From the NCBI GenBank assembly GCA_951406725.2, contig OX597829.1, forward strand, positions 40,300,001 to 40,364,000: a DNA stretch of 64,000 nucleotides. The letters run 5' to 3'. The DNA is from Octopus vulgaris. Its lineage: Eukaryota. A program made the translations under genes and the position numbers. Below, in pieces: positions 1-64,000 of this stretch. The notes under the pieces were generated by a model, which searched no databases, was not told where the DNA came from, and was given only the letters and a program-made list of their open reading frames with translations. Numbering within the stretch: position 1 is the first letter of the stretch; each line of letters begins with the position of its first letter.

Positions 1-51
1 GGATTATCTATCATCTCCGACCATGACTTGTGCCACTTTTTTTGAGTTTAT

Positions 52-544
52 CCCTTTAGCATTTAAACTTGTCGTATCTGGCCTAAAAATTCTACCTGTT
101 TTATAATCAAAATGGCCAGATCTGGCTTTTCACACCTCCCCTACAATGTCATTTGAAAACTAAACGAGCACTAAAATGTCTAAGCCAGTACCACGTAAAA
201 AGTACCCCTGTCAGTGCCATGTAAGAACTCATGTATAAAGCGCCAGTGCTGGTGCTACGTAACAGCACTGGTGTTAGTGCTGCCACGTAAAAAGCACCCC
301 AGTACACTCCCTAAAGTAGTTGGCATTGGGAAGGGCGTCCAGCCATAGGAATCAAGCCAAAACAAACAATTGGAACTTGGTGCAGTTCTCCAGCTGGCCA
401 GCTTCTCTCAAACCATTCTACCCATGCCAACATGGAAGATGGACATTAAATGATGATGATGATGATAAGATAATGCATGATTAATTCAAAACGAGGTAAA
501 GAAACAAACATTAAATTTGATAGAGTAACCTGAATGTTAACGGG
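52..544. mobile_element. piggyBac-type MITE family E1, interrupted by a family C element
   Basis: Starts CCCTTTAGCATTTAAAC and ends GAATGTTAACGGG|TTAA. Body matches the copies at 1332, 4941 and 48277. Confidence 0.7.
180..468 (+). mobile_element. Family C non-autonomous retroposon (RTE-type tail)
   Basis: GTTGGCATTGGGAAGGGCGTCCAGC...CCCATGCCAACATGGAAGATGGACATTAAA(TGA)n, with repeated GCCACGTAAAAAGCAC modules. Confidence 0.75.
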
Positions 545-751
545 TTAATGTTTGAACAACTTGGATTATGGTTATAAAATCCTTTTTTATACAAAAACAA
601 AACAAAAAAAAAAACTAAAATATCAGTACAATGCTCAAGCTTTTAATGCTAAGAATTATTGAAGCATTTTGATAATCTACTTCAATTGTTTACTATATTC
701 TTCAAAATATTCCATGCATCCTGTAACCCACCTACACTACTCATGGGGTAA

Positions 752-977
752 GGTGGCGGGCTGGCAGAAACGTTAGCACGCCGGGCGAAATGCGTAGCCA
801 TATTTCGTCTGTCGTTACGTTCTGAGTTCAAATTCCGCCGAGGTCAACTTTGCCTTTCATCCTTTCGGGGTCGATTAAATAAGTACCAGTTACGCTCTGG
901 GATCAATGTAATCGACTTAATCCCTTTGTCTGCCCTTGTTTGTCCCCTCTATGTTTAGCCCCATGTGGGCAGTAAAG

Positions 978-982
<5 letters not shown>
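752..982 (+). mobile_element. SINE family A, full length
   Basis: Head GGTGGCGGGCTGGCAGAAACGTTAGC, B-box GAGTTCAAATTCC, core TTTGCCTTTCATCCTTTCGGGGTCGA, tail GTAAAGAAATA. Direct repeat ACACTACTCATGG on both sides (TSD). Confidence 0.9.
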
Positions 983-1013
<31 letters not shown>

Positions 1014-1331
1014 TACTCATGGTTAACCCCCACACTTTTTTCCCCTCTCTGTAACTCTTAAGCATTATACATTTTTGTCTGTCCACTGTGTACTCTGCTG
1101 GTTCCTTGTAATGGCTATTCGTACCATCTTTCTTTGTTCCGCCGATTTCTAGCTGTTTTTTTTGTTTTCCTTTTTTTCTTTCTTTGATATTTGTAATACA
1201 TCTTAACAGTATGCAATGAACGTATTGTTTATATTTAGCCATTCAAGAACACATAATGTACTTGTTAACTTCACTCAAACATTTATTGTTTGGTGTCAAA
1301 ATTTTTCATTTGCACCACAATAAATATTTAA

Positions 1332-1576
1332 CCCTTTAACATTCAAACTGGCCATTTCTGGCCCCCAATGTTCTACTTGCTTTATGTCCAAACAAACCAG
1401 ATCTCACCTACCCTTCAATGCCATTCTAACACCTCACGCCTACCCTTCAGTGCCATTTTAAAACTAAACAATTCCATCATTGAAATTTCAAAGCTATGAG
1501 ATTAATGCATCGTTAATTCAAAATAATTTGAATAAATAAGCATTATATTTGACAGAATAAATCTGAATGCTAAAGG
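1332..1576. mobile_element. piggyBac-type MITE family E1
   Basis: TTAA|CCCTTTAACATTCA ... TGAATGCTAAAGG terminal inverted repeats. Confidence 0.75.
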
Positions 1577-1794
1577 TTTTTAAGTGAACTTAACAGTCCA
1601 TTCTGTGTTTTTGAATGGCTAATATGTATCCTCAATACTGACTGTTTTAGTTTTAGCATGTGGTCTCAAGATCAAATCACTTACCTGGCAAGTAGTACAC
1701 CTCCAAAGTTATTATTTTATCTTATTCCTTCTGTCTTTTTACTTTTTTTTTTTTAAGACATAGTATATCTCTGACAACCTTCCCTGCTGCAAAT

Positions 1795-1959
1795 TCCATA
1801 GCTCACGATACCAGAGGGCGCACGCTCTCCTACCCTGATGTAATCTCCAGGGATACAGGCATCCAACAACAGGACCTCCGTGGTGCTATGATGGACCGTG
1901 AGGGCTGGCGTAACATAGTAAATTCCATTGTCTCAACCATGGTCGAACAATGAATGAAT
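1795..1959 (+). mobile_element. RTE-clade LINE 3' fragment (family D)
   Basis: Encodes HDTRGRTLSYPDVISRDTGIQQQDL...VSTMVEQ*. Same family as 17328, 26141, 30788 and 37265. Confidence 0.85.
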
Positions 1960-2114
1960 CTCTGCCGCATCCTTCTTATGGTTTTGTTTATATTTTGAAG
2001 ATGGTTTGGCTGTTATTTAATGGTGACTTGACTGCTATCTCTAACATGTTGAGAAACCATGTAGAGGTTTGTCTATATGAAAGGTAGATGGTTGGCCAGG
2101 AGAATATAGGTATC

Positions 2115-2227
2115 CATTATTTACATTCAACGGATATTTGTCCTCATCTTGTATGTTGACAAATATCCGTCGAATGTAAATAATGTAAATATGTACATAA
2201 TTCCTCATCTCTTAAACATAGAACTAC
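2115..2227 (+). mobile_element. Fold-back mini element (PLE-type remnant, same tail family as 33541-33785)
   Basis: 28-bp inverted arms at 2115-2142 and 2158-2185 plus a one-sided tail. Direct repeat AGGTATCCA at 2108-2116 and 2228-2236. Confidence 0.75.
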
Positions 2228-2736
2228 AGGTATCCAATGTTGGGACCTTACTGATGATGATTTATCATAAGAGGTGATTACGAAGGTATCAGACCATGAA
2301 ACTTGATATCAGAAAGAGGAACCATGATGAACATGGCTGAAACTGTTGTAGGAACAATAAGGCCAATCCCTTCTTTATAGGGAAAATAGTTCTAACATTG
2401 TTTCATCATTACTGTTTTTTTTTTCTGTTTTGTAACTTTTGGTTCATATCCAGATGGCATTAGCTTTCTTAGATTGAGATTGTGTTGCTACAACTTCCAG
2501 CTAATTGACGTGTTTCACCAGATCTTCATTTGTTTTCATGTCACACTACAGCGCTGCGTTTTAATGTCCCTTGACCAACAAGTGCTTCTCATGTGATGTT
2601 GATTGACAGCACCTAATATTGTTGACTTTAAGTGCAGGAAATCTTTATCATATTTGTCCTTTGTTTCGAAAGATCACTTAGATTCCATCTCCTTGAGAAG
2701 AGCATCACTGTCTTGGTAAATCGGAAATCACGTAAA

Positions 2737-3036
2737 GGTGCACATGGCTTAGTAGTTAGGGTATTCGACTCATGATCATAAGGTCATGGGTTCAGTTCGC
2801 AGCAACGCATTTTGTCCTTGAACTTCATTCACACTGCTCTAGGTCCATTCAGTTGGCAAAAATGAGTGATACCTGTATTTCAAAGGGCCAATCTTGTGAC
2901 ATTCTGTGCCACACTGAATCTCCCTGAGAAGTACATGAAGAGTACGTGTGTCTGTGGAGTGCTCGGCCACATGCTTGTTAATTTCACGAGCAGGCTGTTC
3001 TGTTGATCAAATCTACTTGAAACCTTATTATCATAA
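2737..3036 (+). mobile_element. Older tRNA-derived SINE (family F)
   Basis: A-box TGGCTTAGTAG and B-box GGGTTCAGTTC, followed by TGTCCTTGA and CAGTTGGCAAAAATGAGT. Related fragments near 26870-26970 (-) and 51955-52025 (+). Confidence 0.65.
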
Positions 3037-3059
3037 ATTATAAATTGAAAATCATAACT

Positions 3060-3450
3060 GCTGCTGCCTATTCTATATGCTCCATGTAACATCACAAGTG
3101 AAGAAACTATGGAGATATTCATTGTCACAGATGCATATATCTTGGTTCACTTCCTCTTCAGGGTTCTAAGAATTTTTGATCTTGTTTTGCAATCGAATTG
3201 GATTATAATGAGCAGGGAGTGCTATTTCAGTGTTATGTCACATGACCAACATCACTTGCTTGTCTTTGACTTCCAGGAACAGAGTGGAGATATACCAGGG
3301 ATGCTGTGTTTTGATCAAGGACATCTGTGTTCCACCATGCTCTCAGGTACATGTCTCATAGCAATGTTGCTGGACATTGTCTCTGTACATTGAAATTTGA
3401 TGGCTGGGTTCCCTCCTTGCAATCTACTGTAAACACACAGATCCTTATAT
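3060..3450 (-). pseudogene. Possible decayed LINE ORF1-like fragment
   Basis: Minus-strand pieces such as IIQFDCKTRSKILRTLKRK resemble CR1/L2 ORF1 C-termini. Multiple stops; weak. Confidence 0.25.
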
Positions 3451-4416
3451 AAGTAGGGTGGCTTTCCCTCGAAGAATTTCAGTCTAGAACTTGTTAGCTA
3501 CATTGAGTCTAGTTTAACTAACTTACCAATGCCATTGCACAAGAAGCGGTGCAGTGTTACATGGAGACTGTTTGCAGAGCCACAGGTGAGAGGGGAGCCA
3601 GAGATAGACTTGCTGACTTGAAAAAGGGTTGAAAGGCTCCCTTGCCAAAGGTATTATCTCTCCCTGACACTCCATACCACTCAATCTTTGTATGTTGTGT
3701 GTAGTCTATCATCACCTTGTAGTTGTTAAATTGCTTAGAAATTTTCTTATGTACTTTTGGCAGAAATCTCTTATCTCTCAGGTGCAACATCAGCCTGTCA
3801 CTCTGACACCTGTCATCTGGCCAGGTGCACCATTAATCACACCTCACACAGTCGACTCCATTACTAAGGGCTATGTTTGAGAAAACTGTCAGGGTTGTCT
3901 GTCTGTGTGTGTGTATGTGTGTTTGAGAGTATTGAATTTAATTCAACTAGGTTACAAGGTTAGTTGTTTGTTAATGGGGCAGAGGTGTAATTGACTGAAA
4001 TGAACACAAAATATTACTGGTGTACGCACATTTTTGTCAATCCAGGAAGTTGTAAAAGTTGAAATGGAATGACTTCAGCAGAACTAGGACTCTTTTGCAA
4101 GATTATACACAGCATTCAATTCATTCTTCAGTTTGAGCCAGTGGGCCTGAAACTTACAAATAACTACATCTCTCCCCCATAATACACTTACACACACAAA
4201 CACTTATGTGCACACACACACACAAATGAGTGAAATTTTTTACTCTCTTTATTAGCGAAAAGACCAAATACTGTTTGCATCCATATGATTCTTTCTTCAA
4301 CATGGCGTTGGATGGCTTTGTTAAGCTTAACACCATCTTATTTATTTTGATCATTTTCTTACTATATTTCTGTCGAAACACTTTTTTAAAAAAAAAAATT
4401 TTTACAATTACAAATA

Positions 4417-4579
4417 GGCGCAGGAGTGGCTGTGTGGTAAGTTGCTTGCTTACGAACCACATGGTTCCAGGTTCAGTCCCACTGTGTGGCACCTTAGGCA
4501 AGTGTCTTCTACTATAGCCTCGGGCCGACCAAAACCTTGTGAGTGGATTTGGTAGACGGAAACTGTAAGAAGCCTGTCG

Positions 4580-4618
<39 letters not shown>

Positions 4619-4837
4619 ATGCATGTGTATATGTTTGTGTCTGTGTTTGTCTCCCCAACATCGCTTGACAACTGATGCTGGTGTGTTTACATCCCCGTAA
4701 CTTAGCATTTCGGCAAAAGAGAGACCGATAGAATAAGTACTAGGCTTACAAAGAATAAGTCCTGGGGTCTATGTGCTCGACTAAAGGCGGTGCTCCTGCA
4801 TGGCCATGGTCAAATGACTGAAACAAGTAAAAGAGTA
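4417..4837 (+). mobile_element. SINE family B, full length
   Basis: tRNA-like head GGCGCAGGAGTGGCTGTGTGG...GGTTCAGTCCC, CORE-like ACCTTAGGCAAGT, internal (TA)n/(TG)n, tail TGACTGAAACAAGTAAAAGAG. Confidence 0.9.
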
Positions 4838-4940
4838 ATTAAGTTTGTGAAATAAATAAATTTGTCATAATTAAGTTGGTGTTTTAAAACAAAAATCACT
4901 TGAAGTTTTGATGGCAGGTTTTTATTTAGATACATTTTAA

Positions 4941-5161
4941 CCCTTTAGCATTTAAACCGGCCATATCCGGCCAAAATATTCTCCCCCTTTTTATGTTCAA
5001 ACTGGCCAGATCTGGCCCCTCACACCAGCCCTACTATATAATTCTAAAAATGAATAGTTACTTCATCAAAATCTCAAAGCTACAAGATAATGCAGGATTA
5101 ATTCAAAACAATGCGAATAAATAAGCATTACTTTTGACAGAATAACGCAAATACTAAAGGA
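4941..5161. mobile_element. piggyBac-type MITE family E1
   Basis: TTAA|CCCTTTAGCATTT ... AAATACTAAAGGA|TTAG. Confidence 0.8.
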
Positions 5162-5327
5162 TTAGAGCAGTGAATTTGTATCATATATAACAAGGAACAG
5201 TTTCAGGAAGATTGGCATCAAATGTCCTAATCAAAACAATTTTTCTCTTCCCCGTTCAATCCTCACTTCCTATAAGAAGCACCGATCTTGGACATTTCTC
5301 CAGGTTGTTTGTGTCCCAGAAAATTAA

Positions 5328-5605
5328 CACCTTTTGTTGTCATATATCTCTTCAAATACACTGTTTCAATTAATATTGAAAATAATGAATTAATATTGTT
5401 TCAATTAATAATGAATTAATGTTGTTTTAATTGATATTGAAAATATAATGAAGAATTTAGAAAAAAAATAACTTTGTCAACATTAAGACGTTGTTTGGAA
5501 CATAAGTTGACCTGAAGTTCTGATGAAAGGTTGTAATCATTTCAAAAACAGGAAGTTGGTATTGTAGAATGAGAGGTGGTTTCATGCTGGCTGGTACCAA
5601 AACGG
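5328..5605. mobile_element. Degenerate piggyBac-type MITE family E2
   Basis: Reverse-complement similarity to the 38117 units (GAAGAATTTAG..AAATAACTTTGTC, GTTTGGAACATAA). Degenerate TIRs. Confidence 0.6.
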
Positions 5606-6289
5606 TTAGCAGATGTTACACTGCCTGGACCAGTTGTAATTTTGTATATTTAAAACAAATACAACATTTCTTTTTAAAGCTGTTTCTTTTTTTTTCTTCT
5701 TTTGATGACCTGAACTTCCTGATGGTGAACAGTGACTAATCTTTCCAGTAGCAAAAAAGAAAGAAAGAAAGAAAGAAAGAAACTAGTCAGGGCCAGGGTC
5801 TACCTTTGCTCTGATATTCCCATGGGCAAGAGAGAGAGAGACATTTACCCAATATGTACCAGGGATTTAGCTACACTTTTATAGACAGACAAGTGACATA
5901 AATGGATGGCAGACATGTAACTCTGTACACTCTGATTTTGAAGATTAATCTGTACAGACATTAAATAACCAAGAAGGTGTCAAATGGAAGGGAAGTAATT
6001 GAAAGAACATACTCACACACATGTGTGTACAAGCACACATTCACACATTCTACATCCCTTTCTTCATATATTTGTCTGTTTATGTGCAACATGCCATTCT
6101 TTTGTTGCTCTTTTTTTTCTGATTCTAACATTAACCTCAGTACTGTCTTCTAACAAAATAAAAAGATTGAAGCACATATTTAAACACACATACATTTATA
6201 CACACACGCACCACAGTTACACATTCATATACATATCATGCATGCTTCAATAATGAACTGGGGCATATGAGTAGTAGTTATACATATCT

Positions 6290-6590
6290 ATCATCATCAT
6301 CATCATCGTTTAACGTCCGTTTTCCATGCTAGCATGGGTTGGACGGTTTTGACTGAGGGCTGGTGAACCAGATGGCTGCACCAGGCTTCAATCTTGATCT
6401 GGCAGAGTTTCTACAGCTGGATGTCCTTCCTAACGCCAACCACTCCGAGAGTGTAGTGGGTGCTTTTACGTGCCACCAGCATGGGGCCAGTCAGGCGGCA
6501 CTGGCAACGACCTCGCTCGAATCTTTTACACATGCCACCAGCGCAGGTGCCAGTAAGGCGATGCTGGTAATGATCGCACTCGAATGGTTT
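6290..6590 (-). mobile_element. Family C retroposon
   Basis: (ATC)n GTTTAACGTCCGTTTTCCATGCTAGCATGGGTTGG ... GGATGTCCTTCCTAACGCCAACC plus internal modules. Confidence 0.85.
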
Positions 6591-6591
6591 T

Positions 6592-6990
6592 TTTCGTATA
6601 TCCGCACTTAGAATTTGCATCCCCAGTTTGGAACCTTGATATTGTCCAGATTTTTACTGGAAACTGTTCAAAGGCATACAACCAGACAAATTCCCTCTGT
6701 CAGCCCACTTACCATATCCTGAATGTACTGTGTCCCTGGAGATTGACACTAAAGTTTCAACATTTAGCAATAGACTCGTTAGAAGCCCACAAGATTACCC
6801 AACAACCTTGGCCACATTTTGTTTTAATTCAATACCTTTAGCAATCATAGCCATGCTTATGAAAATCAAAAAACACACAGCATCCATAACATTCTGAAAT
6901 AACTTTGTCAACATTAAGACATTGTTCGGAACATGGAATAAACTCTGTGTGGACTCTCCATTAGGACACTACATCCTTTAAAAATTATCT
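6592..6990 (+). pseudogene. Decayed CR1/L2-like LINE RT C-terminal fragment
   Basis: FVYPHLEFASPVWN, LETVQRHTT and a terminal WNKL match the CR1-type PHLEY..VW / LE.VQRRAT / WN.LP pattern. Frameshifted. Confidence 0.75.
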
Positions 6991-7285
6991 TATTCCTGCA
7001 ACTTGCTAACATTCCTGCTGTGCCTATGGACCCTTCCCTCTTTCTAGCTCTTTTGTTGCTTCCCTTTCTGACTTTCTGCTGTTCCATTGTGTCTACTACA
7101 CATGTTCTTTTCCGTTTAGTTATCTTCCTTAACTTGATTTCTTTTGGCGCTTTCTGCTCCCCCTCTTCAACTCTGTAGCATTCAGGTTATTCTGTCAATG
7201 TACTACTACATTATAGAAACCATTTAATATATGCCATTACAAGGAAGAGGGGTAAGTGAGGGTGGAAATGGATGCTTATGACTGT

Positions 7286-7570
7286 ACTCTCTTTTACTTG
7301 TTTCAGTCATTTGACTGCGGCCTTGCTGGAGCACCGCCTTTAGTCGAGCAAATCGACCCTGGGACTTATTCTTTTGTAAGCCCAGTACTTATTCTATCGG
7401 TCTCTTTTTTGCCGAACCGCTAAGTGACAGGGACGTATACACATCAGCATCGGTTGTCCAGCAATGCTAGGAGGGACAATCACAGACACGCAAACATACA
7501 CACACACACTTATATATATATATACATATATACGACGGGCTTCTTTCAGTTTCTGTCTATCAAATCCACT
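7286..7570 (-). mobile_element. SINE family B, 3' part
   Basis: CTCTTTTACTTGTTTCAGTCATTTGACTGCGGCC ... CAAATCCACT. Confidence 0.85.
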
Positions 7571-8149
7571 TTATGGATCCCTTTAAGGACAAGGTGAACT
7601 TATCCAAACAAGGATCAGTGAAATATGAGCCAGACAAAAGTACTTGGATCAGTATACTTGACTAAAACCACTGTAGACATTGCTGCAGCATGGCCAACAG
7701 TCAAAACTGAAACCATTAAACTCAGAACTGAATGAAATGCATTATAGAGTAATAAGCTAAATATTGTAAAGTCTGCTGCTTTCATCCTGACTGAATCAGT
7801 GTAAAAAATTTATTGTTAATTAGTAACAGGTGACTAATGAAAGCCTTCCTGATTAAAATTATTTTGATTTTGATTTTTAACACCATAATTTCTGGAAAAA
7901 AAAAATGGGAGAATCTTCTATAGCCATATAATTCAAAAGTGGCTTTGATATTCCACTTGTTTCCAGGTTTTATGTTAACATGAAACACCTGAGGCAAAGG
8001 TCCTTCTACTTTATTCTTATGAATGAGACTTGATGACAAGCTATTGCAGAAGCCTGGCATGTTTGTATGTATAGGAATCCACCTAGTGGTCATTCCTCTT
8101 AGAAGTATATATGATTTGTTTATAATGAATCAAATGTTTGTGCTGTACG

Positions 8150-8347
8150 TTAGCTCTTCCCTCCATCAAATCAACGTTGTCTGCACAGGTGTACAAGTGT
8201 GCCACATGTCAGATGTTGAAATTATTGTAGATCAACGTGGAATGAAGTGTTTTGCTCAAGAACACAATGCACCACCCAGTCTGGAATTGAACCCACAGCT
8301 TGGTAGTAGTTGTGAGTGGAGCACCTTAACCATTTGGCCATGTGCAC
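8150..8347 (-). mobile_element. Older tRNA-derived SINE
   Basis: Minus-strand head TGGCCAAATGGTTAAGG ... GGGTTCAATTCC followed by TGTGTTCTTGAGCAAAACAC. Confidence 0.6.
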
Positions 8348-9131
8348 GCACACATGTTTATTTCTTTTCTCTCCACTAAAGTCTGATAGTAGGATGCAGA
8401 GAAAAGGGTGGTAGCATCAGGGATGACAATGCCAAAAGGCATTGTTGTGCCAGGTGAGGTGGAGTGAAGATTGATAGGAATAAATACTATAGAGGGAGGG
8501 ATGACAAAGGAGGGAGAGAGTGAGGGAAGAATGAAAAAGAAGCAGGAAGAAAGAAAAGTTCATTCAAATACACACACACACACACACACACACACTAGCA
8601 CAAGCATACATGCATGCATATGTCATAGATTCTTTGAAAATTCTCCTTCAATTCTGATGTTTTCAAGAAATATCTGTTCTCAATGAAATACATACACACA
8701 CTAATACGCTCCCAGACACACGTCAATGCATGCATGCATATTCAGACAGGCCCACTCACATACATGTAGTCATACATAAATGCATATTATGCATACATAT
8801 TCACTCATTGAATGCTGAAAATCAAAATTAAATGGAAATATCTCATGTCAGAAGTGTTTAAAGTTTTTTTTTTTTTTGTTTCCGTTTATTTTCTGTTTTC
8901 TGTTCCAAAAGAAATCACACAGACACACGCACATGTATGTGTGTGTATTTATATTTCATTTTTATTTGTAGAACTCCAAATAAATAATAGCAAGTAGATT
9001 TTGGATTAAAGACATTTTGGATTAAAGGCTGCCCATGAGAAGTGAATCCAAATGATTACAATAACACAAATGAGAATACACATGGATTTCAAGTACCAGT
9101 CATTTGTCATATAGCTTAAGTTTAAATTGCA

Positions 9132-9171
<40 letters not shown>

Positions 9172-9177
<6 letters not shown>

Positions 9178-9417
9178 GGATGAATGAATTATCCTTTGTT
9201 TACTGTTAACATGGAAAATTCAATAAACAGTTGCCAGAGTAGCAAAATTCATGCAAGTAACAAGGATGTAGCGACAGGTTCTCTTTCTTTCCTGATGAGA
9301 AGATTGCATTTTATACCGTTTATTCCTTTGGAATAAAACCAATGTTGTCATCGAAACATATGTCGAAAGTAAAAGAATTTGAATAGCGTCTGCATTCAAC
9401 TCCATTTATTTACTTAT
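9172..9417 (+). mobile_element. Hammerhead-bearing PLE-type remnant between (TA)n tracts
   Basis: Bounded by (TA)n, with imperfect inverted ends AAATGGATGAATG / CATTCAACTCCATTT. Contains the hammerhead at 9287-9369. Confidence 0.6.
9287..9369 (+). ncRNA. Type I hammerhead ribozyme, complete core
   Basis: Helix I CTTTC/GAAAG; core CTGATGA (9292-9298); long helix II capped by TTTATTCC-TTT-GGAATAAA; GAAA (9353-9356); palindromic helix III ACATATGT; GUC cleavage triplet ending at 9364. Confidence 0.85.
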
Positions 9418-9477
9418 ACATACATACATATATATATATATATGTATGTATTTATGTATATATATATATATATATTA

Positions 9478-9690
9478 TATTAAATTAGAGATAAAACCAC
9501 TATTAGGCAAATCAAACAATGAAAAACTTAAGCCAATACATAAAATTGATTAATTTATATTATTTTAAATATATATCAAAAGTATTAAAAGTTTAATAAA
9601 AGATAATGAGTAAAACACTACGATCGTTTCATGGCTGTCCAATTCGTAATAATTCGAGTTATGGTTACAGTCAATCTTCAGGTAATATAT
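9478..9690 (-). mobile_element. PLE-type 3' end with hammerhead
   Basis: Tail TAATAGTGGTTTTATCTCTAATTTA is shared with 13562-13586, with a looser relative near 16088-16110. Hammerhead at 9617-9686. Confidence 0.65.
9617..9686 (-). ncRNA. Minimal hammerhead ribozyme
   Basis: Minus strand ATTAC CTGAAGA TTGACTGT...ACAGCCAT GAAA CGA TC GTAGT. Helix I ATTAC/GTAGT, imperfect helix II, AUC cleavage triplet. Confidence 0.7.
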
Positions 9691-9765
9691 ATATATATGT
9701 GTGTATGTATTTATGTATATATATGTATGTATTTATGTATATATATATATATGTATGTATTTATG

Positions 9766-9812
<47 letters not shown>

Positions 9813-10048
9813 TTTTATTTATTGTTTACATAGTTTTTAATCATATAGTTCATTGGCAGAACTAATTGCGATGAATTCAACTGTTATTGTGGACAAAAAT
9901 GTTCAAGTAGTTTTGTTTGCAATATCTTATCCATGTGAACCAAAGTCCCTTAAACAGTAGAACATAAACTCCACAGGCTTTTCCCACTTCCTTGCCATAG
10001 CTCATTACTATAAATAACTTTCACTATATCTATTTATATGTGCGTATG

Positions 10049-10110
10049 AATCATTGTCGTTTCTGACAGCGCAACCTCATCAGTGATTTCATGAAACAAT
10101 TGTTAGAAAA
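10049..10110. ncRNA. Degenerate hammerhead-like motifs (opposed halves)
   Basis: Minus strand AATCA CTGATGA..GAAA..TGATT with poor helix II and no UH. Plus strand GAAACAATTGTT, a palindromic helix III-like half. Confidence 0.3.
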
Positions 10111-10369
10111 AATCTTCCAATTAAATAAGCAATTTTTTTTTTTTTTCATTGCTTTAAACTCATTAAGGTTTTAAAATGGTTTATATAAAATTTTCCCCCT
10201 TGAATCTAATCCTTTAAAGTATTTTCAATAAAAAATGTTTATTATTCTTACTATACACGTCTCTCTCAAATATATAAGATGCATGTTATGTTGATGCAAG
10301 TATTAAACACCCATATGAGATAGTTTCTTTTAAACTGTCATCATTTTTATGGCACTGGTATACACACAA

Positions 10370-10996
10370 GGCGGTGAGCTGGCAGAAACGTTAGCACGTC
10401 GGGCGAAATACATAGCCGTATTTTGTCTGTCGCTACGTTCTGAGTTCAAATTCCGCCAAGGTCGACTTTGCCTTTCATCCTTTCGGGGTCGATAAATTAA
10501 GTACCAGTTACTCACTGGGGTCAGTATAATTGACTTAATCTGTTTGTCTGTCCTTGTTTGTCCTCTCTGTATTTAACCCCTTGTGGGTAGTAAAGAAATA
10601 GGTATTTCGTCTGCCGTTACGTTCTGAGTTCAAATTCCGCCGAGGTTGGCTTTGCCTTTCATTCTTTCGGGGTCGATAAATTAAGTACCAGTTACTCACT
10701 GGGGAGGGGGTCGATGTAATCGACTTAATCCATTTGTCTGTCCTTGTTTGTCCCCTCTGTGTTTAACCCCTTGTGGGTACTAAAGAAATAGGTATTTCGT
10801 CTGCCGTTACGTTCTGAGTTCAAATTCCACCGAGGGCGACTTTGACTTTCATCCTTTCGGGGTCGATAAATTAAGTACCAGTTACTCACTGGTGGGGTGG
10901 GGGTGGGGGTCGATGTAATCGACTCAATCCGTTTGTGTGTCCTTGTTTGTCCCCTCTGTGTTTAGCCCCTTGTGGGTAAGTAAAGAAATAGAAATA
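10370..10996 (+). mobile_element. SINE A concatemer: 1 full + 2 head-less units
   Basis: Units restart at GGTATTTCG at 10601 and 10791. Single 13-bp TSD GGTATACACACAA (10357-10369, 10997-11009). Confidence 0.9.
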
Positions 10997-11239
10997 GGTA
11001 TACACACAACCACTATGTCAATTTGTTTATGTACTCAGCCGATTAATCAGTAAGAAAAAGCTGTTGCTACCCCCATGGTTTGCTAAAAGGTTTCCTTGTT
11101 ATTTTACTTCATAATTTTCGGTTTTGGGGTTTCCAATTGCCATTAGGCTTGCTATATCTTCAGACTTATATTGCGTGTGTCTTTTTGCCAATAACACCAA
11201 TGTAGTTGAGTAGTTTCTGTACTCTTTTAGGGCGTGGCA

Positions 11240-11445
11240 ATCTCCAAATCTAAACCATTCCTCTCTCACTCCATTTTGATTCGTTGTTGTCTCCAGTTTC
11301 TTTTGGGATCCATCGGAATCTAGTTTGTCAGCATTTTTTTTTTCCTTTCCCCAAATTGTCATTTAAACTCTTCCGATGTGCCTAACCCAGTTTTGTGTTT
11401 CCCAACGATTTCATAAATTTAACAACGTTGTTATGTTTGGTTTCA
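11240..11445 (-). pseudogene. Old RTE-clade LINE C-terminal fragment
   Basis: Frameshifted NWVRHIGR...LTN*IPMDPKRNWRQQRIK resembles the RTE motif WAGHI.R...W.P...KR..GRP..RW. Confidence 0.55.
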
Positions 11446-12016
11446 ACACTGTACCAATTAAATATAACTTTATTATTCTTTCATAATTTTGCATTTCAGT
11501 AAATTTCAAGATTTTTTTTTTTTCTTTTTGTTTCCCCTTTCCCCCAACTCAGCTGATTGTTTGTTTATTATGTTGGGAGATTCTTCCGAAAAATTTAAGA
11601 TTTTTTTTTACACACCCACTCTTTATTTGTTATTTTTCAGTCATTTTTGTTTTGGAACTTTAAGTTTGAACATCCTTATCTGAGGTATGTTAAATGTTGT
11701 TGGGAGTGACCTTAGTGAATCAAGGAAGCATTTTGAGGTTGGTGGGGAGAGAGGTTTTGGCCTCAAAGCATAGAGAATGTATGTATACGGAACTAAGTCT
11801 GTTGTGCTAATTTCATGTGGATTATTATTATTATTATTATTATTATTAGGCATTTGCTGATATGCTAATTATGCTGTAATTAAAGTCATGAGTGTGGATA
11901 TGACATGCATGAATTCTTCTAAAAATATATCAACTCTATATCATATTCTTTGTTGATGTTTAACCTAAGGTCAGGCCTAATTGAGCAAACACATAATCAA
12001 AAGTATACCACTCATT

Positions 12017-12064
<48 letters not shown>

Positions 12065-12632
12065 TTTTTGATGGAGGTGGATGGGTGGAGGGAGTGCCAA
12101 GGTATTGTATATCAAAGGTTACAATATCCAGGGTGTACTTCTTTTATCATATTTTGAAAGAAATATTTTGCTGTTGTTTCTATAAGGTCAAGTGGCTATA
12201 CAGAGGCTTCCTTGATAACTTCATTTCATTTTTGTATAGTGTGATGGAATGTACTAAACAAGGCTGATGTATACATTTACAGGCTCTCACTTATGTAATG
12301 AGTTAAAAGATTTTAACTGAAATTATCTTTGCAATTAGTAGGTAAAAAATTTCCCTCTAAAAAACAATAATTTAGGATAATGTAGTCTTTTAAATATTAT
12401 GCACTGGTGTTTTAAAAAATTTAAAACCTTAGAATGTTCAAAAAAAAAATAGAAAAAAAAAATAAGAGAAAAGGGAGTTAACTGTAATAAGTGCCAGCTG
12501 AAATTTTGGAAATTATGGGAGTGGATTTGGTCATAAAAGTCAAATGTAGAAGTAACAGGCATGTTGTAGGTCATATTAGGCCTCAACAAAACATATTCTT
12601 TTTTTTTTTTTATCATCATTATTCAACATAAA

Positions 12633-12809
12633 TGCAGGAGCGGCTGTGTGGTTAGTAGCTTGCTTACCAACCACATGGTTCTGGGTTCAGCCCCACTGCA
12701 TGGCACCTTGGACAAGTGTCTTCTACTATAGCCTCAGGCCGACCAAAGCCTTGTGAGTGGATTTGGTCGACGGAAACTGAAAGAAGCCCGTCGTATATGT
12801 GTGTGTGTG

Positions 12810-12844
<35 letters not shown>

Positions 12845-13030
12845 CTGTATTTGTCCCCCCCCCCCAACATCACTTGACAACCGATGCTGGTGTGTTTATG
12901 TCCCCATAACTTAGCGGTTCGGAAATAGAGACTGATAGAATAAGTACTAGGTTTGATTTGCTCGACTAAAGGTGGTGCTCCAGCATGGCCGCAGTCAAAT
13001 GACTGAAACAAGTAAAAGAATAAAAGAATA
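12633..13030 (+). mobile_element. SINE family B
   Basis: Head, internal microsatellite and AAGTAAAAGAATAAAAGAAT tail. Confidence 0.9.
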
Positions 13031-13099
13031 TGGTTTTCGTGATGGCATGGAATATATATATATGGATAATTATTAATTTTTGTAGGTATATAAAAAGTA

Positions 13100-13240
13100 C
13101 AGGTGTAGCTGTATGGTAAGAAGTTTGCTTTCCAACATGATTGTCTCAGGTTCAGTCCTACTGTGTAGCACCTTGAGGAAGTGTCTTCTTAGTATCAAGC
13201 TGGATTTGGTAGATGGAAACTGAAAGAAACCTGTCATGTT
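13100..13240 (+). mobile_element. SINE family B, degenerate 5' part
   Basis: GGTGTAGCTGTATGGTAAGAAG...GGATTTGGTAGATGGAAACTGAAAG. Confidence 0.7.
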
Positions 13241-13263
13241 GTAGTGTATATAATATATATACA

Positions 13264-13421
13264 GGTGCAGGAGTGTCTATGGTAAGTAGCTTACTTACCA
13301 ACCACATGGTTCTGGGTTCAGTCCCACTGTGTGACACCTGGGCAAGTGTCTTCTATTTTAGCCTCAGGCTGACCACTAAATCCTTGTGAGTGGATATAGT
13401 AGATGGAAACTGAAAGAAGAC

Positions 13422-13477
<56 letters not shown>

Positions 13478-13945
13478 ACATATATATATATTCTATATTA
13501 ATTATATTTATATTATTTGTTATTGATGTATTGGTTTACGTCTATCACTGTTTGAGTTGCATAATAGTGGTTTTATCTCTAATTTATATTTCATATATTT
13601 ATACTGTGAAATTTGATTTAATACTAAATTGAATTTTTCCCTGTAAGTTTGGAGTTATACTCCCTAATATCATTATTATTATGATATATATATATATATG
13701 TATGTATGTATGTATATATGATGTGTGTGTATATGTTTGTGTGTCAGTGTTTGTCCCTCCACCATTGCTTGACAACAGATATTAGTGTGTTTACGTCCCC
13801 ATAGCTTAGTGGTTCGGCAAAAGAGACCAGTAGAATAAATACTAGGCTTACAAAGAATAAGTCCTGGGGTTGATTTGCTCATCTAAAGGTGGTGCTTCAG
13901 CATGGCCACAGTCAAATGACTGAAACCAGTAAAAGAATAAGAGAA
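13264..13945 (+). mobile_element. SINE family B with an insertion in its internal (TA)n
   Basis: 5' half to about 13428, 3' half from about 13700, with an AT-rich insert between. Confidence 0.85.
13490..13685 (+). mobile_element. PLE-type 3' tail fragment inside SINE B microsatellite
   Basis: AATAGTGGTTTTATCTCTAATTT...GAATTTTTCCCTGTAAGTT is reverse-complementary to sequence at 9481-9505 and 16020-16045. Confidence 0.6.
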
Positions 13946-14625
13946 TTAAAGATTGTGTGTGTGATATTGTCTTTTTATCTTGACTTTATGTGATAGTTGT
14001 AAATGGATGTCACCATCCTGCAAGCTGTGTCCTCTGTTTCATTCTTCCATCAAAACATGTCTGGCTGTGAGGAAATATTACCTTACTCGGAAATAGGTGA
14101 TGGTTGGCAACAGGAAGGGCATCTGGTAGCAGGAAATCCTTTCCAATGAATTCCATGTAACTCATCTGAGTATGGAAATGTGAATGCTAAAATGATGGAG
14201 ATAATGTTGGAGCATGATTTTTCAGAAGTTTTGGCTGCTATTTCTACCGATTAAGTAACCATGTAGAGAGATTCCTTGGCAGCAGTCATGGCAAAAGTAG
14301 TGTAGAAGTAGTCATGCTGAAGTGATAGTGATCGTTGGCAGCAGCTATAATTGTAGTCATGGTAACAACAGTGGAGGTACAGGTAGTCTTTAAGATACCA
14401 GCAGTGGCCATCTTCGAGGTACTATTGGTGCATTTGAAAAAAAAAAAAAAATCTCCTCAACTGTATGCACAAAGAAAAATTGAGAAATGTGTGTATATGT
14501 GTAGCTATTTTTTGTGTGTGTGTGAATGTTTGTCAGTCAGTAACTGTGTTTTTCTTTGATATTTATTGGAAATTTCTTGGGGAACTTAAAGTTCTTTGCA
14601 GAATTCAAGCCAGTCTTAAGTAAAT

Positions 14626-14670
14626 GTGTTTGTGTTTGTGTGTGTGTGTGTGTGTGTGTGATGTATATAT

Positions 14671-14703
<33 letters not shown>

Positions 14704-14717
14704 AATGTATGTATATG

Positions 14718-14750
<33 letters not shown>

Positions 14751-14822
14751 AAATGTATGTATATGTATATATATATGTATATATATATATATATAAAATG
14801 TATGTATATGTATATATATATG

Positions 14823-14853
<31 letters not shown>

Positions 14854-14879
14854 ATATGTATATATATATATATATGTAT

Positions 14880-14925
<46 letters not shown>

Positions 14926-15084
14926 ATATATGTACATATATATGTATATATATATGTATATATATGTATGTATGTATATATATGTATATGTACATATATA
15001 TGTATATATATGTATATATATATATATGTATGTATGTATATATATGTATATATATATATATGTATGTATGTATATATATGTATA

Positions 15085-15165
<81 letters not shown>

Positions 15166-15266
15166 GTATATGTATATATATATGTATATATATATGTATA
15201 TATATATATGTATATATATGTATATATATGTATATATATATATATATATGTATGTATATATATATG

Positions 15267-15317
<51 letters not shown>
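14626..15317. repeat. About 690-bp compound (TG)n/(TA)n/(TATG)n microsatellite
   Basis: Seen directly. Source of the spurious YI/IY ORFs. Confidence 0.97.
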
Positions 15318-15320
<3 letters not shown>

Positions 15321-15354
15321 CATGTAGGTACATACATGCATGTATATGTGTACT

Positions 15355-15644
15355 CAGGGGCATAGCTAGGGTAAGGCGAGCAGGGTTCATGCTCTGAGCG
15401 CCACTTTGAGAAGGGCAATTTGAGGCCAAGATCATATTCTAATTAAGCCATTAGAGAATATTTTTTTTAATCTTTTCAAGCATGGTTTGTTTAGCTTATT
15501 GTCATCCATGCCACTAGACAGAATAGGTGTTCTTACTTGACCTCACAAAATGCATGCACTGACCCCGCTGGTTGGAGTGGGGGAGAGTTTGGATGCAATT
15601 TTTATGCTTGCGCTGGGAGCCATTTACCCTAGCTATGTCCCCTG
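15355..15644. mobile_element. hAT-like MITE
   Basis: TIR CAGGGGCATAGCTAGGGTAA / TTACCCTAGCTATGTCCCCTG. Near 8-bp TSD TGTGTACT / GCTGTACT. Confidence 0.8.
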
Positions 15645-15714
15645 GCTGTACTTACACTCATAAGATGAGTGTGCATGTTGTTTAGCTACATAAGTTGTGT
15701 GATTACTTTTTATA

Positions 15715-15911
15715 TATCTTCTACATGTTTCAGCCATTGAGCTGTGGCCATGCTGGAGTGCTACGTTGAAGAGTTTTAGTCAGATGAATTCATTTAAAGC
15801 CTAGCACTTATCCCATTGATCTCTGTTGCTGAACTGCTCAGTTATGGGTCATAAAACCAACACTGGTTGTGAAGCAGTGGTTGAGGACAAACACAAAGAT
15901 ACATACAGCTG

Positions 15912-15973
<62 letters not shown>

Positions 15974-16317
15974 AATAATAATAATAATAATAATAATAAT
16001 TTGAGGGAATATTATTCCTAACTTACAGGGAAAAATTCAATTTAGAAATACTAAATCAAATTTTACAAAATATAATATATATATAAAAATTAGAAAAAAA
16101 CACCTTTTATCAATTCAAAATGAACAATAAAATTACACCATCTAGAAAATTACATATAATAGAAATATAGAAATTAAAATCATAATAAAATACCGATGAT
16201 TAAGTAAATTGCAAAATAATAATAAAAACGTTTTTATTATTATTTTGCAATTTACTTAATCATCGGTATTTTATTATGATTTTATTTTTTATATTATATG
16301 TAATTTTCTAGATGGTG

Positions 16318-16389
<72 letters not shown>

Positions 16390-16454
16390 AAATGTCCAAC
16401 AAACGGGAACTTGGAACTCTGAGTCACAGCTTTCTGTGACGTATTTGTAGCTTT

Positions 16455-16499
<45 letters not shown>

Positions 16500-16660
16500 A
16501 TGCTTCCTCATAGTTTTTAGCTACCAAATTCACTCCCATAGCATTGATTGGCCTGAGGCTGTAGTAGAAGACACTTGCCAAAAGTACCATGCAGTGGGAC
16601 TGAACCCAGAACCAGAGTTGCAAAGTGAATTAGTTACCCACACAGCCACACCTGCACCTA
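15715..16660 (-). mobile_element. Degenerate SINE B with inserts in its internal (TA)n
   Basis: Tail part 15715-15905 and head part 16497-16660 flank (TA)n tracts and a palindromic insert. Confidence 0.75.
15972..16322 (-). mobile_element. PLE-type fold-back remnant with about 190-bp palindrome
   Basis: Arms 16131-16229 and 16230-16322 centred on AAAAAC|GTTTTT. One-sided tail of the 13490-type family. Confidence 0.75.
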
Positions 16661-17327
16661 TAGGCTCCTGTGTGTGCAGTTAGTTTGTGTGTGTATGTTA
16701 TTTAGTACATGCTTCAATGCATGTATGGGTTCAGCTACGATAATAAAAGCAAAATTCTGTCCATCTGGGACCCCTGTATTTGGCTTCTGAACATCCAACA
16801 TTGGGATCTGGTTTGAAAACATTTTGGTTGCTATGTCTAGCAGGTAAAGCTTGTCCAATTCACTCTGTTTTGGTTGGCATTTGTCAGATGATAATAAAAA
16901 TCAAGGGAGAGATAAATGACATTCACTTCGTTGCTTTCACATCAAGATAAGAACTTTGGGACAAATTGGCCAACGGTTGGAATTCGACTTGGGACAGGAA
17001 CAGTAGAATGATTGCAGTACAGAATTAATTCTCATCTATCCTTAACCTCTGATCAAAGAGCACCGGGGTATTTAGTCATAAATAGATGTATTATAGTCAT
17101 GCTATTTAGCTCCCTTTAGTTTTGGGTTACAGTCCCAATTAGCCCTTCACAGGTACTAGCTTAAAAGTATGCATGGAGTGCGGCTTTTAAGCAGGTTCTT
17201 GATAAAGCTCAAATGAAGTGTTTTGGGAACTTTCGTTTTTCCACTAATCTTCACTGTACCATTGTTCATTTATCAATTGCATCAGATTTGGAGATTGAGA
17301 TTAAACTTGTTTTGTTCTTTCATTATT

Positions 17328-17697
17328 GAGAGGTGGTTGGATGGAACCTACACTCGCCCCCTTATGAGAGCTCAAAATCTCTCGTGGAAGTGTCATCCAA
17401 CCAAAATGCAAATATATGGGAAACTACCACCTGTGTCATCTCTTGTGAAAGGTAGGAGAGTCCAGTTTGCTGGACATTGTTGTAGAGCTGAAAATAAGGT
17501 AATTTCTACTCTTCTCCTCCGAAAGCCATCTGCTCGCGATACCAGAGGGTGCACACTCTCCTACCCTGATGTAATCTCCAGGGATACAGGCATCCAGCAA
17601 CAGGACCTCTGTAATGCTATGATGGACTGTGAAGTCTGGCGTAGCATAGTAAATTTCATTGTCTCGACCACGGTCGAACAATGATGATGATGATGAT
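17328..17697 (+). mobile_element. RTE-clade LINE 3' fragment (family D)
   Basis: LDGTYTRPLMRAQNLSWK...RRVQFAGHCCR...VSTTVEQ* then (GAT)n. TSD TCTTTCAT. Confidence 0.9.
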
Positions 17698-18052
17698 CTT
17701 TCATGGTAAAAGCCCCAACATTTCTAGTCTTTCTATGTAAATCTGGTGTTACATATCCCTGTGTGTCTCTGATGGATGCTAGAATAGAAAAGAAAATCTA
17801 TGGCCATTTTGGTGGGGGATATTCCAGCAAAAACAATAACCTGGTGCCAGCACGAGAGACATATTATTGTTCCTTGGCTGTAGAACGCCATCTGTCTGTT
17901 GAGCTGGCAGAAATGTTAGCACGCTGGGCGAAATGCTCAGCAGTATTTCATCTGTCGCTACGTTCTGAGTTCAAATTCCACCAAGGAACATGTACATATA
18001 GCAGGTATGCACACAGACACACACACAAACGTGTATATATGTATGTGTATGG

Positions 18053-18090
<38 letters not shown>

Positions 18091-18099
18091 ATGTATGAA

Positions 18100-18332
18100 G
18101 GTGGCAAGCTGGCAGAAACGTTAGCACGTCGGGTGAAATGCTTAGCGGCATTTCGTCTGCCGTTACGTTCTGAGTTCAAATTCCGCCAAGGTCAACTTTG
18201 CCTTTCATACTTTCGGGGTTGATAAATAAAGTACCAGTTTCACACTGGGGTCGATGTAATCGACTTAATCCGTTTGTCTGTCCTTGATTGTCCCCTCTAC
18301 GTTTAGCCCCTTGTGGGCAATAAAGAAATAAT
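18100..18332 (+). mobile_element. SINE family A (a partial head also at 17900-17986)
   Basis: Full head, core and tail. Confidence 0.9.
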
Positions 18333-18823
18333 ATTTGCACTAGATAACTGCTTTTGCTGGAATGTTCCGTCTGTGTTCCTCATTTTCCAGTTATTTCTTA
18401 TTTAATTCTTCATTTCTAACATTCCGGTTCTGGTATGTCTTTTCTATGTCATGTGCAAGCAGGTATACTTGTGTATCTGTGTGGCAGAGTATATATGTGT
18501 GTGCATGTATGTGTGGAGGTTGTGTGTGTGTGGTTAGTTATGCAAGCATGTATCAGTATGCATGGAGGTATATGTGTGTATGTGAATACATGTAGATATG
18601 AATGTGTGTGGGGTATACATGTGTGTGTGTGTGTGTGTATGGATATGTATGTATGTATAAGTGTGTGTGTGTGTATACATATATGTGTGTGAGGATATAC
18701 ATGTGTATAGATGTATATATACAAGTACACCCTCACATGTGGGAGTCTACATGTACATATGACTATATGGCAGGTATGCACGCAGACACACACAAACGTG
18801 TATATATATATGTGTGTGTATGG

Positions 18824-19048
18824 GTCAGCAAGCTGGCAGAAACGTTAGCATGCGGGGCGAAATGCTTAGCGGTATTTCATCTGTTGTTACGTTCTGAGTT
18901 CAAATTCCGCCGAGGTCAACTTTGCCTTTCATCCTTTCGGGCTCGATAAATAAAGTACCAGTTTCACATTGGAGTCAATGTAATCGACTTAATCCCTGTC
19001 CTTGTTTGTCCCCTCTATGTTTACCCCCTTGTGGGCAGTAAAGAAATA
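18824..19048 (+). mobile_element. SINE family A
   Basis: Full head, core and tail. Confidence 0.9.
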
Positions 19049-19057
19049 TATATATAT

Positions 19058-19243
19058 ATCATCATCATCATCATCATCGTTTAACGTCCGTTTTCCGCGC
19101 TAGCACGGGTTGGACGGTTTGACCGGGGTCTGGGAAGCCAGAGGCCGCTCCAGGCTCCAGTCTGATCTGGCAGAGTTTCTACGGCTGGATGCCCTTCCTA
19201 ACGCCAACCACTCCGCGAGTGGAGTGGGTGCTTTTTACGTGCC

Positions 19244-19245
<2 letters not shown>
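19058..19245 (-). mobile_element. Family C retroposon, 5'-truncated
   Basis: (ATC)n GTTTAACGTCCG ... GGTGCTTTTTACGTGCCA. Confidence 0.85.
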
Positions 19246-19275
<30 letters not shown>

Positions 19276-19946
19276 GGATGTATGAATATCTAGATAGCAC
19301 CATGGTAAGATGTGGCATGCGTATGACTGTGTGTGTGTGTGTTAATTCATATCAGGAGAATGAGAAAAAAGAAAATCTTATGTTGCAAGAGACGTTCCTA
19401 GTTTACTGACTAACCTCGGCATAATTTGTCTTTGTTGTTAGAATCACCACACTGTGGTGATTCTTAGAAGTGTTACAGTAGATATTCAGATATCCACTCA
19501 ATTACAAAGATATCTCTGCTCTAAGAACTCATGTTTACCACCACAGAAATACCTAACTTTTCTTTCTCTCTCTCTCCCCACCATCTCTCTCTCTCTCTCT
19601 CTCTCCCCACCATCTCTCACTCTCTCTCTCTCTCTCTCTCTCTTTCATTATTTTCTTCATTCTTTCTATTTGTACTTATTATTGTACTCACCCCCTTCAC
19701 CACTTGTACACTTCCTTCTGTCTATCTTTCTATCTTTCTTTCTCTTTATCTACTTTTCGTACCTATCTCTGTTTCTCTCTGTACCTTTATCATTTTCTCT
19801 CTCTCTCCCTTCTAGTTTTCGTTCCTTCATCATACCACAAGTGTCTTTCTCTAACTCACACTGTATAGATAACCTCTTATCCTGCTTTTCTTTCTTATTC
19901 ACTTTATTTGCAGCTTCTCTCATTTCTTCAACTTCTAAACTTTCTC

Positions 19947-20020
<74 letters not shown>

Positions 20021-21329
20021 CACACTTGTATCCTTTTCCTAAAGAATTTGATCCAAGCATGACACCTACAGCTGCTGTGAACCAACTACAAAGAGTGCAT
20101 GCATGGTCAACACAAACTGCTAGAAACAACAAATAAATCTTCAAACCCCACCCTGCAGCTTCAAAATAAAATGAAATAAATTAATAAAATGGTTGGTCGC
20201 ATTAGGTTTTGCAATCCTACATACATTATCTGAAAAAATACAGGGTGGTCATAATTGGAAATTTTTTTACCAAAATGTCCGAAGAATCAGACCTGACCAG
20301 TAACTAAACCAAAGAACCATGCCTGATGTTGTTGCTACTAAAAGTACAGTGTCCCAGAACTTTAGATTCTCGTAGTGGGCTCTCAACTATTCAAACCCAT
20401 CATCAGTTTTTCTTTACAGGTCATTTCTCTCTTGCAATGCTGTTTGTCTGTCTGCTAAAGAGTGCCTGGTGCCTTTCATCTTAACACTGAGTCATCTAGG
20501 CCTCTGACTCAGAACTGAATTTTTTGTGCATTGGTTGGTTCATTGGGGTAAGGAGAAACGCTACCATCACCATGCTCTCACTTAACCCTTCAACATTCAA
20601 ATTATTCTATCAAACGTTAATTCTTTTTTATTCACTTGTTTTGAATTACTCTTTAACTCTTTTACTTGTTTCAATCATTTGACTGTGGCCATGCTTGAGC
20701 ACTGCCTTAAAGGGTTTTAGTTGAAGAAATCAACCCCAGAACTTATTCTTTTATAAGCCTAATAATTATTCCATTGGTCCCTTTTGCTGATCTGCTAAGT
20801 TACGGAGACATAAACACACCAGCATCTATTGTCAAGCAATTGTCCCAGAATCCCTTGCACCTATGAGCCAAGTGTGTTGTGAACACGTTATCACTGTAAA
20901 AGGTAGAAGTTGTTATCATGACATACACAACAACAACTAGCATATTTTTGTTTAAATCTATCTGATTATATTAAGAATACATATGCAAATCATTTCAGAT
21001 CTCACTGCTCACAGTGTAAATAATGATTTCTTTTTTATCAGTTGGCAGATACCAACACTGATCAGTAAACAGTTCGTTTGGTGAAATTATAAACAAAACC
21101 GATTGTATTTTTTAGACTCAGAAGTCTGGGTGCTTCTGGCTGATGAAACACTGGTGTCTCTGAATCCTCTGCATTAATGAGCCAAGTGCATTATGAATGC
21201 ATTATCATTGTAAAAAGTAGCTGCTGTTATGTGACATACACAACAATGGCTTGCTTATTTTCTTTCAAATGTGATTGAGCCTATTAAAACTACATATGCA
21301 AATCATGAAGGTAAAACAAAGTGCTTAAT

Positions 21330-21451
21330 CGATCCCAAAAGGTTGAAAGGCAAAGTCAAACTTGGCAGAATTTGAACTCAGAACATAAGAATGGGCAATA
21401 TGCAGCTAAGCATTTTGCCAAGCATGCTAACAATTCTGCAAGTTTGCTGCC

Positions 21452-21452
<1 letters not shown>
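21330..21452 (-). mobile_element. SINE A fragment (another at 21995-22130)
   Basis: GAAAGGCAAAGTC..GAATTTGAACTCAGAAC, with (AAT)n adjoining. Confidence 0.7.
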
Positions 21453-21502
<50 letters not shown>

Positions 21503-21503
21503 T

Positions 21504-21950
21504 AGGCGCAGGAGTAGCTGTGTGGTAAGTAGCTTGCTAACCAACCACATGGTTCCGGGTTCAGTCCCACTGCGTGGCATCTTGGGCAAGTGTCTTCTGC
21601 TATAGCCCCGGGCCAACCAATGCCTTGTGAGTGGATTTGTGAGATGATAATAAAAATCAAGAGGGAGATAAATGACATATATATGTGGATTTGGGAGACG
21701 GAAACTGAAAGAAGCCTGTCGTATATATGTATATATATGTATATATGTGTGTGTGTTTGTGTGTGTGTGTTTGTCCCCCTAGCATTGCTTGACAACCGAC
21801 GCTGGTGTGTTTACATCCCCATTACTTAGCGGTTCGGCAAAAGAGACCGATAGAATAAGTCCCGGGGTCGATTTGCTCGACTAAAGGCCATGCTCCAGCA
21901 TGGCCGCAGTCAAATGACTGAAACAAGTAAAAGAGTAAAAGAGAGAGAGA
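21504..21950 (+). mobile_element. SINE family B with a 45-bp internal insert
   Basis: Full-length consensus interrupted at 21640-21684 between GTGGATTTG direct repeats. Confidence 0.9.
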
Positions 21951-22358
21951 GAGTAATCCTTTCTACAAAAGGCACAAGGCCAATTTCACTGGTATCTATC
22001 AAACCTGAAAGGATGAAAGGGGAAAGTCGACCTCGGCGTCGGCGGAATTTGAACTCAGAACATACAGGCAGATGAAATATTGCTGAGCATTTTGTCCAGT
22101 GTGCTAACGATTCTGCCAGCTCACCGCATTAATAATAATAATAATAACAACAATAATAATAATAATAATAATAATGGTTTCAAACTTTAGCACAACCAGC
22201 AATTTGGGGGCAGTGGGGGGTGGGGAGTGATCAGTTAAATAATAAAATCCTTAGAGGGAAATTGATTTAACAGATGTTATTGTCAGGAATGTAGTACTAG
22301 TGAATCCAAAGTCTTTAGTGATGTGACACTACCACCACTACTATCACCACCACCACCA

Positions 22359-22393
<35 letters not shown>

Positions 22394-23964
22394 TTACAAT
22401 CACCACCACATTACCATTACGCTCTTCATTTAACAGATGTTATTGTCATGAATATGGTGGAGTGTATCCAAAGACGCAGTACTCAAAATATTTACGTAAA
22501 TGGTATTGTTATTGCCAGGAATGTGACACATGTAAAATCAACAGTGATGTTGTTGTCTGTGGCTTAGGATAAGAGCTAATCAGCATGTGTATGTGTTTAC
22601 ATGTAAACTGTGTGGCAAAATGAAAAAAAACACAAGTAAACTTATTAGAGTGTCTAATTAAGAGTTTTAAAAACTAAAATTTAATTTTATTTCTAAAATA
22701 AATGTTTTTTTTTTTTTTTTTTTTTGTAAATAAAGTTTTCCTTGGTCTTCAATAATTTTATTGAATGAAAATTATTATTTCTCTCGAAAAGTGAATAGTG
22801 AATGAAAGTTATATGAAATAATTTTAAATGAAGTCAAATTTGCAAATTTTTAAAAATTATTTTTTCAAGAATATTTTGTAGAATTTTTTTTTTTTGTTTT
22901 ACCTTTATATATTTATTTATTTTTTTTTTTTTTAGTTTTGATTTATAAATTTGTATTTTGTTCCTAAAATACAAGAAGAGCAATTTTTCTTTTTTTTTTT
23001 TCTCCATTGCAAAGAAGATAAATTATCACCTGAAGATAACTTGTTCACACCTTGTCGTCGACACTTGCAGACTGATTTACTGAAAATATTAAAAAAAATT
23101 TTTTTTTTATTATTTGAATTAGGTGTCTTTCTTTTTTAAAAAAAAAGAAATGTCAAATCAGATATGAAGATGTCACAAAAAAAAAAAGTTTAAGAAATAA
23201 TAATGATAAAAATTAACCAATAATGAAATTTAATTAGTTTCCTTCAGAACAAACTTGTGAGGTTCCAGTTACAGGGGACTATGTCAAAATACATATACTG
23301 TATGGATATCCCTATGCTTGACATAGGGATATTCATAGGTCACATGACCTTACATCTACCCACAAATACAGATATGGACAAGGTTTTTATTTTTATGAAC
23401 CACGAGCAGTTGACTATCTCAGTGAAGGTCTGTTGATTTGGGCCAATACAGATTGGTACACGTGTGGTTGCAGGCATTGCTGCGAAAATGCGAAGAGCTG
23501 GAACAGATACTACAGGGCATTTTGCCCAACCCACCAAAAATTTAGTCCATCCACTGCTATTATATTAGACTAGCACTATGACCCGGCAATGCCAGGTCAT
23601 AGTGCTAATGCATGCATATACAGCTGCGTGCATGTGCACATACACGCGAGTACTGTCCAAATCTCCGACCAATCACATACAGCTAGCTGGCATTCAATTG
23701 GCATATCAAGTTTCGGGCATTTTGATTGGGTTTTGGATAGAAAATTCACAAAAAAGTCACTTCTATTGACTTTTTAATGGCTTTGCAGGGTGACTGGGGA
23801 AATGTAAAGATGTGCACGACCACCCTTGGACGATTTTGAATGACCATAGGAAGTGTGAGCCCTCTAGCTGAAACATTGTGGATTTGTATAAAGGACACGC
23901 GCGTGTACACACACACAGACACACACACACACAGACATTTTGCCATTTATATATATATAGAGAT

Positions 23965-24570
23965 TATCTTTTCTCTTATTTCACTAATATTAGGATGTGG
24001 CTATGCTGGGACGCCACCTTGGAAACTTTTACTCAAACAAATCAACCCAATACTTCCTTAATTTTTTAAAGCCTGATACTTCTGTCAGTTTCTTTTGTTG
24101 AGCCACTAAGTTACTGTGACAAAAACACCCCAACACTAGTTGTCAAGTAGTGGTGGGAGACTCTCACACATGCACACACAATGGGCTTTTTTCGGCTTTT
24201 GTCTGCCAAATCCACTCACTTTTCCAATCAGCACATCATCATCATCATTATCATCATCATCATCGTTTAACATCCGCTTTCCATGGGTTGGACGATTTGA
24301 CTGAGGGCTGGTGAACCAGATGGTAGCACCAGGCTCCAATCTGATCTGGCAGAGTTTCTACAGCTGGATGCCCTTCCTAACGCCAACCACTCCTACTACT
24401 ATTTACGTATTTGTGTCTGTTCAACTCTCTCTCTCTCTCTCTTTCAATGCATGCACGATTGGTCATCCTGATATTGTAGTAGAAGACACTTGCCCAAGGT
24501 ACCATGCTGTGGGACTGAACCTGTAACCATGTGGTTGCAAAGCAAGCTTATTACTGCACAACCACAGCCC
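23965..24570 (-). mobile_element. Degenerate SINE B interrupted by family C (24236-24395)
   Basis: SINE B tail and head pieces flank an (ATC)n GTTTAACATCCGC family C segment. Confidence 0.65.
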
Positions 24571-25349
24571 CCCCCCACCACCACCACCACCATTTAGAAA
24601 CACTAAGTTATGATTTCATGTATTCCTCAAATTTATAATTTTCCTTATTTGCTTCACAATATTCATAGCTATTTCTGTTGGGCAGTACTCTGTGTTTGTT
24701 TATTTGTGCCTTTCATGAGTATCATGAAATGTATTGGAATTGATAATTTTATGCTTTTATATAACTAGCTAAAATGCATTATCAACATTATCTCCACCAC
24801 CACCATCATTGTTTTATGTCCATCTTCCATGGAAGAAAGAACCAACTTGATCTGTGATCAAGTTAGTTCTTATTCAGAGTTGCTATCTTCTCAATCAGAT
24901 TAGTGGACCGTATCTCACTCATCTGATTCCAGTTTGGCCTTGTTTCTGTTCCTACTGCTGGATACCCTTCCTATCCCACCAACAACTTCTCGGAGTGATA
25001 CTGAGTGCATTTTATCTTGGCACCAGCATTGGAGTGGTTGTCATGCCCTCAACAACCCTAATGTTATGTATTTTGATAACACCAACTGCATTGATCTCAT
25101 CAGTGTTGCAGCATCTGCGAAGGCCTTGGGCACAGGTCCTTTCTCAAGACTAAAATGTTAAATGAAACAACTAAAAGAAGAATGATATCTAAGATCAACA
25201 TGAAGCTGAGCAGCATTTGTAGTTGATTAAATCAACCCCAGTTATTGGATTTAACTTATTTTATCGACCCTGGAGGTATGAAAGCCAAAGTATGCGTACA
25301 AGTGTGTTTGTGAGTATGCATATCTCTCTCTCATTCTCACTCCCCACTG

Positions 25350-25382
<33 letters not shown>

Positions 25383-26140
25383 ATATAGCGTGTGAATGAA
25401 TCTTACTTGTATGTTAAGTCGACTGTTGGTGGTGGAGAAATATTGGTACGAATGTTTTGTTTTGTGGAAGTAACTTAATGTGATGTTTTATAGATGACAA
25501 GTTTGATAAAATAGACAGTTATTGCGTCAGTTGAACTGCTTTAGTTTGTTGTTGGATAATAAAAGAGCAGTCTTGAGACATTTTCCTACATTTTTTTTTT
25601 GTTTTTCTTTCTTTTTTTGTCTTTTTCCTAAAATTATTTCGATGCATCAGGTCAAATTTTTAAATTTAATTTGACAAGACAATGAAATTTTATAAAAAGG
25701 AAACGAAAGTTATGAATGCTTGCTTAGTTATTATCTACATTTAAAATTTTTAAACCAGTTGTTGTTCTATTTATGAACATATCACCTCATCTATATAATC
25801 TACCATCGTATTATATTGGCTTCAGTTCTGAAATAGTCATCTAAAGGTTTGTGCTAACCAGATACAGCATCAAGTTTTGTAATGATGTGGATCTAAAATA
25901 ATTGGATCAATACCAAGACAATTTTGGTGCTTATCTAACAAACCATTTTCTCGTTAGAAGTGAAGGAGTAAATTTGATTCTCACCCAAGCAGGATTTGAA
26001 CTCATAGTAGTAGGCAAATGAAGCAATAAACTGAAATACATTTAACTTGGTTTTCTATCAGTTCTGTTAAATTTTCTGACTATCTGTAATGTTAAATTCT
26101 GGGCTGAAAAGGATAAAAGAATAAATACCAACAACAGTTA

Positions 26141-26590
26141 TCATCATCATTGTTCGACTGTAGTCGAGACAATGGAATTTACTATGTTACGCCAGACTTC
26201 ACGGTCCATCATAGCATTACGGAGGTCCTGTTGCTGGATGCCTGTATCCCTGGAGATTACATCAGGGTAGGAGAGTGTGTGCCCTCTGGTATCACGAGCA
26301 GAAGGCTTCCAGAGGAGAAGAGTAGAAATTACCTTATTTTTAGCTCTACAACAATGTCCAACAAACTGGACTCTTCTACCTTTCACAAGAGATGATACAG
26401 GTGGTAATTTCCTATATATTTGTACTTTGGTTGGATGACGCTTCCACGAGAGATTCTGAGCTCTCATAAGGAGGTGAGTGTAAGTTCCATTCAACTGCCT
26501 CTCAAGCTTCTTTGATAACGTCCAGGTTTCTGAGCCATGTAGTAGAATTGGTTCGACTGTGGCTTTGAAGATTTTAAGTTTGAAATCTCT
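26141..26590 (-). mobile_element. RTE-clade LINE 3' fragment (family D), longest uninterrupted copy
   Basis: LKIFKATVEPILLHGSETWTLSKKLE...RRVQFVGHCCR...EQ*. TSD ACAACAGTTAT. Confidence 0.92.
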
Positions 26591-27194
26591 ACAACAGTTA
26601 TAGTGATTGTTGTTAATCAGCTTTGGTAAATGTTATCTTATAGACTTTTGCATGATTGATATTAAGAGCCAGCAACATGGTTTTACATTTATATTATGGT
26701 CACCAATTGTCACAGAAATTCTTTATTGTCAAGGACAATACATTATTATCAGAAATGACAGTGGATATGTCAGTGTTGTATAAACGGGTCTTCTGCCAGT
26801 GTCAACTACAGGTATTCCCTATTCCTGTTTTTCAATCATCTGAACTACCTGCTCATTAAGTTGATACATAAGTGGCTGCATATTCCACAGATACTTGTAC
26901 TTTTAATGTAATTCTCAGCTGGAACCAGAGTGACACAATGTGACAATGCTGGTCCTTTGAATTGCAGGTGAAGTCCACCTGGATGTTTTTCACATAATCT
27001 CTGCTGATCCAATTTCCAAGGCTTTGTCTGACCCTAAGCTATTTTAAATGAAGCTTGTTCAAGATTCCATCGAGTGTGGGGTATCAAATATAAGACCTTG
27101 AAATTATGAAGCAAAGATTTTAGCTATATGGCCATACCTGTGTCCTAGTTATCAGAAAATTTACTTTCTTTTTACTGTTATCACTATCACCACC

Positions 27195-27406
27195 CAGGGC
27201 TTTCATAGCAAATCAAGGCACTAGGCCCTTTAATGATTATGTGCTGACAGCAAGCCACAGCATTCATAAATCAGAATTGGGCTCCTAGATCTGTGAGGCT
27301 TCTGGACTGGGCCCTATATATTTGACAGTTGGTCACAGCATACATAAATCAGAATTGGGCCCTAGACTTGTGAGGCCCAGTGTGCCTAAACCTTAAGACA
27401 GTGCTG
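27195..27406. mobile_element. Degenerate hAT-like MITE with internal direct repeat
   Basis: CAGGGC..GTGCTG ends, near 8-bp TSD (T/C)CACCACC, duplicated CATAAATCAGAATTGGGC..TAGA..TGTGAGG. Confidence 0.5.
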
Positions 27407-28331
27407 CCACCACCACCACCACCATCATGATCATCTATCAATTATCAATGATCATCTATAACTTTCACTTTTGGTAGGCATGATACAAAGTGCACCACAT
27501 AATCCAGTTTCATCATCAATGTTCTGAGTTTATGAGAAGTCATTGTACCTCCATCTTCCATGAGAATGCTGATGAGGTATTTTGCAGACTCTACCAGGAA
27601 AGTTGCTGGTGTCTGCCTGCTATTTTGCTTATTGTCTTGAACTATTTGTTACTCTTCTCGCTCTTAGCCGATTCTTTGTGAACCTACCGGTACACCACCA
27701 TAAACAATTGGTTATCAATTATTAATTCATCAAAGGCATTGTAGCTGGCAAAATTATCAGAATGTTCAACAAAAATGCTTAGCAGCATTTCATCTGACCT
27801 TTTTTCATTCTGAGCTCAAATTCATCCAAAGTCAACCTTGCCTTTCGCCCTTTCAGGGTCAATAAAATAAAAGAACCAATCAAAATCTGGTGGAGGTGTG
27901 TGTGTGTGTGTGTGGGGGGTGGGTGGGCAATCTAATGTCTGCATCCTTCTGTCATATTTCAGGCTTTGTGCCTATTATTAGAAACAGTTATTAATTTACT
28001 AGTTTATTAGTACTAGCATGATGCCACAATAAATGATTTGAAGAGTACGGTGCAATTAAACCAATCGTTTTTAGTATTTCACTGTTCTTTATTTCATCAA
28101 TTTGAAATTATGAAAGACAAAATTGACTCCTGCAAAGCTTAGACTTATTCTGTAAAATCCTTGTTGAAGCCATGAAGGGCTGTCAGCATGCATTTGCAAA
28201 ATTTGGGGTTAATAGGCTGTAAGTTGCCAACTTGAGTAGATTGGAGTTGTGCCCTATCCAAAGGAAAGTGTACTGCCTGGTCCAGGAATTGATCTCATGT
28301 CTGTAAGCCTCCCACCTTCACAGTGTGTTAA

Positions 28332-29041
28332 TCCTTTTGTTACTATGTTTGTATTGAAATACACTAACTTTATTTTGGTCAGTTTTTAAAATGATGAAGA
28401 ATTTAGTAGAATCATCATCATCATCGTTTAACGTCCGCTTTCCATGCTAGCAAGGGTTGGACGATTTTGACTGAGGGCTGGCAAGCCAGATGGCTGCACC
28501 AGGCTCCAATCTTGATCTGGCAGAGTTTCTACAGCTGGATGCCCTTCCTAATGCCAACCACTCTGAGAGTGTAGTGAGTGCTTTTTACATGCCACCGGTA
28601 GTGGGGTCCAGTCAGGCGGCACTGGCAACAACCTCGCTTGAATCCTTTTACACGTGCCAGTGAAGCGACGATGGTAACGATCACGCTTGAATGGTGCCCT
28701 TTTACATGCCACGGGTACGGAAGCCAGTTGGCTGCTCTGGCAACAATCACACTCGGATGGTGCTCTTGGCACCCTACTAGCACAGTCATAAGTGCCAGTA
28801 AGGCGACGCTGGTAACGATCATACTCGAATAGCCGCTCTGTCAACAATCACACTCGTATGGTACTCTTTGCACCCTGCTAGCACGGACGCCAGTCATCGA
28901 ATAACTTTGTAATTATTGAGCTTTTGTTTGAAACCTAAATTAACATGAATTCTGATGGAAGGGTTTCATTTAGATCACATTAAAACGGGAGGTTCCTATC
29001 ACAGAGCTAGGAATGGTCTCAAGCGGTTGATATCAGAAGAG
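28332..29041. mobile_element. MITE family E2 with a nested family C element (about 28411-28898, minus)
   Basis: TTAA|TCCTTTTGTTAC ... GATATCAGAAGAG|TTAA. Family C insert carries several GATCAC modules. Confidence 0.75.
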
Positions 29042-30743
29042 TTAAAAGTAAACATCACAATCTGCTTATTTTCGTTACTCTACCAATTTACCATTTCCTC
29101 AAATCTATAAATTATTAATAACAAATAGTTACTGATACCACCATCTTGTTTAGGAAATTTGTTGATTGTATGTCACAAAGTTTATTTATTCCTCGCTAAT
29201 GGCAGCTGACAGATAGAGCATGGAATAAGTGCTTTGTGGTATTTGTTCTAGGTCTTTTGCATTCTGAGTTCAAATCCTTCATCAAGATCAACTTTGCATC
29301 TTATTTTTACAGGGTCAATAAAATAATGTAGCTGGGTGGATGATAGGGTGAGGCAATAAACCGTTCCCCCCAATCCCACCCATCCACCCACCATAAATTT
29401 CTGGTCTTATGTCTATGTTAGAAATTCTTGTTTTATTTACAGATTCTGTGTGTGTGTGTGTGTGTGTGTGTGTATAATAACATACAAAATACTAGAACAA
29501 GAATGTCTTTGCTTATTACATCTCCATCTGTCTGCAGGATTAAAGAAACATATTTTGGGGCTGATGCCTGTTTCCCCATGGATGGAGGAAGAGAGAGAGA
29601 GAGAGAGGCCTGGATGGAGTAAGTGATGTTTGTATTTAATATGTGCTTGCATCAAAGATAAAATATTGCCTCAAATGGTTCGTAGCCAAACCACAAATAT
29701 GATAAGAGAAGATAGGATGGTTATTAAAGACTGGGTTACATTGATTGGACAATGTCATGAAAACATATCTATATGGAAATATTGTTGCACAGATTCATCT
29801 TACCTATTCCAGTATGGAAGATGGTGGCAACAGCAGCCACAGAAATAACAATGCCAAAATTGGTAATAACTTCTAATTCTGTGTCATGTTAGGTCTTCTT
29901 TAGATTCAGTCCCAGGGCATAAACTGGGTTTTTGTTAATTGAAAGAAGCAGTGCTTCTTGTCACCCATTTAGTGTTTGTGATCTCTGGGCCTCCAGACCA
30001 AACACACAATCCTATCTCCTAAGAGCTTTGACCCTCTTTAACCCCCTCTCTAAACATGTTTTTTTCACCCTACAGGCATCAACTTGCAACTGTTTAAGAA
30101 AAACATTATTGAGCATTCCATTTTTGGTGGGCCTGTAGAGGCTATGGCATGGTCCCTTTCCTATAGACCATTCCAATCATATATCTGTGTATTGATTCAT
30201 TCCTCATTCTCTTCTGAATGTGAGAAACCATAAAGCTCCTCTACAAGGACCTGCATTTCCCTATTCCTTCTCTCATACCTTAATCCTTATCTGGTACATA
30301 AAGCCCCCCTCCTTGGGTTCCATAGGCTTGCAAGACGCATGGTAGCTTTATTAGTTTGTGCTAGTAATATGAGATACCCCCCTCCAGTGCACACTGTAAA
30401 GTGGTTGGTGTTAGGAAGTGCATCCAGCTATAAAAACTCTGCCAAAGCAGACACTGGAACATGATACGGTCCTTGGGCTCATTGGATCTTGTGAAACCAT
30501 CCAAACCATACCAGCATGGAAGATAGATGTTAAGCAATAATTATGATGGTCATTTTAGAGTAGACACAAGGAATAGGTGAATTCTGAAGTAGAGGGGGAA
30601 GTCCTTATAACAATCTTAGTTCCATAGAAACTGTGGTATAGAGTTAAATAACTGAACCCTGTTGACTGTTTGTGATGTCAGAAGATATTGTACATGTTGT
30701 TTATGGAATGTGAATACATGTGGTAATGATACTGAATTTGTTC

Positions 30744-30777
<34 letters not shown>

Positions 30778-30787
30778 TGTGTGTGTG

Positions 30788-31146
30788 TTGGATGGAACTT
30801 ACACTCGCCTCCTTTTGAGAGCTCAGAATCTCTCGTGGAAGCGTCATCCAACCAAAGTACAAATATATGGGAAACTACCACCTGTGTCATCTCTTGTGAA
30901 AGGTAGGAGAGTCCAGTTTGCTGGACGTTGTTGTAGAGCTGAAAACGAGGTAATTTCTACTCTTCTCCTCTGGAAGCCATCTGCTCATGATACCAGAGGG
31001 CACACACTCTCCTACCCTGATGTAATTTCCAAGGATACAGGCATCCAGCAACAGGACCTCCGTAATGCTATGATAGACTGCAAAGTCTGGTGTAACATAG
31101 TAAATTCCATTGTCTCGACCATGGTTGAACAATGATGATGATGATG
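30788..31146 (+). mobile_element. RTE-clade LINE 3' fragment (family D)
   Basis: LDGTYTRLLLRAQNLSWKRHP...VSTMVEQ* (GAT)n. Confidence 0.9.
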
Positions 31147-32044
31147 TGTGCCTGTGCAGGCGTGGGCATGAATTTTGGGGAGGAAGATAATTTGTTCATG
31201 CCTACAGTGGGATTAAACAACAACTGTTTGAGAGCATCCTGCAGTGGTATCTTTGGCAGTGCCAGTCTTCAGTGATGCCATTACTTTGGGAAAATTATTG
31301 CTATACTTTAAGAAACATCAAGTGATGTTCTTTCTTGTTTTTTTTAAGATAACAGTGTAATTTGAAAAACATTTGGCTGCTATTTCTAGTGGTTCAAGTG
31401 AAAGCTTGTTGGCTTGTGTTGCTCTTGTTGGTATTATTGTTTAGCTTCATATCCTTCTTGATCAAAGCCATTCCACTCTGTTTTGTTTTTTATATGAGGT
31501 GTCCGAGCCAACAATAGAGCCTCTACGTGTTTGTGTTACCTGCTAGAAATGGCAGCCAAATTTATTTTCAATCTCACCTTGCCGTCTTGTTAAAAACAAG
31601 CACAGATCTGGTCCTTGAACATTGGGAAAAGTTAGTGCTTTTAATCATAGTCCTGCTCAGTCAGGGCTAGTTGATCTGAACAACAACCACCGTCACCATG
31701 GTTTGGTGTTGTTGTTGTTGATAATGATGGTAGTAGTGTTAGTGGCAATAATGATTTTTCTCTCTTAGCTACAACTAATTTCATTTCAGTTTTAAAAAAA
31801 AGACAAAACCAAAACAAAACACAAAAAAACCCCCACCAGAATAAAACAAAACAAAACAAAACAAAGCCACTTCCCTCTTCTTCTTTCTCCCTCTCAGCCT
31901 CTTTAAAGTACATAAACTCTGGTATAGCCAATAACTTCCCTGGGGCAGGGAAGGGGTTACATACAGGTAACAGTACTGCTGCATTGATAGGATTAGCTAG
32001 TAATCACATGATTACTTCTATCACATGTCACATGGCAGCTGTCA

Positions 32045-32086
<42 letters not shown>

Positions 32087-32510
32087 GTTGCTGTTGTTAT
32101 AGCCTGACCCTTCTCTCATTCACACTCCTAATAAAGTCAGACTTTGAGTAGGTGGTGAAAAAAAAGGATTTGTTTCTTACTTCTTGCAGGGATGGGCGGT
32201 TGGGTGTTCCTTGTTTATTTATTTATGTATTTATTTTTTTGTTAATCCATCCCTCCTTCCAACACTACCTTTCCTGTCCTTCTATTCTCTCTTATCCATT
32301 CTACAACTACTAATTACCACAATCGGCACCACCGCCACAACCACTACCACTGCTTTGAACATCCCTGCTTAGAATGAGTGCAAAAGTACAGCCAACAAGA
32401 GTGGCAAAGTCTGATTTTTAAATAGATTGTAAAAAGTTTGATTTCTTGAGCATGGAGGTAAGAGGACCAAAACAGAAAGAAGCTTGTCATATATATATAA
32501 TATATATATA

Positions 32511-32703
32511 CTTTATTTAAAGCAGCAGAAAATTCAACAAAACATGTTACTCTGAGTTTCCCGTTGCCGTTCATCGGACAGTTTTTGCAGAGTAACAGGT
32601 TTTGTTGAATTTTCTGCTGCTTTAAATAAAGCATATTACTCTACCCACTGGTATTTGAGTACTCTTTTTTCCACCTTGTTTCACATTTATGTGTTTACTC
32701 CGG
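32511..32703 (+). mobile_element. PLE-type fold-back remnant
   Basis: 44-bp inverted arms at 32511-32554 and 32588-32631 (1 mismatch), one-sided tail, TATAATATATATATA on both sides. Confidence 0.8.
32549..32582 (-). ncRNA. Degenerate minimal hammerhead
   Basis: ACTGT CCGATGA ACG GCAA CGG GAAA C TC AGAGT. U4C in core, GNRA-capped helix II, one mismatch each in helices I and II. Confidence 0.55.
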
Positions 32704-33540
32704 TATAATATATATATATCTATGTATGTGTGTGAGTATGTTTGTGTCTATGTTTGTTCCTCCACCTTCGCTTGACAACTAATGTTGGTGTGTTTATGTC
32801 CCTGTAACTTAGCAGTTCAGCAAAGAATAAGTACTAAGTCTTACAAAGAATAAGTCCTGGTGGGGTCAATTTGTTCAACTAAATGCGGTGCTGCAGCATG
32901 GCCGCAGTCGAATGACTGAAGCAAGTAAAAGAATGAAAGGATATAGGCATTCATTTATTTATTTATTTTGAATGATTTTACATATATTTTTATTTATTTC
33001 TTTTGCTTTGGTTCTTTGTTGATTGGTTCTGTACTGTAAATTTGGACACGAACATAAGTAATTTAAAAGATGTTGGGAGACTTCCATGTGGAATTTTCTA
33101 TAGCTCAGTAGGTTAGGCTCTTCAACCAACAGCAGCCAGTCACCTGTGAAATACGAGGTAGCACCTGTTTTTCAGTTCAATTACTCAATAACATTTGTAA
33201 CAACAAATGTAAATACACATGCATACACGCACACACACACACACACACACATAATGCTGATGGAAGTGAAGCTGATGATTTATTAATAATAATTGAGAAT
33301 AATTGCTGATATCATTAATAATTGGTAATAGTTATCATTATTATCATGGAATAAATTAAGGCAACTAGCTGGCAGAATCATTAGCGCTTGAGGCAAAATT
33401 CTTGGCAATATTTGGTCCATCATTATGTTTCAAGCTCAAATTCTGCTGAGGTCCACTTTGCCTGTAATCCTTTCAGGATTGGCAAAATAAAAACCAGTTG
33501 AGCACTAATCAGAATTTTATTATTATTATTATTATTATTC

Positions 33541-33785
33541 AGGTATAGTGGTTAAGAGCACAGGCTACTAACTCTAAGATTCTGAGTTCGATTCCAGGCA
33601 GTGACCTGAATAATAACAATAATAATAACAACATTGAAAAATACCTTAGGAATGAGAACCTCGGTTCGAAATTTCCCCAAGACACCTGATGAAGGCTGGA
33701 GGGTATATCAGCTGAAACGTTGTGTTAACAACAAACAAGATGAGGACAAATATCCGTCATATGTAAATAATGTAAATAATGTACA
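33541..33785 (+). mobile_element. tRNA-headed, hammerhead-bearing SINE-like element with PLE-type tail
   Basis: A-box TAGTGG (33546), anticodon-like loop CTACTAA, B-box GAGTTCGATTCC (33584-33595), (AAT)n linker, hammerhead, tail shared with the 2115 element. Upstream (ATT)nCAGGT is an inverted copy of ACCTG(AAT)n. Confidence 0.75.
33681..33726 (+). ncRNA. Minimal PLE-type hammerhead ribozyme
   Basis: GACAC CTGATGA A GGCTG..CAGCT GAAA CGT T GTGTT. Helix I GACAC/GTGTT, palindromic ACGT helix III, GUU triplet ending at 33721. Confidence 0.75.
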
Positions 33786-34151
33786 TTCTGAGTTCAAATT
33801 CCACTGTGGTCGACTTTGCCTTTCATACTTTTAGGGTTGATAAAATAAGTACCAGTTGAGCATTGGAGTTGATCTAATCAACTTTGCCCCTTCCCTGAAA
33901 TTGCTGGCCTTGTACCAAAATCTGAATCCTTTATTATTTTTGAATAAATTATTTTTAACATAATTTAGAAACTGACAGTCATGAATTAAATCATTTCCAG
34001 AGAAGAAAGCTTGAAGTAGATAAAGCTTTTTATTTAATAGTATGCATATACTAGGCGTCAAAACCCTCTTGAATGGTAAAAGTCAACGGCTGCCACCAGC
34101 ATCTTGTTAGACGTTCTAATATGACAGATGTTCCATTATGTTCTATCTATA

Positions 34152-34370
34152 GTGGCGAGCTGGCAGAAACGTTAGCACGTAGGAAGAAATGCATAACCGT
34201 ATTTCGTCTACCGTTACGTTCTGAGTTCAAATTCCGTCGAGGTCGACTTTGCCTTTCATCCTTTCGGGGTCGATTAAATAAGTACCAGTTACGCACTGGG
34301 GTCGATGTAATAGACTTAATCCGTGTGTCTGTCCCCTCTATGTTTAGCCCCTTGTGGGTAATAAAGAAAC
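34152..34370 (+). mobile_element. SINE family A (older fragments at 33360-33505 and 33786-33930)
   Basis: Consensus match. TSD ATGTTCTATC. Confidence 0.88.
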
Positions 34371-34516
34371 AGATGTTCTATCATTGAACCAAAGTAAACT
34401 TTCATATTATTTGTCTTTAACACAGCAGCTTTACTGGAGAGTATGTGTGAGTGTGTGTGTGTGTGTCACAAAGTATCAGGTGTCCATAACTGATGGGCTA
34501 TGGTAACATTCTTCAT

Positions 34517-34712
34517 TTAGATTTCAAGACGTTCACAGAAGATTTGTGCAGTTCCAAGCAATGCTGCTTTCTGTAGATGTTCTATCTTCACGTTTACTGC
34601 TATCTTTTCAATTCAGTCTGTGAGCTTGTTACTTATAGTATGCAAGACACCTCCAATGACAAGTACAAGGCTCACCTTCTCCAATGACCATTATTAACAG
34701 ATTTAAAGTTCA
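34517..34712 (-). pseudogene. R4/Dong-like non-LTR element, restriction-like endonuclease C-terminus
   Basis: WSLEKVSLVLVIGGVL...HLQKAALLGTAQIFCERLEI* matches the W...V.P.VIGALG...QKA.LLGTA.I pattern. Confidence 0.7.
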
Positions 34713-34725
34713 GAGGTAGTGCCTG

Positions 34726-35115
34726 CAGCCAGTGGCACTTAAAAGGTACCATTCGAACGTGATCATTACCAGCGTTGCATTAAAGAGCACCATCCGAGCG
34801 TGATCGTTGCCGGAGCAGTTATCTGGCCTCCGTGCTGGTGGCACGCAAAAAACACTATTCGAGCGTGATCGTTACCAGCATTGCCTTACTGGCATGTGTA
34901 AAAGATTCGAGCGAGGTCGTTGCCAGTACCGCCTGACTGGCCCCCATGCCGATGGCACGTAAAAGCACCCACTACACTCTTGGCGTGGTTGGCATTAGGA
35001 AGGACATCCAGATCAAGATTGAAGCCTGGTGCAGCCATTTGGTTTGCCAGCCCTCAGTCATTCGTCCAACCCATGCTAGCATGGAAAACGGACTTTAAAC
35101 GATGATGATGATGAT
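34726..35115 (+). mobile_element. Family C retroposon with multiple internal modules
   Basis: Repeated CGAGCGTGATCGTT modules, then GGTTGGCATTAGGAAGG..CCCATGCTAGCATGGAAAACGGAC..(GAT)n. Confidence 0.85.
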
Positions 35116-35369
35116 AAAGTAGCTGTGATGCCAGCATAATTTGAAATGTTCTACTACTATAGTCATTTTTAATCTTGTACAAAACATATTGCTCTTTTTT
35201 TTCTTCTTCTTTCTTCAGTTACTGGTTCTGGAGTAAGAGGTAGTGCCTGTAGCCTTTGCAGGCTTTGTGAAACCAGTAAAATTAATTCTATTAATCCTCT
35301 GCTTAATCTAACCCAAACATAGTAAGTAGATTTGGTAAACATAAAGTGGAAGAAGCCCTTCACATGTCC

Positions 35370-35419
<50 letters not shown>

Positions 35420-35624
35420 GTGTGTGTGTGTTAATGTCTTTGTCTCAACATCATTTGATAATTGTAAAAAAAAAAAAATAGTCATACAGTCATACAAGTC
35501 ATATCCTTCATTTCCAATCTTCAGTGAAAAAAACATGTCTGACCATGGAGAATATTTCCTTACTTGGAAACAGGTGAGAGTAGGCATCAAGAAGAGCATC
35601 ATTCATTGTTGTTTAACGTCCGTT

Positions 35625-35855
35625 TTCCATGCTAGAATGGGTTGGATGGTTCGACCGGGGTCTGGGAAACCAGGAGGCTGTACCAGGCTCCAGTCTGATC
35701 TGGCAGTGTTTCTACAGCTGGATGCCCTTCCTAATGCCAACCACTCCGTGAGTGTAGTAGGTGCTTTTTACATGCCACTGGCACAGGGGCCGGAGGAGGC
35801 TGGCAAACGGCCACGATCAGTTGGTGCTTTTACGTGCCACCGACACGGATGCCAA
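35625..35855 (-). mobile_element. Family C retroposon
   Basis: GTTTAACGTCCGTTTTCCATGCTAG ... GGTGCTTTTACGTGCCACCG. Confidence 0.85.
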
Positions 35856-37264
35856 AACAAGGGGGGTTTTACCATTGATAAACAAAAAATTGTTGAAAAT
35901 AGTTTTTGGTATGTATGTGAATAAATCCCAAAAATAAATCCAACCTTAGGAAATCTACCTCAAGGGGTTTTGTCCAGCACATGCAAGCCTGGATAAGTAT
36001 TAAAATGATAACAGCACAAAGGATTATAAAGAACATTGTCACCTACTTCTTTTACATAACACCATGTGATGTTGCTGTTGTTGTTTAGTTGCTGGTGAGC
36101 CTTCATTGATCAGACTTATGACCAAGGGAATTTCTGCAATGATGACCCCTTCTTTCCTATAGACATAGGTAATCTCTTTGGTTCTTTCATTTCTTTAGAT
36201 TGTAGAATATGGCTTGAAGGAGATTTGGTTGCTTTTTTTTAGCAACCAAATCTCAGAATTCTTCCTGCATTGGCATCTTAATGTTGTTAATAATCATACC
36301 TTGTTCACATATTTATGGTAAAGTAGCAGAATTGATAGGGACCATTCATGTGTGTGTTTGTGTGCCTAAAAATCATATAAACATAACTCTCATGTATATG
36401 TGTCACGTCTCTCTCTTTCTCTCAGATGCACACATTCGCTTGGAATCATGCATGTAATAACAAGGTATGTATATGATATGCATGTGAGCAGATACTTGCA
36501 ATACATGTAGGAAGATGCAAACATATGTACAGGTACACATACGTGTGTGTGTATATATATATATATATATTAGCCATTCTTGTTGAAACATCTCTAAATA
36601 CCCGTTATCTAACATCTCATTAACCAAGATGTGGAGCATTAAAAAACCAAATTAGAACGAAATATGCAGTGAGAAAGAAAAAAAAAATTAGTTGATGATT
36701 AATAGGCTTTTTTGTGTGGGTGTGGGTGTGTGGGTGGAGGGGGACACCATCGCCATTACTACCACCACCATCACCACCATCACACCATCAATTTTCTACA
36801 AATATGATAGATAACTCAGGATAAGTTTCTGGGTTAGGTTTTGTTGTTGTTGTTGTTGTTTATGCTTTTTAAGCTTCATCAGCAGAAATGCTAAGTTCTC
36901 ACTTGCTGTAAACTCGCAGAACTGGCAACAAGCAAAATCGCTGAGTCAGTTGACAGAAATGCACGTTTTTTTTTTTTTTATTGGCATAGAGAAAGGAAAG
37001 GGAAATTGTTTAAAAATTAAATAATTACGAGATGCTATCCACAATATAAATAGTAGGTAAATAGATGTCAGCTTTATTTAATGCACAGAACGTTTGAAGA
37101 GTTGGAATAGAATGAAATATTTAATTTGGTCATGACTAATAATTGCAGTGGATTGTTTGCTACTTACAACTTCGGCAGATTACAGCAAGGTTACATGTTT
37201 TGCTGTTGACATCAAAATAAGACAGGAACAAATTCAGAGTCATCTCCCTTGTTTACCATTGGTG

Positions 37265-37809
37265 TCATCATCATCATTGTTCGACCGTGGTCGAGACAAT
37301 GGAATTTACTATGTTACGCCAGACTTCACGGTCCATCATAGCATTACGGAGGTCCTGTTGTTGGATGCCTGTATCCCTGGAGATTACATCAAGGTAGGAG
37401 AGTGTGCGCCCTCTGGTATTGCAAGTAGATGGCTTCCAGAGGAGAAGAGTAGAAATTACTTCTTTTTCAGCTCTACAACAATGTCCAGCAAACTGGACTC
37501 TCCTACCTTTCACAAGAGATGACACAGGTGGTAATTTCCCATATATTTGCATTTTGGTTGGATGGCGCTTCCACGAGAGATTTTGAGCTCTCATAAGGAG
37601 AGCTACACCAGGGTTCCTCTTCCCCAGGAATTACCTCATTTTCAGCTCTACAACAATGTCCAACAAACTGGACTCTTCTACCCTTCACAAGAGATGATAC
37701 AGGTGGTAGTTTCCCATATATTTGCATTTTGGTTGGATGGCGCTTCCACGAGAGATTTTGAGCTCTCATAAGGAGGCGAGTGTAGGTTCCAGCCAACCGC
37801 CTCTCAAGC
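37265..37809 (-). mobile_element. RTE family D fragment with internal duplication and filler
   Basis: Two overlapping RTE segments (37265-37600, 37628-37809) joined by a 27-nt non-RTE filler. TSD CCATT(G/T)GTGT. Confidence 0.88.
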
Positions 37810-38116
37810 CATTTGTGTAGTGGATGAAGGACATAGCTTAATTTGATTTAATTTTTCTCATTTGCATGTCATTGAAAGCGAAGGTTCTTCTGTGCCACTG
37901 TCGTATTTACACTGTTCTTAATAGCATGTGCACCCACATGTTATCGGCAGTTCTGGGAAAAAGCCTCGTGCCAAACAAAGACTCTATGGCAGTTCTGTTG
38001 TAATCACTGATGTCATTAGAGGGAAATAGAGGCTGAAACTTTGGAGCAGGGGACTGATCTTTACATTGACCCCAGTGTTTGACCGATACTTATTTTATTG
38101 ACCCTGGAAGGATTAA

Positions 38117-38831
38117 CCCTTTCATTACCAACCCGGCCAAAACCGCCTCTGGCTCTGTAGTACAAATGTCTTGTTTTCTTAAGTTTTGAATTAAAATCTT
38201 CCACCAAACCTTAGTCACAGTTTATGTTCCTAACACCAGCTTAATGATAACAAAGTTATTTTACTAAATTCTTTGTTCTCTCTTTAAAATTAATTGAAAG
38301 AAACACAGAGCATCTAAACAGAAATACAGTAACGAAAGGGTTAAAATATATAATAGAGAAACAATTCTTAACCCTTTTGATACTAACCTGGCTGAAACTG
38401 GCTCTGAGTACAAATGTCTTGTTTTCATAAGTTTTGAATTAAAATCTTCCACCAAACCTTAGTCACAATTTATGTTCCTAACACTAGCTGAATGATAACT
38501 AAGTTATTTTACTAAATTCTTTGTTATATCTAAAATTAATTGAAAGAAACACAGAGCATCTCAACAGAAATACAGTAACGAAAGGGTTAAAATATATAAT
38601 AGAGAAACAATTCTTAATCCTTTTGATACTAACCTGGCTGAAACTGGCTCTGAGTACAAATGTCTTGATTCCATAAGTTTTGAATTAAAATCTTCCTCCA
38701 AACCTAAGTCACAATTTATGTTCCTCACACTAGCTTAATGATAACAAAGTTATTTTACTAAATTCTTTGTTATATTTAAAGTAACTGAAAGAAACACAGA
38801 ACATCTCAAAATAAGTAGGGTAATGAAAGGG
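38117..38831. mobile_element. Composite piggyBac-type MITE E2 trimer inserted in an old SINE A
   Basis: Units 38117-38340, 38372-38586 and 38618-38831, each TTAA-bounded with CCCTTT/AAAGGG-type ends, with identical 23-bp spacers. SINE A sequence resumes across the outer TTAA. Confidence 0.9.
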
Positions 38832-38964
38832 TTAACAGCAAAGTCAGTCTCGGTGGAATTTGAAGTCAGGATGTAAAGGGTTGGAAGAAATTCCACAAGG
38901 TTGTCCGTTCATTGCTCTGATAATTCTGCTGGCTCATCGACTTCACACTATTTATAATAACAGT

Positions 38965-39395
38965 TTAGAATTTTGGTACAGCAAATTTAAGGGGAGGGGT
39001 TAAATAGATTACATCGATCCTAGTATGTTATTTTTTTTTTTTGACCTTGAAAGATTGAGAGGCAAACTTGACTTTGGTGAAATTTGAACTCAGAACGTGG
39101 AGCTGGAAGAAATTTTGATCAAGCATTTTTGTCTAGGTATGGTAAAGGTTCTGCCAGCTCAACACATGTTTATAATAATGGTTTCAAATTTTGGCACAAG
39201 GCCAGCAAGTTCAGAGAAGAAGCTAATTCAATTAAATCACCCCCAGTGCTCAACTGGTACTTATTTTATCAACCCTGAAAGGATGAAAGGCGAAGGCAAC
39301 CTCGGTGGAATTTGAGCTCAGAATGTAAGACGAACAAAATTCCACCAAGCATTTGTTCCTGGGGAGCTAATGATTCTGCCAGCTTGTTGTCTTCA
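38965..39395 (-). mobile_element. Two old SINE A-related copies in tandem
   Basis: GGATGAAAGGC..GAATTTGA(A/G)CTCAGAA cores with TTTTGG(T/C)ACA tails. Confidence 0.7.
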
Positions 39396-41154
39396 ACACC
39401 TGTTTATAATAATAATAGTAATAATAATAATAATGATAATAATAAAGGGACAAGAAGTCAACCCTTAAAAATGAAAAGGTGCAATGAATTATGTAATTCT
39501 AGATATAAATTGTCTGAAATGAAAAATGGAAAGCTCATAACTTGAATACCATTCATCATAGGGTGCTCAATAAAGACGGGGCCCGGGGCTAAACAACAAC
39601 AAAAGCAGTATCTACCAACTCATTCTGTCCCCACCCCGTCACTTCCCTCTGCCTCCTCCCACTGCTTCTGCCTTCCTCCTACCACCTTTTCCTTTCCCCT
39701 ATTGCCTTCTACTATCTCTGTCTCTCTGTCTTCCCTCACCCAACTGAATTTGCCTCATCTATACTATCACCACCTCCTCCTCCTCCTCTACTACCACTCC
39801 TTACATCACTACCTCTGTCTCCTCTTCCACCTCCACTTCTTTCCTTCCTCCCACTGCCACCATTTTTTTGGTTTTGTTTGGTTTTTTTTTTGTTTTGTTT
39901 TTTTGTTTACTGCATGTTTATGATATGTTGAGAAAGTTAACATTTTATTTGTCTCCAACAATTCCATCTTTGTCTACTTTTTTTTAGCTTAGATATTTTA
40001 CAATCTCTACTCCTTGCAACTCAAGTCTCTTTTGATCCTAGACACACACACACACACACACACCACTGAGGTATGTTATTGTGCTGTAATGTGAAGAAAT
40101 ATCTCCTGTTTCAGACAAGAGGTCTTCTTCATTGGAGAAAAAGGGCTCTTCTTCCTTCTTGATGATTCTATCTGGATTTCTCATAATCTCACTATTCTCA
40201 TACCTCGCTCTCCATGTCATTTCTCTTGCAGAAAAATTGTTATATCATGAACAATCTCTCTCTTTCTCTGCATTTCTCAATTCTTTCCTCCTTCTCTCTC
40301 TCTCTCTCTCTCTCTTCATTTCCTCTCTCTCACTCTTTGATTCCGTTCATCTCGTTTCACTCCCACCACCCTCTTGCCTCTTCTTTCTCCTCCCGATTCA
40401 CATTCTTGAACTCCATTAAAATATTATGTATATTTCTAGTTTTGACATAGCGAACCTCTTACCATTTATTCTTTCTTATCTTGCTGTAAAATAGAATAAA
40501 CCCTTCTTGTCTTTGAGGCAGCTTGAGAAGGCTGGCTGACTGAGATTGTCGACTTGGCTAGTCCAACACTGATGTCACCTCTTATTCATAATCTCGTCTT
40601 TATATTCTGGCAGAACAACAACAACAACAGCAACAACAACCACACCAGTTATATCCTCTTGAAAACTAACTTCTTTATTGGTATAACATTTTCCAGTTAG
40701 GAAGGAAAATGAACGGATCTCTTCAAGACCATATTATATTCAAATTATTATTTACTCGATTGTAAATGTTTGTCCAAAGTATTTTTACAAGTTTGTCCTA
40801 AACTTCCATGCTTGTTTTCAGACTTTTAGTTAGCCCTTGTTTCACAAGTTTTCATAAATCCCAAGATACTCAGATGACTGATGTATAGATGCCTGGGCAA
40901 TATGTCCAGTGTAACACATGATACACACGACAGGCAAAGGGTAAATTTTTTTTTTTTTTTTTTGGCATCCTTTAAAAAATGATTCCTTATTCTTCACTGC
41001 TGGACATTGTGTGCTGTCAGTGGAATTGACACCATTGTAAGTATTCCAAGACGAGTCTCTGGCTGGAGAAAATAATTTCTCATTCTTCTGGACTTGGAAA
41101 ATGTCATGAGTACTGTTCTTCCTCCTTTGATTAAAAGAAATGGTCAAGAATTGA

Positions 41155-41377
41155 AGTCGGCGAGCTGGCAGAGACGTTAGCACACCGGGTGATATGCTTA
41201 GTGGTATTTCGTCTGCCGCTAGGTTCTGAGTTCAAATTCCGCCGTGGTCGACTTTGCCTTTCATCCTTTTGGGGTCGATTAAATAAGTACCAATTACGCA
41301 CTGGGGTCGATGTAATCGACTTAATCCGTTTGTTTGTCCCCACTGTGTTTAGCCCCTTGTGGGTAGTAAAGAAATAC
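41155..41377 (+). mobile_element. SINE family A
   Basis: Consensus match. 15-bp TSD GAAATGGT(C/T)AAGAAT. Confidence 0.9.
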
Positions 41378-41564
41378 GAAATGGTTAAGAATATTGTCTC
41401 AAGAGTAAAACCAGGTTCCTCCGGTTATTTGTTTCTTTCAAGCACAGGATCTTGGGTGGCCCATTTATCACCACTGATCTGGTTCTCTTTTAATTCATCC
41501 TGGATTATAATAGTGCCTGAAAATTCTATTTCAAGGTAACTACATAGCTAGTTTACAGATTTAT

Positions 41565-42457
41565 TGGTAAATTCATTGTGATGCCAAATATCTCATTGAT
41601 AAATTCATAAAAGAGGTAAAACAAGGGCAGCCCTCCTTCCAATGCAGTGTCTGTGGCCATGCCTGCCTGCCTGTGTTCAAAATTGGATCCATCAGTGCCA
41701 GGAAAGCTGCAACAGATATGAATATTCCCTGCTATAAATCTTTGCTCACAAAGCCAAGCTGAGAAGAAATTCATTGTCACACTTTCTATCCTCAGAATAA
41801 ATACATCTTTAAACATTAAATATGTCACTTTCTATATAAATGCAAAAACATTTCATCCTTACAAGCTGGAAATTTTTAGAAAATTTCAAAAAGGAAACCG
41901 TGAAGAAATGAAGTGATAATCAAACAGTATATCATCAGTGCAAAAATTCCACATCATAAAAAAAATATATAGCACACTAAGAATTCCAATGCATCATCAA
42001 TGAATATCAAAATCACAAAACATTGGATTATTTAAGCAGCATTGCTCATAATTTTGTCTTTTTCAGAATATTTCTTCCTTCCTCCGATTTCAAAAAAAAA
42101 TTTTTTTTTTTAAGAGGTATCTTTTTACTGCATTATTTTGTGATTCTGTTTTTCAAAGTAAGCTTGCTTCATGTTTCTTTTTTTTTTTTTTCATGCACAT
42201 ATTGAATAAATTTATTGTTAATAATTTATTTGCCTTTGATTCTTTTTTTTCTTTTATTAATGAAATGCAACAAATTTACTCTACAAATAAAAACTTTAAT
42301 GTTTAGTAATATATTTATTCTGTGGATAAAAAGTGTGACGATAACTTTATCAATGATATATTTGGCATGTCAGAAAATTTACTGGCACACTTGGATCCCC
42401 ATCTGACTGATTTACAATGAAATTACGGCTGGAATATTTATGTCAATGAATTTACCA
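41565..42457. mobile_element. Old TIR DNA-transposon derivative with long imperfect inverted repeats
   Basis: TGGTAAATTCATTG/CAATGAATTTACCA ends; about 45-bp IR 41774-41820 vs 42295-42341; ATGCCAAATAT.TCATTGATAAA IR. Confidence 0.55.
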
Positions 42458-42489
42458 GAACACCTATTGATTTCTGTCTCAGTTCACTG

Positions 42490-43540
42490 TCAGGGCTATC
42501 CAGAGATTGAATACTTTTCCACCCATGGTGTCTACAGGGAGAGACACACAAACTCTGAAGTTCTAAGAAGAGCCAATCTGTGTCAGCTGTAAAAGATTGT
42601 GGCGGAAAGAAGAGTGAAACTTGCAGGTCATGCTTTGCATCTAGCAGAAGAAAAGATACCTATTTCTTTACTACCCACAAGGGGCTAAACACAGAGGGGA
42701 CAAACAAGGACAGACAAACGGATTAAGTCGATTATATCGATCCCGGTGCGTAACTGGTACTTATTTAATCGACCCCGAAAGGATGAAAGGCAAAGTCGAC
42801 CTCAGCAGAATTTGAACTCAGAACGTAGCAGCAGACAAATTACCGCTAAGCATTTTGCCCAGCGTGCTAACGTTTCTGCCAGCTCGCCGCCCTCTGAAAA
42901 AATACCTATTTCTTTACTACCCACAAGGGGCTAAACACAGAAGGGACAAACAAGGACAGACAAACGGATTAAGTCGATTATATCGACCCCGGTGCGTAAC
43001 TGGTACTTATTTAATCGACCCCAAAAGGATGAAAGGCAAAGTCGACCTCAGCAAAATTTGAACTCAGAACGTAGCAGCAGACAAAATACCGCTAAGCATT
43101 TTGCCCAGCGTGCTAACGTTTCTGCCAGCTCACCGCCCTCTGAAAAAATACCTATTTCTTTACTACCCACAAAGGGCAAACAAGGACAGACAAACGGATT
43201 AAGTCGATTACATCGACCCCAGTGCATAATTGGTACTTAATTTATCGACCCCAAAAGGATGAAAGGCAAAGTCGACCTCGGCGGAATTTGAACTCAGAAC
43301 ATAATGGCAAACGAAATACGGCTACGCATTTCGCCCAGCGTGCTAACGTTTCTGCCAGCTCGCCACCTCTGAAAAAATACCAATGACAGCTATACAGTAG
43401 GTACTACCAGAGAGATGAAAGAAGAGAAAGCCACCCAGGAAGATGCAGTGCACCACTTACAAAGAATATCTGATGCAACTCAGAATCACTTTGGAAGATG
43501 CAGGTGACTTTGCACAAGATTGAGATTATTGGAGATGTCT
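42490..43540 (+). pseudogene. Old RTE-clade LINE C-terminal fragment split by a SINE A triplet
   Basis: HTNSEVLRRANLCQL*KIVAERRVKLAGHALHLAEEKIP | MTAIQ*VLPER*KKRKPPRK...FAQD*DYWRC. Confidence 0.75.
42661..43367 (-). mobile_element. Three full-length SINE A copies separated by TCTGAAAAAATACC
   Basis: Units 42661-42891, 42907-43137 and 43153-43367. Spacer resembles the left flank GAAAAGATACC. Confidence 0.9.
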
Positions 43541-43772
43541 TATTTCTTTACTACCCACAAGGGGCTAAACATAGAGGGGACAAACAAGGACAGACGAAGG
43601 GATTAAAGTCGATGACATTGACCCCAGTGCATAACTGGTACTTAATTTATCGACCCTGAAAGGATGAAAGGCAAAGTTGACCTCGGTGGAATTGGAACTC
43701 AGAACGTAACAGCAGACGAAATACCGCTAAGCATTTCACCCAGCGCGCTAATGTTTCTGCCAGCTCGCCGCC
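43541..43772 (-). mobile_element. SINE family A
   Basis: Full consensus. Confidence 0.9.
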
Positions 43773-44309
43773 TGAAGAGAGCAAATACAGCTACAAGCAC
43801 ACATGCATGCACACATATACATGACAGACTTCCACATAGTTTCTGCCTACCAAATTCACTCTAAAAGCATTAGTCAGCCCCAGGGGTAAAGCAGAAGACA
43901 TTTGCTCATGATGCTGCACAGTGGGACTGTACCTGAAACTGTGTTCAATTCCTTCAGCTAAAAAAATTTTTTTCAATTTGGTGCTCCAGCACGGCCACAA
44001 TCTAATGACTGAAACAAGTAAAAGATAAAAAGAAAAAGATTAAAGCTGTTACATTTGATGACATAAAAAGACACGTGGGCATGTATCTAATAAGGTACAC
44101 TCCAGTTTCTCTTGAATATAGGCTGGAGAAAGAAAATAGTTTTTAGAGCTTTAAAACTTATGGAGGACCCAGTTTCACATATAGAACCTAGGGTGACTTT
44201 TTGAGACATTCATTTAAAAAAAAAAAAATGCAAAATGCATCTTATATGCCATGAAATTTGATAATTTTGTGTAATGGTTTATTATCCATATTTTCTTACA
44301 CTATCTAAA

Positions 44310-44603
44310 AGAACCATCCGAACGTGGCCGTTGCCAGCGCCGCGCCAACTGGCTTCTGTGCTGGCAGCACGTAAAAAGCACCAACCGATTGTGGCCTTTG
44401 CCAGCTTCACCTTGCACCTGTGCCGGTGGCATGTAAAAAGCACCCACTACACTCACGGAGTGGTTGGCGTTAGGAAGGCCATCCAGCTGTAGAAACACTG
44501 CCAGATCAGACTGGAGCCTGGTGCAGCCTCCTGGCTTCCCAGACCCCGGTCAAACCATCCAACCCATGCTAGCATGGAAAGCGGCCGTTAAACAATGATG
44601 ATG
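44310..44603 (+). mobile_element. Family C retroposon
   Basis: Modules plus GGTTGGCGTTAGGAAGG..CCCATGCTAGCATGGAAA..(TGA)n. Confidence 0.85.
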
Positions 44604-45380
44604 GTCTCAACCAGTTATGTATCTGCTTCTTTAGATATTTGTATGGACTAATGACCCTTATGCTAAACTTTTGGGGAAACTACTAAAGAAGGTCAAGACT
44701 TATAGAGTGAATTTAGTGAATTATATTGAACCTTGGTATATCATCAGTCATGTTTCTGCTCACTGATAACGCTGTCCTATTTATATTCTAATCTCAACAA
44801 TTGCTTTTCTTTTCTCTTTTTTTTTATGTCTTTAAAATATATTGTACCATGTTTTAATGTTTTATTTCTAAGAAAAAGGAAAACAAAAAATCACACTTCT
44901 AAACACACAATGCATTGGTATAGTCCCAATTTGTGAGTTTAATATGCTTCCAAGGAGGTGATATTTCCCAGGCTAAAAACCAAGTCTTTTTATGTGACAC
45001 TACTGAATGGTTAGACAATGGCAATTACAGCTATCCCTGGTTTGCAAGTGTTCATATACTGGTTTACAGGCGGACAAACAGACAGAGAAATAGACAGAAT
45101 AGTATAAGTGGTTTGAACTAAATCTCGTTCTTTCCACCCCCCCATTTCCCCATTGGACATTCTTTAGTACCACTAGGATTGTATATCATTAGAAGTGTTG
45201 GAATCAAGTGTTCTCTAGTGGACGGTTTATACAGAGTGTCTCAACAACTTAGGATCTATGTTGATTGCACATGTACATACATAGCCACAAGGATATATGC
45301 ACACATACATAGAGGCAAGAATACACAAGTATACACACACAGTCCATTATATATTTACATGTGTGTATACACACACAGAG

Positions 45381-45685
45381 TGGAGGCTCAATGGCCCAGT
45401 GGTTAGGGCAGCGCACTCACAGTCAGAGGATTGCGGTTTCGATTCCCAGACCAGGCGTTGTGTGTGTTTATTGAGCGTAAACACCTAAAAGCACCACGAG
45501 GCTCCGGCAGGGGGGTGGGGTGGCGACCCCTGTTGTACTCTTTCGCCACAACTTTTTCTCACTCTCTCTTCCTGTTTCTTGAGTAACGATGCGATGGACT
45601 GGCGTCCCGTCCATCTGGGGGGAACACATACGCCACAGAAACTGGGAAATGCAGCCCATGAGCCTGGCTAGGCTTGAAAAAGGTG
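45381..45685 (+). mobile_element. tRNA-derived SINE with a V-SINE-like motif
   Basis: A-box TGGCCCAGTGG, B-box GTTTCGATTCC, and GCGATGGACTGGCGTCCCGTCCA resembling the V-SINE-type GATGGACTGGC motif. Confidence 0.7.
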
Positions 45686-45919
45686 ATGAAAGAAATACAC
45701 ATACACACACATCACCATAATCATCATTTAACATGTGTTTTCTATGCTGGCATGGGTTGGACAGTTTGACAGGAGCCGGAAAGTTGCATCAGGCTGCAGT
45801 TGTCTGTTTTGGCATGGTTTCTATGACTGAATACCCTTCTTATGCCACCCACTTTACAGAGTGTACTGGGTGCTTTTTTTTTTTTCTGTAGACCAACACC
45901 TGTAAATATATAATAGATA

Positions 45920-46120
45920 CTTTTTTTACTTGTTTCAGTCATTTGACTGCAGCCATGCTGGAGCACCACCTTTAGTCGAGCAAATCGACCCCGGGACTTA
46001 TTCTTTGTAAGCCTAGTACTTATTCTGTCGGTCTCTTTTGCCGAACCACTAAGTGACGGGGACATAAACACACCAGCATTGGTTGTCAAGCAATGCTAGG
46101 GGGACAAACACAGACACAAA

Positions 46121-46181
<61 letters not shown>

Positions 46182-46348
46182 TACGACAGGCTTCTTCCAG
46201 TTTCCGTATACCAAATCCACTCACAAGGCTTTGGTTGGCCCGAGGCTATAGCAGAAGACACCTGTCCAAGATGCCACGCAGTGGGACTGAACCCGGAACC
46301 ATGTGGTTGGTAAGCAAGCTACTTACCACACAGCCACTCCTGCACCTA
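45920..46348 (-). mobile_element. SINE family B, full length
   Basis: Complete consensus on minus strand. Family C fragments flank it (45720-45880, 46430-46530, 46678-46805). Confidence 0.9.
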
Positions 46349-47032
46349 TGTTAACATCATTTATATATTTACATGAAAAACAAAGTGAAAGAAAATAAAT
46401 TTTACGGTAGTGCACCAGGTTCCAGTCTGTTGCCAAATCAGACTGGAGCTTGGTACAGCTCTCTGGTTGACCAGTTCCAGTCAAACCGTCTAACCCATGC
46501 CAGCATGGAAAGCTGACATTGAATGATAATGCGTGTGTTGCTGGGTTTGCATGAGTTTCCAATTCCTGACCCTCGGGTAACAGATAATATGAAGCATATT
46601 AATATAATACATCAATCAAATTTGTTCAGATCATGTGGAAAACAACTTGATGTGAACTACTGGTTCCATACAGAGATCATCATCAATGTCTGTTTTCCAT
46701 GCTGGCATGGATTGGACACTTTGACTGTAACCGGAAAACCAGACGACTGCATCGAGCTCCCCTTTATGTTTTGGCAGGGTTTCTGCAGCTGCATACCCTT
46801 CTTAACATCATATATAAAATAATATATTCAAAAAAAAAAAAAAATATTTCTGGAACCAATTTTACAGATAATGTTTTTCTATGGAAAAGTTTTTATGAAA
46901 AATTCTTATAAAGTTGCCTATGGTGAACTTATGAAATCACAAATATGAGAAACTGGGTGATTAGCAAGCAGAAAGATCTTTTGTTAGTATTCTTTGCCTT
47001 AAGAGGAATTTTAAACAAAGAATCTGTGAATA

Positions 47033-47098
47033 CAGTGGTTTTTAATCTTGGGTGTGGTTTTTAATCTTGGGTGTGGTTTTTAATCATGGGTGTGGTTT
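47033..47098. repeat. 19-bp tandem repeat x3 beginning with a hAT-like end
   Basis: CA(GTGGTTTTTAATCTTGGGT)x3, with one substitution in the third unit. Confidence 0.8.
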
Positions 47099-47890
47099 AT
47101 GATTGGTGAGCAAAATAAATTTATGATTGTTCATATTTTCTGTTATCTACATCTTTTGTTAAATAGTTATCATTACTTCCTGTGTGGGACTTATTTGGAT
47201 ACCATGTTTTGTTGTATAATTTGGAGGTTATGTATTTATTTATTTATTTTTTTGTTCTTGTTTTAAAGTCAGTGGTCACTTAGGTGAAGGCTTATATTGT
47301 ATGTGTACTCATATTAGTGTTTGTGTGGGTGTGGCACACATGCACTTAGAAATATATTTACAAAATAAATGTGGTGATCCACAAAACACCAATGAAAACA
47401 CACTTGTATGCATGTATATGCGCATATGCATACATGTGTTGTTTTTTTCTCTTGTGTACTCACTTATATGTAACTTTGCAACTCTCATATGCTGTGGGCA
47501 CTATTGGACTGATTAGTTTGTCTTAGGTGCTAAAATTGTTATACCTAATTACCAACTGATGAAAGAATTTGAACTTTGCATTTTTATCTGTGCTGTTTTT
47601 TTTTTCGTTTTTTTTCCAGTAATGATGATGATGATGATGATAAACATATCCCTTTGTCCTTCTGTTCTGTTTTTCATAAGACAGTCATATATATATGGTG
47701 TATACTTGTTTTTATATTGAGTTATAATAGAAACTGTTTTACATTAAACTGAAGGATTATTCAACACTTTTGTTGTATTGCTTAGACTTCATTGCACTAA
47801 GCAGGCTGTAACTTCGAAGTCACTGTCAGCATTGTTTTTGTTGAAGAATTGTGTATGTGTGTGTGTTTTGTTAAAGACGTACATGTTTAA

Positions 47891-48096
47891 TATTTCATTT
47901 TGGGATTTGGTTTGCAAGATTCTTTATATGAGTTCGTGTGTTGAAGCATATTCTGTTGTGTCTGGGGAGAGTCGTTTGCAAGACGCAACGAAAATGTTAG
48001 GAAAATAAAAAGAAGAAAAAAAAGTGGAAATTTTACCGGTGAGTGTGTTATATTATAAAGCACAAAAAGAAAATGACTCTCCCCAGACACAACAGA
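47891..48096. mobile_element. PLE-type fold-back remnant with half hammerhead
   Basis: 26-bp arms at 47952-47977 and 48071-48096, one-sided extension, TTGC-AAGAC-GCAA-C-GAAA half motif, 12-bp TSD GTACATGTTTAA (47879-47890, 48097-48108). Confidence 0.7.
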
Positions 48097-48145
48097 GTAC
48101 ATGTTTAAGTTATTTTGTTATTTAAAATATTTTTTTTGCATTTTA

Positions 48146-48191
<46 letters not shown>

Positions 48192-48276
48192 TTTTGTAGT
48201 AGGCTTAGACCAATAAAGTTCCTAAATCCATATTCAACATTTCCAGACATTCACAGTCTTATTTCCAAGTATTTAA

Positions 48277-48491
48277 CCCTTTAGCATTTAAACCGGCCAA
48301 TATCTGACCCAAATATTCTCCTTGTTTTTTTTGCTGAAACCAGCCAAATTTGGGTTCTCACACCTACCCTACAATATCATAGAGCAACTACATCATCAAA
48401 ATCTTGAAGCTACCAGAGAATGCGTAATTAATTTACAATAATGTGAAAGAATAAGTCTTACATCTGACAGAAAAATCTGAATAATAAAGGG
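48277..48491. mobile_element. piggyBac-type MITE family E1
   Basis: TTAA|CCCTTTAGCATTTAAACCGGCC ... TAAAGGG. Confidence 0.8.
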
Positions 48492-48794
48492 TTTAAAAGA
48501 TTTAGCACCTATGTAGTTTCTCATGTAGATTTTTCCACCAAAGAATATTTTTTTTGAAAATTAGGCTTCCACATCAGCTGTACTGTGTTAATTTGTTTGG
48601 TTATGGTCAAATTTTTGAGTATTAATGTATGGACACAAATGTGCATGTGAGCATAGATGTGCATCTGTGCATGAAGAACAAATATACAAAAGTTATATGT
48701 ATTCAAATCACAAAAATCATACAAATAGTTGAATGTACCTTCTACATAGATATACGAATATAAAATCACTTGAATGCTTAATCTCAACATATAT

Positions 48795-49168
48795 TATCAT
48801 CATCATCATCATTTAATGTCCTCTTTCCATGCTAGCATGGGTTGGACGATTTGGCTGAGGTCTGGCGAACCAAAACTCCAATCTGATCTGGCAGAGTTTC
48901 TACAGTTGGATGCCCTTCCTAACACCAATTACTCTGAGAGCGTAGTGGGTGCTTTTACATGCCACTGGCACGAGGGCCAGTTTGGTGGAACTGGCAACGG
49001 CCATGCCCAAACGGTGCTTTTTATGTGCCACCTGTACAGGAGCCAGTCCAGCAGCACTGACGACGACCTCGCTCCACAAGTGCTAGTAAGGCGACACGGT
49101 AACGATCACGCTTGAATGGTGTGCTTAACGTGCCATCGGCACGAAGGCCAGCTTGGTACTCTGGCAAA
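48795..49168 (-). mobile_element. Family C retroposon
   Basis: (ATC)n tail, GGATGCCCTTCCTAAC, modules. Confidence 0.8.
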
Positions 49169-49574
49169 TAGGAATTATATTTATCCAAAAGTTACATAAA
49201 AAATGAGAATGTTAAAAATATTATTCAACAAGCATTTAGAAATTGGTTAACGGTTGATTAAAAATCATAATAATTGGTACCAATGTTGTTATAAAAATTA
49301 GAAGAGGCTCTTGAATGCTTAACGAAGACATTAATGTATAAAGACTAGACATAAAATTTGCATAATCATTGACATGCCTTTGTGTAAGATCATAAATAAT
49401 GACAATATCATATGAAATTATGAAATCATGTAGGTGGTTGAATTAAGGGTTAATCAGTCCATTGCTTTATGTTGTCGCTTTTTGGGGATGTGTGAGTTTT
49501 GACTTGCTTTGTTTCAGGAGGGAGATACAAGTAAAGGGTTTTTTTTTCTGGTCCTATTAATGCATTATTACCAT

Positions 49575-49965
49575 TGTATGTATGTTATATGTGTGTGTGT
49601 GTGTGTGTATATATGTATGAAAACACAGTCAAGTGTATTTGTAGGCATGTGTATGTGTGTATATATATATATATATAGATAGATAGATGATGTATATATA
49701 TGTGTATGTATATATATGTGTATATATATATATGTGCATATATATATATATATGTGTGTGTACATATATATGTATATATATATGTGTATATATGTGTGTA
49801 TATATATATATATATGTGTATATATGTGTATATATATATGTGTATATATATATATGTTTATATATATGTATGTTTATATATATGTATGTATATATGTGTG
49901 TATGTGTATATATGTATGTGGACAAATGTGTGTATACGTATATATACACACACACACACACATAC
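49575..49965. repeat. Compound (TA)/(TG) microsatellite
   Basis: Seen directly. Confidence 0.95.
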
Positions 49966-50649
49966 AGACTCTGTTTCTGAAACCATCTTATTGCTTACTT
50001 ACATCTGTTTCTTCCCCCCCTCTCTCTCTCTCTCTCGCTTGCTGTCTCACTGTACTGCTTTCCTTCTTTCAATTCATTCCTGCCTCCCTGACCCCCCATC
50101 CTTCCCCCCTCCCCCTCTCTCTCTCTCTCTCTCTCTCTCCCTTCCTCCAAATACCTTTCACCATTGTCTTCTCCATTGTTCTCGGAAGAACAATAGCAAA
50201 GGACATGTGTTTCGCATTGCTCCTTCTTCACTCTCCCTTATAATGTATTTCCCTCTCTCCTCTTTCCTCCACATTCCTATCACCTCTCTTTCTCAATCGC
50301 TCTGGCTATATTTACTGAACACAATAGAACGCTGTCTTGTGCTCTAAAAGTCATTTTTCTTATATAATTCTCCCAAACCTTCAAGATCAAATAGTCAAAG
50401 ATCATTTTTTAAAAATCATTTTTCTTTATTTGATCATTTTTCTTTACAGTCTATACCATAATGCCTTGACCTTTTTATATGAGTCTTCATCATTATATAC
50501 CTTAAGCTTTCACTATAAGCCTACATGGTAATCTATGTACATGATAATGTATCTCAACTTTTCTTTCTCTCTATAAACATATTTTCTATAATAATGTACT
50601 TTGATTACCTTAACCGTTTTTGGTAGTCTTCCTAATAATGTATCCCAAA

Positions 50650-51440
50650 GGCAGCAAGCTGGTAGAACCGTTAGCATGCCTGGCGAAATGCGTAGCCGTA
50701 TTTTGTCTCCCGTTACATTCTGAGTTCAAATTCCGCCAAGGTCGACTTTACCTTTCATCCTTTCAGGGTCGATAAATTAAGTACCAGTTATGCACTGGGG
50801 GTCGATGTAATCGACTTAATCCGTTCGTCTGTCTTTGTTTGTCCTCTCTGTGTTTAGCCCATTGTGGGTAGTAAAGAAATAGGTATTTCGTCTGCCGTTA
50901 CGTTCTGAGTTCAAATTCCGCCAAGGTCGACTTTGCCTTTCATCCTTTCAGGGTCGATAAATTAAGTACCAGTTATGCACTGGGGGTCGATGTAATCGAC
51001 TTAATCTGTTCGTCTGTCCTTGTTTGTCCTCTCTGTGTTTAGCCCCTTGTGGGTAGTAAAGAAATAGGTATTTCGTCTGCTGTTACGTTCTGAGTTCAAA
51101 TTCCGCCAAGGTCGACTTTGCCTTTCATCCTTTCAGGGTCGATAAATTAAGTACCAGTTATGCACTGGGGGTCGATGTAATCGACTTAATCCGTTCGTCT
51201 GTCCTTGTTTGTCCTCTCTGTGTTTAGCCCCCTTGTGGGTAGTAAAGAAATAGGTATTTCGTCTGCCGTTACGTTCTGAGTTCAAATTCCGCCGAGGTCG
51301 ACTTTGCCTTTCATCCTTTCAGGGTCGATAAATTAAGTACCAGTTATGCACTGGGGGGTCGATGTAATCGACTTAATCCGTTCGTCTGTCCTTGTTTGTC
51401 CCTTCTCAGCGTTTAGCCCCCTCGTGGGTAGTAAAGAAAC
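50650..51440 (+). mobile_element. SINE A concatemer: 1 full + 3 head-less units
   Basis: Restarts at 50882, 51067 and 51253 (about 185-bp period). TSD TAATGTATCCCAAA (50636-50649, 51445-51458). Confidence 0.92.
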
Positions 51441-51647
51441 ACAGTAATGTATCCCAAACTTTGTGTGTTGTCTCTATGACAGTCATAAGAAAACTGTCCC
51501 ATGGGACTTTCTGAACGGAATGCCTCAGGGGAAAGATTACCTTGAGTTTTATTTGTATGGTGCAGCCTGTCTGTCTGATCATGAGCCCATGTCTCTTGCA
51601 GCCTGCTTCTCAAAAATGGTTGCACATGTTTGTTCAACAATAATGTA

Positions 51648-51710
<63 letters not shown>

Positions 51711-51889
51711 CACACACACACACACATACACGTGATTATTTTGCAATTTCAAAGTCCTGGGTTTTTATCTGACTGTGCAGCAGCACCTTGAGCTTACCTT
51801 CGAGTTGACCCAAGCTTTGTGAGTAAAACTGGATGGACCAAATTATATGGGAATCTGTCAGATTGTACATGGAATTGAAAGCTCCAATC

Positions 51890-51942
<53 letters not shown>

Positions 51943-52579
51943 GCACACACATGGTGTTGTGTCAACTGCTTCTGTTTGAGAATTACATTGAAGGTACATG
52001 TCTGTGGAACATTCAGCCACCTAGTTGCTGATACAAACAGTAAAATAGTTTAGTGGATAGGGATAAATGAATCTTCAATGTTGAAACTGATAGAGATCCA
52101 TTCACTTATATACCTCACACACACGTTTTTACTTGTTTCAGTTACAGAGGGTTTAGGTAAACAAACTGACCCCTATATAATCCCTTTTAATGAACTAAAT
52201 GAAGGATCATTCCACCGCCAAGAAACAGACCTTCATTCAAGCATTCAAATAAACAACCAAATAATTGTCTCATCTGCAGATACATGCAGATTGCACTCAA
52301 ATTTGATATGTAGATACCAACGGCATCAGGGCATGTATAAGTCTTGAAAAAATTACAAAAATCGATTCCAGGTGAGAATGCGATCGATAAAGCATTCTTT
52401 GGAATAGAAGAAAAGTCTATCTTTATTTCTGCTGGTGTCTCAAATTTAGGTTAAATCAGTGTTTCTCAAAGGGGAGGCCTATGGGACGGTGGGACAAGTT
52501 GTTTTGAGAAAATTCGGTTTAAATGTTTGACAACTCAGCACCGTCCATTGGACCGGGGAGGGGGTGGGGGCTTTTTTGC

Positions 52580-52862
52580 TCATTCAGGTATATGTTGAAT
52601 CCAGCTGGTCAGCTGGTGGTGTGGTTGTTGATGAGGATGACATCCACTTCCTGTGGTGTATGAGCTGTCCAGATGATGTCTAAGTGGGCAGGGTGCTCAC
52701 CATCAATATTGATTTCCTTGCCTTCCTAATTGGTCTCTCTAATGAAAGCATCTTGTAGGCAAGAGATAAAAAGCTTTTTAAGTGAACCATTGTTTCCTTG
52801 TCTGACTCTTTGTAGTTTGATCTTGTCATTGTCCTGGTGGAGTTTTAGTATTGCTGTTAATC
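52580..52862 (-). pseudogene. Decayed RTE-clade reverse transcriptase fragment
   Basis: RVRQGNNGSLKKLFISCLQDAFIRETN*EGKEINIDGEHPAHL-DIIW..AGFNIYLN: RT QG motif and G-I-N-I-D-G region, with the FADD motif deleted. Confidence 0.75.
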
Positions 52863-53008
52863 ACACTAGTCATACAATAAGGCTTGACCTTATGACTGTG
52901 TGACCACCAAAAGGGTATATCAGGTAAACATTTTGCATATTATATATACGAATATCTCAGAGTCTCACACAGGTAAACTGAAAACCAATTTAATTTCAAT
53001 GTCTTCCC

Positions 53009-53241
53009 CTGTAGTTTTCAACCATATTTTTGCCTATGGACCCCTTCGATTTCTATTTTATATAGGTGGGCCCCCACCCCACCCCCATCATACAGCCATT
53101 TAATATTTAATTTATAATTAGATATTAGAAATTTTACTAAAAGACTGTGTCGTGGAAGTATAAACAATTTATTACACATAACCATAAAAAATTATATATA
53201 GAACCCCCAAAGGTTATAGGGACCCCGGTTGAGAACCACTG
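53009..53241. mobile_element. hAT (Charlie-like) MITE
   Basis: CTGTAGTTTTCAACC ... GGTTGAGAACCACTG. Another hAT-like end CAGTGTTTCTCAAA at 52457. Confidence 0.65.
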
Positions 53242-53407
53242 ATCTACATAGTTCCTTCTTTTACAATTGCTTTTAGGATTCAATAGTGGTCCCACTATTT
53301 GCATATTTTGCAAAGAGTAGACCTTTTTAACAGAAACAAACTGCCATTGTCATGAAGCATTGTCTTTAACTAAAGTTTTTTTTTCTCTTTTCTGTTCTAT
53401 GTTCCAG

Positions 53408-53571
53408 GGTATGTATCATCATCTGTCATAGCAATGAATTGATGAACCAAACAGAACCTATTGATGATTCCAAGTTATTAAACTGAAAGGATTTTAGAAC
53501 TTGACAAAAAAATATTTCCAAAATTTATAAGCAAGTTTGAAGAAAACAACAAAAAAAATTAACAATTAAAA
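53408..53571 (+). other. Candidate non-coding (UTR or lncRNA) exon
   Basis: Long polypyrimidine tract ending TTCCAG| and a strong donor AAA|GTAAGT. Unique sequence with stops in all three frames. Confidence 0.4.
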
Positions 53572-53762
53572 GTAAGTACTTCTTCATATATTTTTGTCTT
53601 TCCAAATATAATTTTTAAAATGTTTATCTCCATATATAGAAATACTCATTTTTTTTTTTTTTTTGTTCCTCTGACCTTTTTTATTTTTGTTTCCTCTGTC
53701 TGTCTGTCTGTCTCTCTCTCTGTCTCTCTCCCTCTCTCTGTATGTCTCTCTCTCTCCCTGTA

Positions 53763-53793
<31 letters not shown>

Positions 53794-54269
53794 GTCTCTC
53801 TCTCTCCTGCTCAAACTTTCTCTTCTCAAAGATCCTTGAGTTTTATTTCATTTATTTATTTATTTATTCATTTATTGCTTTACATTCATATTTTATATAT
53901 TGCTGTAACTGATCTCCATGTTTGATGTGACATTGACATGCACTGACCTCCATGTCAACCCACTGACCTGCATATGTAATGAGCTTGTGTGACATGTTCA
54001 ACATTGTCTGTAAATTCTACAACTGTTTATTAGATTTTCAGATTCCCATCTCAAACACTGGTTTATTTCACACGTGTCATGTGTATATATATATATATTA
54101 CATGTTTACAATGCCTGATTGTTCTTTTTAAAAATAACGTATTATTTAATTTTATTATATAAACTTGTATTTATCTTTATTTCTCATATATGTGTATATA
54201 TGGTAGAAGCAGTATTGGTACTGTAGCTTCTAAAATGTGGAGAGTACTCAATACTGAGACTGGAGTAAA

Positions 54270-54331
<62 letters not shown>

Positions 54332-54428
54332 GTGTATGTGTATATATATATATATATGTGTATGTGTATATATATATATGTGTATGTGTATATATATATA
54401 TGTGTATGTGTATATATATATATATGTG

Positions 54429-54465
<37 letters not shown>

Positions 54466-54515
54466 GTGTGTATGTATATGTGTGTGTATGTATATATATA
54501 TATATATATATATAA
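54270..54515. repeat. (TA)n/(TGTGTA) microsatellite
   Basis: Seen directly. Confidence 0.95.
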
Positions 54516-54734
54516 TGTTGAGAGGATTCAAAATATGCAATTTAAATAGACAGATTTTAATGCAAAATTGTTTAGCAATGACAAGCAGATGTATATGTGT
54601 ATATTTACTCTAGCCTAGACTTCCTTGCTAATGCACTTACCAAACTTTGGTAATTCTGTTAGAATTGTGAAAAACTTATCAGATTTGTGTAACTCTTGTA
54701 GTATTGTCAGGTAAGAAACAAATAGAATGCAATA

Positions 54735-54786
<52 letters not shown>

Positions 54787-54840
54787 AAATTAAAAAAGGA
54801 AAATACGCATACTTACATAGTTTTAATATAATTTTTAATA

Positions 54841-54870
54841 TATCGACCGGTTTCGCTGTTGCTATTCATG
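54841..54870 (-). ncRNA. Degenerate hammerhead (core eroded) next to (TA)n
   Basis: Minus strand ATGAATA GC AACA GC GAAA CCGG TC GATA. Helix II, GAAA, palindromic ACCGGT and GUC intact; CUGANGA mutated. Confidence 0.4.
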
Positions 54871-55532
54871 TTATCATGTTTTACTTATTTGAATATATAT
54901 TTTTTTCTTAAGAAGAAATTTGGTCCATGTTGTGTGTGATGAAATTTATATATCATCATCATCGTTTAACTATATATATATATATCACACTCAGCCTTAT
55001 GTATTGTGTTCAATTTCTTCCAAATGTAGTTATGTATATGTGTGTCTTGGTGTATTTATGTATTATCATGTGTTCGGGTGTGTGTGTGTGTGTTATACGT
55101 TTGTACTTATAACTCTCTTATCTATATGATATATTTAACATATATGTATCTTTAAAAAACCAGAAGCTGAAGTTTTTTGTCCAAGGGAAAAAAATCCCTT
55201 TATAGAGTTTTCTGTTAAAAATAAAAGCAATATACTTTAGAAGTAGGTGAAATGAAATTGTCCCAGAAGTGACTATGAGGCCGATAGATGTGCACACTGT
55301 CATTGTTACAGATTGTCAGTGTCAAGTACTTGGGCCACCTCTGAAAAGAGGTTGACTAAACTAGTCTGATGTGTACAGAAACATTGTATAAGCAATGGAG
55401 TGTTTGCATTAAAGCTGTTTAGGCTGAATAAAATTCAAATTATGCAATAGAGGCAGCTCTAGAGTGAAATCTTTATCTATATGACATACTTGAATATATG
55501 TCTGTTTTTGAAAATTTGTATTCCAGTATGAA

Positions 55533-55835
55533 GGTGCAATGGCTCAGTTGTTAGAGAGCATTGGGCTTTCACAGTCATGAGGTAGTGAGTTCAATTCCGG
55601 GACCAGTCTGTGTGTTTTGTTCTTGAGCAAAACACTTTATTTCAAGTAGTTCCAGTTCACTCATCTGTAGAAATGAGTTTTGATGTCACTGGTGCCAAGC
55701 TGTATCAGCTTTTGCCTTTACTTTGTTTATGGAAGACTGCTTGTCTTCCATAAACAACTTTGTCTGGACTTGTACCTCAGAGGGGAATTTTCTAGGTGTA
55801 ATCCCATGGTCATTCATGATCAAAGGGGGTCTCCC
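55533..55835 (+). mobile_element. Older tRNA-derived SINE
   Basis: TGGCTCAGTTG A-box, GAGTTCAATTCC B-box, TTCTTGAGCAAAACACTTTATTTCA core. Confidence 0.7.
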
Positions 55836-56950
55836 TTTTGTATTCCAGCCAAAGCTGTATCATTACAAACCACTGTATTGTTCATACAATGTTTCTATAC
55901 ACTTCAAATTACCCAATTTGACCTTGTTACAGTAGTAACACAAGGGTATGTCATTGAAAAGCCATAAAAATGGTGAAATGTGCATCTGTCAGTTGTTGCA
56001 CTCACTTCCAGGTCAATTTTGTTCCGCCTTGTTCTGAACTATATTGGCGTTTTATAGCACAATATGTCTATAAAGGGATTTTTTTTTTTGGCCCAACACA
56101 AACTGCAGCCTCTTGCTTTTAATAACGACACATTTATGTTAAATGTCATAGATAATTTTACTCTAGATTTGCTGCTCTATATTTGTCTGTCTGTCTGTAT
56201 GTATGTGTGTGTGTATATATGTGTGTGTGTGTGTGTAAGTTGGTTGATAGATATGTGTAACAATAATCATGGAATACACTGAGACAATAACAAAAAAAAA
56301 AAATGCATTACCACTCTCCGGCCCTCACCTTCTAATACAATTGAAACTAAAGCAGCACCACGAAAATATCAAGTTTCAGATATTGGTTTCCATTCTCTTC
56401 TTTTGCTTTTGTTTTGTGCGTCACGCATCACTACCCTTTTGACAGTCTCCATAGAACTTCAATTAAAGTAAACTTTATATGTTCTTTCTCGTTATTGTCA
56501 GCAAAAATATTTTCATGATTGTAGAGTTTTTTTTTTTTCAGGACTGTAATTTAAGAGAAATATGGCTGCCATTTCATTTGCATTAATTTTTAAATTAACA
56601 AAGAATTTAGTGAAATAGTTGTTACTTTCATTGCCATGTCAAACTGCTTTGTTTATTTTTTCATTTTTTTTTCCATCATCATAATCATTGTTATTATTAT
56701 ATTTATGACCATTTTTTCCATGCCGGCATGGGTTAAATGAAGTCTTTTGAAGCAGATTTTGATATTGCTGGTTGCTTTTCCTATCGCTAACTCTCACATT
56801 TTTTTTTTTATTTATACAAGTAAGGTGTTTTCCATTCCACAGTTCCTCACACATCAGTGAAATACTGGACAATTGTTTACTGAGAGGAATTTAGTTCTCA
56901 GACGTTATATGAGGTAGCACAAAGAATCAGCATTCAGAATCAAACATGCG

Positions 56951-56954
<4 letters not shown>

Positions 56955-56986
<32 letters not shown>

Positions 56987-57830
56987 TATACACACATACA
57001 TATATACACACATACACACATAAACATATACACACATACATTTATACATATACACACACAAAATGCATACATTCATTCATACATACATTCATACACATAT
57101 ATACATACACAACATACATACACAACATACATACACACATGCATACTCCTATGTATACACATGTGTATTCATACACACACATAGATACAAATGCATTTAT
57201 ATACACGTATACATACTCAATGTATATACACACATGCATTCATACACACATGCATTTATATACACATACACGCATGCATTCATACACACATACATACACA
57301 ACATACACAACATACACACATGCATTTATATACACATACACACATGTATACACACGTATTCATACACACACAAAGATACAAATGCATTCATACACACATA
57401 AACATACTCAACATATATACACACATGCATTCATACACACATACATACACAACATACACACATGCATTGATACACAACATACACACATGCATTCATACAC
57501 ACATACATACACAACATACACACATGCATTTATATACACATACACACATGCATTCATACACACATATACATACACAACATACACACATGCATTGATACAC
57601 AACATACACACATGCATTCATACACACATACATACACAACATACACACATGCATTGATACACAACATACATACACACATGCATTCATACACACATACATA
57701 CACAACATACACACATGCATTCATACACAACATACATACACACATGCATTCATACACACATACATACACAACATACACACATGCATTTATATACACATAC
57801 ACACATGCATTCATACACACATATACATAC
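56955..57830. repeat. CA-derived complex minisatellite with recurring ACATGCATT units
   Basis: Reiterated CATACACACATGCATT(C/T/G)ATA and CATACACAACATACA blocks. Confidence 0.9.
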
Positions 57831-58430
57831 AGAACGTACATATGTAGGGCCATTAATCCTGACATTTTTGTTTTCTTTCTTCAATTTTTTCCTATCTCTC
57901 CATGTGTTTTTTCCTCTCATCCCTTTCTGTCAAAAGGCTGTAGGTTTGAAATGTAAAAGACTTTTCCATTTTCCCCTAGTGTCAAAATGATATACCTGAT
58001 TGTTGTTCCCTCAACTGCCTCTGTCGTTTGTTTTCCGTGCATTTGAACTATATACACACATATATGTATACACACAAACACACATACACAAATATATATG
58101 CACAAATACATACACAGATGCATACATATACACACGTGCATAGACACATATGTACACGTACATACACACATAGACATATATACATACACATATATCCACA
58201 CATATACATACACAAAATACATACACATACACACATACATACTGGGTTACTACAGTTTTCATCTAACGTATCCACTCACAAGGCACTGGTGGACCCTGGG
58301 TTGTAGAAGAAAAACACTTGCGCAAGATGCTGTGCAGCCAGATTGAACCCCAAACCACATTTTTGCTACAAGTTTCATAATCATACAGACAGACATATTT
58401 TTACCTGAAAGTTACAATGGAAAGATTTAA

Positions 58431-59001
58431 CCCTGTAACATTTAAGCGGGCTATATCAAGCTGTTTTATGTTCAGACCAGATCCAGCCTCACACACCTAT
58501 GTGTCTTAGATGTCATGCAAACAACTTGCACATGCAAGTGCTACCAGTTAAAAGCTCTGTATACTGGAAGCTAGCAAGTGTATGGGGTCATCAGGAGAGA
58601 ATGCGCGCCGTTTCGGGGCCTACCTCTCGACGGCATCAATGTGCACTGATATGAGGCCCCGCTTGCTAGATCAGCTGGTTATGAAGAACTCAATATACTT
58701 CTAGCCATCACTCATCATCTCTTTTTAACCAAATCCAGTGGCTAGCCTTCTCCACTGTAGTTTGGATATCAGTCATGGTGGTATTGACTTTACGATGAGT
58801 TAGGCCTAGCGATAACAACAGTCGTCTCACGCTGTGTCCAACAAACCCTCTACATCCGACTTCGATTCCTACATCGTGATTCAAAAAAAAAAATAAGCAA
58901 TCACATCAAGATCTCAGAACTATGAGATAATGCAAGATTACTCGAAAACACTGTGATTAAATAAACATTGGATTTGATAGAGTATTCTGAATGCCAAAGG
59001 G
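58431..59001. mobile_element. MITE E1 carrying an about 370-bp foreign insert (58500-58870)
   Basis: TTAA|CCCTGTAACATTTAA ... ATGCCAAAGGG|TTAA. E1 consensus breaks at CACACCTA and resumes at CCTACA. Confidence 0.75.
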
Positions 59002-59022
59002 TTAAATATGCGATCACTTTAA

Positions 59023-59487
59023 CCCTTTCGTTACCAAACCGGCTGAAACCGCTTCTGGCTCTGTAGTACAAATGTCTTGTTTCCATAAGTTTTGAATTAA
59101 ACTCTTACACCAAACCTTAGTCATAATTTACGTGCCTAACACTAGCTTAATGATAACAAAGTTATTTTACTAAATTCTTTGTTATATTTAAAAGTAATTG
59201 AAAGAAACACAGAGCATCTCAACAGAAATACAGTAACGAAAGGGTTAAAATATATAATAGAGAAACAATTCTTAACTCTTTTGATACTAACCTGGCTGAA
59301 ACTCACTCTGAGTACAAATGTCTTGTTTCCATGAGTTCTGAATTAAAATCTTCCACCAAACCTAAGTCACAATTGATGTTCCTAACACTAGCTTAATGGT
59401 AACTAAGTTATTTTACTAAATTCTTTATGTTGGAAGTAAAGGAAAGAAACAGAGAGCATCTCAAAATAAATACAGTAACGAAAAGGG
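59023..59487. mobile_element. Composite piggyBac-type MITE E2 dimer
   Basis: Units 59023-59244 and 59276-59487 with the same 23-bp spacer as 38345-38367. Confidence 0.9.
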
Positions 59488-60544
59488 TTAAACTATAAAG
59501 ATTTGTATCAGAAAACCAGAAGTGTCTTTGCGTAGGTGTTCTTATGAAAAGGGTCAATTTACCAATGCCCCATTCTTCAATCATCTTGATTGTAGTTTTT
59601 AGATTCATGAGGAACTGCAGGTGTTTTATAAACATGCTGTTACCGGGCAATTTCATCACAACATGTACTGCTTTTTTCTTTCTTTCTTTTTTTGTTTTGT
59701 TTTGTTTTGTTAATGTTGTTTTCCTCTTCTTCTGACTCATCACAGCTGCTGTTTCTAGCAGGTTGAACCGCCACCACATCGAAATATCTCTTCTTACCAT
59801 CTCACATCTCTTTTGCTTCCTGTTTCTCTCCCACATCAATAGCATTCTTGCTTGCTCTTACTTTCCCTTGCAACAATATATAGACTTGTAAGGCAGCAGC
59901 ATTGTTCGCCACTCCTCTTTCATTTATTTTTTTTTTTTGTGTACACACACACTCACACACACTCGAGCGTGTGTGTGTGTGTGTGTGTGTATGCGTTTGG
60001 ACATACACACATACATTGCAACAACATATATTCCACTGTCAGATGTTTAATCCCCTCTCCTATCCCTGCAGCTACCTTATGACCTTGGACATGATTAATA
60101 AATAGGAATCTCACTACATACCATAAGAACTTAGTCATTTATTCAACAGTGCCAAGGCAGTGTACATTAAAAAAAAAAAAAGAAATTGCACAAAGAGTGG
60201 GGGAGAGGGTCTTTTTAGGTTCAAAAAGGAATATTTACCATGACAGTACTTACCACCAAATCAAACAAACAAAACAAAAAAGTGAAAAAAAAAAAAAAAA
60301 GAGAGTGATTACTTAAACTGCAAGAAATATGAACAGCCAGATATGTCTCAAATCATACCTTTCAAGGAAGGGCACATTGGGTAATGTGTGCATGAACAAC
60401 TCTAAAGGTCTCATACAGCCATGACCATACGTATGACATAGTTTTAAAGGGCTGAGCAAGTCAGCCCAGCTATTATTCAGAAGAAGAAATAAATTTTTTT
60501 TTTTAAATAAAAATTCAAATGGAAATTGTAGTTAAGACACCCAT

Positions 60545-60845
60545 GCCGGGTGACACGTAAAAAGCACCGTCTGAACGTGGCAGATGCCAGCGCCACCTGA
60601 CTGGCGTCTGGCACCAACTGATCATGGCCGCTTGCCAGCCTGCTCTGGCCCCTGTGCTGGTGGCACTTAAAAAATACCCACTACACTCACGGAGTGGTTG
60701 GCGTAAGGAAGGGCATCCACCTGCAGAAACACTACCAAATCAGACTAGAGCCTGGTGCAGCCTCCATGGCTTCCAAACCCTGGTCAAACCGTCCAACCCA
60801 TGCTAGCGTGGAAAACGGACGTTAAATGATGATGATGATGATGAT
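60545..60845 (+). mobile_element. Family C retroposon
   Basis: Modules, GGTTGGCGTAAGGAAGGGCATCCA, GGAAAACGGACGTTAAA(TGA)n. Confidence 0.85.
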
Positions 60846-62321
60846 ATCAGGGCAAATTTATTTCCCACTCGCTTTAGTAGAAGTATTACTGTTGGGTGTA
60901 CATGACCAACAACATGTGGCTCATAGCTCTCTAGTTTCATATAGTAAGTATTTTGTGACTATTTTTCTTATGGAGACCAGTGCCAAGCTAAGAGGATTGT
61001 TTAGTACTGGGCGTCAAAGAAAGAATAAATTTTAGAATTTTATTTCTATTTTATTGCCTATCATAGTCTGCAGGGTGTCTTTGCACTATATACATAATAA
61101 AAATGTATTACATGTTATAATTCAATAAGATATTATGCCCTTTGTGTTTTATTATGTGCATGGTACCCCATTCTGTGGTAAAACAGTTTTGCATGGAACA
61201 GGTCTGTTGTGCAAAAAAGTTCAGGGATTGTTGTTTTAAATCATACAGTATGCCTCTACCCGGTTACTCGACATGCTATTTTGGACCCCAAAAAGGGTTT
61301 TGTAGCATATCAGGAGGTCACAGGAATTCATTCAATAAAAAAAAAAAAAAAAAATTTCCTATGATTCCGAATGGGGGGGGGTCCCTCCACCCTTTGTTCT
61401 GAACCAAAATAAGGGATTTGCAGCATATTAGGAGGTCAGGGTACTCAATTCCATGCAAAAAATTCAAGTTTTTTATTTCTCTTAGTGAAAATCATGCGGC
61501 ATTAATATAGAAATTTACCATAATTTTGTTGCTATTTGGTCTCAAGTCAACCCTGATGCAGCAAACCTATTATCAAAGACATTCCAGCCTCCAGCAAACT
61601 GTCTTTTTAGGGATAATGTAGGACATCACATACAATGGATGTGTGATTTAGGTAAGGAGATACTTTGGCTGCTATTTTTAGTGTGTCGAGCAACTAGGTA
61701 GAGGCTCATCCATTGGTTTGATTGCGTGAGATTTTTTTTACAAATATATGTATGTATATATATCATTGGCACTTATCAAACACGAATTTGGCCATTGTTA
61801 CTCTGTAACTTCTGCCTATTATTAATGTGTGTGTGTGTGTGTGTGTGTGTATAATGGACCCAGAAGTTGTTTGCAAACAGCAGCAGTAATTTTCTTTAGC
61901 TGAATACACGTCATTGATTGATTAAAATTACCCAGATACAACAACTTTAACATGAAATAACTTCTAAAATACAAAAATTTGTCGAAAATGTTAAGCGTAA
62001 ACCCTGTTCTATGTGACACATTCTACCAGTATCCGAAGTTTTAAAAAATTAATTAAAAGATCTGGTCGTCAAATTGAATAGATCCTTTTTTTTCCCCTTT
62101 TTTTTTTTCCTTTCTTCATTCACTTACATCAGTAAGTTGGTAGGATTGATAGAGCAACAGACAAAATACATAATTTAGTCATCGACCCTTTAATTGGTTA
62201 AATCAAATACTACTTTAATCTACTTTATTTTTTTATCCTTCCAGGACCTATAAGATAAAATACCTTGGCCTCACACCCATTTCATTTTCTTTCTCTCTCT
62301 CTCTCTCTCACTAGATACATA

Positions 62322-62736
62322 GGCGTAGGAGTGGCTGTGTGGTAAGTAGCTTGCTTACCAACCACATGGTTCCGGGTTCAGTCCCATTGCGTGGCACCTT
62401 GGGCAAGTGTCTTCTACTATAGCCTCGGGCCGACCAAAGCCTTGTGAGTGGATTTGGTAGACGGAAACTGAAAGAAGCCCATCGTATATATGTATATATA
62501 TGTATATGTGTGTGTATGTTTGTGTGTCTGTGTTTGTCCCCCTAGCATTGCTTGAGAACCGATGCTGGTGTGTTTATGTCCCCGTAACTTAGCGGTTCGG
62601 CAAAAGAGACCGATAGAATAAGTACTAGGCTTACAAAGAATAAGTCCCGGGGTCGAGTTGCTCGATTAAAGGTGGTGCTCCAGCATGGCCGCAGTCAAAT
62701 GACTGAAACAAGTAAAAGAGTAAAAGAGTAAAAGAG
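62322..62736 (+). mobile_element. SINE family B, young full-length copy
   Basis: Near-consensus, with (GTAAAAGA)x3 tail. Confidence 0.93.
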
Positions 62737-62907
62737 AGAGATAAGCCATGTGTGTATGTCTTCAGCAAGACACCTTCTATCATACATGTACACATATACA
62801 GTCAGACAAAAAGGCAACAATACGTGTCTGCGAGTTGGCCATCAAGCCCCAGTCATTCCTTTTCTACCACCATTTCTGATAATGTGAGGTCAATTGGATT
62901 TAGTCTG

Positions 62908-63331
62908 TTACTCTTCGCTCTTTCACTTGTTTCAGTCATTTGACTGTGGCCATGCTGGAGCACCACCTTTAGTCGAGCAAGTCGACCCCAGGACTTATTC
63001 TTTGTAAGCCTAGTACTTATTCTACCGGTCTCTTTTGCCGAACCATAAGTTACGGGTACGTAAACACACCAGCATCGGTTGTCAAGCGATGTTGGGGACA
63101 CACACACAGACACACAAACATATACATAAACATACATACATATATTTACATATATATGTACATATATGCGACGGGCTTCTTTCAGTTTCCGTCTACCAAA
63201 TCCACTCACAAGGCTTTGGTCGGCTCGAGGCTATAGTAGAAGACGCTTGCACAAGGTGCCACGTAGTGGGACTGAACCCGGAACCATGTGGTTGGTTAGC
63301 AAGCTCCTTACCACACAGCTACTCCTACGCC
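62908..63331 (-). mobile_element. SINE family B, full length, inverted relative to 62322
   Basis: Near-consensus on minus strand. Confidence 0.92.
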
Positions 63332-63562
63332 TAGTTTGGAAATCTACCTAATTCCCCTTTGGTACCTAGGTATCCTACCTGCCATGGAAGCATCAACCTG
63401 CCACTGGCAGGCTTATGTATATTACTCTTATAACAAGCCCCCGCCACAATGAATTACCTGATACAATAGAAGAAAGTATTTTTTGTCTTTAATCTTTATT
63501 TATAATAGCATGGCGCCTAGTCCGTACCAAAAGCGAAGATATGAACAGAAGAGATGATTACC

Positions 63563-63950
63563 TGTTTCTTTACTAACCACAAGGGGCTAAACACAAAGAG
63601 GACAAACAAGGACAGACAAACGGATTAAGTCGATTATATCGACCCCAGTGCGTAACTGATACTTATTTAATGAACCCTGGAAGGATGAAAGGCAAAGTTG
63701 ACCTCGGTGGAATTTGAACTCAGAACGTAAATACAGACGAAATACCTATTTCTTTACTACCCACAAGGACAGACAAACAGATTAAGTCGATTATATCGAC
63801 CCCAGTGCAAGACTGGTACTTATTTAATCAACCCCGAAAGGATGAAAGGCAAAGTTGACCTTGGCAGAATTTGAACTCAGAACATAACAGCAGACGAAAT
63901 ACCGCTCAGCATTTCGCCCGGCGTGCTAACGTTTCTGCCAGCTCACCGCC
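63563..63950 (-). mobile_element. SINE A dimer: 1 full + 1 head-less unit
   Basis: Junction GAAATACC|TATTTC at about 63746, the same junction as in the other concatemers. Confidence 0.9.
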
Positions 63951-64000
63951 TTAAGGAGCTGAATACCACATGCAAGCAGGACATCTAAAAAGGCAGCAGT

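Follow-up and report, generated by a model that had tools for sequence, protein, structure and literature searches.

A 3′-UTR hammerhead ribozyme in a truncated, probably inert Penelope-like element insertion between two TA repeats of the Octopus vulgaris genome

The DNA considered here is a 64,000-nt stretch of the Octopus vulgaris genome (contig OX597829.1), referred to below as the window, and coordinates are positions within it. When both strands of the whole window were searched with a descriptor of type I hammerhead ribozymes, a single match was returned, at 9287-9369 on the plus strand. Applied to 200 dinucleotide shuffles, the same descriptor gave a mean of 0.005 matches with a helix I of at least 5 bp, and none once helix III was also required. 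Helix I is formed by a 5′ strand at 9279-9291 and a 3′ strand at 9365-9377, both evident from the sequence, from folding and from compensatory changes (covariation) among copies. Its proximal part joins CTTTC (9287-9291) to GAAAG (9365-9369) in five Watson-Crick pairs, and folding extends it by another six pairs between 9279-9285 and 9371-9377. In the standard hammerhead numbering, the catalytic core CUGAUGA (C3-A9; DNA CTGATGA) occupies 9292-9298 and is followed by a 54-nt domain II (9299-9352). According to folding and compensatory changes, this domain consists of a proximal helix (9299-9310/9341-9352) that includes the G10.1-C11.1 pair, an asymmetric internal loop, and an apical hairpin at 9318-9339. 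The rest of the motif (plus strand, 9353-9364) contains GAAA (9353-9356), the palindromic helix III ACAUAUGU (9356-9363; the palindrome being ACATATGT) and a GUC triplet ending in C17 at 9364, after which the cut is predicted to fall (9364/9365). The core features of a type I hammerhead are all present, namely CUGANGA, GAAA, A15.1-U16.1 and an NUH triplet.

An earlier sequence-only reading of this DNA had placed the 5-bp helix I, the core, GAAA, a self-complementary helix III and GUC where they are found here. The apical hairpin of the extended helix II that it described is also present, but helix II itself is imperfect in this copy, with an A.A mismatch at 9301/9350. As a duplex of two copies, the 8-nt palindrome has a folding energy of −7.0 kcal/mol, while helix III of the monomer is weak (probability ~0.3 in folding). 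The Rfam scan suggested in that reading produced no hammerhead match at the gathering threshold in the window; at E≤10 over 9000-9600, it gave 28 matches without a ribozyme among them, most being miRNA models that match the microsatellite. Perhaps the long domain II accounts for this miss.

The ribozyme motif lies in an island of ~245 bp (9173-9418) made up of two pieces. To its left is a (TA)n tract at 9146-9174 (TRF period 2, 14.5 copies), which is likely the target microsatellite. The first piece, at 9173-9275 on the minus strand, corresponds, in inverted orientation, to the distal ~100 nt of the ~150-nt tail of a Penelope-like element (PLE), with 91% identity to oriented positions 2707-2814 (reversed) of a full-length parent, L062. 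The tail is the start of the 5′ UTR, i.e., the sequence that follows the pseudo-LTR (pLTR) in a tandem transcript, and an inverted or direct tail of the same kind is found at most loci of the family. The second piece, at 9276-9418 on the plus strand, is the 5′-truncated 3′ end (the last ~140 nt) of the pLTR/3′ UTR, and is 86-90% identical to both pLTRs of L062. At the junction (9275/9276), the inverted tail is joined to the pLTR end over a 2-nt GA microhomology. To the right of the insertion is a degenerate (TA)n/(TACA)n repeat (9415-9480; TRF). Comparison with L062 identifies the island as the sole piece of the parent element in the window. A search for the empty pre-insertion site gave no contig that joins across the insertion, and contigs break at the TA repeats. 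The description of the locus as a microsatellite-bounded island was apt, and is explained simply as insertion of a PLE into its (TA)n target. Judged by these matches, the motif is not a host element and is instead a piece of a repeat family.

Other repeats also occur in the window. Directly right of the island, at 9479-9683, is another very high-copy repeat (depth above 10^6 in run X18). Short tandem runs with a period of 157-246 bp and 2-4 copies were identified with TRF at 10418-10991, 38149-38835, 42650-43381, 50698-51439, and 63606-63903, and we take these to be one SINE-type repeat. Four or five near-identical 3′ ends, presumably belonging to a LINE-like ORF, are located at 17217-17681, 26150-26632, 30656-31132, and 37277-37847.

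Copy number of the family is high. A search of the 2.8-Gb genome with the DNA at 9230-9400 yielded 1,583 candidates, and among 40 of these that were scored the main matches are 84-96% identical, the window's own copy excepted. The exact pattern core-N30-60-CGAAACATATGTC occurs at 3,249 genomic sites (1,604 + 1,645), against 0 for a reversed control; at least this many copies share the palindrome. The matching sites split into several subfamilies. At L121, L134, L136, and L149, helix III reads ACATGTGT or near to it, and G-U pairs still allow self-pairing. Body lengths at the 5′ side vary continuously among family loci, up to full ORFs, and the tail may be found at either end of a copy. Ends mapped at 57 loci fall on two fixed points with ~150 nt between them, and most abut (TA)n. 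With eight other ends set aside, (TA)≥3 follows the end in 24/32 cases at one point (a count that includes the element's own last ATA) and in 35/43 at the other, versus 3.9% of window positions. The window's own right end was scored negative because its right-hand repeat is degenerate. A sister-subfamily element also forms a head-to-tail array with a period of ~3.2-3.7 kb (G000:C20:23330715-23354621; L123-L129, L147, L148). Its hammerhead core reads CTGGTGA and its palindrome is broken, and the array was likely amplified from one dead copy.

The structure of the parent is best seen in L062 (G000:C13:83876300-83883300, minus strand). In oriented coordinates, an inverted truncated piece (2291-2474) is followed by the upstream pLTR (2467-2659), which is a direct repeat of 5643-5835. 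Next come the 5′ UTR, an ORF that runs, frameshifted, from 2862 to 5430, and the 3′ UTR, with the ribozyme at 5709 and the element end at 5835, after which (TA)n begins. The order is therefore pLTR, 5′ UTR, ORF (reverse transcriptase (RT), thumb, Asn-rich linker, and GIY-YIG endonuclease (EN)), and 3′ UTR, in a unit of ~3.2 kb. The ribozyme is on the ORF strand within the pLTR/3′ UTR, the element ends ~50 nt past the cut site, and in tandem the ribozyme is positioned ~280 nt upstream of the ATG. A walk upstream from individual copies met the same parts, with a GIY-YIG-type endonuclease first, then an Asn-rich linker encoded by (AAT)n, the thumb, and the RT. In one copy (L149), a single open frame of 751 aa extends from the RT through most of the endonuclease. 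The in-frame (AAT)n of the RT-EN linker is very variable in length, and many 5′ truncations end there (L062, L064-L066, L031-L060).

Identification of the proteins is based on motifs and homologues, since Pfam gave no RT or GIY-YIG match on the family's own proteins (P0001-P0003) and a PDB search with P0002 gave nothing relevant. The RT carries the motifs QFDISSFY and GLYRDD/GLYHDD, and a full scan returned 5,643 RT homologues at E≤0.001 whose RT and EN motifs are alignable with the family. An earlier search for longer homologues with a piece of the EN had yielded 0/203 candidates at that threshold. Weak, sub-threshold matches to Pfam RVT_1 and GIY-YIG were obtained on 3/17 homologues. On this reading of the sequence, the parent is a single-ORF EN+ PLE with an RT and, C-terminally, a GIY-YIG endonuclease. 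Other features of EN+ PLEs are present as well, including the pLTR direct repeat, an inverted 5′-truncated segment, an optional tail, and a sense hammerhead in the pLTR.

The motif is best explained as the 3′-UTR ribozyme of this high-copy Penelope-like retrotransposon, carried in a truncated insertion of ~245 bp that is flanked by TA repeats on both sides, with the copy itself likely inert; we give this explanation a probability of roughly 85%. The sequence-only reading had proposed a PLE hammerhead of the dimer type, and this proposal is supported. The locus itself is of little weight, being one of thousands of fossil copies. What extends beyond it is a class of hammerheads with a long domain II, in at least 3,249 copies, that was missed by Rfam at 9287-9369.

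Pairing was examined in an alignment of 51 ribozymes (the window copy plus 50 pattern-selected copies, 20 of those hand-picked for diversity). The hammerhead structure leaves 81% of cells paired, compared with 38-49% when it is slid along the alignment, and both-side changes affect 89 cells versus 51.9 after shuffling (0/500). Compensatory U-A/C-G changes are observed in helix I at columns 23-105 (U-A in 40 and C-G in 9 of 51 rows), 20-108, and 15-113, and compensatory changes in domain II, across helix II and the apical hairpin, at 36-87, 39-84, 56-77, and 57-76. Covariation of helices I and II among genomic paralogues, which the sequence-only reading had named as a check, was therefore found between subfamilies. 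As the rows are related, it represents a handful of events, and two of five covariation measures are no better than the shuffle (pairs changed on both sides, 201/500; pair types, 494/500). Helix III columns are fixed by the search pattern, so the alignment is uninformative on that helix.

RNAalifold did not recover the hammerhead fold from this alignment, and chose a rival pair of hairpins at columns 19-25/30-36 and 89-93/102-106. These lie within columns 19-36 and 89-106, which correspond to ~9286-9303 and 9350-9367 of the window. By pair counts the rival fold does equally well (95.9% paired; 0/500), and it dominates the predicted ensemble in 7/50 copies. Such a fold would switch the ribozyme off, and it is kept across subfamilies as well as the active fold is. 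Its predicted pairing fits a regulatory switch and strand composition alike, and cannot tell the two apart.

It is conceivable on these grounds that the motif is vestigial family-wide, its helices reflecting U-rich and purine-rich strands and shared descent with no selection for cleavage. The equal pair counts of the rival fold would agree with this, as would A.C mismatches in helix II of some subfamilies (17/51 unpaired at columns 35-88), the C20 tandem array with its broken core, and copy starts that do not pile up at the cut (below). We nonetheless consider it improbable, given compensatory changes in three separate helices, a core that is kept in diverged subfamilies chosen by ORF start and not by motif (L130, L132, L137, L149), and core variation that occurs at position 7 (T/A/C/G), the free position.

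The window copy is a separate matter from the family. At 4/140 positions (9276-9415) it departs from what the majority of 29 sister copies carry, and one of these is a rare U-to-A substitution at 9350 on the plus strand. Here, T is found in 27/29 sister copies and A in 1/29, and contigs of four out of four runs carry T in >99.8% of summed depth. The A breaks a pair of helix II (A.A, 9301/9350), and it creates UCAUC, which is complementary to GAUGA of the core. In four folding windows, the core GAUGA-UCAUC pairing has a probability of ~0.99, and the probability of helix II drops to 0.001, against 0.98. The core is intact at 19 of 30 loci (L001-L030), including 18 other than the window copy; helix II with G10.1-C11.1 exceeds a probability of 0.5 in 13 of these 18, compared with the 0.001 of the window copy. 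The change is thus predicted to trap the core, within a model (ViennaRNA) to which tertiary contacts and dimer formation are external, and the copy is likely inert. It is not uniquely crippled: 15/50 copies from other subfamilies lie at least as far in energy from the hammerhead fold as this one, for which the gap is 5.8 kcal/mol.

The suggestion, made in the sequence-only reading, that the ribozyme could cut the nascent intron of a host gene transcribed on the plus strand is not supported. Cutting would call for a second ribozyme to pair with the palindrome, and both the descriptor and the element comparison detected none within the 64-kb window, so intron cutting lacks a partner in cis. Nor was a host gene or its strand found. 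The candidate exon is an exon-like stretch of 163 nt (53409-53571, within 53395-53580) with a strong polypyrimidine tract and canonical AG/GT splice signals (AG and GTAAGT). It contains stops in all three plus-strand frames, and may be an untranslated exon. Contigs of four runs that we took to be RNA include none over 53340-53607, which has no bearing on the exon either way. A Pfam search with the 145 longest of 330 filtered window frames gave no convincing domain. A FeThRed_B match just above the cut-off (36218-36454, plus strand; E 3.7e-5) falls in a single-copy Cys-rich sequence with a microsatellite and is likely due to chance, and a DUF3915 match was below the cut-off.

In one version of the intron proposal, the copy would be active and pair in trans with one of the thousands of transcripts sharing its palindrome. 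In its favour, the core bases and helix I are all intact, the palindrome is identical in at least 3,249 copies, family sequence is present in contigs of run X9 (guessed to be RNA), and the candidate exon has canonical splice signals. We regard it as quite unlikely, however, in view of the core sequestration predicted at ~0.99, the lack of a second ribozyme in the window, the closed frames of the exon, and the lack of a convincing Pfam domain among the frames searched. In addition, two studies describe, in their accessible text, metazoan PLE hammerheads that had no activity as monomers and little as dimers (PMC4209133), or that depended on the element's protein (PMC11167929).

It is very improbable that the island is a non-autonomous, retrozyme-like unit copied via a small (circular) RNA and no truncation product: although retrozymes have been proposed to derive from PLE pLTRs (bioRxiv 10.64898/2026.07.22.740005, as far as available) and direct joins of tail and pLTR end occur at a few other loci (L002, L009, L015, L030), those junctions differ, 5′ body lengths are continuous up to full ORFs, and the island is partly inverted, with no tandem unit detected by TRF at the locus. 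Metazoan non-LTR retrozymes share with the family a type I hammerhead and a relationship to PLEs, but theirs are tandem non-coding units according to the sections consulted (PMC7229834; bioRxiv 10.64898/2026.07.22.740005), whereas the island is one truncated fragment from an element that encodes protein.

Under the preferred explanation, a truncated PLE insertion, the island would trace back to a tandem transcript that was driven by the upstream pLTR's promoter and bound by the element's protein. A (TA)n tract would be nicked by the endonuclease, and reverse transcription would begin from two internal sites, by analogy with the Anolis Poseidon element PAc, in which two internal RT starts explain the tails (Frangieh et al. 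2024, PMC11167929, in the portion available). Synthesis presumably aborted after ~140 nt for one cDNA and after ~100 nt for its counterpart, and a head-to-head join over the GA microhomology would then link them. Cleavage after GUC in active elements would require a dimer, formed through two palindromic helices III, and probably the help of protein. In keeping with this, the available text reports that monomers of metazoan PLE hammerheads show no activity and their dimers little (PMC4209133; PMC6765202), and that PAc requires the element's protein for cleavage while its ribozyme mutants still insert (PMC11167929).

Were insertions templated by cut RNA, one would expect many copies to begin at the cut. 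No pile-up of copy starts was observed there, with exact counts falling from 706 to 668 across the cut (−5.4%) and to 622 over the next two bases (−6.9%). Where the upstream pLTRs of copies selected by ORF start reach the ribozyme, they run through it or break elsewhere, when read by eye. As copies do not begin at the cut, it is apparently the uncut RNA that normally serves as template. This provides genome-scale support, from a second clade, for ribozyme-cut RNA not being the main template for insertion.

The family shares many features with published PLEs. As described in the accessible part of Cervera and de la Pena 2014 (PMC4209133), the minimal type I hammerheads of metazoan PLEs have the same core, G10.1-C11.1 pair, proximal helix I of 4-5 bp, and palindromic helix III implying dimers, and they likewise number in the thousands, mostly as lone copies left by truncated elements, along with pairs on opposite strands. 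In contrast to those described there, the family is without an extra unpaired base between A9 and G10.1, its domain II far exceeds their helix II of 7-8 bp, and its helix I is distally extended. PAc resembles the family in its two fixed 3′ ends defining a tail, its AT-rich targets, and the lack of any reported sign of cut RNA as template, but it belongs to another clade, and has a short tail and a ribozyme that overlaps the ORF start, compared to one ~280 nt upstream of the ATG in the family (PMC11167929, same portion).

With respect to clade, a first assignment to Neptune was dropped after the definition of the Hydra clade by Craig et al. 2021 (PMC8557442; consulted in part, as throughout what follows). 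Shared with Hydra are the C-terminal GIY-YIG EN in one ORF, RW and DKT motifs, the lack of a conserved CCHH, CxxC/CxH, a sense type I hammerhead close to the 3′ end whose helix III is short and palindromic, insertion into (TA)n, a pLTR, and inverted 5′ structures, and the RT motif rows look alike by eye. In P0002, the RWK/DKT motifs read RIRWL and SDKTG, with L in place of the K of RWK, as in many homologues. The EN has no conserved CCHH, and shows CxxC before E and CxH after N (CNIC..E..N..CKH). Between SIY and YIG, 3/9 rows have a second Cys, and L149 has neither Cys.

The family departs from Hydra in several respects. A CxCX5C linker finger is present in all nine Hydra rows of Fig. S7 (PMC8557442), in 13/13 aligned homologues, and in 25/25 complete homologues (22 by regex and three by eye). 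In the family, where the linker is Asn-rich or (AAT)n-coded, the finger is absent from 9/9 readable linkers (23 loci examined) and from L149. For the 26 Hydra hammerheads listed in File S2, stems measure 3-7 bp and loops 3-10 nt, whereas domain II of the family has 54 nt; the family's tail has ~150 nt where 30-40 bp are described, and its unit of ~3.2 kb compares with "generally <3 kb" (PMC8557442). Hydra-1_Obim of Octopus bimaculoides (PMC8557442) also differs from the family, by eye, in N-terminus and ribozyme. In a quick, unrooted tree built with the homologues, the family is grouped (SH-aLRT 99) among finger-bearing proteins. Since one defining feature, the linker finger, is absent, we regard the family as Hydra-like and probably derived by finger loss, and not as a textbook member of the clade.

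Much of this is of a known kind. For the Hydra clade, publications already cover hammerheads and TA targeting as well as a different octopus family, whose hammerhead is compact, and inverted 5′ pieces, tails, and microsatellite bias are a general PLE pattern (Craig et al. 2021, PMC8557442). The hammerhead described here, a passenger in a truncated PLE, belongs to this known kind, and the new element is modest: a parent lineage without the linker finger that still inserts at TA, with a 54-nt domain II and a ~150-nt tail. No description of the family or of a finger-less Hydra lineage was found in the literature, and it may sit unnamed in Repbase or Dfam. It may also sit unnamed in the library of the O. 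vulgaris repeat paper, which in its available part lists Penelope-like families without ribozymes or clades (PMC13282606).

Craig et al. 2021 link the linker zinc finger to TA-repeat targeting (PMC8557442). A tentative and rather doubtful extension is that a Hydra-derived lineage lost the finger proposed to steer it to TA yet made thousands of TA insertions, with targeting provided by the EN core or by TA-ending priming sites of the RNA that pair with the nicked repeat, and that the enlarged domain II and rival hairpin act as a protein-gated switch. A finger-less lineage that still ends in (TA)n, together with a finger-bearing family in the same genome, offers a natural test and control for the finger hypothesis. 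That second family (L163-L182; e.g., L177 at G000:C12:43654628-43658071) is of Hydra type and very young, with many equal-scoring copies and open frames of ~727 aa (150 scored of 20,180 candidates). Its linker zinc finger is intact, a compact hammerhead precedes (TA)n in a 3′ UTR of ~1.1 kb, and two of its copies, L177 and L178, are arranged in tandem.
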